From contig OX597819.1 in the NCBI GenBank assembly GCA_951406725.2, positions 106,330,001-106,394,000 on the forward strand: 64,000 bases of DNA. The letters run 5' to 3'. Each line of letters begins with the position of its first letter. Position 1 is the stretch's first letter. The notes beneath the pieces were generated by a model. The model saw only the letters and a program-made list of their open reading frames with translations. It had not been told where the DNA came from and made no database searches. The position numbers were made by a program, and so were the translations under genes. The DNA is from Octopus vulgaris. Taxonomy: Eukaryota. Shown piece after piece: positions 1-64,000 of this stretch.

Positions 1-549
1 CACATAGCCCCATGTTTGCGATTTCGCTTGTCATCTGACATTGTGGCCTAATGTCATAATGTCATCAGACAAGCTGCAGCTTGTAGCCTTTCATTAGCAA
101 GTGTTTATTCAAGACGCACCAGACTGTCGTTGGAGGAATCTGGGTATTCAGACTTGTTCTTCCTATGGTCTTCTTGGGGTTTCGTAAAAGTTTTTGGTGA
201 ACCTGCCCGATGTCTTCTGATGTTAGTGTTCGCCCAGATCATTTTGCCCTGCACAGTTTCCGCTTTGAATGTTTTGTGCCATGTCCAAATCTGCATTATT
301 GCTGATGACTTTTTAGAGAACTCTACCACAAATCCACGCTGCATTCTTGTTTGAATGTGTTCAACACACAAAACGCCTTTTCTCTCCCAGTGAAAGCCAC
401 TTTTATACCTGAAAAGCTAAACATATGAAACATTAAACGTAAGATTTGGACCTGTTTCTACACATGCTGTTAAAATTTGAAGTCATTTGAACAAGAACTG
501 GCTAAGTGATTAGATTGTGAAATGATATCAATGTTTTTGAAACACCCTA
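1..549 (-). mobile_element. Tc1/mariner-superfamily transposon 5' end (DUF4817-type HTH transposase remnant), runs off the window
   Basis: Minus strand begins TA-TAGGGTGTTTCAAAAAC (Tc1-like terminus in a TA run). From 400 it reads (V)AFTGREKAFCV../..FVVEFSKKSSAIMQIWTWHKTFK, resembling DUF4817 N-termini; frameshifted. Confidence 0.7.
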
Positions 550-553
550 TATA

Positions 554-607
<54 letters not shown>

Positions 608-865
608 CATATAAAACTGTTTATATATTTCATATATATATATATGCATACATACATATATATGCATACATACATATATAAATATATGTATATATAAATA
701 TATATATATATGTATATACATAGTTAGATAAGTAGATACGCAAACATGCGTACGTATGCGTGCATTTATAAAGATTCTTATGTATGTATATGCTATATGA
801 TATATATGTACATATATATATATATATATATATAAATATATATACATATATGTGCGTGTGTGTGC

Positions 866-925
<60 letters not shown>
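549..925. repeat. Interrupted (TA)n microsatellite
   Basis: Directly visible TA and TATG runs. Confidence 0.95.
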
Positions 926-927
<2 letters not shown>

Positions 928-2247
928 CAGTAAATGAATAGTATCTACACATCTATTATCTAATGTTCAAAACTGGAAGAGATACGTAATATTTACTCGA
1001 TAGTTGGTTGCTCTTTCTAAGCGATAAACTAATCAAATACTCGAAGGCCTCACTAGGTCGGCTTCCAGCTGTTTTATGCTTTCACTGTTTACATAGGAGC
1101 TGCTATCAACAAAACTATATCACTCTATTCGTAATCATTGCGCTAGTGATTACTTCTCTTTATACTTTTATTTCCATGAGCCAGAGGTCGAATGCTTATC
1201 TGTCATGCAAGGAAAGAAAATATAAATCAATATCTACGATCGATTTCTTGAATAAAACCAATCAGGTCAGATCGTGCCATTCGCTTATATTATAAGCCTG
1301 TGCATTCCCAAGAAGCGATAATATAAACACAGACTTCGATTAATTGGGGGAAGACATCCCTTGAAGCTAGGTGGCGGAAATATATTCTGTATCTTTTATA
1401 CTGCTATTGTTATTTTTATATTTGCCAGTTTCTTTTCACTATTAATGGTATTGTTACTTTGGATCTTGTTATTGTTTTGTCCCCAGGCAGTACTGATCGA
1501 TGTGTGATCAAAAGTATTCAAGCTATGAACAAACATCTCATCTTATTTTCAGCTGTACTTTATATCAGAAGAGAAATACTCTATATTCACTGTTCACTTT
1601 ACATCCAACGACACACCGTACAAAACTATTTTTTGAGCTCCATCAGGTCCAATTTTATGCACATGTATACATCAGTTTGAAAATATCGCCGGTCACTTTA
1701 TGTCAAGGGAAACGTCAACCTCACTCTATGTGATGTCCCTTTCATTTCCTTCAAAGAACGAGCCCTTTCTCTAGCTCCTACTTATCCTCACCAACCGCTC
1801 CAAACTGTGTGTGTTTATTCGTTCTGTTTTCATAAACACATAGTGACATCACTGAACGCGAGTATTACCGTCCACTAACATGAACATGATAGTGGCAACC
1901 TTTAACTTTAAGTGTTACCACATCTTTAATCGCCTTCGCAGCCTCTTTAATGATCAGAAGATCTGCTTTCTTTAATCACATCTGCTGAAAATCTAATCTT
2001 CTATATCATTCCCAATGGGGAACTAACTTTTGATGTCTTTGACAGCAGCAAGGCATTAAATCAAGACTGGAATCCGAAGCTGAAGTCAAAGTTGTTCACC
2101 TGTGGGTTTCAACATTTTCTCGACTGTTGGGTCAGTGGTTTTCTATCAGAGTACGCTATCACAGTTTGTACGCATGAAACATTTTCTGATCCGAATTTTG
2201 TCAACTCTGGCGCCCCGGATTATCGTCGTCGCACAAGTATATATATA

Positions 2248-4557
2248 TTTCATTTCATTTCATTTGAGTTTGAGTCCATGCTCAGGCCAAGTCGAAGACT
2301 CCACCCTTAGGGTCTGGTGTGGTTGCCAGGTTGTATTCTCTGTTTAATTTTGACATGTGTAGGAGCGAGTTTGAGTCAGTTTGTGCTCGTTGTGTATATC
2401 CTGGGAGATGGGGTTCATCTCTAATGGTGCTTAAGTATCTATCCAGCTGCAATTTGAATGATTCCACACTGCATCCTGATAGATTTCTGACATGTACCGG
2501 AATGGAGTTGAATAGTTGTGCTCCTCGAACCAACAGACTTGACTCTCGCAGGGTTTTTGCTGCCTGGCCAGCCTTTTTGTTGATTGGTGGTAGCTGGCAG
2601 CGTCTTCCGTGGCGCAGTGAGTGGTAGGTTTTGATACCAAAGTTTGGCACCTTTTGCTCTATCATTTTCCAAATGTATATAATTCGGTATCGCTCAAATC
2701 GTCTTTCTATTGAGTACATCTTCAAGGTTTTGAGTCTTTTCCAATAGTCCAGGTCCCTCGTTTCTGAGAAGTATGAGGTAAAATTTCTTTGGAGCAATTC
2801 CATCTTAGATAGTTGACCCCTTGTTGTTGGTGACCAAAACTGAGAACTGTAGTCAATCCTCGGAAGTATCATACTGTTCCAGAGGGTTTTCATTGTTGAG
2901 GTATCTCTTGATTTGAAGGTGCGCAAGATCCACCCGCTGTACTTTCTTGCAGTAAGACAGACTGAGTCAGGGTGTTCTCTGAATTTTAGGCTGGTTCCCA
3001 TGTGGATGCCTAAATCTTTCACATACTGTTTTTCCATTATTTGTTGTCCTGATGGGTTTCTGTAGTTTGTTGTATTTTTCAGATCTTGATCTGTTCCGTA
3101 GCGAATTAGTTCAAACTTCTTATCATTGAACAACGTGTTGTTTGTTTCCTGCCATTTATATATGGTGGTCAGGTCCTTTTGTAAGGCCTCTGTATCCACC
3201 TCGTCTTTGATTTGTCTTATGAACCTGGTGTCATCAGCAAAGGATGAGACATTGCTGGTTGTATCTTCATCTATGTCAGAGATGAGGATGAGAAACAGGA
3301 TTGGGCCGAGTACTGTACCCTGAGGAACACTGCTGGTCACAGGTGATGGTGTTGAATGGGTTCCATTCACAGTGACTGTTTGAGTTCTATTTGTAAGGAA
3401 CTCATGTATCCATGTACCAACTTTTCCTCCTACACCTAGCTTTCGAAGTTTGTGACCCAGGATGCCATGATCTACCTTATCAAATGCCTTGGCAAAGTCG
3501 AGGTAAATAACATCTGTGTTGTATCCATTCTCTAGACTTTCTAGGATTTGGTCATGGTGTGCCAGTAGTTGGGAAAGACATGATCTACCTAACCTGAATC
3601 CATGCTGGTTGCAATTCATCAGATTGTTGGATTCCAGGAACTCAACCAGTTTTCCACGAACTATTCTTTCGAAGACCTTGATAATGTGTGATGTCAGTGA
3701 GATTGGTCGGTAGTTCTTTGGTTTTGATTTGCTGTCCCCTTTATGTATTGGAGTTATGTGTGCTTCTTTATATGTATTTGGTATTTTGCCATTCTCCATA
3801 GATTCCCTCCATATCATGTAAAGGGGTTTCAACAATTGTACCTTGCAGTTTTTAAGTATCATGGCATTGAAACCGTCAGGCCCCGCAGCCGAGTGCATGG
3901 AGAGCTTGTCTATGGCTCTTTCTATGTCTTCTGGGTTGAAATTAATGTCGGATAGGGTAGGTGTAGTATGGTCGATATCCTTGAAGAATTTTCCTGGGTC
4001 ATGGATCTTCATGGTTTTAGATGGCTCACTGAAGACACTTTCATACTGTTGACCCAACATTTCTGCCATTTCAATAGGGTTATTCACTACATCCTCATTT
4101 TGTCTCTGGAGAGGTCCTATTGTTGACTTGGTATTCGAGTATTTCTTTGCAAAACTGTAGAAACATTTTGGATTTTTCTTGATGTTTTCTATGGCTCTCT
4201 TTTCTGCATTGTTACGTTCTTCATCATAGTGTTGTTTTAGATTGTCTTCTAATCTGTATATTTGGTCAAGGACTTTCTGTAATTCATGTTTTGATGTCAG
4301 CTTAGATGTTTTGTTTCTTAGTCTTGACCTTTTGCGCATCAGGATCTTTCGCTCCCGTGGTACAGGTTTTTTTGTGGATTTGGTTTTCTTAAGAGGAATA
4401 TTTTTTGCACATATTTCTTCGATCTTATTTAAGAATTTCTTGTGTTTATCTGGCCCAGTAAGGTAGAGATCCCAGTCAATGATTTGTAACTGGTTGTTAA
4501 TAGTTTCCCAATTTGCCTGGTGATAATCATACCTGCATATCTTTGGCATGTCCTTAA
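2248..4557 (-). mobile_element. 5'-truncated CR1/L2-group LINE inserted in a (TA)n run
   Basis: RT ORF followed by a very short 3' UTR and a (TGAAA)n-like tail (2248-2265). ATATATATAT lies on both flanks (possible TSD). No APE endonuclease or ORF1. Confidence 0.9.
2282..4549 (-). CDS. Non-LTR retrotransposon reverse transcriptase (ORF2 lacking endonuclease), 755 aa, uninterrupted
   Basis: Motifs GPDG, NYRPISLTS, QHGFR.GRSC, YLDFAKAFDKV, VPQGTVLGP.LF, FADD, KDLG, DYSSQFWSP; CR1-like linker NPKCFYSF..TIGPL. Confidence 0.92.
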   Translation of the reverse strand: MPKICRYDYHQANWETINNQLQIIDWDLYLTGPDKHKKFLNKIEEICAKNIPLKKTKSTKKPVPRERKILMRKRSRLRNKTSKLTSKHELQKVLDQIYRLEDNLKQHYDEERNNAEKRAIENIKKNPKCFYSFAKKYSNTKSTIGPLQRQNEDVVNNPIEMAEMLGQQYESVFSEPSKTMKIHDPGKFFKDIDHTTPTLSDINFNPEDIERAIDKLSMHSAAGPDGFNAMILKNCKVQLLKPLYMIWRESMENGKIPNTYKEAHITPIHKGDSKSKPKNYRPISLTSHIIKVFERIVRGKLVEFLESNNLMNCNQHGFRLGRSCLSQLLAHHDQILESLENGYNTDVIYLDFAKAFDKVDHGILGHKLRKLGVGGKVGTWIHEFLTNRTQTVTVNGTHSTPSPVTSSVPQGTVLGPILFLILISDIDEDTTSNVSSFADDTRFIRQIKDEVDTEALQKDLTTIYKWQETNNTLFNDKKFELIRYGTDQDLKNTTNYRNPSGQQIMEKQYVKDLGIHMGTSLKFREHPDSVCLTARKYSGWILRTFKSRDTSTMKTLWNSMILPRIDYSSQFWSPTTRGQLSKMELLQRNFTSYFSETRDLDYWKRLKTLKMYSIERRFERYRIIYIWKMIEQKVPNFGIKTYHSLRHGRRCQLPPINKKAGQAAKTLRESSLLVRGAQLFNSIPVHVRNLSGCSVESFKLQLDRYLSTIRDEPHLPGYTQRAQTDSNSLLHMSKLNREYNLATTPDPKGGVFDLA

Positions 4558-4567
4558 ATATATATAT

Positions 4568-4827
4568 GAAAAAACAAGTCAGGATAGAAAATGCTAAAAT
4601 AATTCTATAAAGACCATTTCAGTACCGGTTTCAATCATTGAGACCTTTTCAACTGTAACAATTAAATAATTAAATTTAGAAAAATTAAAAGAAAAGTTTT
4701 TTTAAAAGAATATTTGTATAGTGTTCAAATATAAGTGGCATTTTCCTTGTTTCTGTTTTTCTCTGTCTCTCTTGTTTACTCTTGTCGGTTCGAGGTCGAA
4801 CCCACAAGAGTAAACAAGAATGACAGA

Positions 4828-4830
<3 letters not shown>
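4568..4830 (-). mobile_element. TA-flanked Penelope pLTR-like element with 5' fold-back and degenerate hammerhead
   Basis: (TA)n on both sides; hairpin at 4759-4830; hammerhead-like motif at 4620-4655. Confidence 0.55.
4620..4655 (-). ncRNA. Degenerate minimal type I hammerhead ribozyme motif
   Basis: CAG-TTGAAAA-GGTC(TCAAT)GATT-GAAA-CCGG-TA-CTG: stem I CAG/CTG, palindromic CCGG loop III; the core differs from CUGANGA at 2 positions. Confidence 0.5.
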
Positions 4831-4909
<79 letters not shown>

Positions 4910-5209
4910 CTATATACATACATACTTGCATAAATGAAAAGTGTATAATTGTGAAATCACAATTATAACGGAGAGGGTTGCAAAAACCCTTACATATCTA
5001 GAAATAGCAGTCAAACAGCTATAAAGCCACTATAACCATTCATATTATATCTCTTCACAATAAAAGCTGTCGGCGGCCCACATGACATAAAATAGAAACC
5101 TTGAATAAAAATATAATGTTAGTCCTCTTTTGCAATTTCGAAGTTAGGGACCAAAAAGGTTCCACTCTTCTCATCGGGAGAACATCAGCAGAATATAATG
5201 GTTTATAGA

Positions 5210-6000
5210 CAAGGACATTTCTCTCAGACTTTTCTCTTTATCTTCAAATCACAAAAATATTAAACGAAATTGCAACTGCATACAATGAAGCACTCAATGT
5301 CAGCGGTTACGAGCAAAGAGTGCAATATATAAACAAGAAAACTAGCAAAATAATTAGTTGTTGGTAAGCTCTTCTTCTTTTTGGTCTTTTTTTGAGTCTT
5401 TTAATAACATTTTCAGAATTTTGTATTAATGTTTTCAGGTAATACTTTTTGGAAGGTACCTGTAATGTCTTTCATAGAATACACACATATTCTCGTGAAC
5501 AACAGAGCACAAGGTCAGTTAATTGCTATTCTAAAATCATCATGACATGCCCGACAACTAAACTCCACCTCCCAAACAAAACAGGAAATACCCTAAAAGC
5601 AACTTATAAAAGAAGAAAAGCAACTTATAATTTAAAACATACCTATCTATACATTTTGTGAGCCCATAAAAAGTTCCATTACAAAAAAGTTGACACACCT
5701 AATTACTACATTCTTAAATAATGGACTAAATTTTGAAACTTTGTCGAAGTAAAAGAATACATCCAATAAATCCAAAGGTATCTGGTGCTACTAGCAAATC
5801 TTACACCTACTTACCAAAGGGAACACATGTAAATGTCCATATATAACTCCAAATTTAATCAATAAGGATTTCTTCAATAAGTACTCACGCGACAACGTAA
5901 TTACACTCCACTCAAATCCACTTAGCTGAGGAAATTTTAACTCAGCAGATACTATGTGAAGCCAAGATTAACTTCAACGCACCGAAGACTGACGATCATA
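5210..6000 (+). mobile_element. Penelope-like element remnant (RT C-terminal linker, possibly decayed GIY-YIG region)
   Basis: Frameshifted translation KDISLRLFSLSSNHK / ILNEIATAYNEALNVSGYEQRVQY resembles the PLE I..R.S.LSS....F......Y..AL..SGY motif. The downstream part is only weakly recognisable. Confidence 0.55.
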
Positions 6001-6310
6001 TACATATGATTGTGTATGTGTTCGTATGTGTGTGTGTGTGAGTGTGTATGAGTGAGTGAGTGAGTGTGTGTGTTTGTGTGTGCGTGTGTACGTATGTTTG
6101 AAATTATTCAGTTTTTGTTTATTTTCTATTTACATGTGGATATGAATGCATATTTTGTATCTATAACCAAAGCGGTTTTATTTGATTATATGCATCATTA
6201 ACTCCAAATCAGCTTACCTGAATTTCTCTAATAGCCACCATTTGCTTTACAGACTTAGTCCTCGGTAAAGATTCGGGAGAATAAGCTCCAGTCATTCGAG
6301 CGTTACCACG

Positions 6311-6347
6311 TGTTTGCTACATTGAACATCTCTACGTTGACTCTGTT

Positions 6348-6379
<32 letters not shown>

Positions 6380-6515
6380 TGTATGTATGTATGTATGTAT
6401 GTATGTATGTATGTATGTATGTATGTATGTTTGTATGTATGTATGTATGTATGTATATATTCATGCGTAATATATACATGTTTGCTACATTGAACATCTC
6501 TACTTTGATTCTGTT

Positions 6516-6547
<32 letters not shown>

Positions 6548-6687
6548 TGTATGTATGTATGTATGTATGTATGTATGTATGTATGTATGTATGTATGTAT
6601 GTTTGTATGTATGTATGTATGTATGTATATATTCATGCGTAATATATACATGTTTGCTACATTGAACATCTCTACTTTGATTCTGTT

Positions 6688-6719
<32 letters not shown>

Positions 6720-6948
6720 TGTATGTATGTATGCATGTATGCATGTATGTATGTATGTATGTATGTATGTTTGTATGTATGTATGTATATATTCATGCGT
6801 AAGTACGTACGTATGTATACATGTATATATGTATGTATGTATATATTCATGCGTAAGTACGTACGCATGTATACATGTATGTATGTAAGTATATATTCAT
6901 GCGTAAGTAGGTACGTATGTATACATGTATGTATGTATGTATGTATGT
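6311..6948. repeat. Compound minisatellite: 3 units of ~170 bp containing (TATG)n, then 3 shortened units
   Basis: TGTTTGCTACATTGAACATCTCTAC recurs at ~6311, 6479 and 6651; ATATTCATGCGTAA recurs 5 times. Confidence 0.9.
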
Positions 6949-7668
6949 AAATAAACGCTTGAACAGTACTTAAATATTTATAATTTTCGCAAAATATTTT
7001 ATGATATATTCATAATAGACCGCCTCCCTTTCCAGCTTTTCAAAGGAAGGCAATAGATATTCCTAAATTTCAACGTTTATGGCAACAATCATTTCAATGT
7101 CTATGAAAAATTATCTATTATACATTTGCGTATGTACACATGTGCATCACAGAAGTTTCTGTGCAGTAATTACCTATAAAATCATATAGTTTCACATGCA
7201 TATATATGCAGCATAATATTAAAGGAACTTGAACCTGATGCTTGCTTTGTTAATTTGTTAAGCACATAGCTCTCTTTGTACAAGAATATATGCTGCTTCT
7301 CAATTTTATGCTGACCTTTAAGTGTATTACAAATTATCGCACGATATTATAATTTTGTTGAGTAGAATATTGTGTTTTTCAACTTTGATGTTATGAGAAA
7401 ATTATATATTTCGTATATTGCGTGAATTACGTTATATTGCTGTAGGTTATTCCTTAACTAGAGTTTGTCGTTTTCAAATGTCATTTCGCTTGCTGAAACT
7501 GGTTGTAAGTTTCCACCTAAGGGATTGATTCCGTTTAGCTTTATTCTTGTTATTAAATTTATTAAATTTATTGATAATATTTTATATCTGTATAAAAAAT
7601 GTCTTTTACTGAATCCCAAGTTCATCTAACGTTACAAGCAATATTTGATCAATGTATTTTTATGCTAT

Positions 7669-7714
<46 letters not shown>

Positions 7715-7783
7715 ATGTATGTATATATATATATTGTGTGTATGTATATATGCATGTATATATATATATACACACACACAAAC

Positions 7784-7831
<48 letters not shown>

Positions 7832-9090
7832 ATATATATATATATGTATCTATGTATGTTTTACCCAGTATATTTGAAGGTCGTATAAACCTAGCAGTTA
7901 GTTTTACTAAAAAATATCGCAAGTACTCAGGGAAGCTAGAATTACAATATTATATACAAGCTTTCTAAAAAGTGAACGCCTCTGAACTAACGTTAGAATA
8001 TCTACCTCGACGTGCAATCTTCTGGAACGAGAGGCTACATCTTTCGTAAATCATGACCTATAGTCTTATGCGAGAAAAATTTACATATGTCTAATTGCAT
8101 ACATACATGCACAAATACCTACATACATGTAACCCATACATCACACACACACACACAATATTGTTGAAGACGTAGTAAGGCAGTTTAAAAGCTGACGAAT
8201 GGATTATTTGGTCAAGCTACAATATTCCATTAAGAGATTGTTTTGTGACGTAACAAAGTAAATTCGGTTATGCAAGATTTGCCAAATTTAGAAGATTATG
8301 TACTACATTACAATAACATACGCTCTCAAAGCATCGGGCAACCACATGCAGGTCAATATTTCATATGTGGTCGGACTAGCTGGAGAAATTGTGGCGAATA
8401 ACAAATGGCTATTTGATACTTGACTATATACTATGAAATAAGTAAGTCTGCAAAGGTAGTGGGTATGAAAGGATAATGGTAGTTCTATGAAAGAAGGTAC
8501 AAGTCTATATAAGAAAAATGATTAGATTGCCAAAATGTCTCTGATCACAAGCTTTCCAATGGGCTATCCTGGAGTTAAAAAAGAATAAGTACAACAAATA
8601 TATTCCGCCCTAACTCATTGCCTGAGGTAAGAAAGCAATATATTATCATATATTGTTGCATCTTGGAAGGGTCATTATATCTATAAAAACATACGCTCTG
8701 GTCATGATTCACTTCATTTAATATCATTATTAACGTTTGTCACGTAGTTAAACGAGTAACCAATCGATTGCTTGAAATTTATCAAACAAATAACATTGAA
8801 GTCTGATTTATTATACACAATAAACATAATCATTGCACACCAAAGTTATAAGTGATTGCTATGATTAACTAAACGAATGTTACAATTGGTAAACGTTATA
8901 GAAAGCAAGAGAATATAAAGTAAAACAATGTAAATATTATAGTGATCAATCAATGTGATTCAATTATAACATATACAAGTTGCAGAAAATTACATTCATT
9001 CATAATTCATTCAAAATATGATATCTAATACAATTTAAACAGTTAAAAGTTTATATGTATATATAAATTGTATATTTATATATATATATA

Positions 9091-9309
9091 GACATTCAAA
9101 ATGTGACCGCGTGTGTACCGTTGGCGATTTTTTTCCTCCGCCTTCCCTTCTTTGGATCTTTCCTTTTCCTATGTTTCTGAAGAAGAGCTCCGCTCGAAAC
9201 GTTAAACCCTCCTTCTTTCCTTCTTTCCTGAGCGTCCAATAATACTATACTTGTTCCACGTCCTTGCGTTGTAGTGTTTTCTCTTTGTGTTTTCATGTTT
9301 GGATTAACT
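9091..9309 (+). mobile_element. ~220 bp TA-flanked pLTR-like element with minimal hammerhead
   Basis: Bounded by (TA)n; ends ...AAC|TATA. Shares TGACCGC, GAGCGTC-AA-TAATAC and the hammerhead with 36767-36950. Confidence 0.65.
9173..9207 (+). ncRNA. Minimal type I hammerhead ribozyme motif
   Basis: GTTT-CTGAAGA-A-GAGC(TCC)GCTC-GAAA-CG-TT-AAAC: intact CUGANGA and GAAA, stem I GTTT/AAAC, palindromic AACGTT at stem III. Confidence 0.65.
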
Positions 9310-10134
9310 ATATATATATATATAATATGTTGCGCTACATGATTCATTAAACAATATATCGTTCCAGTAATATGGATGCGAACCACATACACGATCATAT
9401 ACATCTATTGTAGATTTAGTTGGGCTGCAATACAGTAGGATCTTAATTAAGTAGGCCAGTTGTAAAACACATGTCATCTATAAACCAGTACTTTGTCACT
9501 CAACCTGTTTGAAATAAATAAATCTTATACAAATCGCACTCAGATAATATATCAAATGAAAACCTCATTGCGTCGAAATAAAAAGAGAAAGGAAACACTT
9601 TAAGTTATAATGTTTCTGTTCTATCTGGACAGGCATGGAGAAAACGGCAACAGCTAAAGCAATGCTAAAATACCTCATGCACTGTCACTAACAATGATTA
9701 ACTAGCTGGTCTCTTTTAACAGCTTTACCCCGTTTGAAATTTGCCTTATTTTTTGTATGAAAGAAAAACGGAGGGAGTGGGGCTTGTTTGTAGTTCATAG
9801 AAAAGACTTTATACCTGAAGAAAAAAAGATATGGTCTTTCTCCCTCAAATAAATGACATGAAGATCTATGATAGACAGCAAATAAGCATCGGGAGTGGGA
9901 GAAAGAAGAGAGAACTAACCATCGATCTTTCTAGAACTCCCGGAATAAAAATGTAAACACCTGAAAGACTTTTCCTCTATTCATTGCTAAATGTCTTTCC
10001 ATTCTTCTTCATTGTTAGAAGCAAAGAAGCTAGAAAAGATCGTTCGTATTTCAGTCTAATCGTCATTGTAAATGACTAAGGTTTTCCTTTCCCAGTCTCT
10101 ATCGCTTCACTCCTTTACTCTACAGTTAAGAGAG

Positions 10135-10460
10135 TGAAGGTGCGTGGCTCGGTTGTTGGGGGTATGCGGCCCACGATTTTAAAGTCATGAGTACGATTCT
10201 CGGCCGCGCGCTGTGTTTTTGAGCATGATACCCTACTTCACGTTGCTGCAGTCCGCTCAGCTGGCAAAACTGAGTTGTAGCTGTAATTGAAAGTGGTCAG
10301 CTTTTTCACATTCTGTGTGAAGTTGAATATCCCTGAGAACTCATTTATGGTATGCATGTCCACGGAGTACTTAGCTACTTGCGCGTTGATTTACGAGCAG
10401 ACTGTTCGTTGATCAGACAAACTGAAACCTCATAGTCGTAACCGACGGAGTGCCATTTTT
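10135..10460 (+). mobile_element. tRNA-derived SINE (CORE-like centre, tail type 1), diverged
   Basis: Degenerate A/B-box head, GTGTTTTTGAGCATGATAC centre and CAGTCCGCTCAGCTGGCAAAA; homologous to 37797-38060 and to the head of 48720-49230. Confidence 0.75.
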
Positions 10461-10753
10461 TAAAGACTGAAATGTTCCATATCGTAAGGCAAAAATGTCA
10501 AGTGTTTAGTATATGCAGTGAAAGCTAAGACGAAATAATTGCCATTCTGTCGTGTATTCGCCCACGACTCACGCTCAGTTGATAACAATAGCCTACGCAT
10601 CAGTGTTTGCCAGGGGACTTGACTTCCATATCTGTGAGATCCACAAATGCCGCTGTTAGGACCGGATTAACACTCATAGTGACACTAACGGTTTTCCCTG
10701 CACTTATGTAGGATCGTTTTTCGTTTTCGTCTAACCAATTGAAGGTTTATCTA

Positions 10754-10910
10754 GCTCCAGACCACTCAGCTGTCCAAAATGAGTTGTAGCTGTAATTCAA
10801 AAGGGCCAGGCTTGTCATATTCTGTGTGAGGCTGAATCTCCCTGAGAACTACATTAATGATATGTATGTCTGTGGAGTGCTCAGTCACTTGCAAGTTAAT
10901 TTTATTCTCG
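10754..10910 (+). mobile_element. 5'-truncated copy of the same SINE
   Basis: CACTCAGCTG..AAAATGAGTTGTAGCTGTAATT..CCCTGAGAACT matches 10250-10390. Confidence 0.75.
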
Positions 10911-12049
10911 CGTGGTAATGAAAAGTGAAAGTGACATCCAATATTTGCTGCGTCTATGTATCTCTGTATCAACATTTCTTTGGTTCTATATATCTACTGT
11001 CTCTCTCACTTCCTCCCTCTCTTTCGCTTCCTTTGTCTCCCTCCTTTCTCCCGTCTTTAACTTAACAATGTGTGTTTATGTATCTATGTATCTACTTTTC
11101 TTACGATAAAATAAACATTTAAAAGCACAAAATGAACGCCGTCACTACACATTGTCTCTTTCACCTTTTCACTCTCCCTCATTCTCTCTCAGTCTCTCTT
11201 TTTCTCTCTGTCATCCTCTCTCTCGCTTTGCCACTCTCTTTTTGAAGTAAGTTTGACACCGACGCCAGGTACGGACAAAAAGAATAAATTGACATATCAA
11301 TATTATTGAATAAAGTATTCTTCTAAAACCGCAGTAAAACGTATTTATCATTAAAGGAGTTAGATTAGAAGAATCGTTAGAGCATCTGATTGAATATCTT
11401 GCAAATTTTGTTCAAACTGTTTAGATTTTATATTTGCTCAAATTCAAACGAAGTGAACTTTAGCCATCATTCCTTTTGTGGTCGATAAAGTAAAGCACAA
11501 TTCACGCATTGGGGGCTCTGTAACCAACAATCCCTCCATATTGTTACTTTGTAACTAAAGAATTGGTATAGTTTGAATGAAATTTCTGACTTGACAGAAT
11601 ATCAAGTTAAGTCGACACAACGAAGAATATGTCCATTTAGCGGAACAATCGAAGAAAATAAAACGAGGCCTTTTATAAGTTCCCTGATTTGATTTTATAG
11701 AAGTTAAATCTTTCTTAAATCACAATTTACCATCTTAAAATTGTCATAAAATCATTGCGCACTGTTGCTCTAGTTACTCTGTGTTATACAAAGTATGGTT
11801 AAATCACAGAACAGCATTGGTTTTAGATTTACTACACGACTTTCGACCTGGGGCGAAACAACAACAAAGTCGAGTCGTCTAGTTGCGCCCGTGTCAGCTA
11901 CAATATTACTCTTTGCCTCATACGGTCAACTGTATTTATATACATCAGCGAAAACTTTAAATTGTTTCTAGTCCTGAATAGAATTCAAAATCTTTCCTAT
12001 CCCCCTGTTGTGTTATGAAAGGAAGGGTAAAAGGATAAATTCGGTCATG

Positions 12050-12350
12050 AATTACCATGGGATTACACCTAGAAAGTTCCCCACCGATGCACATATCCGG
12101 GCAAGGTTGTTTATGGAAGACCAGCAGTTGCCCATCCATATCAGCCTCCCCTTCCACGCCACCAATCTTATCGAAGGGAAAGGCAAAGGCTGATACAACT
12201 TGGCACCTGTGACGTCGCAACTCATTTCTGTATATGAGTGAAATAGAACAACGTGAAATAAAGTGAAATAAAGTTTCTTGTTCAAGAACACAACACAGCC
12301 GGAACTCACCACCTCATGATTGAAAGCCCGGGATTCTAACAACGAACCAT
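12050..12350 (-). mobile_element. tRNA-derived SINE, CORE-like centre with a different tail (type 2)
   Basis: Minus strand GTTGTGTTCTTGAACAAGAAACTTTATTTCAC..GTTGTTC.. as in the other family members, followed by an unrelated 3' part. Confidence 0.65.
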
Positions 12351-12369
12351 TTGGTTCTGTATATTAACC

Positions 12370-12565
12370 TTTCTTACTTAGGCACAATACCAGTAATTTT
12401 GAGCGATGGAGAAGTCTATTGTCAGTGCTCAACTGGTCTTTATTTCATTATCACCGAAAGGATAAAATGTTAAGTCGACCTCCGCTTAATTTCAACGTAA
12501 AAACGGACGAAATATAGTTATTGATTTTGGTAATGTTAAAGATTCTCTCAACTCGCTGCCTTTGT
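12370..12565 (-). mobile_element. Decayed SINE of the 'CCGAAAGGATGAAAGGCAAAGTCGACC' family
   Basis: CAGTGCTCAACTGGT..CCGAAAGGATAAAATG..AAGTCGACCTC..ACGAAATA matches the units at 18676-19274. Confidence 0.6.
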
Positions 12566-13499
12566 GATCCTATAGGTAATAAATGGGGGATTGATAACAA
12601 GTGAACTCTCTTTGAACTTACGTCTCTTGGATCAGGAATGTCGTATGACGAAACAGACACGAAGAAAGTAAGCCTTAAACAATCTTAAACAACGGTTCTT
12701 AAACTGTTATCCTTTTATTCCTTTGTCGGTTATTAGTTTTGGCCCAATGGCTGAGTGCACGCTAGAGAACTTTTCATTCTGTTGCTCTCAGTTGCGTTAC
12801 CTGTCGTGATGTTGGTACGTCTGGAATCACATGTGGTAACTTATCCTGGCGTACAATGAATATATCTACATCCATTCAACCTAGATTTTCCAGTCTCTCT
12901 GGCTACTGAATTCAGTGCTTCTGATTTTCGAAGACGTGGTGGATTTTGGAGTCTATGCAATGACAGCCAGAACAACTACCCAGAATAGATCATGATTTTA
13001 ATTGTGTTTCATAGGCTTTATCATTACAGATAAAAATTTAGAAACAAAATTAAGTAGTAATTTAATATCTAATTAAGGAAGAACAGTTTATTTATTAACA
13101 GAAGAATAATGAATGCTTTCGTCAAGTTTTCACCTTCAGTCTACCAAATATCGAAACTGAATTTTATTGTTCGAAACTAAATTTGCTGCTAATTAGCTTT
13201 ACAATTATAACAATTATTTATTTTTCGATGCCGTATACTTTTTAAAAATATATATTGATAAACTTTTTGAAACATCATCCTATTACTTTTCAATAAATAA
13301 GATTTACTTGTTGCAAGAAAATTTTGTTTACTTACGCGAAGAAGTTTAGTTAATTACATAAATATATGATACGAAGATTTAACAAAATTAATTATAAAAT
13401 GGCACTTTCATCACTAATGCTTCCGTCTCTATACAACTCTGATTTTTTCGACTTCCGGCAATGTTCCAAATTTCTTTACCTACGTTTCATGAAAGTATT

Positions 13500-14800
13500 T
13501 GCATATTAATGTAAATTCGTGAGAACTTTGATTCAGGCTACAGTACAAAGTTAACTTCCATCTTCGAAAAGCTTTATCTTAAATCATCTTCTGGCTATGA
13601 TGTATTTCTTAAAGTGTATTTTATATTTGGTAAAGTTAAAAACCTCGATTCATACAAATATATGGTGGCAAAAGGAAGAAAATTCTCCATTGATTTATTG
13701 CCAACAACCGGTTTTCTTTCTCAACAGTCAATCAGAAATCACTGATAGATTAGATATTTCTATATTTGTATTTTGGACTTCTGTAAACTTTTCTTGAAAT
13801 TTATTAATGTTGACAAAAAAATCATCATACAAATCGATAATGGCAGTACTAAATAGAATTCACACCAAATAGTATTTCTCAGCATCTTCTGTCCGAATGT
13901 AATGATTAAATTCTGTTATCAATTTTGCTTGATGGCTCATGATGATATTCTGTATGTCATTAAAATTATTTCGGTAATCTTCTTCCAGTTGATTGAATGC
14001 TGGAAAAGATGCAGTTTTTCCTTACTCTACTTTCGTTTTCCACTATTTAAGCTATCCTTTAAACGCATTTATTTTCTCTATTAAACCAATGATTGTTTGA
14101 TCACAGCGTTGTAGAGTGATATTTAACTCATTCAATTCAGACGAAATATCGAAACGATAAGGTAATTGAAGCATCCACTTAGAATCTGAAAATCTCGAAA
14201 CTAACGATTGATTTTTATTTATTTTTTTTTAGATAAAAGTATTTCTACTTCACTTCGTTGTGACATAATTCGTTGCAGAACTATTCTGCCAGAAAATTAT
14301 TTGATATCCGAGTAAAATGGTAAATGTTCATATTCAGATCCGATTGATGAACGAAAAATCACTGAAGTGAAGAATCTATTAAGGAATTTTGGCTCTACAT
14401 AAACTTAGAGATAGAAACGTTATCATTCACCATTAAGCCCAAATTCGGTTATATAATCATTGGAGCAAAAGTTTCTATATATAAAAACAACGTGGAAACA
14501 TTTTTGATATGAAGATTAATCTCTTTTATTTATCGATGTCAACGTTGAAGCATAAGTGGAAATAACTCGGGCAAACTAAATACGATCATGTATTTTTGTT
14601 GACACACCGATTTGTGTTCCCTATGTAACACAGTTGCTATGACGCTGAATTAAACTTTCAATGAGAACGTAACACATTTTCTTTTAATGATTTTGTTTTG
14701 GCAGATATTGTTAAGATACAGCATCGGTTATTAGATAGACGTAAAGCAATGTGTCAATTTACGCAAACTTCCAAATTTATGTATCAAGGCAATTAGCTGT
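13500..14800 (-). pseudogene. Fossil hAT transposase, Charlie/Buster (ZBED5/SCAND3-like) type
   Basis: Minus-strand translation GSEYEHLPFYSDIK*FSGRIVLQRIMSQRSEVEILL..SRFSDSKWMLQLPYRFDISSELNELNITLQ..INAFKG*LK*WK..FLPFATIYLYESRFLTLPNIK..PEDDLR..QSSH; many stops. Confidence 0.85.
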
Positions 14801-15725
14801 TAATAACTGCGTGATCAATACGATTATATGGAGTACTGGTACATTACATTAAATGTAAAATCAGAAAAGATTTTCTAGTTGTCCTTCATATGTAAAGGTT
14901 ATAATCTCGAGCTGCCAATCAAAATATATCTCGGTACAAATATAAGTTTAAGTCAAGGAGAAACCTCACAAATTCATATTAGTACTATTCTAAATCTATT
15001 AATTCCAAAAGTAAGCAAAAGCGCTAGAAGCGAAGAAAACGAGTTTTGCAAACAATTATATGCACGTTATACTTTGAACCCTATACATTGAGTTTGTGGA
15101 TCTCTAAATCTACTGAATCATTCTGATACCAAAATAGCGACACCGTTGTGTCTTTTCGCTACATATACGAAGAAAAATAAAATGAATTTGCTTCCCTGTG
15201 GAAATTCGTTATTATATAGAATAAATCGAAATACATGCAAATAGAAAAGAAACTTCTTCACTAAATTTTGCAGTTCCGCGATTAGAGCGGTATGGTATAG
15301 CGTCGGCTTTTAAAATTCGTAATAAATGGAGTGTTCGTTATCTGAAATTTCCAAATTCATGTGTCATGGCTATAAGCTATTAGCAAGGACGTTAGCAATA
15401 AAAAATTTATGAGGTATTTCTACAATACATAAACAAATGGCACAACTAGATAGAGGATTTCATGCGCTACTTATAGATAGATAAAGGTATAGTCTCAAGA
15501 CGAACATCAAATTACATTAATGCAAATATCATTTTATGTATGCGAGAAAGTACCCAGCAGTGAAAATATTGCTGTTACAAAACGATGTACAAGTCACACA
15601 CACAGAAAACGGATAATATTCTCACACAATAACGAATGCACATCATACATATGTATGTATATATGCATAAATATCTTTCTTTCTCTAACTCTCTCTCTCT
15701 CTGTCTCTCTGTATGTATGTATATA

Positions 15726-15793
<68 letters not shown>

Positions 15794-16146
15794 GTTATAT
15801 GTATGTGTGCATGTGCGTATGTATATGTATATATATATGTATATATCTATCTAACACACGTTCACGCCCGCGCAGGCACACATAGGCACACACAAGCACA
15901 CATATTGATTAAGCAAAACATACACGAAGACAGAGGGAGACATGATGGGATTATTTACAATTTTACAATATTCATGTCTTTCTAATCTTCAACGAGGAGG
16001 TCACTGTTCGGAATTTAAAACAGTTAATGTGTTCTTAGAAAATAGTCAAAACCCGAATGTATATTTAATGTCTTAATAGCCAACGTATACGCCGTAGTAA
16101 TTTCACTGCCTATATATCTACCTAAATGGATATATGTATATATAAA

Positions 16147-16290
16147 TGGCTGTGTGGTAAGAAGCTTGCATCCCAAACACATGGTTCCGGATTCAGTGAC
16201 ACACTGGGGAAATATCACCTACTATACCTTCGGGATGACCAAAGCCTTGTGAGTGGATTTGGTAGAAGGAAAGAGAACGAAGCTCACAGT
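16147..16290 (+). mobile_element. Partial SINE, family C (internal-microsatellite SINE)
   Basis: GGCTGTGTGGTAAGAAGCTT head..ACCAAAGCCTTGTGAGTGGATTTGGTAGA; matches 53674-54070. Confidence 0.75.
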
Positions 16291-16297
16291 AAATATA

Positions 16298-16353
<56 letters not shown>

Positions 16354-17266
16354 TACACATCTACATTCTTGCATACATACATATGTTATATATGTATATA
16401 CATATATACATGCATATATGTGTGTGTGTGTATTATTGCGATGTTAGCGTATCTGTGTGCGCATGTTTTCGTGCAAATATATATAAATATATATTTATAT
16501 CTATAAACACGCGTGCATAATACATAAATGCATACTCACATTGACTTATGCGCACGCACACGCACACTCACTCGCACGCGCGCGCACGCCCAAACACACA
16601 TGCACGTACACACAAAGTAAGACACATATAATACTGACGTTGATTATTCTTTCTCATTTTTCTTTTCTTTCACGATTGCATTAATAATTCGGAAGAACAA
16701 AAAAAAATCTAGGTTTATCTTACACACTTGAGAATTTTGCTAAGTGAACATGTACCCGAGGGTACATGTGTTCTGAGTAATGACAGCGTATTCACATTAA
16801 TTTCATGTGAAGGATTTCAGCTGGTGGAACAATCTGAATGCTTATAGTCAAGAACCGAAGGAGAATTCATACAGGCACACACAAGCGTAGAAACTTTTAT
16901 TGCAATATTGGTTCTGATTCTCTGGTCCCCCGAGTATTATTTATGTCGTGGTTAATTTTGCATTCCGTCCTTTCGGAGACGTTAAAAACTACAAAACTAG
17001 TGTGGGCGATATTTTGGACTAAGTGTATGAATATAGCACCGAATAGCTTACAGTATTTGTACAGGCTGTTGACATCCAGAGTTCAAATAATGGCATATGC
17101 GTAGATTTAATCCGTCACAGGTATAAACATTTCCATCTGGCAACCTAGATGCCTGTAGTAGTGTCCACTCTATGGTTAACATTCAGACCAGGTCTCCCTA
17201 CCTTTAATAATCAATACTTCCTCTCTTTGCCACCAGTCTCAGAGACTCTACCAAAAATATTTACCT

Positions 17267-17532
<266 letters not shown>

Positions 17533-17539
17533 GTCCGTA

Positions 17540-17570
<31 letters not shown>

Positions 17571-17787
17571 GTATCTATCTATATACCAGTACACATATTA
17601 TATATATTGTCAACCCGTAGATAACGCGGTGTTTTCAATTGCATAAACTAAAAGTCGGAGGGGGACGGGATAAACCACCCGCATCAACTTGCTATAAAAG
17701 CAGCTATTAATTTTACCTTGCAATTACTCTTAGTGCAAGTTTTGAAGGGTGCAGTTCGATTTTAACAGTTACTTTTTCAAAGCTATA

Positions 17788-19425
17788 ATGGAAGTAACAA
17801 AGGGGCATATTAGGCTTGTTTTGGTTTATGAGTTCAATAAAGGCATCATCGCAACGGAAAGTGTGTGGAATATTAATGCAGTATATGGGGATCAGACAAT
17901 TAATGTAAGTCAGTGTCATCGGTGGTTCCAGAAATTTTCAGCCGGAAACTACAGTGTAAAAGACGAGCCTCGTCCTGGAAGATTTGTAGAGCACGACGAG
18001 GACGTCCTGCAAATCCTGATGGAACAAAATCCTATCGTAATTGTTGAGGAACTAGCAGAAAATCTTGGATTTCATCATTCAACTATTCACCAACACTTGC
18101 GTACCATTGGAAAAGTCAGCAAATTGGGTCAATGGGTTCCTCAAAAACTTTCCGATTCTAATCGCGCTCAGAGATTGAACGTGTGCTCATTTTGCTGTCA
18201 TGTTTCACGAATGAACCTTTTATGGACCGAATAGTGAGTGACGGGTGACGAGAAATGGGTTCGCCATAAAAATGTTATGCGCTGACGATAGTGGTCAGAG
18301 AAAGGAGAAACACCGGTACCCCAGGCGAAAGAAGGTCTTCGCCCACCTAAGGTGTTGTTTTCTGTTTGGAGGCATATGAAAGAATTAGTCGACTTTGAAC
18401 GTTGAAACCCAAACGAAATAGTAGCAAAGGGAAGCTACTGTGAGCAGCTTGATCGGCTTAGGCTAGAAGAAATACGACTATCTTCATTTTCAAGATGAAA
18501 GTAGTTCTTCCATCAGGATAATGTTCGGCCAGATACAGCAAGGATGACATTCCAAAGGCTGGAGCAGATTGAATGGGAAACGATGCCGCACCCAACGTAT
18601 TCGCCGGACATTTCCCCATCTGATTATCATTTAATACTCAGTCTTCAAAATCATTTAGACGGAAAATTTATGAATCCTTATTCCTTTATTGTCCACAAAG
18701 GGCTAAATATAGAGGGGACAAGCAAGGACAGACGAAGGGACTAAGTCGATTACATCGATCCCAGTGCATAAATGGTACTAAATTTATCGACCTCGAATAG
18801 ATGAAAGGCAAAGTCGACCCCGGCGGAATTTGAACTCAGAACGTAACGGCAGACGAAATACCCATTTCTTTACTCCCCTAAGGAGTTAAACACAGAGAGG
18901 ACAAACAAGGACAGACAAACGGATTAAGTCGATTATATCGACTCCACTGCGTAACTGGTACTTATTTATTCGACCTCGAAAGGATGAAAGGCAAAGTCGA
19001 CCTCGGCGGAATTTGAACTCAGAACGTAGTAGCAGACGAAATACCTATTTCTTTACTACCCACAAGGGACTAAACACAGAGGGAACAAACAAGGACAGAC
19101 AAACAGACTAAGTCGATTACATCGACCCCAGTGCGTAACTGGTACTTAATTTATCGACCCCGAAAGGATGAAAGGCAAAGTCGACCTCGGTGGAATTTGA
19201 ACTCAGAACGTAACAGCAGACGAAATATCGCTAAGCATTTTTCTGACGTGCTAACGTTTTCGACAGCTCGTCGCAAAATTTATGAATTCTGTAGACGAGG
19301 TCAGAACAATACTGGAAGATTATTTTTCGTCACGGACAGGTGGATTTTAGAAAGGGAACCTTGCAAGTCAGGCAGATAGATGGAAGAGCATTGTAGAAAA
19401 TGAGGGAGAGTATATTTTCGATTAA
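17788..19425 (+). pseudogene. Mariner transposase pseudogene
   Basis: MEVTKGHIR..RWFQKF..WVPQKL..VTGDEKW..HQDN..YSPDISPSDYHL..[SINE]..RWKSIVENEGEYIFD*; frameshifts and stops. Confidence 0.9.
18676..19274 (-). mobile_element. Head-to-tail SINE trimer (one full tRNA head plus two headless units) with 13-bp TSD
   Basis: Three ~185 bp units; AAAATTTATGAAT at 18663-18675 and 19275-19287; B box GAGTTCAAATTCC on the minus strand. Confidence 0.92.
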
Positions 19426-20939
19426 AAAAGAACTTTTTTTATCTTAATTTTGAAAAATAAAACAAGTGTAATATAACCGCATTATTTATAGAATGGCCCA
19501 ATATACATGCGTGTGTGTGTATTTGGTTTTATGGATGTGTATACGGTTGTATGCATATATATATGTATGTGTGTGTGCGTGTGAGCATGTGTGTGTGAGC
19601 GTCTGTGAGAGTGTGTGCATGTGTGTGTGAGAGCGTGTGTGTATGTATGTGTGTGTTTAATTGCGACGTAAGTAGTATTGGTACCTAATAGCATTCTGTA
19701 TATCTTACTTAATGTGGATGCACTGTAAGAAAGATACAACAGTGTGATATTTATGTAGAGAAAGCGTCTCGTATAGAGATATAATGCGAACAGATCGAGA
19801 TATATCAGTATCAAACTAAAAGCAATTCAGGCATCATATATTTTTTCGTTGGTGCAAATATTGGTTCTGCTTCGCTTTTTAATTAATTTTGGTAACTTTA
19901 CTTCATGACTTCGAAATACTTTTCCGGCATTTGGGTACTGATTTGGAAGATATAACTACCTATCAAGGCTTGGTTTGCGCATGTGATTGGTTGTGCCCGA
20001 GCACGTCCCATATTGTCACTCTTGTTTTTATAGTTCCTCCAATGATTTATTCTATTCTCATTATTGTTACCCGATTGGTATTATTGTCATTTCTCAATTG
20101 TTTAATTTACTATTTTATTCTATTTTCCTAACACGTTATCTCTGATAGATTCTTCTGGAGACTTTCCTTGATCTCTATGCATTAATCTCGATGCAATTTG
20201 TCTGTACATTAATTGGCTACGTCTCTCTTGATCGACTCTGGTTTTTCATTCCTTTTGTTTCGTAGTAGTTGAAATATAGACGTTCGTGTGAAGATCAGGA
20301 AAATATTTAAAAGTCCACCAATCTTAACTACCCATCTATCCTACTCTCATAACCACGATACACAATAAAATATAATCTATTACATCGGCTATTACACAAT
20401 ACAATATAATCTATTACATTGTCTACATCAAAGATGTGACGAGTCAGTTTTACATTTGGCATCGGGCAATGAATTCTCGCTGCTCGTCTCTGAGACTGGG
20501 TAGACTGTTGCAGATAAATTATTCCCTTCAACTTTTCTTCTATTATTTCATCATTTGTTCTATTCAATATATTTTGTCCCCCGCCACTCTTCTGGCTCGA
20601 CGATTCTAATTTCGACATCAATATTTCTCTGATAGAGTAATGTCACTATTTACAATTTCTGCTTGTCCCATTAAACTTCCAGCCACTTCTGTGTTGTACT
20701 CTTTGTATTCCTACTTTAGACGTCCGTATGTTGTTGAACTTACCAGTCTAGCAACTTATCAAATATTGACTTACATATGGTTGCCTGATGATTTTTTTTT
20801 GGGGGGGGGAGGGGATATGCTATTGTAATATATTGTATGCACCGTCCAGCATGCACCTGAGTCTCTTGGTGAGATTCAAATTCGGAGACCCATATCTGTC
20901 TCTTCAATTTATCTGGCAGAGTTAACTTCCATATTGTTC

Positions 20940-21283
20940 TGCACCAGAATGTTACGTGCAGTACTCAACATCTCTTGGAGAGATTACCCAACAAAACAAC
21001 CGTTATGTGGGAACGTACCAACCTTCTCATCAGCTATCCAAGAGCGGTGATTGGGGTTTGCTGGCCACTACTGGAGAAGTAAAGAAGAACTTGTGAGTAA
21101 GGTATTGCTTCGGGCACCAAATCAGAGTAACACAGCGGTTGGAAGAGCAACGACGACGTATATACAACAAATTGCAGAAGATGTTGGATGACAAGTTGAA
21201 GACCTAAAATCACAAAAGGAAGAGTGGGAGGGATTTAGAGAGGTAGTTAGGCTGGCCTGGGCAATCAGCCTGAGTGGATGATG
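20940..21283 (+). mobile_element. RTE-clade LINE 3' end remnant
   Basis: CTRMLRAVLNISWRDYPTK..LGFAGHYWRSKEELVSKVLL..GRATTTYIQQIAEDVG. Confidence 0.8.
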
Positions 21284-21627
21284 CCTCGATTAAAAAACAA
21301 CAGACTATTGTATAATCTCATGGATGTTGCACCTCTTACATAACTCAATGTGCGATGTTGCATCACAATGCAATTTTTCAATAAAGGTTGCTGCGAGATC
21401 ATATAATCCATTCGTCTGTTTCCTTTTTTTTTTAATTACGCCACGCGGAATGCTCCTTTCCGTCCTGAATACTCTTGGAATTGCGGATTATCTAACACCA
21501 GGGAATTTACTTTCATTGATGGACATTTCATTAAGGAAATTAATGTTTATCGGTTGATTTATCTCATACTCTCTAGCCATCATCCGCGCTATGCTTCCTT
21601 TTAACATGGTTCGATCTTTAATTACCA

Positions 21628-22200
21628 TACCTACCTATCTACCATACCTACCTACCTACCTACCTACCTACCTACCTACCTACCTACCTACCTACCTACC
21701 TACCTACCTACCTACCTACCTACCTACCTACCTACCTACCTACCTATCTACCTACCTACCTTTCTACCTACCTACCTACCTACCTTACTACCCACCTATC
21801 TACCTACCCACCTACCTACCTACCTTAATTCTTTATTGCCCGCAAGGGGCTAAACATAGCGGGGACAAACAAGGACAGACAAACGGATTACGTCGATTAC
21901 ATCGACATCAGTGCGTAACTGGTACTTAATTTATCGACCCCGAAAGGATGAAAGGCAAAGTTGACCTCGGCGGAATTTTAACTCAGAACGTAACGGCAGA
22001 CGAAATACCACTGAGCACTTCGCTCGGCGTGCTAATGTTTCTGCCAGCTCGTTGCATTGAGCTACCTACCTACCTACCTACCTACCTACCTACCTACCGA
22101 CCTACCTACCTACCTACCTACCTACCTACCTACCTACCTACCTACCTACCTACATACATACATACATATATACATACATGCATACCTACCTACCTACCTT
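21628..22200. repeat. (TACC)n microsatellite split by a SINE
   Basis: Directly visible. Confidence 0.95.
21826..22055 (-). mobile_element. Monomeric SINE, same family as 18676-19274
   Basis: Near-identical GGGGACAAACAAGGACAGAC..CCCCGAAAGGATGAAAGGCAAAG..CTGCCAGCTCG. Confidence 0.9.
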
Positions 22201-23811
22201 TCTCATCCTCTATCTATCTATCTATCTCTATCGATACCTGTACGTATCAGTATATGTTTACCTGCGTGAGCACGCACATTTGTGTGCATAAAGCGTTACA
22301 AAATCCCATGCCGTTATTGATCTGTTACTCTCACTGTGACTATACTCATCGCATATGAATTTTCTCAACAAAAATTAGCCCTGAGACAAATCTGCCTTCA
22401 CCACATCAAAACTCTATCATCAATTCCAGTTCATAAACAAAATATCTATTCCTGTAAATCTTGTAACATCCATCCTTCCTAAGCGAGATGAATATAACCA
22501 ATCAAAAGATATTCACCAAATAAATATGGAATTGATTACTATTACAAACAATAACTATTCTGTATAGTTTGGAGAGGCAAACATTTCACTCTATAGTAAT
22601 GCTATGAGTGCTCTGTTTGAATAAAAACTTTTATCAATTACACCAAATAGCTTTTCTCCTGATTGTCTTTACTAACCAGCTGTGTATAAACACATGTACA
22701 CACGCATATATCAGATATCATATATGTACAGTATAGTATAGTGCACATATGTGTGTTTATATATGTGTCTATGCGTGTGTCTGTACACTTGCATATGTAT
22801 ATGTTAGTGTGTGTGTGTGTGTGTGTGTATGACATACATATGTATGTATATGTATAATACTGGAATGTAGATCATTCATAGATACCTTCTTTTTGTAGGC
22901 AGTATGGTGTGATTTGCGGTATTATGCGTTTGAATCTATTTCTTTCTCGCCGGATTTGATTTTATGTTTACAGTGTACGGTTCAGTAAATAAAATATATT
23001 CGATATGAAACATGACCTATCGATTTATCAATAAGCATTCCAAGTAAATTTTCCTGTCCATATTAAGAAAACCCCATCGGAGAAAATGTACAGCGATTGA
23101 AGAAAATTTTGTTTTCTGTTTCGTCTCGTATTTTATTGTTGAATGTGTAGCGAACTTGACCTTCTTGTAAAAGCTTCGATATTGCTGAAAGAAAAGGAGA
23201 AACCAGAAAATGACAACAACAAAGACTGACAGATACATTTCCCGAAAGGTTTTTATAAATAGTAAAATAACACCATAAGATCTCTTGTGGACTCATGCAT
23301 ATTACATGTTTCTCTAAATCATAAAAAAAAAGAATAGTAAACAAAATGAAAGCGATATAATTGACATAAGCGTCGTTTCACAAACATCTGTGTAAACGTT
23401 ATTCTTTAGGGAATTATCGTAGAAGATACAACAGATATAAAGATGGATTATATTTATCTAATAAAACATTGTCGTTTGAAATGAATCAAATGTCAAAACA
23501 ACAATCAAACGGCTTTCAAAAGCTCTCAAGTGATGTGAAGGAAAGAATAAAAAATTGTGTTAATACTTTCGTGATGATTCCATTGATTGGTACAAAATAT
23601 AGAGCGCTACAACAGAAAACGTTGGTTCCTGCAGTTCATAGCCCCACCTCATATAAACATACATTCACACATACATACATATATTGCGTATATATTTGTG
23701 CATATGTGTTTCAAATGATGCACACTGATCTATTTATGTCAATTGTTCAAAGAACAAGAAGTCACTGTTTTAAAGACGTTCTCTCACACACATACGCACA
23801 AAAATACTTAT

Positions 23812-23955
23812 AGGTGCAGACATGATGGACTGGGTAAAAAGTCCGACTTCCAGCCACGCAGATTCCGGTCCTGTCCCATCTACTATAGCCTCAGGTCACC
23901 AAAGACTTGTGTATGAGTTTCATAGATAGAAACTCTAAGAAACTCATCGTGTATG
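23812..23955 (+). mobile_element. Decayed family C SINE
   Basis: CTACTATAGCCTCAGGTCACCAAAGACTTGTG..GAAACT followed by a (CA)n(TA)n tract, as in 53674-54070. Confidence 0.6.
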
Positions 23956-24001
23956 CATGTATGTATCTACACACACACACACACACACACACATACACAC
24001 A

Positions 24002-24113
<112 letters not shown>

Positions 24114-24467
24114 CATACATACACACAAATGTATATATGCACACATACACATTTATATATATTGTTATATTTCAGGTCAATTTGTATTTTATTTTAACAA
24201 ATAAACACACGCACTATGCGTTCTTTACTCGTTTATTACTGTTGTCATTTATTTGTCTGGAAATCTTTCGTCACACATCTGCAGTGACCTTTTCCGTCAA
24301 CACGTAGATGGAAAGGGTCGCTGAAGAGTTGACAAAAAACGAAGCAAATTGACAATCCTGAAATATAACATTATGTGTTTCAAAACACGGTTTCACATCA
24401 GGAATCTTACAACACAAACTCATAAAAGTATATAATATATACATGTATATTCGTGTGTGTGTATGTG

Positions 24468-24505
<38 letters not shown>

Positions 24506-24949
24506 TTTCTATTCTGTATGTATGCAGGTTTATATTCTTGGGGATAACAGGTCAAAAGACTTATAATAAAGAATTCGAACGTGTCAGAGTGTCTGAACAT
24601 TCTTAATGTATAACTATGAAACCGGGAATATATTTCATAGGAATAAGAGTTATATGTGTGTACACACACATACACACACACACACCACCATACCACACAC
24701 ATACACACATTCATGTTTATGTATATAATAATACGTGCTTGAAAGCGTTAAGAACTGAAAGTGCTTGCACATCTATAAAAGCAAAGCCCACTCACATTTT
24801 GTGACATCGCTTCCCAAAAATTAGTGTCTTTCGGCATTCACAAAAGGTTCTTTTCTCAATCTTAACTCTTTCATTAAAAAAAATCATCTCTCACTTATGA
24901 TAACTCTTTCAAGGACTTTTCAAAATACTCTCTCTCTCTCTATGTATAC

Positions 24950-25032
<83 letters not shown>

Positions 25033-25109
25033 TGTATGTATGTATGTATGTATTATTGGTGTGTGTGAATGTAAATATGTATATGTGTAAACCTTTATAT
25101 TTACATATA

Positions 25110-26135
25110 TAGGGTGAGTAAGGTATTTGAGGATATACCTATTTTGGAGTCATTGCGGCCTTGTTTGTTTCAGAATATAATAATGGCAGACACTCAGCTT
25201 ACTCAAGAAATAAAAAGGCATGCTGTTATTGTGGATATAAAGCCTGTTTTAAAAGTTGCCAGATCTTTCGCCTACAAAGTTTGTTAAGAGCTAGAGACTG
25301 GAGATGGAAATATATCATCAGTATCAAAGCATAAAATGCATTGTACACGGTCTGAAATCACCAGAACAGCGGAATGTATCCAGCAAATTCAACAGACCAT
25401 TGATTACATCCAAGAAAGTCCATAAGGTCAATTGCAAAAGATCCCCATGCGTCAGAAGGAACAGTAAAAAATCAGATATAAGATATGATGAGGAAAGATC
25501 AATTTTCCAGAAAAAGGAAAATAAAATCACTACGTCAGATCTAAAATGCTTTCAAACAAACTGAAAAATCCACAGCAGATTTGGTTTGGTGTTTCTCAAA
25601 CGAGTATGACTTCGACCAAGACCAAAACGTTAACAGAAGAAATGACAGATGGTCATGTGCAGACCCTTCTGAAGTTCCTGCAACTGTCATGTTTTTAGGG
25701 GTTTTCAGCAATGAAGGACATGTGATGCCTCCTTACTTTTCTACAAGGACTTAGAATTAAATCTGCCGCCTAAACTGAGGCTCTGGAAATAAGTGTTAAG
25801 TTCTGGATAGACAGTGTATGCAATGGGTGGCCATATGTGTTTCAGTAAGACTGCACTATCACACATGGCTCCAGTAACTCAAGAATGGATGACTGAAAAT
25901 TTTCATGATTACATACATTTGGCCTCTTACTTCTCGAGATCTCACTCCATTGGACTATTACACGTGGAGCGTTATTGAGAGTGACGTCAATGAACACACC
26001 CATAACACCAAAGATTCTTCGAAAGCTGCCATAGTCAGAATAAAGTTAACCGAGACCACTTGATTCGAGCATGTAGATGATTTACATCTCATCTTGAAGC
26101 AGTTGTTGAAGCTGAAGATGGTTTATTGAATAAGA
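25110..26135 (+). mobile_element. Decayed maT/DD37D-like (Tc1/mariner superfamily) transposon
   Basis: TAGGGTG terminus; ATG at 25183 MADTQLTQEIKRHAVIV..FSNEYDFDQDQNVNRRNDRW..VFSNEGHVMPP..PYVFQ*D..WPLTSRDLTPLDYY..AVVEAEDG. Confidence 0.8.
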
Positions 26136-26149
26136 TTATAGAGTAAAAA

Positions 26150-26661
26150 TTATCCGGAGTGTTGCCATATCTAGAGGAAATCGTCGAATCACCATCGGTG
26201 AGTTATCAGAGGATGTGCAGATTAGTTACGTTTCAGTTATGTCCATCGTCACTGAAGATTTGGGTAGCAGACGCGTGTCTACCAAATTTCTGCCAAAAGT
26301 TCTTCTGGCTGACCAAAAGGAAATCCGGGTTTCAGTCACATAAGATCTCTTTCATTATGTCGAGAACGATGAACATTTTTGAAAACTTTGCGTAAATCTC
26401 TGAGAAGGTATCACCAAGCTTTCGGCAAAATTTGATGCAGATTCTTTGCTTAACTTTCTCTTTCATGGCCAATGCGACGATCACACGCTACACATCTTTA
26501 TTCCAAGCACTGCTGCAAACAGCGGTAGTAAGCTAGAACGTTAAAACTTACTTTATATGCACAGCAGAGTTCAAAGTTAATGTTTCAATTGGTTTCACTT
26601 TGAAAAGATTTAGCTTCGTCTCTATGGCAACAGTACGGATAATTATTGATCAGACCCCGTA
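26150..26661. mobile_element. Mariner derivative with inverted architecture
   Basis: Plus strand 26150-26390 reads NRRITIGELSEDVQIS..TEDLGSRRVSTKFLPK. Minus strand 26661-26390 has TIR TACGGGGTCTGATCAATAA and N-terminus QRICIKFCRKLGDT. Confidence 0.75.
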
Positions 26662-27437
26662 TGTGTGTGTGTGTGTGTGTGTGCGTGTGCGCGCGCGCGT
26701 GTGTGTGTGCGTGTGTGTTTTGTGTGTGAGTGAGTTTGTGTCTGTGCGTAACGAACGCCTATTATATTATTGCTAATATACGAGTGAAACTCAGAGATAG
26801 AGTGTCAGGGTGATGTAGTTCCTAAGCAGGGAAGTGGAAGATAGATGTGCTAGAAAATAGAAAGAAACAATGGTAGCTGCTATAGCTCAAAAAAATTATG
26901 GAAATGTGAAGAACTTTTGACTTGAATTTCTTAGAAATAAATCACTTCCCTCTTGGCGTGTAATGATGTGAGCGTGTGTGCAAGTGAAGTGTTTGACTGT
27001 GTCTGTGTTTGGCTCCCTCTCACTATCTGTGCATGTGTGTATATGTAGTTGTCTGTAGCCGCTTCTCTACGGTCTCTAAAGTGTCATGCGAATGACATTG
27101 TTGCTATTGTCACCTGATGTTTTCAACAATATCGTATGCGAATGTGATGCAGGTTACGAATAGTTTGTGGCTTTATTGTTGTTCTCCACTTGAAGATAGA
27201 CTAGATTTGTCTTCAGATACATTCCAACTCAGCCTGTCAGTCTATCAGTATTTAAGACGTCAGTGTCTAATTTCCCTGTGATTTGGCTGTTTTATCTTTC
27301 TTTTCCTTTCTTCTGTATAACATGTATCTATTTACGTATGTATGTATGTATGCATGCATGGGTGCATGTATGTATGTGAGTATGTGTATGTATATATGAA
27401 TGTATCTATATATGCATAGATATAAACATATATAAAC

Positions 27438-27496
<59 letters not shown>

Positions 27497-27498
<2 letters not shown>

Positions 27499-27622
27499 GG
27501 AGTAAGCACATAAATGTAAAACGAGGTGGAAAAAGAGTAATACGCTTTACTTAAAAACAGCAGAAATACAACAAAAGCTGTTACTCAGAGTTTCGCGTTC
27601 CTGTTCGTCGCACAGCTTTGTT
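27497..27622 (-). mobile_element. ~130 bp TA-flanked element with degenerate hammerhead (27570-27622)
   Basis: AACAAAGCTGT-GCGACGA-ACA(GGAA)CGC-GAAA-CTCTGAG-TA-ACAGCTTTTGTT: 11-bp stem I with one bulge, GUA site, mutated core. Confidence 0.55.
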
Positions 27623-27629
27623 ATATATA

Positions 27630-29500
27630 TATATAACTCTAATCTTCTTCAAAATAGGATCATCTGACTTCATAAATAAACTAGTTCCCCATTGGCATGT
27701 AATGCCTCTTCATGAATGCAACATGCAAGTTTTCAAAAGTGAAGGTGTCCAGGACTTTCAACTAGAACAAGCAAACGTCACAGGGAAAACGTCTTGGTTG
27801 TATGGAGACAGAGGGAGAGTTTTGATGGCCATCTTTTTCAGTTAATTGTTTACCATATGGAACTATGGACTGGTGCATTATCCTGGCGTAGGTGATCTAT
27901 TCTTTTGCGATGAAACCTCTTTCTGATCTTCCTCAAAGCATTCACAAAGTACTAGTTGTTGGCCTTCTGACAAGAGGGAACCCAGTGGCTGTATCAGGTC
28001 ATCCCATAACTTCTGTCCGAATTTTGAATAAAGAAAACAAGTGATCAAATGGTATATTTAAATGAAATTTAATCATCAATGTACCTTCCTGATTATCTAT
28101 GGCATCCTTCTATCTATGCACAAGCTTTTTAATCCCATCACTGTAAAACTCTTTTGGTTTCAAAGCGAAGAACACTGAAATGTCAGTTTCGACCTCCTCC
28201 TGGCTTGCGAAAGTTATGTTCCCCAAATGATTCTGTAAACTACGAAACAAATGGTAGTCTGAATGAGCAAGTTCGGGAGAATAAGTTGGAAGAGAAATTT
28301 TTTTCCGAACCAAGCTCTTCGATCTTCTGTGATGTGATCTTTGCAGTGTGGAGTTGCGCATTGTCCTGATGAAACATTACTCCTTTTCGATACACTAAAG
28401 CGGGTCTTTTTTTCTTCAAATCTTGATTTAAACGCTCTAATTGCTGACAATAGACTTGAGTTTTGATTGTTGTATTAGGTGGTAACAATTCAAAGTGAAT
28501 TACTCCTTTGCAATCCCGCCAGGTAGAGAGAAGAACCTTTTCCCATGAAGTTCCCTTCTCAGTTGTAGTTGAGCTTTTTCCCTTTTACGAAGCCACTGTT
28601 TACAACATTAAACATTTCGTCACCAGTCATAAGTCTATACAAAAAGGGTTAAATGAGTTCGCAAGAATGGAAAGAAGAGCAGATGTCAACTCGGGATTTG
28701 TGGTTGCTTTCGGATGACGATGAACACTTGTATGATTTAAACTATGCATTATTGCCAGTTCTTCAACTGATAATTCAGGATTTTCTTCAAGTAATGCTTC
28801 AAGGAGCTTATCATAAAACTCAACTGGACGTCTTGTTCGATCTTCATCTTCAAAGCTAAAATCTCCACTTCTGAATTTTGCAAACCATCTTCTGCAAGTT
28901 CTTTCATTCAAGCATTCTTTCTTATAAACTGAGTGTATGTTTCAAGCCGCTTCGGCTGCAGAGTTTCCTTTTTTGTACTCATAAAGCATTATGTGCCTCA
29001 ATTGCTCGTTGGATACTTCCATGTTAGAAAGGGATTTAATTAAAGAAATTTTAATTCGATTATTCTGTAAAATAACATTTAATTAGTTTAAATGTTCACA
29101 AATGCATAAAAATAATTCTTAATTCCATTAGACCTTCTGAAATATTTCATTCAATTTTAAAATAGGTAAAATCGGACAGGACTTATGGGATGACATGATA
29201 GAAGGTGCCCTTCGTGTCGAAAAAGGGTATCGTCATGACCTACTTCTTGTATTTATCTTCCCTGGCTCCTTATGCCAAAAGTAATCACATGCTCCACTCA
29301 TACAAGTTAATCCATTATCAAACTTGAGCATTTCGTAAGTTACTCTACCGTTTTTGCTCAGTTTAACACAAAACTTTCTTGCATAGTGAGCAGATTGTCT
29401 TCACATCACGTTTGAAATCTACAAACTGGTCAGTTGTGACAAGCACTGTTTCGGAAGGTGTGTTTAAAGTGCTGTTACTGTTGTTTTCTTCAATCTGGAA
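27630..29500 (-). mobile_element. Older, internally deleted mariner hosting a nested mariner
   Basis: YARKFCVKLSKNGRVTYEML..; IPFFDTKGTF|Y|SHWVP (split at TA by the insert); RKRFHRKR..QDNAPVH..KMAIKTLPLSPY..SYFEED*. Confidence 0.75.
27992..29200 (-). mobile_element. Mariner (DD34D) with TIRs; transposase pseudogene ~29022-28069
   Basis: TIRs TATCAGGTCATCCCATAACTTCTGTCCGA / TCGGACAGGACTTATGGGATGACATGATA. MEVSNEQLRHIMLYEYKKG..RRWFAKFRSG..FHQDNA..YSPELAHSDYHLFRSLQNHL..GRYIDD*; the WVPHEL region is deleted. Confidence 0.92.
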
Positions 29501-29651
29501 TAACAAACGTTATTAGATGTATGAGAATGATATACTAAAATCATTATGATCTAGAACTATTTTTAGCTACCCCTTCTAAAGAAATCCTCAGAACTTCTGG
29601 AGTGCATCTTCTGTGTTAGTTCTCACATGTTGCCGACCAATAATTCTTTTA

Positions 29652-29785
29652 CTAGTAGTAGCAGTAGTAGTAGTAGTAGCAGCAGCATTATTAGTACTAG
29701 TAGGAGTGGTAGTTGTGGTTGTAGTAGTGATGGTGGTGGTAGCGGTGGTGGTGGTGGTGCGTTGTTGCTGTTGGTGGTGGTGGTG
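29652..29785. repeat. (GTA)n/(GTG)n trinucleotide repeat
   Basis: Directly visible. Confidence 0.9.
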
Positions 29786-30840
29786 TTTTTACTAGAATCA
29801 ATGCTACATTATCTAATGTGTTATGCTTGTATTTTTGGATTATAATGCTTAAATTGACTTGGGGGATGCGTATGGATGTCATTCTTAGCAAGTGAAACCG
29901 CTTCCCACCTCTTGGTTCGTAACAGGCTCATGACACAAAATTTTGAAATAAATAAGGATAATTCATTTATTATTTGATCTCGGAAAGCCATTTCAGTGAA
30001 TGAATGTAAGATTTCTTCCCAGCTCTTGTTACTTTTGCGTTGTTCCTACACAAAATTTGATAATTGTATGGCATTAAAGTCAATCTTCGGTTGGAGATTT
30101 TTTGCATTCTATTTCATTTTCTCTTTGAAAATCAATTGAGTGTTTGAAATAAAACAGCCTTCCTTGTTTGACAGAAACTGTGCATTGTTTTTCTCTCTTT
30201 TTTAATCGTATGTTGATTATACGATGCATCTGAATTAAACCTTTCAAGCAAACCTCTTTGTGTGTTCTAAATTTCTGATCGAAAATGTTCGTGACATTTT
30301 GTAATCACAAATAAAGCATAAGACGATGACATAGCCAACATATTGTTTATTTTCCTATTGATTTCATTAAATATATAATTAAAATGCTATTATTCCTTAA
30401 CTCATTCGACTTTCCAGTTAATTAGTTTTGTTGTTTAGCAATAGATCAGCTTTTACAGAGCAGACATATATGCATGAAATACATTGAAATCACGATCATC
30501 TACTTGCTTTCTGACATTGTTCTGTAATATAGAGCCTGGACCTCTGTTTTCAAAGCAAGCTAGCCGTAATTTGGAGGCAATTCGGTTGCAATATCTAATA
30601 ACGCAAACAGTATTACCCACTGGGTTGCTTGTAAATCTCATACAATAGCTTTTGCACGGAGAGAATCTATTCAAATTCACTCACAAAAATTCTAGCATCA
30701 CAAGGCACTAGTCGAAAAAAAGATCTGACGAATGTTGGGATACTATACATACATACATGCATAGATACACAAACATATACATTTATGCATATATACATAT
30801 ATATATATATATATATATTATATATGTGTGTACAAGGGTG

Positions 30841-30875
<35 letters not shown>

Positions 30876-31177
30876 GTATATATATATACATAAAGTATAT
30901 ATATATATAAATACATATATACATGTATACACACATATATATGTAGGATATGTCGAATCGATCGTCGTACTGAATAAAGATTCGTACTAAATCCATTTTC
31001 CGTTTTATTTATCAACATTAAACTCAACAAACACTGCGGATTTCCTGACATAGAACGAGTGAAAATTATAACCCTACTGTAGATGACGTCAGTTAGCCTA
31101 AACGGCGAATGTGCTTTAATCAATATACCAATGGACATATACCTAAACACCATATATACATATATATATATACACAT

Positions 31178-31596
31178 ATAGTTGATAAAGGAAACGGAAG
31201 ATGGATTTAGTACGAATCTTTATTCAGTACGATGATCGTTTCGACACAACCTACATCTGTCCCATAAGATATTGTGCATCTTGTTGCGTTGCATCAATCA
31301 GTGCAGGTGTTTGGTGTAGAAAAATATACTGACATCCCTTTGGTATGTTGTTCTGACAGAACGTTAACGGTAACATTCTGTCAACAACCAGCGAGTACAC
31401 CATGTCCAATAGAGCTCACTATACCTTATGGGATATTTTTCTGCACCAAGTACTTGTAGTGACATGGCCTCCACTGATTGATGCAACGCAACCAGATGCA
31501 CAATATCCAATGGGAATGATGCAGGATGTGGCGAAATGGTTGTCGTGCTGAATAAAGATTCACACTAAATCTATGTTCCGTTTCCTTTATCAACTA
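31178..31596. repeat. ~420 bp imperfect fold-back element; extra partial arm at 30941-31018
   Basis: 31178-31308 is the reverse complement of 31468-31596; inner pairs TTGGTGTAGAAAAATAT/ATATTTTTCTGCACCAA and TGACAGAA/TTCTGTCA. Confidence 0.85.
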
Positions 31597-31626
31597 TTAT
31601 TATTATTACTATAATCATCATCATCA

Positions 31627-31681
<55 letters not shown>

Positions 31682-31682
31682 G

Positions 31683-31760
<78 letters not shown>

Positions 31761-31965
31761 TCTCCTTATCACAGGTTCTGTTGGCGCTCCTGGAGTCTTA
31801 TATGTATTGCGGGTTTGCTACCTACCGCCTCCGGTACCATGCTATCCATTCTTTTCAGCGATCTAATACTTTCCTCATTATTCTGGCCGTGCCAAGGAGA
31901 CAAACCGTTTGTATCTGTTCTACTGGGCACTCTATTCCAATTATATTCCGCTTGATGCCTTAAGA
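31596..31965 (-). mobile_element. R4/Dong-like non-LTR retrotransposon 3' end with (TAA)n tail/target
   Basis: Minus strand IIGIECPVEQIQTVCLLGTARIMRKVLDR*, ~90 nt UTR, then ~160 bp of (TAA)n. Confidence 0.7.
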
Positions 31966-32309
31966 CACTGACCCAACAATAACTAGTATTATGTTCACCT
32001 TCATTTATTATTATCATTATCACTATTATTTTTATTATTAAAGATCTTATGTGTTGCAGTGTACATACATACATACATACACGCATTCACACATGCATAG
32101 ATACTTACATACTTAAATACATACATACGTACATACACACACATACATACATACATACATAAATACATGCATACATACATACATGCATACATACATACAT
32201 GTATGCATACATACATACATACATACATACATACATACATGCATACATGCATACATACATACATACATACATACATACATACATACATACATAAGTACAT
32301 ACATAGATC

Positions 32310-32930
32310 ATCCCTGTACATATTTAGTTCACTACTGGATGAAGGCCTCAGCATGTTCTGTCCGCCAACCATGTTTGAGTGCCGAAGAACTTAACAAAGT
32401 ATTCATTCCAAAATCTGCATTGTCTTCTTTTTTTCTGTCCCTGGTGTCTATTCTGTCAGTTTGTTATTCCATCTATTATCTTTTCTTCCAAATACATGTT
32501 CCGTGAACGACCTTTTCAGGATTTTCATTTTTCAGATAATGTCCGTTAAACCTTTTATCCTGTAGTTTCTTCTCTTATAATTTTGTTAATCTTCACCCTT
32601 CTCCTTTCCTTGGCTCTTTGTGTTGATCTTAATTTATTTTCAATGCGCTCGTTGGCAGTCCATGTTTGTGATGCATACATAATGGTAGCAGAAAACATTG
32701 AATGAAGACCTTCCTTTTAGACAGTGACACGTTACTACTCATGGTGTATTTCAAAATGCCTGTCCTAATTGGTTTACTCGTTCAATTTCTTTGGTCTAAT
32801 ATTTTTCCTTTAAGCAAATTAATTATCCAATATAATTCGTTGAATTCACAGTTTTGGCATAAACAGACCTCCCGACTTGTGTCCTTTATACTAAGCCACC
32901 TGATGATACACGCTATTATTTATTGCTATA
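32310..32930 (-). mobile_element. RTE-clade LINE 3' remnant
   Basis: IMYASQTWTANERIENKLRSTQRAKER..GRKDNRWNNKL..EAFIQ; followed by (TATG)n. Confidence 0.7.
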
Positions 32931-35639
32931 TCTGCTTCAAATTACAATGTTTTTAAAAAATATTTCACGTTCTTACGCAAGTGTCTGAGTTTGTGTGTAT
33001 GTGTTTGTGTGTGTGTGTGAGAGAGAAAGAGAGAAAGAGAGAGAAAGTGAGAGAGAGCGTGTGTGTGCGTGTGTGTGTGTGTGTGCATGACAATTTGTGA
33101 CGAACACTTCGCCTACGTAGTTTCAGTTTATGGTAGAAAATATTTGCACATGTTGTGTTCGAACTTTATACCACTGCCCTACAAAAGCCTTATGAAGAAA
33201 ATCAATATGGAAGTAATTTCAAAGAAAATTTATACCTCCTACCAAAATTAATTTTTACAACTCTACGTTGATCGTTTCAGAATTAATTAATTTAAACCTG
33301 TTATTGGTATCAATTAATGAGTCCCGAGAAGATTCGTATAATTAGGTTAGTAGTTAATGATGCAAAGGTGAATGAGATATAATAAAGTTACATATAAGAT
33401 ACATCATGCGAAACAAATCAATGGGGGAATCTAAAAGTGATGAGTAAATTTGATTGAAAAAGGCAACACATCACATTCAGCTGACATAAAACCTTCGAGA
33501 ATATAGGCATAAATTTATGTTGTTGTAGTTGTATAAACTATACATTATATGATGTATGGTACCAAGTAGAATGGCTTTGGTTATTTGTTAGATCAAATCT
33601 GATTAGGAGCGAAAACACAACAACAATTGCCATATATTCAGCAATAGCTGCTGTTGTGTTACTGTCAACATTTAACACCAGGCTGGTCATAATCGAGTAG
33701 GTCTCTGATTACAGGTATTCCAGACATGCCATGTCAACCAGCATTTTTGTATTCTTAAAGCAGTATGTGACTCGATTAATTTATCTGGTGTAACGTGCCT
33801 CTGTTAAGAAGTTAAGCTTTGAACTGAAGGTGACATAGTAGCTCTTTCTACCAAGTCAAATGGATACAAGGACATCTCTGAATGGAATGCATATTTATTT
33901 TTTATATCTAGTTTACCTCTGTGTGTGTGTGTGTGTGTATTTATATCATTTATGATTGTGCTTATTCATACATATGTATGAAATATTCAAGAATGGAAAT
34001 GAAGGATCATCCAATACCTTTCAGTAGATTATCATGTACATTTCACTTTTAAAGTAAAACATTAGCTACTACTTCCAAGTTGCGGTTTGATAACCTTCCC
34101 ACCTAGTGTATTGCGTTGGTTTTATAAGTCTTATACCTAAATTTGAAGGTAGATCAATGTATATGCAAGTAAATGGTATCAAACTATATATTCTGGCGTC
34201 TGTAAAAAATATCTTTATAACTCGTTCATTGGATGGGCGAAAAATCTGGGGATAAAGTAGTCTAATGGAAATAATGATAATGATAAGAAGGGGGAGAGTC
34301 AGCAAATATTTATAAGAAAGAGTTAGAAACAAAAGGATGGCAGGGATATTTCCTTTTGCTTTGAAAGTAAAAGCTTTGTTGAAACTAGTTTTGTAGCATC
34401 GAAGTTATTGATTGTTTACATATTATTGCTTGTATCTTAAAATTTCCAAGGGAAATCCGTCGTGTATGTTGATATGCTGGAGAAAGCGGTTTACTAGGTA
34501 CACAAAAGAATATATTGCATGAGTTCAGTGAACAAATATGTTCACTTTTAGCTACAGTACGCTTCGTGCAGACTTAAGCACCACTTTTGTTTTCTCTAAT
34601 TTCTCTGTCGACCAAAAGCAGTGCAGGCATTGGAGAAGAAACCCATTATTTTGTAAATATTGTTATATGAGTGAGCCACCAGATGATAACCGTTTATGTT
34701 CAAAGAATTGAGAATTAGTGTTGATTTGGATTTAATGTTTAACTCATTTAATTTTCAACTCATTAATAAGTTTACTTGGTATGCGAGAGCAAGCAAAAAT
34801 ACCTACCTCACAGTTGCAGACTGTATGAATAATTACAATTGAAAATATATGAAAATATAAGGTAGAGGTATGCATCTTGTTTGAAACTACTGTTCACATT
34901 TATCGTTTCCCCTCAGAGCAAGATTAGATTTGAAGCAGGCCTGCATGCCACTTTGTATTTCGACAAACGTTTCAACAAATTCATCTGGGTTTCTCAAGTA
35001 AGACGTTTTAGGTAGTTCAGCTCTAATTAGTTATTCTCTGCTTTCTACACGCCTCCTGCAACTCTCCAGCCCTTAAGATTAAGATAAAATGTACGGTGAT
35101 TCGGCCTTTTGAAAATTCACATTGAGATTATGGGATGGGGATTGGGCATACGTTTGTTTGCAAACGATTCGATAACATTTTCGTAAATATCTTATCAACA
35201 GTTAAAATGTTCGGAAATACGGTGAAATTTACCACGTTTCAATTTAACGTTTTCCTTTGCGTAGCGATATCAGTATGGCACCTTTCCAAGCATGTGGAAG
35301 TGGTAAAACATTCTACATATTGACAACCAATCGTGTCGCAAGATCAGTCACTACATACGCAGCAATCTTAATAACAGTAGCCTGTAGTTATAACAATTAA
35401 TAACTATCATATCAAAACTTAAGGTATTGATTGAGTTGATCTGTTTAATGGCAATATTGACTTAACTTGAGCTGCAATTATGGTTATTGATGGACCGGAC
35501 GATGCGTTATGTTTTTGAGCGCTCAACTGGCAAAAAAGAATGATCTTGCGACGACCGGTGTTCTGTCCTGAGTAGAATGTATACGCCGCAAAATCCGAGA
35601 AACCGGACACATGAGCACATGGCTTAGGAAGGAACACTT

Positions 35640-36110
35640 TTGATCATGTACTGTAATTTCTACATCTTTTCTCAATAACATAGTACTGAGAAAGATTTCT
35701 ATAATATTTTCATCTATTTAGTTTTTGTGCTCTCTCCTTGACTTCACAATAACTTCGGTATCACTGATCAAGGTATATTTATCTTTGAAACAGAGAGGAA
35801 TAGTAGTCGACCAGCGCGGATTAAATATCTTGGTACAGAAGTTCCACATTGATTTAGAGTCATTTTTCACCTCACTTTTCCTCGCAACGCCGATATATTG
35901 GGCGTCAATAACTCCTATTTCCTCAAATGTTCTTTTTCAAATAAAGTAGAATTCAGAAATTTCTTTAGTAATTTATACTCGATGTCTAGGAACACAGATA
36001 TATCTGATTTAATTTCATCGAACCAATCTTTGTCTGTGCGTGTCCTGAGGTTCAATATATTGGCAGGAGTGACATAAACTTTTGTTTGAAGTTTGACCAT
36101 GAAACATCTG
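35640..36110 (-). mobile_element. RTE-like LINE inter-domain remnant
   Basis: PANILNLRTRTDKDWFDEIKSDISVFL (DWFDE motif). Confidence 0.5.
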
Positions 36111-36621
36111 ACAGTGAATTACCAAGAGCTTTACGAATATCGATCTTATATCGACTAAGTTCTCAATAAGAACAATATATAAGCACATATCCTTACTCGT
36201 GTACACACACAAACGCTCACACACATACGCACACAGTCATACACACATGCTTACACACACATACACGCATACTTATACACACACATTAATATACATGTGT
36301 GTATACGCACACAATCAATCATACATACACACACAAATATACTTATTCAAAGATAGGCAATATACGTAAAAAAATGAGAGTGAAAGAAAGAGACACAGAC
36401 AGTCAGACAGATGGAGAGAAGGAAAGAGAGAAAGAGAGAGAGAGAGAGAGAGACAGACAGAAAGAGCGCATATGATTTCTTCAAGAAACAATATTCTAGG
36501 AAATTATGAAAATGAACGTGTGCTGGAGGGAAAAACATCTATATTCATACACACAACTCTAACTAACAATATTCATATATGAAGTTTAAATGTTTTATCA
36601 AAAAAATCACAGACTTATCTC

Positions 36622-36675
<54 letters not shown>

Positions 36676-36766
36676 CGCGCGCGCACACACCCACCCACCA
36701 CATATACATACATAGATATATACACATACATATACATTCATACATATATACATACATACATATATA

Positions 36767-36950
36767 TAGTTGAATTTTACAGAAAAACAAAAGACCAAGA
36801 CAGGTGTATAAACAACAAGTAGCTGTATTAGTTTGACGCTCGGCAAGTTGAGGAAGTCTTTTACGTTTCGAGCCTATCCTCTTCAACAGAAAGGTATACG
36901 AGGAAATAACAGAGGGAGAATAAAAAAACCTGTGGATTTAGCGGTCAGTC
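36767..36950 (-). mobile_element. ~190 bp microsatellite-flanked pLTR-like element with hammerhead motif (36858-36893)
   Basis: CTTT-CTGTTGA-A-GAGG(ATAG)GCTC-GAAA-CG-TA-AAAG; ends AAC|TATA; homologous layout to 9091-9309. Confidence 0.6.
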
Positions 36951-37000
36951 ACACATACGCACGCAGACACACATACATACATACATGCATACATATATAC

Positions 37001-37072
<72 letters not shown>

Positions 37073-37179
37073 GTATGTGTGTATATATGTATGTATGTAT
37101 ATATGTATATATTTGTGTATATATCTTTCTCATGGGGATTTCTTCCTCATGACAATTACAAAACTAGTTATCTTCTGCC

Positions 37180-37590
37180 TTTTATTTCATTCAGTCGGTA
37201 GAATGTGGCCATGTTGAGACAACGTCTTGAAAATATTTCATTCAAGTGAATCGACTCTAAAACTTTCTTTTTTTGTTAAGCCTGGGACTTATTCTCTCGG
37301 TTACTTTTATTCTCTCGGTTACTGACAGCACAGGTTGTCATGCAGTGGTGGGGTATAAACAGACACGCACACACAGACAGACACATACACATACACACAC
37401 GTACACATACACACATTTATATATACAGCATTCCTTTCTTTAGCCTCCGTGTACCATGTCCACTCACAATGCTTTGGTCGGCCTCAAGCCGTTGCAGAAG
37501 CCGCATCCCCGAAGGTTCCATGCAGTGGGACTGAACTCAGAGCCTTGTGGTTGGAAAGCAAACTTCTTACCACACAGTCACACCTGCGCT
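37180..37590 (-). mobile_element. Family C SINE, full length, diverged
   Basis: Reverse complement of 53674-54070 features, including head, internal (CA)n and CATGGCC tail. Confidence 0.8.
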
Positions 37591-37796
37591 TTAGTTATTT
37601 TCTGGAATTGCTTTTATGAAGTTATTTAACTTTCGGTATTTAACATGTAAATCACTATGAAATTAATGTATAACATGGGAAAATTTACTTGAGATGAAAA
37701 TAATGTTTAAATTCATTGTTGCTGTTGTTATGGTTGTTGAGCCGTAGGTCAACACCTATATACCAAATCTATGATAGAACATATAGCACTCCATCA

Positions 37797-38060
37797 CTGC
37801 TCGTGAAATTAACGTGCAAGTGGCCGAGCACTCCGCAGATACGTGTAACTTTAACATAATTCTGAGGGAAATTCGTTGTGATACAAAATGTGAAAAAGCT
37901 GGCCTTTTGGAATACAGGCACTACTTATTTATGCCTGCTAATTGGACTGGAGCAACGTGAACTAAAGTGTCTTGCTCAAGGACACAACGCATTGCCGGGA
38001 ATTGAACTCATGACATTACGATCATGTGCCGAATACCTTAACCTTAAGCCACGCACCTTT
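37797..38060 (-). mobile_element. tRNA SINE, CORE-like centre, tail type 1
   Basis: Minus strand GGTGCGTGGCTT..GAGTTCAATTCC..GTTGTGTCCTTGAGCAAGACACTT..; matches 10135-10460. Confidence 0.8.
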
Positions 38061-39392
38061 ACTATAATAGAAAACATAAACATGATAAGCTTCAATATTT
38101 TGATTATACAATGTAAGCCTAACTATATTTTCATTATGCAATGTAGGCAACCTTCTGATGGGGATGTGGCTAAAGTTCGTTCTGGTGTAATTACCCAGTT
38201 AGTGTTGTGTGGTTATCGGTTTTGTTCTCGCCTTGTCTCATATCAGTCGCGGTCGAACAAATCTATGATCGAGGTCGTTCTAACAGAGATAAACCTATAT
38301 CTGTCTGTTATTTTGTGACGACATGTTAGAAGAAGTGTAGAGTATGCTTTCAAAAAGACTTGGTTGTTATTCTAACTCCGTCAAACAGCCATATAGTGTG
38401 TTCTGCGAGTTTCATTTCATTCAGCATTCGATTTATAATTAGAATAATAATTTACAAAAAAAATAAAATAATAATAATAAATGAATGAGTGGAGAAATAT
38501 ATAAATAAATAACAAATGGTCGATAAGACAGTGAAGTCAAATTTGTTTTCTTTCTAGATTAGTGGTGGAGAAAACTTATCGATGAACGGCTGGAGAATGC
38601 AAAATTAATGTCAATGTAAGAATTACAACCAGAAATTTCCAATATAAATCAAAATGTACAGTAAGAAGAAAAAGTAGAAAAAATTAAAGGCGATAAAGGA
38701 AAAAAAAACACAGCAGTGAAAACAGGGATAGATCTTTCAGGTTTCAGATGAATTAAACATACGTGGGTAGAAGTAGGAGGGAGAGAGAAAGAGAGATGGA
38801 GGAGAGAGAAAAAAGAGAAAGGAAATGGAAAAATGCAAATGAAGAATATCAAATGAGAAGAGGAAGAAAGATCATGCAGTTCGAATATAAATTAAAAAAA
38901 AGGTAGAATTTAGAAGAAAAAAGAGGAAAAAGGTGAACATTTTTGAAAAGTAATTCCCTCTATTCAAATTATGAAGAAGGAAAATAAGGAAATAAGCACA
39001 CAAGATTATAAGAAAATACGTATACAAATGTTTCTAAACGGTTTTAGTCTTCTGGGAAATCTATGATGAAATTACTTTCGAAGAAACGAGTGGCTGGTTA
39101 CTGGTGGCTTCAGTCATTTTTACATGTAACAAAGTTGACTGTATACAATAGGTACATACATGGCTGTGTGGTTAAGGAATACGTACAGATTTATATCTAC
39201 AAATGTGTACATAAATGTTCGTTGTTATACTAGTATTGGTATGAACCCACATAGCGATTAACCTGTGAAATAACATGCATGAGTATATTCCCTTATGTAT
39301 GCACATATATGTATGTATGTGTGTATGTGTGAGTGCACGTATTTGATTGTATGCACGTATATGTGGACGTATACGCATCTACATGCCTGTTG

Positions 39393-39439
<47 letters not shown>

Positions 39440-39907
39440 ATATAGTGTACATTTAAACACATTAAGAAGTTTCCATCATAGGAATCCTTTACGCTAGAAA
39501 GAACAGCTAAAGTTCAAACCACTAATTAGGGATTAATTCTCAAAGGGAAAGAAAAATAAAAACATTTACTATCTCTTTCCTGGACCATGGTTTCTGACTT
39601 ATTCTAGTAAATAAAATAATTTACCATGGTGAAGTCTTCATCAGCAAGGATGCCAAGATTAAATATATAAGCACGAGGTCAATCCAGCAAGTGCCTCTTG
39701 CTTATATATTTTTATTTTTTTCAAATCCACCGCGCAAGCGCAGTCTATTTTGTCGGCAGCAAAAGAAAGACGCCGGTAATTTCTTCAAACGAATCTACCA
39801 GAAATCATTATACATAATTAATAATATCAGGGTAATAAAGATTTTAGAAATTTTTACTACCAGTAATAATTTCTAAAATCTTTATTACCCTGATAATATT
39901 AATTAAA

Positions 39908-39908
<1 letters not shown>
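39440..39908 (-). mobile_element. ~470 bp TA-flanked non-coding structured element: 5' palindrome, hairpin, hammerhead, T-rich 3' part
   Basis: (TA)n on both sides; 91-bp palindrome 39815-39905; 18-bp stem 39661-39711; hammerhead 39578-39650. Confidence 0.7.
39578..39650 (-). ncRNA. Type I hammerhead ribozyme with perfect core
   Basis: TCCTTG-CTGATGA-AGACTT(31 nt)AAGTCA-GAAA-CCATGG-TC-CAGGA; GUC triplet, predicted cut between 39583 and 39582. Confidence 0.75.
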
Positions 39909-39961
<53 letters not shown>

Positions 39962-40539
39962 AATGATGAGTCTGTCTGACACTGGAACACTTTATAGTGT
40001 GTTTCATTTTAATTTATTGTATGCTTTATCTTTCTTTACTCTTTGTATTTTATTTTTGTCACTTACTTCCTGTTTGTATCCTCAAGCTAGCAACTTTATC
40101 TAATCCTTGCCATTCCTCATTCCTCCTCAATGAATTTTAGATACGACTATCAACATGCTTTAATTAAGCTCAAGAGCGAAACGTCATTTGTGTAACGAGA
40201 AACCAAGTTATATCACCTAAAGACATACTTAAGCATTGTTTAGTTTCCCACTCACGAGCGAACGGTGCAGGAAGTTTCGAAACGATCGTTGTTATAAATA
40301 ACGTTTCCAGTATATTTTATCTTTCGGGTCCATTGTTTCTACTATATTCAATGTGTGCTGAGGAATTCCTAACGTAGATCCAGCGACAGTTGTGCAGTTA
40401 ATACGAATGATAGCAGATAGCCATAAGCAGTGAACCTGCTTTGCCGGCATGCTATCTAGGATTGGGATATAACGAAAGCGAAGGTAAAATTTTAAAAGGC
40501 GAGAAGCCAGACTATGGAGGAGTAATTAAAATGAAAAGA

Positions 40540-41960
40540 ATGAATTTACTTTAGACTTGAATGAATTCAAGTTATAAGAAGGAGAAAAATAATGAGATTG
40601 GAGAGAGTTCCAAAGATCGAGGAAAAGAGCTACTGCCAAAGAAAGATTTCCTTATTCGTGGAAGCACAACAGCTTTTGGTGAGTCTCGACTCAGACGACA
40701 AGGCGCAAAGTGATCTGGAACTATGAGACAAATTGCATCGGATCGCTTCCTGTGGCAATGACGATAGAAAAGACTAAGACTGGTGACGTCACTTTAATGT
40801 GGCAAGGGCTGCAGTGTTTAAATTAGAGAGGAACTAATCAAAGTAGAGACTCGCCTGTGAACCTGGTCGGGGAGATCCAAGTGACAAAATAGTGTACCTG
40901 CCCAAATATGACAACTGTACTCTATACAAGGATGAATTATGCACTTGCAAAGATAAAAAGTAGCCTCGGATGTGAGGGAGTGCTTTGGCATATACAATGA
41001 CCCAACATGCCGTAAGCAAACCTACCGATTGACAGCATATACGAACCCCAAAGAAAATCAGATGAGAAAGTAAGATCGAGCAATTTCAAAGAAGATTTTT
41101 TTCAACTTGTTAGACTGTGATACCCCAGACGAATAACTCATGTAAATGGGAGAAATATAGGGATCCTGCTTCCCATTGAAAGACATGAGTTTGGTCAGGC
41201 TTCAAAGTTCCGAGTCACTTATGGCCCCCTTACTTAACAGCCAGTAGATCTATTGCAAGTCTAGGAGCAAATTCCAACCGTTTCAAGGAAGGGGGTGGGG
41301 TTGCCAAGGAAACTAGATTAAAGAGTTTTAATCAACAGCATATAAATTGAAGTACTGAAAAACATTGGCAGGAAGATCGTTGGTGTAGAGGAGAAATAGG
41401 GTCGGACCGAGAATTGAACCCGGCATTGGTAGAGTACTCAGAAGAAGTAACACGTCCAGAATGACACATATGCAACGGCCAGAAAGGAACGACCTGGTAA
41501 TATCACAGACCTTTCAACATACACCAGATGCAGAGAGCTTATGTAGCAAACCAGCATTAGAAAACTTATCATAGGCTTTTGAACTATGAGCACGATGCTC
41601 GCCTGATGTATCTATTAATCAGTAGCAGAAGTGGAAGAGTAAAACGAGAGCCACGAATGCCATACATCAACATGGAGTCCCAATCTTTCAAGAAACTCAA
41701 CTGATCTTTTGCTAACAAGAAAGAGGAGAGGTACACAACGATATGTGTTTGGATTAGAAGGTTCAGCATCATTCTAAACAAGTCGGACAGCATTAGATTC
41801 CTTCGAACAAGATGGAAAACAAGATTTAGCAAAACAAAGATTAAATACCTTAGAGAGCAAAGAAGACAACCGAGGAACAGCTCGTTCCAAAACGACCGCA
41901 GGAATGTTGTTAGATCTAGATGCTTTAGACTGATCAAGACCAGAGATCACCTTAGCAACG
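40540..41960 (-). mobile_element. Decayed CR1/L2-group LINE RT and 3' region
   Basis: SKAYDKFSNAGLLHKLSASGVC*KVCDITRSFLSGR..GSILGPTLFLLYTNDL..IYAVD; many disruptions. Confidence 0.8.
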
Positions 41961-43784
41961 GAGTTATGACTACAGAATCAAGAACGTGTCAGACCAATAA
42001 ACATTTATTATTAATCTTTGTTGCGTTCGCACAATTGTGCTAATCTTGGCACTATAGTATGAATATATCGGTAAATAAACGTGATACTACCTCATCTCAG
42101 GAAATTTAGACAATAAATATCTAATACAGCTGAAATAAATTCAATTAATGTTGTAGTGGCTTCATTTTCCATACATTAAATATTTTGAAAATTAAATTCC
42201 GTAATTAAAACATTTAATTGTTCTAATTATAATTTAAGTTTGTGTTTGTTTTACACATTTTTAATAAAGTTTACTTAATTAGGATCCTGGAGTGGTGTTT
42301 TAAGAGATTTAGAAATGTATTTATTATAAGAAATAAAAATACAAATGGTAATTGATTTTTGTATTGTGTATATAATTAATGGTTTACTTGTTTGCTTTTG
42401 TAAATATTTAGTCTCTAAAATTATTAAATAACTAATCTTACATAGTCGTACATATTCACTTGCTTCTCAAAGAAAGTGCAAAAGCCAAAACTTTGACAAC
42501 TAATTTTTAAGGCTCTTTCACAGCCTTGTGTTTTCGGTATCGATATTAACGTGTGTAACTTTATGTGTGCATCTTCTGCAGAAGCCTTATAGCTGCCGTT
42601 ACGCTGTGACTGAAATTTACTTGATCGAAACCATGCAGAAGTCCCTTTTAAGCATACATACATGGTGGCTGCCCCCTCGTTATTGAGAATGGCCATTGCA
42701 CGAAGCTTAATCAATGTTGTTATTGTGCAATGCCTGTGCAAGAAGATTTTTTTTTAAAGTGAGGAGAGGCTGTGCACTGAGTCAATCCCACTCACAAAGC
42801 AACAGCAGCCATAATCCGAAAAGAAGAACAAGTCAACATCATCGGTAACCACTGAGCGGCTGGTTTTATATCGGAGTTATCCCAGTTACCTGAGTTACCT
42901 TCTCCTAGAAAGATGCCCTAACAAAGGCTAGGAGTCCTTCACTCCCAATGGTTTAACCGCGCGATCGGGTATTCAGTCCGATTATTTCTATGTCCCCGCG
43001 CATGATACATCCTAAAGACATTTATTGGATGGCCGTTGACACTCAAGAGTTCCTCCGCCCTTTGACATACATACATACATACATACATACATAGTGGTGG
43101 TTGTCTACTCCTTATGGAGAGTTTGACCACATCTTGTACCTACACCTTAGCAGCATCATGAAATCTGATGTGGCTTTTTAAACTAGACAATGTTCTGAAA
43201 AAGACACCCACATAGATTGCACCTCCGATTTAGACCATCAAGAGCTGCAGATAACTTCTGCTCTTTGCGGATACACACACACACACATACACACACATAC
43301 ACGCACACACACACACATATATATATCGTAAACGACATCTTTTACCATCACCACCATCACCACCATCACCACAACGACGACAGCGTCACGTTTTTTATAT
43401 ATGTTCGCGCGTTCGTTACGTGAGTTAGGTCGAAGACCGACCAGTATATGTGTGTGACGACTGACACACATACACAAATTTAAAAACGTAGATCGACACG
43501 CACAGGGACAGAGATAGGCTTCAGTTGTCCCTTAATGTATACCCGTGTTTGTGTGTATGTGACTTCCCCCACTCACACAACATTGAAACGCGCTGATATT
43601 GAAAGTTACAACGACTAGGTTTCACGAGAAAGTGAAAATAGTTTCACATATTCAATTTTAACCAAAATTACAGTGTTTGATTACAAGACTGACGATGTAT
43701 GAATAATGAAAGTAATGTTTCACCGAATTAGTCACATCTATAGAGAAAGTTGCTTAGGTGATCTTTCGTTTTGACTTGCACAGC

Positions 43785-44270
43785 TGTCTGTCATCTGCGT
43801 TCGTTAATTTCCGTAAAATAATTTTTTTATCTACTTTTGTTTTAAAGTGAAAGTGAAGAGAAAATGTATATGAAATGGACGTGTGTGAGAGAGGGAGAGA
43901 AAGGAAGAGAGGAAGAGAGAAAGGGAGAAAGAGGGGAAGGGAGAGAGAGAGAGAAAGAAAGGGAGTGACTGAAGGGGTGTGTTGTCATGTATACGTACAT
44001 ACATAAATATATATGCATACATCTTTTTGTATATACTTGTACGTGCGTATGTGAGAGAGAGAGAGAGTGAGTGAACGTGTGTGTTCTTATGTATGTGTAA
44101 ATGGAACTTATTCTCTCTCTCTCACGCATACACACACACACGCACACACACGTCCATTTTATATATACGTTAATGCATTTCCCCTTTCTACTCTCATTTT
44201 AAAACAAAAGTAAATATATAAAAATCTTTTCCGGAAATTAACGAACAAAACTGCCTATCCGGATGACAGT
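43785..44270. repeat. Imperfect inverted repeat (~110 bp arms) around GA/CA tracts; third arm at ~44845-45015
   Basis: GTTCGTTAATTTCC..AAATGGACGTGTGTG versus CACACGTCCATTT..GGAAATTAACGAAC. Confidence 0.7.
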
Positions 44271-45369
44271 TTGTTGAGAGTTTTAATGAAACATAGCCAC
44301 AGCTTATTATCTATCTACCAAATAAACAATGTTTTTCACTCAACAACTCCTGTTAGCAATTAAAATAACCTAGGCAACCAAGCAGGTCACACAATTTTGA
44401 GGTCATTTTCGGACAATATTTTCATTTGTTTCTAATATTTCTCTTTCGCCTGATGTTTCCAAGCATTTATGAAAATGTACACAACCAAAATATTGCATTA
44501 AAAGACAACCTTTTCTCTATATATCATGAAGAAATACAATCTCTCTCTATCTCTCCCACGCATAAAAATGATGTATGCATATGTATTTACAGAAGGTAAA
44601 TAATACGCACACCCGGTGTTTAGGGTTAGATTTGCGCCGTCTAAATATGTATGTTTATATGAAAGATTTGTGTGTATGTGTGTGAAAAAGAGAGAGAGCG
44701 AGTTAGTGACACTTACACATACATGCAAAAACATTCAAACATCACAACACGCACCTTCACTCACTCACTCACTCACTCACTCACCCACTCACTCACTCAA
44801 TCACTCATTCACTCACTCACTCACTCTCTCACTCTCTCTCTTTCTCACACACACGTCCATTTCATATACATGTATATCATTCACTTTATCCTCTCGCTTA
44901 CTTTCTCCTCTCACTTCAAAGCAAATGTCGCTTTTTCTCTTCATCCTCTCTTTCAATTTCTGCTCTCTTCAAAGCATAAAGAAATTAAAAGAATTTCATG
45001 GAAATTAACGAACAATCATATGATCCCATATATGTCGAGTTGACAACTTTGCTTCTTCAAATGAAAGAATACCATAAAATAACTTCCTTTGACACACACA
45101 CACACGCTCACACACATGTTATTTTGAAAATGAATTCAAAATACTTTACAATTTTCACAATTAAATAAGGTCACGCATAAACCTAAGCCTATATATCAAA
45201 ATAACGATTCTTATATGAGTAGCATGGTTTCCTTCAATTACAAGTCGCCTATGTGTATGAGTCTGTATCAGTGAGCAGCTGTATCTGCATTCACGGTTCA
45301 TTATTATCAGATATCATCTGCTCTCTGCACAATTAAATACCATGGATCACCATCTCAGTCTACCGTATT

Positions 45370-46010
45370 CCGACCTCATTCGTCTAGCTTATTTCAGTTC
45401 TGTCCCGTTCCTGATGTTATCCATCCCCATATTGGTTTTTTTCCCCTTCTTCCTCTTTTTCCAATCATTTTGCTTTCTGTTACCAGTCTCTGGAAACCAT
45501 TTTTACTAATTAAGTGTCCAAAGTATTCCAGTTATGACTTTGATGTTGTCTAATAATATCTTCCCAGTTTTTGCTATTTTTCGTATTCTATCATTTCTTT
45601 TGTGTCTTGACCATTGTATTCTGAAAAGTCTTCTTTCTTCCCATATCTCAAAGACTTGTAATCTATTGTGTTGTATTTTTGTTAATGTCCATTTTTCAGT
45701 CAACATAATATATAGTTCATACATAGCATTTTTCAGGTTTCGATATTAATGTTTCTTGAGGTTAACATGATGATATTAATGTTTCTTTATATTGGGATAT
45801 TTGTCATTTTTTCAATTTACTTTCAAGCTATCTCAGTTCTTCCTTTTGATTTCTCTTGCATATTCCCCATTTTCTGATTGCATATGTCCCAAGAAAATTA
45901 TTTATTTGTGCCTATTCTGCTACTGCGTATCCATCAATTCTAATATATACTTTTAATGTCTCTTGTTTCTTGGTGATTTTTATTGATTCTGATTTCTTTC
46001 GTTTAGACAG
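45370..46010 (-). mobile_element. RTE-clade LINE 3' remnant
   Basis: EKWTLTKIQHNRLQVFEIWEERRLFRIQWSRHKRND..LEYFGHL..GKRGRRG. Confidence 0.8.
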
Positions 46011-46239
46011 TTAATGTTACTGCGTGTCTAATCTTCCCTATTTATGTACATTAATTAGTGTTTCGGAAAATAGAACACGGTAAAATAGTACCGGGCTGAA
46101 ATGAGTATTGCTGTCGAAACAAATTAAAGAAAGCACCGTGTAAACATGTAACTACTTAGCATGTTTTCTGTATGAAAATACATATTCTCTATCTTCAATT
46201 CGTTTTTCGTGTCTATGCTCTCCCATCGTCATGAATCTT

Positions 46240-46660
46240 GGGTAATAACTGTGAGAGGACGATCGCGAATACAAGCAACTGGAATGAGGTTACTCCGATG
46301 ATCTCTAACTTAATATTACTGAAAAGGATGCTCATATCGGAGATTAGTTGTCGAGGTCGGAGGTCCAGGTTGAGCCGTTACTTTTTTGCATTGAAAGTTC
46401 AAAACACCGTTACTGCAGAACTGTGATTACAATGCCACCTGAAAGAGTCAAAAGACAAATTCTTCAAGACAACCGGCAGAACAACTATGAGTAGAACAAG
46501 AAAATGATGGTTTGATAATATCCATATTCTCAGTTAGTCATCCTTGGAAATCCAGCCAGAAGAAGTTTAATGTCGGTTGTTTCTGATAGGAAATCTTAGG
46601 ACTTTATCACCAACGTCCATCCAGGAATAGTGGGGAAAGAAGATGGATGGATGAATGAAA
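46240..46660 (+). mobile_element. Rex3/Expander-like RTE 3' end with (GATG)n tail
   Basis: VQVEPLLFCIESSK..MPPERVKRQIL..WFDNI..LEIQPEE; ends GAAGATGGATGGATGAATG. Confidence 0.65.
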
Positions 46661-47229
46661 TACATATACTTATATTTACCCATAAACAAACAAAGACACG
46701 TACAGAAAGCCACTGCCGCCAAGGCTCTACGAATCAGGTTCTAAGGAAACAGTGAAACGGGTTCATTATCATATATATTGTACGTATAAAGAAAATTTCT
46801 TTAGAATCCGCATACTTTTATCAGGAGGGTGTACTGATATGGTATTACGTAATTCAGCATAAGAGATAACTGTGTATGTGCGAAGATTTGCGTCAGCATC
46901 TCGTGTGTAAATTGAAGCATTACACTATAAGAAATTAAATACCCACGGAAACGTCTCCTTGTGCAAAAGATGTTATAATTTGATAATTCTTTTATAACTC
47001 GGGTAAGATACAGATCAAAAGACAAGAACGATGAAACTAACTGTTTTTTTTTCTTTCTGTTTATGGATGTCTTACACGAAATATAACGAATTATCAAATT
47101 ATACGTTTTCTTCCATTGCAGAAAGCTTTACGACAAATTTTAGTTTCTTATATGTTCATGTACGCATATGCATGCATATACACACACATACACACGCGGG
47201 CATATACGTTCACACACACACACACACAC

Positions 47230-47268
<39 letters not shown>

Positions 47269-47372
47269 CTGACAGAGAGACACATACACACAACACGCAC
47301 ACACACATATACGGATAAACGTATTAATCTGAATAATTGTATATACAATTTACAAGAAATAGATATGAATAT

Positions 47373-47411
<39 letters not shown>

Positions 47412-47479
47412 CAAACGCACATATATATATACATACGTACATACATACATAAAACATATATATATATATATACATATAT

Positions 47480-47557
<78 letters not shown>

Positions 47558-48719
47558 AATACATAATTACACAACATATTTTTAAAATTGGCAAAATTTA
47601 ATTATATATCATGTACTGCCAGTTTCATTTAGATAATAGTTCTACAATACTGTCATCGTTTTTTTCACAACCAAAACCAATGTTAATACTAAGTGAAATG
47701 AGACTGTAGGGCGCAGTGTTTTTGTTACTGGCAATGGCTTTTCTGGTATCATTACTTATTGGCATTGGACAGAAACACACTCGCAGACTCGTACAGAAAT
47801 ACATACGTAAATAGACATACACACACATACACACAGACACACACACATATATATACACATACATGGAGGCAGACAGACAGAAGCTGATAGCTAGAGATGT
47901 ATACATGTCTAAAGACTTTTAAACTGAAAACCATTGCTAGAAACACTTACTCTCTCGTAGCACACCTTAAGAAAAATATGCTCACAAAATAAACAGAGTG
48001 GGTGAAAGAAAGGGAGAGAAAATGAGAGATAAATATATAGATAGATAAAGAGAGAGAGAGAGAGAGGGGGGTGGAGGGGAAAGAGAGAGAAAGAGAGCGA
48101 GCAAATGAAAGACTGAAAGGATGACAGAAACATCATAACCCAGATTGCAACAACCACAATCACATAAAGAAAGATCACACGCATAAACAGTGTGTATGTG
48201 TGTATGTGAGAGAGACGAGAAGAAGAGGCAGAAAGAAAGAGAGAAAGAGAGAGATATAGAAAGAGAGAAATTGTGTGTGAAAGGGAGAGTGTGTGAAAGA
48301 GAGAGACGTGTTTGTAGCAAGGTGTGGGAGATTTAATGCATCTCAGTATTTCTGTGTCTCTTTCTCCCTCTCCGATTTTTCCGCTGACAATGCCAAATTT
48401 AACTTCCCTGTCAGCTCTACTTTGTCAAAAATCTACGGAAATTCATAGCGAGAAAAAATTTTCTTTCAGACATTTTGTCAATAATTTACCAACATAAAAG
48501 TGAGACAGAAAGTTAAACGAAGTTTAGTAGTCGAGTAGTTTAGTAGTTGCAACTAGAATAAAAACCGACTTTTCACCGTGTTGAAAGGTCCTGGAAACAA
48601 AACATCTCATGTTAAAAATGTCACCATCGAATCCACGGCGCGAAATGGGAGGTTGTTTTAAGATCAGTGGTTGTATATATCGCGTTGATGATTTTTAAAC
48701 TATCTACTATATTTTGTGT

Positions 48720-49230
48720 GCAGGCGCGTGGCTTAGTGGTTAGGGTGTCAGAACTATGATCGTAAGATTGTGGTTTCGATTCCTGGACCGGCAGACGCGT
48801 TGTGTTTCTGAGCAAAGATACTTCATTTCATGTTGCTGCAGTCCACTCAGCTGGCAAAAATGAGTAACGCTGCAATGGAGTGGCGTCCCGTCCAGCTGGG
48901 GGAACACATAGGCCATAAAAACCGGGAAACCGGGCCCTTGAGCCTGGCTAGGCTTTAAAAGGGTACAGTGGAGGCGCGTGGCTTAGTGGTTAGGGTGTCA
49001 GCATCATGATCGTAAGGTTGTGGTTTCGATTCCTGGACCGGGAGACGCGTTATGTTCCTGAGCAAAAATACTTCATTTCATGTTGCTGCAGTCCACTCAG
49101 CTGGCAAAAATGAGTAACGCTGCGATGGACTGGCGTCCCGTCCAGCTGGGGAACACATACGCTATTGAAACCGGGAAACCGGGCCCATGAGCCTGGCTAG
49201 GCTTTAAAAGGGCGCATTTATTTATTTTAT
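48720..49230 (+). mobile_element. Tandem dimer of a young tRNA SINE (CORE-like centre, tail type 3) with 15-bp TSD
   Basis: Two ~250 bp near-identical units; A box TGGCTTAGTGG, B box GTTTCGATTCC; TACTATATTTTGTGT at 48705-48719 and 49231-49245. Confidence 0.93.
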
Positions 49231-49497
49231 TACTATATTTTGTGTCACAGTATAGAATCCACTTTTTGTAGTGAATAATTGTAATCACGGTAAAATTGAG
49301 CGAGCATGTTCAACCATATTTCCGCATATATAAGGTGCACATATAACTTGTAGCGTTTGTATAAATAATGCCTATATTGTGTTGCAATTTTCCCTGAATT
49401 TATCTATACGCCCTACATATTTGCAAATGCATAGGTACAGGCGGCCACTATCAACTTACATGTTTACTCACACACTCACATGTTTACTCACACTGAA

Positions 49498-49780
49498 ATT
49501 GTTCCTTCTCAAGCCATGCCTGGCTCATAAGGGCCAGTTTCCCGGTTTCCTTGGCGTATAGGTTCTTCACCTGGACGGGACGCCAGTCCGTCGCAGGTGA
49601 AGAGTGAGAGAAAGTTGTGGCGAAAGATTCAGCAGAAGTTCGCGATTACCTTCTGCCGGAGTCGCGTGGATCTTAGGTGTTTCGCTCATAAACACACACA
49701 TCGCTTGGTCTGATATTCGAACCAGCAATCCCTCGACCTCGAGTCCGCTGCTCTAACCACTACGCCATGAGCCTCCACAC
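49498..49780 (-). mobile_element. tRNA SINE with a different centre and a tail related to type 3
   Basis: Minus strand TGGCGTAGTGG..GGTTCGAATA..GAGCGAAACACCTAAG..GGACTGGCGTCCCGTCCAG..GAAACCGGGAAAC. Confidence 0.85.
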
Positions 49781-50494
49781 ATGCTGAAATATATACACAT
49801 AAGTGTAGTCCTATGTCATTTGATCGTGCATGCACTTATATATACGCAGATATACATACGCATACGCAGATATACACCAATACACGTTAGTATGGAACTA
49901 TGTATGAGCATTCAGGTATGCTTGTTTGTAGAGAAACCTATATGCTAAAATATAATTCCATTCCCAATGCTACATACATGAAAAATATGTACCTACGGGC
50001 ATACATGTGTACATTTGGGGTGCTCACACGCATGTCTGCTAACCGCTTTTAAATATAACCCAAAATCGACGGCTGGGCGTAGCTTTCCACATGTGCACCG
50101 GCATATGTGGATATTCATTCGATCTTTTTGAGTCAAGCAAACATTAAATGGGAAGATGTTGTGATGGCAAAGAAGGTGAAGAAAATGGTAAAAAAATTTG
50201 GTAGAGGAGTTGTTTTGTAAGAGTAGATGAACATAGGCAACTTTTGGATTGCAGATGGAGGAGATAGGGGGTTTAACAGAATCCTTAAAGATCTATAAAT
50301 GATGGTGAACAAGTGTCCCATTATTTTAGGGTGATATATAGTGTTGAATTGGTTCGAGTGGTATAATGCAATCCCTGGTCAACTGGAGATGTTGAGGATG
50401 ATTGAGATGGAAGTGGGTTTCATCTTCGACGTAAAAGTGTTTTTAAAGTGTTTCCATTTTGTAATGATTTCAAATATGGTATCTAAATATATAT

Positions 50495-50910
50495 TCTTTT
50501 CTACTCTATGCACAAAGCGCGAAATTTTGGAGGAGGGAGCCAGTCCATTAGATTGACCCAGTGCGCAACTGGTACTTAACTTATCGACCCCGAAAGGATG
50601 ACAGGCAAAGTCGACCTCGGTGGAATTTGAACTCAGAACGTAGAGACAGATGAAATGCCTATTTTTTATTGCCCACAAGGGGCTAAACATAGAGGGAACA
50701 AACAAGGACAGACAAAGGGATTAAGCCGATTATATCGACCCCGGTGCGTAACTGGTACATTATTTATCGACTGCGAAAGGATGAAAGTCAAAGTCGATCT
50801 CGGCGGAATTTGAACTCAGAACGTAACGGCAGACGAAATACCACAAAGCATTTCACCTGACTTGCTAACGTTTCTGCCTGTTCCCCGCCTTTGTCAGCTC
50901 GCCGCCTTGT
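50495..50910 (-). mobile_element. SINE dimer, same family as 18676-19274
   Basis: Two copies of AACTGGTAC..CGAAAGGATGA..GAACTCAGAACGTA with one head. Confidence 0.9.
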
Positions 50911-52045
50911 ATCCAAATATATATTATGGTTTAACCCATATTTCTGTATTCTCCGCATTTCTTCTCACCTTTCTGGTTTCTCGAATTTCTCCACCCTCCA
51001 CTAATTTCTCAATCATTTTCGTCTGTATTTGATGTATTTGGCTCCAGAGGATGAAGGCGTGCAAATTTATATATGGAGCCCCATTTGCACTTTTTTTAAA
51101 GAGTAGTATCTGTTCCTGTGTATTCATCTCTCAAAGATCGACGTACTTACGCGTAATAAACCAACCCACAAACACGTAACAATGGGAACAACATTGATTA
51201 TATACTTGCACTTTATTCTGTAACTAACTCAACACACATGCATGTGTATGCGCATACAAACGCACATAAATGTGTACATATGTATATCCGTATATGTACA
51301 AGTATGTGAAGGTGTGCCTGTGTGTGAGTGCATGTGTATATGTGATTGTACATACTTGTAAATGTAAAGGGGTATGCATGATTGTCTGCATGTGCACGTA
51401 CGTCTAATGCGACTATGCATGTGAATGAAAATATATTATGTTTGAGTGCACGTGAATATTTATTGCTACCACACATACGTGTACATAATTATGCATATAA
51501 AAGACGTATCCATAAAGGAGGGAAAATTGCAACATAGAATATGTTCCATTTGTGCAAATGTTGTAACTTACTATGTAGCCTTATGTGAAGGGAAATGGAC
51601 GTTGTAATGTAGCTGAACACGTTCGCTCTGTCCGATCATAAGTATTATTATTCACTAGGGAAATGGCTTCCATACTTTGAGACTATAGTAGATAAATTCA
51701 AAGTCACTCGGCGAGGCTACAGTTTATTCTAAGAATATTAGACTGACGGCAGCCGAACTATATGAACATCGGTTGCCGTTATAAATAACGATGATAGTTC
51801 TGAATAACAGTTATTATATGACACTGGAATACTGGAAGTATATTATAAATAGAGAAATTGCATGCATTTTTCCTACACTCCACCACGTCGCATCTGCATA
51901 CCTATATATAACCATACAAATACATGACAATCTACATAATTACATACATGTATATATATATATATATCGTTTGTGCATTTACGATACATTTTTTCACTTA
52001 TTTATAAACGGAACGCCACACACCCTGGTTTTTATTAACAGTAAA

Positions 52046-52088
<43 letters not shown>

Positions 52089-52794
52089 AGCGACTTCTAT
52101 TTCTAGGCTTTCTTCTTTCGCCTTTTCTTCTCTCTCCGTCTCTTCTTCTCTCTCTCTCCCTCTCTCTTTCTCTTTCTCTTGCCCACGTCCTCCTCTGCTC
52201 TCTCTATCCCCATCTGCTTGCTGCTGATACGTGATCTGCGGTCATACCTTTTTTCTTTCTCTGTGCACCTTTTTTTACAGCGATCGCTAAGGTGACTGGT
52301 CGTAAATTGTTTAGTCTCTTCTTCACACTGTCTCGCTGTTTGTTGCTCTTCAGTTTCCAATCCATTATGATTTCCCTCTAACCGTTACACTTATGTGGCC
52401 TTAAGGCTGCATTCTGTTTCTTTTTTTCTTATTTATTTCCTCTTTGTCCTTCGTCCATTCTCTTACATTTATTCATTTTTGCATGTCTACTTCTGCATAG
52501 TTCGTTATTCATGTATTGTTTGTTTCTTCTCACTCCAATACTCTACGTGACTCTTGTGGATGCCTCCAGCTGGGAAGTAATCTTATCGTTAAAGGCACGA
52601 ATTTGCGTCATTACCCCTCGGTCGATTATTGATGAGGAATAAGGGACTGTTCGTGTCTGTTGGTTTTCCGTTCGCCTCTGCCTTTAACATATGTCTTCCG
52701 TTCATTTGATGCATTTAATATATGTTTTTTTTTTTTTAAACTTCCCATTCTGTGTCTCTTTTCGTTTCTGTATATTTACTATACATTCTTTCAC

Positions 52795-52835
<41 letters not shown>

Positions 52836-52839
52836 TATA

Positions 52840-52883
<44 letters not shown>

Positions 52884-52974
52884 TAGTTCGATTGATAGAT
52901 AATAGATGTGGATATCTCTCTATCTATTTATCTAACTTAATATCTATTCCTATAACTATATATTTGATATGTTT

Positions 52975-53049
<75 letters not shown>

Positions 53050-53138
53050 CTTGTGAGTGTATGCGTGTGTGTGTTTATATCTGTGCGTGTCATTGTTTTT
53101 GGTCTGGCAATTATTTTATAATTCTTGTACCTATGTAG

Positions 53139-53170
<32 letters not shown>

Positions 53171-53673
53171 TCAGATACGCACACACATACACGCAAATAC
53201 TTGTGTGCATGTATCTGTGTATAGAATGGCGCTGTGTCATTTGTGTGAAAGGTTATTAATACTATTAAACGATTATATGATAAATAATCCGATCTTATAC
53301 GAAAATAACCATCTGTGTATCCAGCAATAATTAATGCTTTACTAATATCATTATTTTTAGAGACCAAAATACTTTGGGTATGAACTAATAGCTTCCACAA
53401 ATAGAAAATCATATCAATTAGCTACACTTCATGTGGTTTCCATTATGCTTGAAATAGCAGCCAAATATCGCTGATAATCTCTTTCAAAAAGTGAAGACAC
53501 ATTGGGGGATTTAATGTCCGATAAAATTCTTTTCCTGGAAAGTCTGTATAGACGTTTTTAAACAATAATAAACTGCTATATTTGCTAATATTAACTTGTA
53601 TAATATAGAAAAGCTAATGGCGCTACCTAGACATGATGACCAGACCTTTCAGAATTTTCTTTTTATAAATATA

Positions 53674-54070
53674 AGCGCAGGAGTAATTCTGTGGTAAGTA
53701 GCTCGCTTACCAGCTATGTGGCTCTGGGTTCAGTCCCACCGCGTGGAAACTTGGGCAAGTGTCTTCTAATATAGCCTCGGGCCGACCAAAGCCGTATGAG
53801 CGGATTTGGTAGACGGAAACTGAAAGAAGCCCGTTGTATATTTATGTATATGTGTGTGTGTGTGTGTGTTTGTGTGTTTGTCTCCCACCATCGCTTGACA
53901 ACCGATGTGGGTCTGTTTACGTCCCTGTAATCTATCGGTTCGGCAAAAAAGACCGAAAGAATAAGTACTAGGCTACAAAGAATAAGTACTGGGGTTGATT
54001 TGTTCGACTAGAGGCGGTGCTCCAGCATGGCCGCAGTCAAATGACTGAAACAAATAAAAGAATAAAGAAT
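53674..54070 (+). mobile_element. Family C SINE, full length, internal (TA)(TG)n
   Basis: Head with GGTTCAGTCCC, TTGGGCAAGTGTCTT centre, and tail CCAGCATGGCCGCAGTCAAATGACTGAAACAAATAAAAGAATAAAG. Confidence 0.88.
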
Positions 54071-54284
54071 ATACTCAGGCCTATTGCCCATTTTTTTACG
54101 AGGGGGGTAACCAGAACAAGAGACACCAGGCATTCCATTCATTTCTCAACTCAAATAGGAGTGCCCCGTTCTTTGTTCGGGTGAAGGCATAGAACGCAAC
54201 CCCCAATATCAGTAGCGATGGCATATGTTTGTTTACCCTCGACGCATAATCCTGGTTCCGTACCCCTTTGAGGAAAATGAAATT

Positions 54285-55300
54285 CACTCATCCGCCAACA
54301 AACACTCTCCAAGCTTTCCTATCATAAACTCTCTTGCTTCTCTCACTCCAGCACCTCTAACCACCAAAGCTTTTCTCACTCCATCCATCCACACAAACCG
54401 AGGTCTTCCTCTGATTCTGCTGCCTACTTCTACCTTCATCTTCCTCTCCACTTGGCCAAACTACTTCAACATTTGCCTATCTATTTTGGTTGTTAGTTTT
54501 TCTCTCATTCCTGCTCCCATTCGCACCACCTCATTCCTCATCCTGTTCATCCGTGTCACACCAACCACAGCCCTCAGACATCTCATCTCAAACACATCAA
54601 GTCGCCTCCTTTCAACCTTTCTCAGTCCCCACGTCGCTGCACCATATAACATTGTCGGCACAATCACGCTCTCATGCACACCTCTTTTCGCTTACATACT
54701 CAACATTTTATCTCTCAGTATACCTTTCACATCTTCAAGTATCCCTCCCTTTTGCCAAAAATATCTCACACATCTACCTTACTACAAATATGTGATCTGC
54801 ACACCTACTTCCACTACTAAAACGACACTGCTTCTCCTCTAGTACACTCTCTGTCTGGTTTCCCATCCTAACAATCAGAATTATCCCATACAATTTACCA
54901 ACCACACACAACAGACTTATGCCCCTAAAATTTCAACACTCACATTTATCCCTTTTCCCCTTGTACAGTTGCATTATACAGGCACTGCACCAGTCCTTTG
55001 GTACTCTTCTCGCCATATAACAAACATTCATAAACCTCACGAACCATACAATCACTGTCACTCGTCTTTTCTTTAGACATTCCACTGTACACCCATCTAT
55101 ACCTGGCGCCCTTCAGTTTGCCATCTCCCGCAAGGATTCCCTCAACTCCTCTCCTCCAACTGCACCGTAGTTCAGTTCACCCAAAACAGGAATTATCTCT
55201 TCCTACAGCAACTATACTTTCTTCCTTAATATCCTCCACATTTAACAGCTCACTAAAATACACTGCCCATCTCTTCAGGACTGCATTTATATATTTATTT
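54285..55300 (-). mobile_element. RTE/BovB-like LINE remnant with internal deletions
   Basis: VIVPTMLYGAATWGLRKVERRRLDVFEMRCLR..RGRPRFVWMDGV; upstream FRGISLL..CADHIF. Confidence 0.88.
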
Positions 55301-55364
55301 TTGCCGCTGTTGTTCAGCAGATGCTGCCTGAGTGATACCATACGGCACTTGAAAGCTGTCTTCA

Positions 55365-55620
55365 CTGATCTCAGGACTTTACCACTTTCATTTCATCTTA
55401 GGTATAGAGCCTGTTAACATCACTGGTTCCGAGTTGTCAGGATTTTGTGGGTTTTGATATCTATGGGGTGGTTTTCCATAAACAGACGAATCAAGTATCC
55501 CAAATGCACTAGTACTGCAAATGCATTGTGGGATGTTGTTTTGTTGTAAGAGGAGAGTTTCGACTGCCATATATTCCTAAGTTTGGTGTAACTTTGTCGG
55601 ATCACTATCTTTATTCACAG
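55365..55620 (-). mobile_element. R4/Dong-like RT C-terminal fragment
   Basis: YTKLRNIWQSKLSSYNKTTSHNAFAV..IDIKTHKILT..LYL. Confidence 0.55.
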
Positions 55621-56088
55621 CCTTCATATAATACATTTTCATTTATGCCTAGGTACTTGTAACATTCTTTGTTTGGAATGGGGGAGATAGTGAGACAGTT
55701 GATGCACTGGTTTTGGGTTTGGGAGAGACTAACTTTCCTCGTTCTATAACCAAATATTAAAATTTCTTTTGGCCAAATTCCATGCCTATATCAGCTGAAA
55801 ATGTTATTAATTCCAGTTGTTTTTTTGTTATTGTTGACGCGTTTAGCATAAATCTTGAGGTCTTCTACAAAGAAATTATGAGTTACAGCGATATTTCTAG
55901 CAGCTGAAGGTCCTAGCATGTAACCGTTTGTTTTCTGCAGTAGAAAAGATAATGGATTCAGTGCCAAAATGAAAAGAGGTACAGAAAGACTATCTGCCTG
56001 GAATATTCCCTTTGAAATGCCTATAATATCTGAAACAATTATTGTGATCTCAGTTGGAAAGGTGTATATATGTATGTATCTTTGTATG

Positions 56089-56122
<34 letters not shown>

Positions 56123-56967
56123 TGTATGTATGTATGTATGTATGTATCTATGTATGTATGTAAGTATGTATGTATATATGTATATATGTACGTTTGTATG
56201 TTCTCATTCTCTTTTTAATTTTAGAGTGAATTTTGACAAGTCACCTACTTGGTAGCGAAAGTGTGACAGAAAGCATCTTGTTTTAACCATCATACTGTAA
56301 ATGTTAAGAAAATTTTGTAGATTTGAATAGTCCCAAATATCGTAACCATTCTCCCTTCAAGGCTCCAAATTCAGCCATACTTTCTTCCAGACAGGTCACT
56401 ATGTATCTGTTGTTCCAATAACAATAAGATTAAGCTGAAAGTGTATTTGGGGCACTGGATTTGCAAACTCCTTTTCAATGGTTCATAAATGTCCTCTTTC
56501 TCATTTATGTTCTAACCCCATTTATGTCTAGAGCTCAGCAGAGTTCCACAACAGAAAATAGCGCTTCTTTGTGGTCTCACACAATATCTGGCCGATTGTG
56601 TTGTAATTTGATGGCTGTTTTAAATTTGAAGTTCCACCAATATACTGTGCATGTATGTATGTATGTATGTATGTATGTATGTATGTATGTATGTATGTAT
56701 GTATGTATGTATGTATGTATGTATGTATGTATGCATAGCCCAAGTCTATTGAGTTCTAACAACTGATTATTTTATGACTAAATGAAATCATAATACATGC
56801 GTAAATGTATATATACACACATACATACACACATACACACATATACATCTATTTATACATATCTATCTATCATATATATATATATATATATATATATCTT
56901 ATTATCTATGTATCTATGTATCTATGTATCTATCTATCTATCTATCTATCTATCAATCTATCAATCA

Positions 56968-57033
<66 letters not shown>

Positions 57034-57966
57034 TTATTTATTTATTTATGTATCATATATATCTCTCTCCCTATCTATCTATATATTTATCGGTGTGCAT
57101 CTCCGTATGAATATGCATGTATATAGATGAAAAAAGAAAGCACGCATCTTTATTAAGGCGATTATATGTTGCGTATTGAATCTCCAATTTAAATAAAATG
57201 TATTCTTCAAGAGAAATGTAATCCATGCATTTTCGAAATATTTTAGATTGTATTTATTTTCATTTCTGACAGTTAACATTAAAAGCAAGAGCATTGGCTA
57301 AATTGGGTACAAAATCGATAATCCTATTACTATGTATAAACGAACGGTTGGCGGTCGTTTGGAAAATTTGCAGGGAGACAAAATGCCTCCCAGTACTTCC
57401 TGAAATCTCGCTACATTTGTAGTTCAGCTCACCCTGAGATCTATGTTACCTTAGAGTTAAAACCTCGTTCTTAGGTCCATGAAATAAGAACGAGTAAATA
57501 ACTAAATTCAGCGTAGTACAGTGTACCCTACTACAAAATGGAGAACTTTTTACTTACGCTAGTGAACTTTATTAGATATAGAAGCACTAGATTAGTAAAT
57601 TTATTGCTGTAGTTAACCATATCGTTTTACTTTTATTTTCAAACTTAGTCCAGTTCCATCTTTTCGCAGGCAACAATTAAAGAACCAGTCATATTATATA
57701 AGACTATTTCCCCTATGTCTCTTTCGTGCAAATATGTAGACTTATGAGTCAATATAAAAAATTATTATGCATATTCATGACGTACATTTCAGTCACAATA
57801 TTTCTGATTCAATCTAGTTGTCATGAATCGATATAGATCAAATTTCAGTGAAGACAATATTGTCAGGTGTAGCGGATGTAGGTTAGCCCCAAGTTTAACA
57901 TGACTGAGATCTATGGTCAAGAGCATGTATATGCATATATGTGTGTGTGCGTGTGTATGAATATAT

Positions 57967-58042
<76 letters not shown>

Positions 58043-58685
58043 ATATTTGTGTGTGTGTGTGTAGCTACGTGGTTTAGTCGTTAGGGTGTTGCCTTCAGGC
58101 AATAACTGTATTCTCTTGAGGTCCCATCCCGTGCTAAGTTGCTTGATAACTTGGTATGTTAGACCATAAACAGAGTGAATGTTTACTAGTAAGAAGTACC
58201 CTAACAAGAATTTTACCCATGTCTGATTTTCCAGAGCAAATCAAGCATACAATGTGTTTAAAGAGGGAACATTTGGCTTACGGTCCTTGAGATTAATTCT
58301 TGGGGAGTTATGTGTAAGGGCTTCAGTTCTATCAGCAGGATTAGGAGAGTTTAGAATACTCCGTCCAAAACCATTAATGTTAGTTAAGTTAGATTTGTCT
58401 GCCATATGATAATACTTGTACATTTCTTTCAGTATTAGATGTTTTGTAAAGATTAATATCCAAGAAGTATGAATGTTCTGCTTTATCAATAGGCATCAAA
58501 GTCTGCGTGTAAATGTGTTGACTTTCTGGATAAAGATCTTACTGTATTCATTACGTTGTGGGAAAGGAATATTCTTTAGTGAACCCCGAAGATATATGTT
58601 CTCCGTCGTGCGAATCGTCTGTTATAAAAACTATAAATTAGATACATAAATTAATTTGTATTAAGAATAGGGTAAGAAAGACTAA

Positions 58686-59010
58686 GTGGAGGCGCAATGC
58701 CCCAGTGGTTAGGGCAGCGGATTCGCGGTCGGAGGATCGCAGTTTCGATTCCCAGACCGGTCGTTGTGTATGTTTATTGAGCGAAATCACCTAAAGCTCC
58801 ATGAGGCTCTGGCAGGTGGTGGTGGTGGCGACTCCTGTTGTACTCTTTCGCACCGGCTTTCTCTCACTCTTTCTTCCTGTTTCTTAAGTAACGTTGCGAT
58901 GGACTGGCGTCCCGTCCAGCTGGGGGGAACACATACGCCATAGAAACCGGGAAACCGGGCCCATGAGCCTGACTAGGCTTGAAAAGGGCGCGTAAATAAT
59001 AAATAAAAGA
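58686..59010 (+). mobile_element. Chimeric tRNA SINE (head and centre of the 49498 type, tail of the 48720 type)
   Basis: GAGCGAAATCACCTAAAG centre, then AGTAACGTTGCGATGGACTGGCG..GGCTTGAAAAGGGCGC tail. Confidence 0.85.
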
Positions 59011-59870
59011 ACGAATGAAACAGAATTCACGGTAAGTTCCCTGCATGACTATCGAGAAAAAGCATGGCTATCGCAGACAAAGAAACACACTTTTGCTCAT
59101 GGAAATGTTCCAGACTCTCGTCTTTAATATTTTTAATCTGTAATATGAACCCTAGTATTTTGTTTTATATTTATGAACTACATAGATGCAAGTAAAACAC
59201 CCTGGGATTAAAAGAAAGAAAACATGGCGCAACAGAGCCATGCAACTTATTCGTTGCGCCGATTGTTTTGCTTCCAATACACATAGATGACCTAGCAAAC
59301 ATGGTTATATTTTTGTGAGTAATGGTAGTTTTATATAGTAGACCATAATCATCTGTTCAGTTTATATGCGCAGTAGTTATCTCAACGGAGAATTAAAGAA
59401 ATGCAAAACTATTCGGAGCGGTTAGATCATGTGTCACACTAAACACTATATATCATAATAATAATATTTGTGTATTTCTAGATTTGTTAAATTATGTTCC
59501 ATTGTTGGTATTATTGGCTCTCTAATTTCTATATTTTTGTATGAATTTAATGAACATCCTCATAAATTATATATGAAAATACATTGTTAAAGCACAGCTA
59601 ATGTATATGCCACGACCCCTTTCTCACAAATGTGAGAAACTCTATTACAATCCGCTCGACTAATTGCAATAAGATAGCTGACAAATACCACTCAAATTAC
59701 AAAGTAATATGTTTGTAATTTGAGAGGTAGTTTATATTGAGAGGTAAAAACATAACCTGATGTTCGACCTCAATGCACATATACTTCAGAAAAAGTGTTA
59801 GTTGTTTACAGAACTTAAATATGAAATAGAATAATTGACTAAGGAACATGAAATTATGCAATACACTTCG

Positions 59871-59907
<37 letters not shown>

Positions 59908-60397
59908 CATATATATAGATAAAACTTACTTGGAAAAGAACACGTGGCGTTCGATCATATAATAATATAATATAAATAAATAATATAAATACATACATAT
60001 ATGCACATACCTACATATATATGTATATATACATGCATATGTGGGTACAAGACATAAAAAAAACGTTGAACACAATGAGAAACGAAAACATAAAAACAAA
60101 AACATAGAAACGAACTTTTTTTCGGACAACGGAAAAACAAACAAACAGAGAAACGAGACATACAACATAAAGAATATTCCCCTTCTTCAGTTGTCCCTGT
60201 TTCAACCACTCGTTCTTCGTTTTGTCTTACATAGATGTGTTCCACTCTGTTTTACTGCATTTTTTTTGTTTCTGTCCCTTAGCCGCATTCAAACCATCGA
60301 CTGAACGGTCTACATGTCCGTTCAAAACACTTATGGGCGTATTCCATACATTGAGTAGTTCAATCCACTCTAGGCCAAATAGATTAAGTAAATCTTT

Positions 60398-60466
<69 letters not shown>

Positions 60467-60469
60467 CCT

Positions 60470-62151
60470 TTTACGTTTGAACCCGATGTGTTACATTTCA
60501 TACGAATTCACCGAAAAAATATAATCTTTTTCCCGTAACGCCAAGTCTAGATTTAATTAATTTCGGCTTACCGACTTATTTTAAGTTGTTTTCGTTTATA
60601 ATGGTGATATCATTATTAGTGTTCAACTTCATTTTAACACTTGTATTCTGATTTTCACCTTCACGAATTTCCTCATCGTTATATTACCAATTTCTTCCGA
60701 TGCCATACTTTTTATTCTTTTTCTTCTGTTCTGATGTTTTGTCATCTTCGTTCTACATCGCGCGATTATATATCCTATATTTCCACCACTAAAGCACTTC
60801 GCCATTTTAAATGAACGTTTTTTCATCTGGTGTATACCACCACATGCAAAACCTGGATTTATTTCATGATTTTTGTCGTATGTTTTAGAAAACACGTTAT
60901 CTTTATTCTGACTATTTCGCATTTATTTCACTTGGAAACAATCTTTACGTTCAATTTCTACTGTGCCGTGTCTTAATTTGACTATTCTTTCACATTCTTC
61001 TGACAGTTGTTGTAGGGTTACATCCTGGTTTTGTTCTAGTTTAGTGAGAATTCTTGTTCTAACTTCTACGTCTTCTCCTGCAGTTAGTCCCTGTGTAAAA
61101 ATCAGGCATTTGAACATATTTGGAGTTAATTCAAGCTTAAACTTCTCACATTACTTGTTTACATCACATATATTGGTTGAGTAAACAGGCAATGTGAGAA
61201 GTTTAAGCTTGACGAATTAACGCCAAATATGTTCAAATGCCTAATTTTTACACAGGGACTAACTGCAGGAGAAGAGATAGAAGAGCTCATTGTTCAACAC
61301 ACGTTGGAATTGCCTAAACACAGAGAAAAATAACGACGAAGATGAGCTCATTTCATTGAAAATTTTACACAATATATCTGTTGTGTCATTAAAGATTATG
61401 TCCCAAGGTATTTTGGGGAGAACATAATTACTGAATCGTTCATGTTATGTTGCCGCCAGTTTCCACAAGATTAAGCCCGTTTTCATCTCGTCGTCCCAAT
61501 CTTTACATTCTTGCTCAAAGATTTGCTCATATCTTCTGTAGTAAGCTTCGAAGCTAACTTCTTCATCAGGTTCGTATTTGAACTCTGTTATGGAGTTCTC
61601 GACATAGTCTGTCCAGAACACTTTTTCTGACTTTCCTGACGATTTCAGTAATTGCAGCTTTTATTGCTGTAATATTTTTTGTTGCTGTTTTTGTTGTTGC
61701 TCTCGAAGTTGAATCTGCTTCTGTTGTTGTTCTTTCAGTCGTTGTTGGTGGTGTTGTTGTTGCTTCAGTTGTCGTTATTGCAGTTGTAGCTTTGTCGTTC
61801 TTTCAGTTGCTGCTTTTCCGTGTTTTGCAGCTCGATCAAACCGGCCAACAAACTTTCCATTTTGTGAGTTTGTTAACTCGTCGTGAGTTTTTAAAATCCT
61901 CGTCGAGTTTATTAATTCTTAGTGAGTTATTTAACTCCTTGTCACCACTGTTATAATCCTTAAAATGTTCGACTGTTATAACATCCACTCCGGTATACAA
62001 TATACTTAGTAAAACCAGTAAAGATACGACTATCTCTGACCGCCTACTACGTAATCCGGTTCTTCACATACTTCTCTTTACTTATCGTGACTATGTTATT
62101 CCATTCGTCACGTGGGAGGATGTGTATCATTATTATTAATTCCCTACAACA
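60470..62151 (-). mobile_element. Gypsy (Mag/K02A2.6-like) LTR retrotransposon 5' remnant: LTR, PBS, gag, decayed protease
   Basis: Q-rich N-terminus from ~61860; YYRRYEQIFEQECKDWDD..FSNYVLPK; MFKCLIFTQGLT..RTRILTKLEQ; decayed zinc knuckle ACGGIH..KCF; KLNTNNDITI resembles LDTGSDITI. Confidence 0.85.
61949..62151 (-). repeat. 5' LTR (~200 bp) with adjacent primer-binding site
   Basis: Minus strand TGTTGTA...TATAACA followed by GTGGTGACAAGG (PBS-like), upstream of gag. Confidence 0.7.
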
Positions 62152-64000
62152 TTTTCTTTGTTACATTTGACAATATGAGATTTAATAAGTTTCAACATAA
62201 TTAGCCAGTTTGCGTTTGGCCACTTTCCCACTTTAGATGCTTATTATTGTTTTAAATAACATCTCTTTAATAAGACTGTAATACACTTTCGCAATTTATA
62301 TTTCGCATTTTAAGCTTCCTGCTTTAAAACAGAAAATTTTCATTATTATTTACTCACTTAATATTCACACTTCATTCCTCTATTTCTGTTTTTAATCTTT
62401 TAATTTTATTTCATGATATTTTTCTTTAACACTATACTTAATTCCGTTAATTCCCGCGAACGAATATTACGTTATTTGTTTTCTATAATGTATTTTAAAC
62501 ATAATTTATAAATGTCTTGAATGGTTGGAATTGCTTTATAAATATTTCAAGTTTAAAAAAATGTTTTCGTGTAGCTTATTAAAGATTAAAAATTAATTTT
62601 GGTGTGTTGTGTCTCAAACTGAAGAAACAATGAGATGCCAGAATGGTTGATAATTTAGATCTTAAAACGCTTTCTTTGAACTGATTCCAATTAGAAATGT
62701 CTGAAATATTTAAGTCGAGTTCCAGAAGATGAATTCCAGTATCAGCGTGGTTTTCATAATATTTTCAGCCATTTATATAATGTAGGGTTAAACATAATTA
62801 AAATTGTGGCAGACAACATTAATGTTATTCTGTAAATCAAGAGAAATGGAGATATGCCTGTACTCTAACAAAACTATGATATTTAGTGTAACAAGAAAGA
62901 AACATAACGTATATTTGAATGTCATAAAATGTTTTGTACTCCATCATATTTTAATTTTCAGATTGTAAAATGTATGCATTTAGGAGGATAGAATTTCTAA
63001 AATTTGGACTTACAAAACATCAGATGTAAGAGAAAGGAAAATGTCCGTGGAGATTAGACTGTTAGAAACAGCAGCAAACTGCTATTTAATCCGTATGCAA
63101 CATTAAATAACAGGTTCTACATATATTACGTTTGAAAATGAGATTGGAATTTACGTCCGCTAGTTTTTTAAGACTATTGTCAAAGGGAATCAACGAAACT
63201 TACTTTTTTTTTGCAGAAAGGCAAAATAAATTTTCATGATTTCTCATGCAGTTCTGGAGCAAATAATTGATATATGTACATGTTGGTTTTTCACAGTATG
63301 ATACACAATTTTAGATAATGAGAATTACAAAAGAAACAAACATCTAACTGAATTTATTAGGTACACTCTGACTGAAACCAAGGATAAAATTAATCATCTG
63401 AAACAAATTCGTAATAAACGAATTCACAAACAAACAGCTGCTTTGACATGTTTATTCCCCTGTGTTACATCATTATTATCATTATCTGAAATTGCTTTTT
63501 ACAAGCTGCAATGATTGCAGCGTTTGATTTTTGTACGGTAGCTAGTTTCAGTTGTATGATTTTTCAATAAAAGTATTATTAATAAATGAATATTGTACAA
63601 TGTGCATTTAAATATATAAATATAATATATAAAATATAAATATATTAGTGTATGTATACACACATGCCGATGATAGCATGAACAAAAATTAAAATACCCA
63701 GTATCAATTAGAGGATATAATGTATAACACAGATGAAAAACATAATATTCGACAATTCAAAGAATACTGTAAAATTCACAATATAGTAGTAGCAGGTCAG
63801 ATGTAACGCCATCTTTCATTTATGGCGGAAAGCGTGGCTGTTACAGTTTAGTGGATATAATTTTAATATGAGTTGTGTTATTTCCCAGCTGATTGCTGCA
63901 AGACACCTGGTTATAATTTGCTTCAAATGAGGGGAACCTCCTTGCAATGAATAAATGTTTACGTATTCGATTATAACAAGCGTTTTCTGCAAATAACAAA

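What the first reader, a model, noticed from the sequence alone, without database searches (positions are those of the whole stretch)
39578..39650. Perfect-core hammerhead whose loop II carries a second copy of its stem III palindrome
Seen on the minus strand: CUGAUGA, GAAA and GUC are intact; stem I UCCU(U)G/CAGGA; stem II GACUU/AAGUC above an A-A mismatch, extended by an 8-bp hairpin; stem III is the 8-nt palindrome ACCAUGGU. An identical ACCAUGGU lies in the stem II extension. Inference: the internal copy could pair with stem III in cis and act as a switch against dimer-dependent cleavage. I know of no description of this, but it could be chance or a local duplication.
Basis: partly seen in the sequence, partly recalled or inferred. 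Interest (0 to 1): 0.75.

Follow-up and report, generated by a model that had tools for sequence, protein, structure and literature searches.

The report
Decayed hammerhead repeat with accidental self-trap
This is one old copy of a common, protein-less repeat that carries a known type of self-cutting RNA motif predicted to work only in pairs; the second palindrome that caught the eye is a rare variant (2 exact copies among hundreds) that is predicted to jam the motif rather than switch it.

Summary
The sequence description is right; the switch reading is not supported. The motif is a type I hammerhead with a palindromic stem III inside a 473-bp non-coding repeat with at least 373 copies, inserted in TA microsatellites, often as tandem or head-to-head copies: the footprint of a Penelope-mobilised retrozyme-like element. 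In 13 of 13 tested copies without the loop palindrome the double-hammerhead dimer is the predicted best fold, the published behaviour of such ribozymes. The second ACCATGGT is exact in only 2 copies genome-wide; CCATGGT in 7 copies at 6 loci. The family reads GCC-TAGC or GCC-TGGT there; one inserted A and a recurrent CpG change made the palindrome. Even the 'perfect' C3 is a probable back-mutation: this lineage reads UUGAUGA. Cis pairing is predicted (probability 0.7-0.9) but gives no active fold and shows no covariation, so it is a likely accidental trap in a solo copy 5.4% decayed. The scan found this kind of element before at other places of this genome. Side interest: a lineage with U3-G8 and an A-A mismatch still spread to hundreds of copies. 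Cleavage and transcription were not shown.

The parts
39433..39905 (-). Single insertion of the 473-bp hammerhead repeat family (main arm about 39863 to 39433 plus short inverted arm), between TA microsatellites
   Evidence: blastn against 30 genomic copies; 23 of 426 positions (5.4%) differ from the majority of 34 close copies
39578..39650 (-). Type I hammerhead motif, Penelope/retrozyme kind, predicted dimer-dependent; predicted cut 39583/39582
39638..39644 (-). Core CUGAUGA; C3 at 39644 is a probable back-mutation from the lineage's U3
   Evidence: 3 of 69 lineage-B entries carry C3 among the first 100 listed (hand count)
39645..39648 (-). Stem I 5' strand (family CCUG; here CUUG, C>T at 39647), pairs with CAGG 39582-39579
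39623..39630 (-). Second ACCATGGT in the stem II internal loop and extension; from GCC-TGGT by an A inserted at 39627 (small subclade) and G>A at a CpG (39630)
39605..39626 (-). 8-bp stem II extension hairpin, kept across the family with one compensatory C-G/U-A change between subfamilies
   Evidence: pair C-G in 38, U-A in 33 of 81 rows (one inherited event)
39584..39591 (-). Stem III palindrome ACCATGGT, predicted dimerisation helix; ACCATTGGT in the sister lineage
39815..39905 (.). Near-perfect 91-bp foldback made by a 44-bp inverted copy of the unit's 'long' 3' end at the 5' side of the insertion
   Evidence: 7 positions differ from the reverse complement
39395..39432 (.). TA/TG microsatellite at the 'short' 3' end of the main arm
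39906..39962 (.). TA microsatellite beside the inverted arm

Best explanation
The motif is the hammerhead of one old, solitary copy of a 473-bp non-coding repeat that was likely pasted into a TA microsatellite by Penelope-like retrotransposon enzymes, and its second palindrome is a likely accidental variant predicted to misfold the ribozyme. Shown: family size, tandem and head-to-head copies, two fixed 3' ends at TA runs, no ORF, rarity of the second palindrome. Inferred from folding and literature: in tandem transcripts two hammerheads swap strands and pair their ACCAUGGU palindromes to form a double hammerhead that would cut at GUC|CAGG and release unit-length RNA; a Penelope-type RT/GIY-YIG protein would copy this RNA from both strands of a nick in AT-rich DNA, giving the long-end/short-end inverted arms. 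Inferred history of this copy: the source lineage read UUGAUGA with GCC-TGGT in loop II; a source element gained one A (GCCATGGT); after insertion this copy drifted G>A (ACCATGGT), U3>C and C>T in stem I. The loop copy would then out-compete stem II and the dimer helix, leaving an inactive fold.
For: Family: 874 candidates, 373 exact 5' halves, 210 exact 3' halves; unit 473 bp, 33% GC, longest ATG ORF 63 aa; tandem spacings 456-473. Insertion footprint: 3' ends cluster at two points of the unit; 18 of 22 head-to-head pairs have one short and one long end, the window included (one locus counted twice). Dimer: double hammerhead within 0.4 kcal/mol of the best homodimer fold in 13 of 13 copies lacking loop CCAUGG, but 0.8-9.6 kcal/mol above it in 5 of 5 with it, window +3.7. 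Rarity: 2 exact; 7 CCATGGT copies at 6 loci; about half of the A-insertion subclade reads CATAGT instead (4 of 10). G>A at 39630 recurs in copies without the insertion (4 of 99 listed; L010, L011). No covariation in the loop-stem III helix; the inserted column is a gap in 66 of 81 rows. Literature: palindromic helix III and dimers in Penelope hammerheads (PMC4209133, parts 1-2 read), both-strand priming at AT-rich DNA and cleavage not needed for insertion in vitro (PMC11167929, passages), tandem/inverted structure and (TA)n targets (PMC8557442, passages).
Against: No autonomous Penelope-like partner sharing this sequence was found; GIY-YIG-type fragments near three copies (L008 Pfam PF01541 E 1.4e-06; L065, L084 by tblastn) look like separate insertions. 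No cleavage, transcript or circle was shown. 0 of 30 copies picked by their 3' part begin exactly at the cut site. The loop CCATGGT lies at 6 dispersed loci, so a source element likely carried it and still moved; the tree is star-like and does not settle whether CATGG or CATAG was first in the subclade, nor whether the two ACC copies share descent. Folding energies ignore tertiary contacts and proteins.
Confidence: 0.85

Rival explanations
1. Regulated cis switch: the loop II palindrome was selected to sequester stem III and block dimer cleavage until a protein or a partner RNA refolds it.
For: Cis pairing is the predicted dominant fold in all 7 tested copies with CATGG in the loop (probability 0.36-0.98) and at most 0.13 in 11 without. 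CCATGGT occurs at 6 dispersed loci, so it probably existed in a mobile source. A Penelope hammerhead has been shown to need its protein to cleave (PMC11167929, passages), so protein-driven refolding is conceivable.
Against: About 2% of copies carry it (7 of at least 373); exact form in 2; no covariation; carriers mostly have U3, and several have broken stem I; sister copies in the same subclade lost it (CATAGT); the window copy is solo, with no second family hammerhead in 64 kb and three drift-type changes in the motif.
Confidence: 0.05
2. The loop copy arose by templated palindrome-perfecting mutation (template switch between the imperfect inverted repeats GCC-TGGT and ACCATGGT during reverse transcription or DNA replication), not by independent point changes; still functionless.
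For: Both changes (A insertion, G>A) move the loop towards a perfect complement of stem III 31 nt away; ACC is in 3 of 10 A-insertion copies against 4 of 99 others. Quasi-palindrome correction is a known mutational route (recalled, no call).
Against: G>A is a CpG transition that also occurs without the insertion; 1 of those 3 ACC copies reads ACCATAGT, which is not perfected, and 1 is the ascertained window copy; numbers are small.
Confidence: 0.2
3. The unit is the pseudo-LTR (5'-truncated end) of an autonomous Penelope-like element rather than a free-standing retrozyme-like repeat.
For: Same hammerhead class and insertion footprint as Penelope pLTRs (PMC4209133, PMC8557442); an unpaired A9.1 plus G10.1-C11.1 register is possible and a diverged relative (L117) shows the classic form.
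Against: In 30 + 30 loci inspected by all-against-all coverage no shared flank extends beyond the unit; tandem copies run unit into unit with no ORF; three 10-kb regions with paired copies held no Penelope ORF between them (output partly cut).
Confidence: 0.25

Closest known systems
Penelope-like element hammerheads with palindromic helix III (Cervera and De la Pena 2014, PMC4209133; parts 1-2 of 4 read). Lunse et al. 2017 on dimer cleavage seen only as a reference in PMC6765202; not held, not read
   Same: Type I, short helix I (4 bp), enlarged helix II, short palindromic helix III predicted to work as a dimer, dispersed single copies, close opposite-strand pairs
   Different: An extra nucleotide (U or A) lies between the GACUU/AAGUC helix and GAAA; the main lineage has U3 with G8 kept, whereas the variant described there is U3-A8; no linked ORF found
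Metazoan non-LTR retrozymes (Cervera and de la Pena 2020, PMC7229834, passages; Li, Clavereau and Pollet 2026, 10.64898/2026.07.22.740005, parts 1-2 of 5 read)
   Same: Non-coding AT-rich unit with one type I hammerhead, in monomers and tandem dimers; proposed to be non-autonomous Penelope derivatives
   Different: Unit 456-473 bp, above the 170-400 nt of the first paper but inside the 51-972 bp of the second; mostly monomers and head-to-head pairs; hammerhead is of the minimal Penelope form, with no loop I/II contact evident; circles and cleavage not shown
PAc Poseidon element mechanism (Frangieh et al. 2024, PMC11167929, passages)
   Same: Priming on both strands at AT-rich DNA from fixed internal RNA sites fits the two fixed 3' ends and inverted arms; hammerhead cleavage dispensable for insertion in vitro fits spread of weakened cores
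   Different: PAc is autonomous and protein-coding; here the enzyme is unidentified

Membership tests
Type I hammerhead ribozyme | Core CUGANGA, GAAA, UH in order with stems I and II | tested here: met
   family helices 84-96% paired
Type I hammerhead ribozyme | Pair 10.1-11.1 closing stem II | tested here: not met
   A-A in the window and its lineage; A-U in 29 of 81 rows. Alternative register with unpaired A9.1 leaves an extra base before GAAA
Type I hammerhead ribozyme | Self-cleavage at the predicted site | not testable with these tools
   No raw RNA reads were offered
Type I hammerhead ribozyme | Match to an Rfam hammerhead model | tested here: not met
   the long loop II and minimal stem III may explain the miss (inference)
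Penelope-type dimeric hammerhead | Short palindromic stem III that favours a double hammerhead | tested here: met
   13 of 13 copies without loop CCAUGG, (prediction); the window copy itself is 3.7 kcal/mol off
Non-LTR retrozyme | Non-coding repeat unit with one type I hammerhead, found in tandem copies | tested here: met
   473-bp unit, no ORF over 63 aa from ATG; tandem dimers L030, L093/L094, C11 pair; the window copy is a monomer
Non-LTR retrozyme | Expressed as linear and circular unit-length RNA | tested here: inconclusive
   No RNA holder on record; only short contigs from guessed RNA runs
Penelope-like element (autonomous) | RT plus GIY-YIG ORF between pseudo-LTRs | tested here: not met
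   None joined to the unit in the loci examined; a genome-wide protein search was not completed
Penelope-like element (insertion footprint) | Tandem and inverted 5'-truncated copies, microsatellite targets | tested here: met
Conserved RNA conformational switch | Alternative helix conserved and covarying across family members | tested here: not met

The most novel reading that the evidence does not exclude
A small source lineage of this retrozyme-like repeat (CCATGGT in loop II, 6 loci) evolved a built-in decoy of its own dimerisation palindrome, which holds the hammerhead off in single transcripts until the Penelope protein or a second RNA refolds it: a natural self-sequestering off-switch for a dimer-dependent ribozyme, in a family that spread with a U3-G8 core.
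Probability: 0.06. Interest if true: 0.55.

Novelty: new member of a known kind. Interest (0 to 1): 0.17.

Why it matters
As a switch it does not stand: the feature is rare, recent and not conserved. What remains useful is a natural allelic series in one family: C3 with A10.1-U11.1 and ACCAUUGGU (62 exact 5' halves), U3-G8 with A-U, U3-G8 with A-A (the majority), and a few self-trapping copies. Because lineages with predicted weak cores still reached hundreds of copies, testing them would bear on the open question whether hammerhead cleavage is needed for Penelope and retrozyme spread (dispensable in vitro in PMC11167929). I found no paper on such a loop decoy or on U3 with G8 kept (searches; subscription papers, including Lunse 2017, were not visible).

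Tried and rejected
Rfam: no hammerhead hit. A second family hammerhead within the window as cis dimer partner: none. Widely spaced pairs as pLTR-ORF-pLTR: three regions fetched were duplications or carried unrelated insertions; the endonuclease-like fragment in L063 splits a unit, so it is a later insertion. GIY-YIG fragments at L008, L065, L084: not joined to the unit; the genome-wide search with one of them was not run to completion, so the partner enzyme stays open. 5' truncation at the cut site as a trace of cleavage: 0 of 30 exact; one joint at 39582/39657 in one contig each of two runs, with 2 letters fitting both sides and unknown letters between, not pursued. Expression: no RNA holder listed; contigs only. 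Conservation of the window's own alleles in other individuals or species: 39630-39647 had no cover at 97% likeness in two large runs, while 39676-39743 matched exactly; a hole proves nothing, so no conclusion. Tree of 34 close copies: star-like, 1 of 31 branches well supported. Alignment A1 used 81 of 96 extracted motifs (one identical row and longer-indel rows left out); L102 did not fit the folding pattern. A 3-kb stretch at the computed place of earlier finding e1-9532857 did not match this family. Lunse et al. 2017 is not held. Supplementary figures of PMC4209133 and PMC7229834, which may list cephalopod or U3 variants, were not read.

Full report
1. Observation. A hammerhead descriptor finds this motif and one other in the window, against 0-1 in 20 shuffles. 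Rfam does not recognise it.

2. It is a repeat copy. The window lies in a 2.8-Gb genome rich in microsatellites (earlier AI notes call it octopus, which I did not test). The 111-bp motif has 874 candidate matches, 40 scored, at 86-95% identity. Homology spans about 39433-39905 and stops at TA runs on both sides. Tandem copies give a unit of 473 bp (456-470 in the sister lineage), 33% GC, with no ATG ORF over 63 aa. Copies end at two fixed points about 150-165 and 245-250 nt after the cut site, each running into a microsatellite, and 18 of 22 head-to-head pairs combine one short and one long end; the window copy does so too, its 91-bp foldback at 39815-39905 being the short inverted arm. This is the tandem/inverted, (TA)n-seeking footprint described for Penelope-like elements (PMC8557442, passages) and fits priming on both strands at AT-rich DNA (PMC11167929, passages). 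Earlier notes of this scan report the same rule for other hammerhead repeats in this genome; I saw the two ends in my own loci and then counted the pairs after reading those notes.

3. The hammerhead across the family. Exact counts in the genome: 373 for a degenerate 5' half, 210 for the 3' half as in the window, 62 for the lineage A 5' half. Lineage A has CUGAAGA, an A10.1-U11.1 pair and stem III ACCAUUGGU. Lineage B, to which the window belongs, has U at position 3 with G8 kept, mostly an A-A mismatch, and the perfect ACCAUGGU. Among the first 100 listed 5' halves, 66 have U3, 29 are lineage A, 3 are lineage B with C3 and 2 have other letters (hand count). Natural covariation at this pair is reported as U3-A8 (PMC4209133; PMC3088659, passages), so U3-G8 is likely a weaker core (inference). 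On 81 aligned motifs the hammerhead helices are 91.6% paired and the stem II extension carries one compensatory change, C-G in 38 rows and U-A in 33 (one inherited event, so modest evidence). In homodimer folding the double hammerhead is within 0.4 kcal/mol of the best fold in 13 of 13 natural copies lacking the loop palindrome: the known dimer mode of palindromic helix III (PMC4209133; PMC6765202, passages).

4. The second palindrome. With its context it is exact in 2 copies genome-wide, the window and L027. A looser pattern gives 11 matches against 5 for the reversed control; 8 are family copies known from loci, 7 of them with CCATGGT at 6 loci, and 3 were not fetched. The family reads GCC-TAGC, GCC-TGGC or GCC-TGGT here; 0 of the first 100 listed and 0 of 30 copies chosen by their 3' part carry ACCATGGT. 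A small subclade gained one A; of its 10 exact matches 6 read CATGGT and 4 CATAGT. The G>A at 39630 is a CpG change that also occurs without the insertion (4 of 99). The helix between loop and stem III has a gap at the inserted column in 66 of 81 rows and no covariation signal (43 of 500 shuffles reach the score). The window copy differs from the majority of 34 close copies at 5.4% of sites, typical of the 2-10% range, and has three lineage-minority changes inside the motif: U3>C, C>T in stem I, G>A in the loop. One helps the ribozyme, two harm it, as drift would give.

5. What the extra palindrome would do. In the homodimer it pushes the double hammerhead 0.8-9.6 kcal/mol above the best fold in 5 of 5 such copies. 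The loop copy has no GAAA before it and no CAGG after it, so it cannot complete an active core (sequence). The copy is also alone: no second family motif within the window. The predicted result is an off state, with nothing to show that it is ever turned on. Against my reading: six dispersed loci share CCATGGT, so a source element probably carried the trap and still moved. That is compatible with a switch, but more simply with cleavage being dispensable for insertion, as shown in vitro for PAc, and with the spread of U3-G8 copies.

6. Not shown. Transcription, cleavage, circles, the mobilising enzyme and conservation of the window alleles in relatives (inconclusive).

7. Verdict. A real hammerhead motif of a known kind in a new non-autonomous Penelope-type repeat family; the highlighted oddity is most likely a mutational accident in one decayed copy. 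Interest 0.17; new member of a known kind.

Noticed in passing
window 9173-9207 (+): A second, unrelated minimal hammerhead of the classic Penelope form (CUGAAGA, unpaired A, 4-bp stem II, GAAAC, short stem III) found by the descriptor scan.
   Followed up: no
genome-wide; e.g. L015, L051, L123 versus L093: The larger lineage of this family has U3 with G8 kept and mostly an A-A mismatch at 10.1-11.1, yet reached hundreds of copies; the smaller lineage keeps C3, A-U and a 9-nt odd palindrome in stem III. A stepwise series of intermediates exists.
   Followed up: partly
L117:~1430-1500 on the minus strand; L106, L124, L034: More diverged relatives share the unit's 3' part but have different stem II sequences; L117 shows the classic unpaired A9.1 plus G-C directly before GAAA.
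   Followed up: partly
window 39582/39657 in runs X19 and X20: One contig in each run joins 39582 to 39657, a junction at the predicted cut site with 2 letters fitting both sides.
   Followed up: no
L008:589-1086 (-), L065:5498-5923 (-), L084:1-105: GIY-YIG endonuclease fragments with an upstream cysteine motif, likely from Penelope-like elements, near family copies but in separate TA runs.
   Followed up: partly
L063:3700-4480: A fragment with an endonuclease-like ORF (resembles restriction-like LINE ends; recalled, not tested) inserted inside one unit.
   Followed up: no
window 2282-4618 (-): 778-aa open frame with a reverse transcriptase domain (Pfam RVT_1, E 3e-29), a LINE-type element unrelated to the finding.
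   Followed up: partly
window 18693-19227: About 3 tandem copies of a 183-bp SINE-like unit.
   Followed up: no
window 17746-18234 (+), 28240-28941 (-): Broken frames that read like mariner-type transposase pieces (resemblance recalled, not tested).
   Followed up: no
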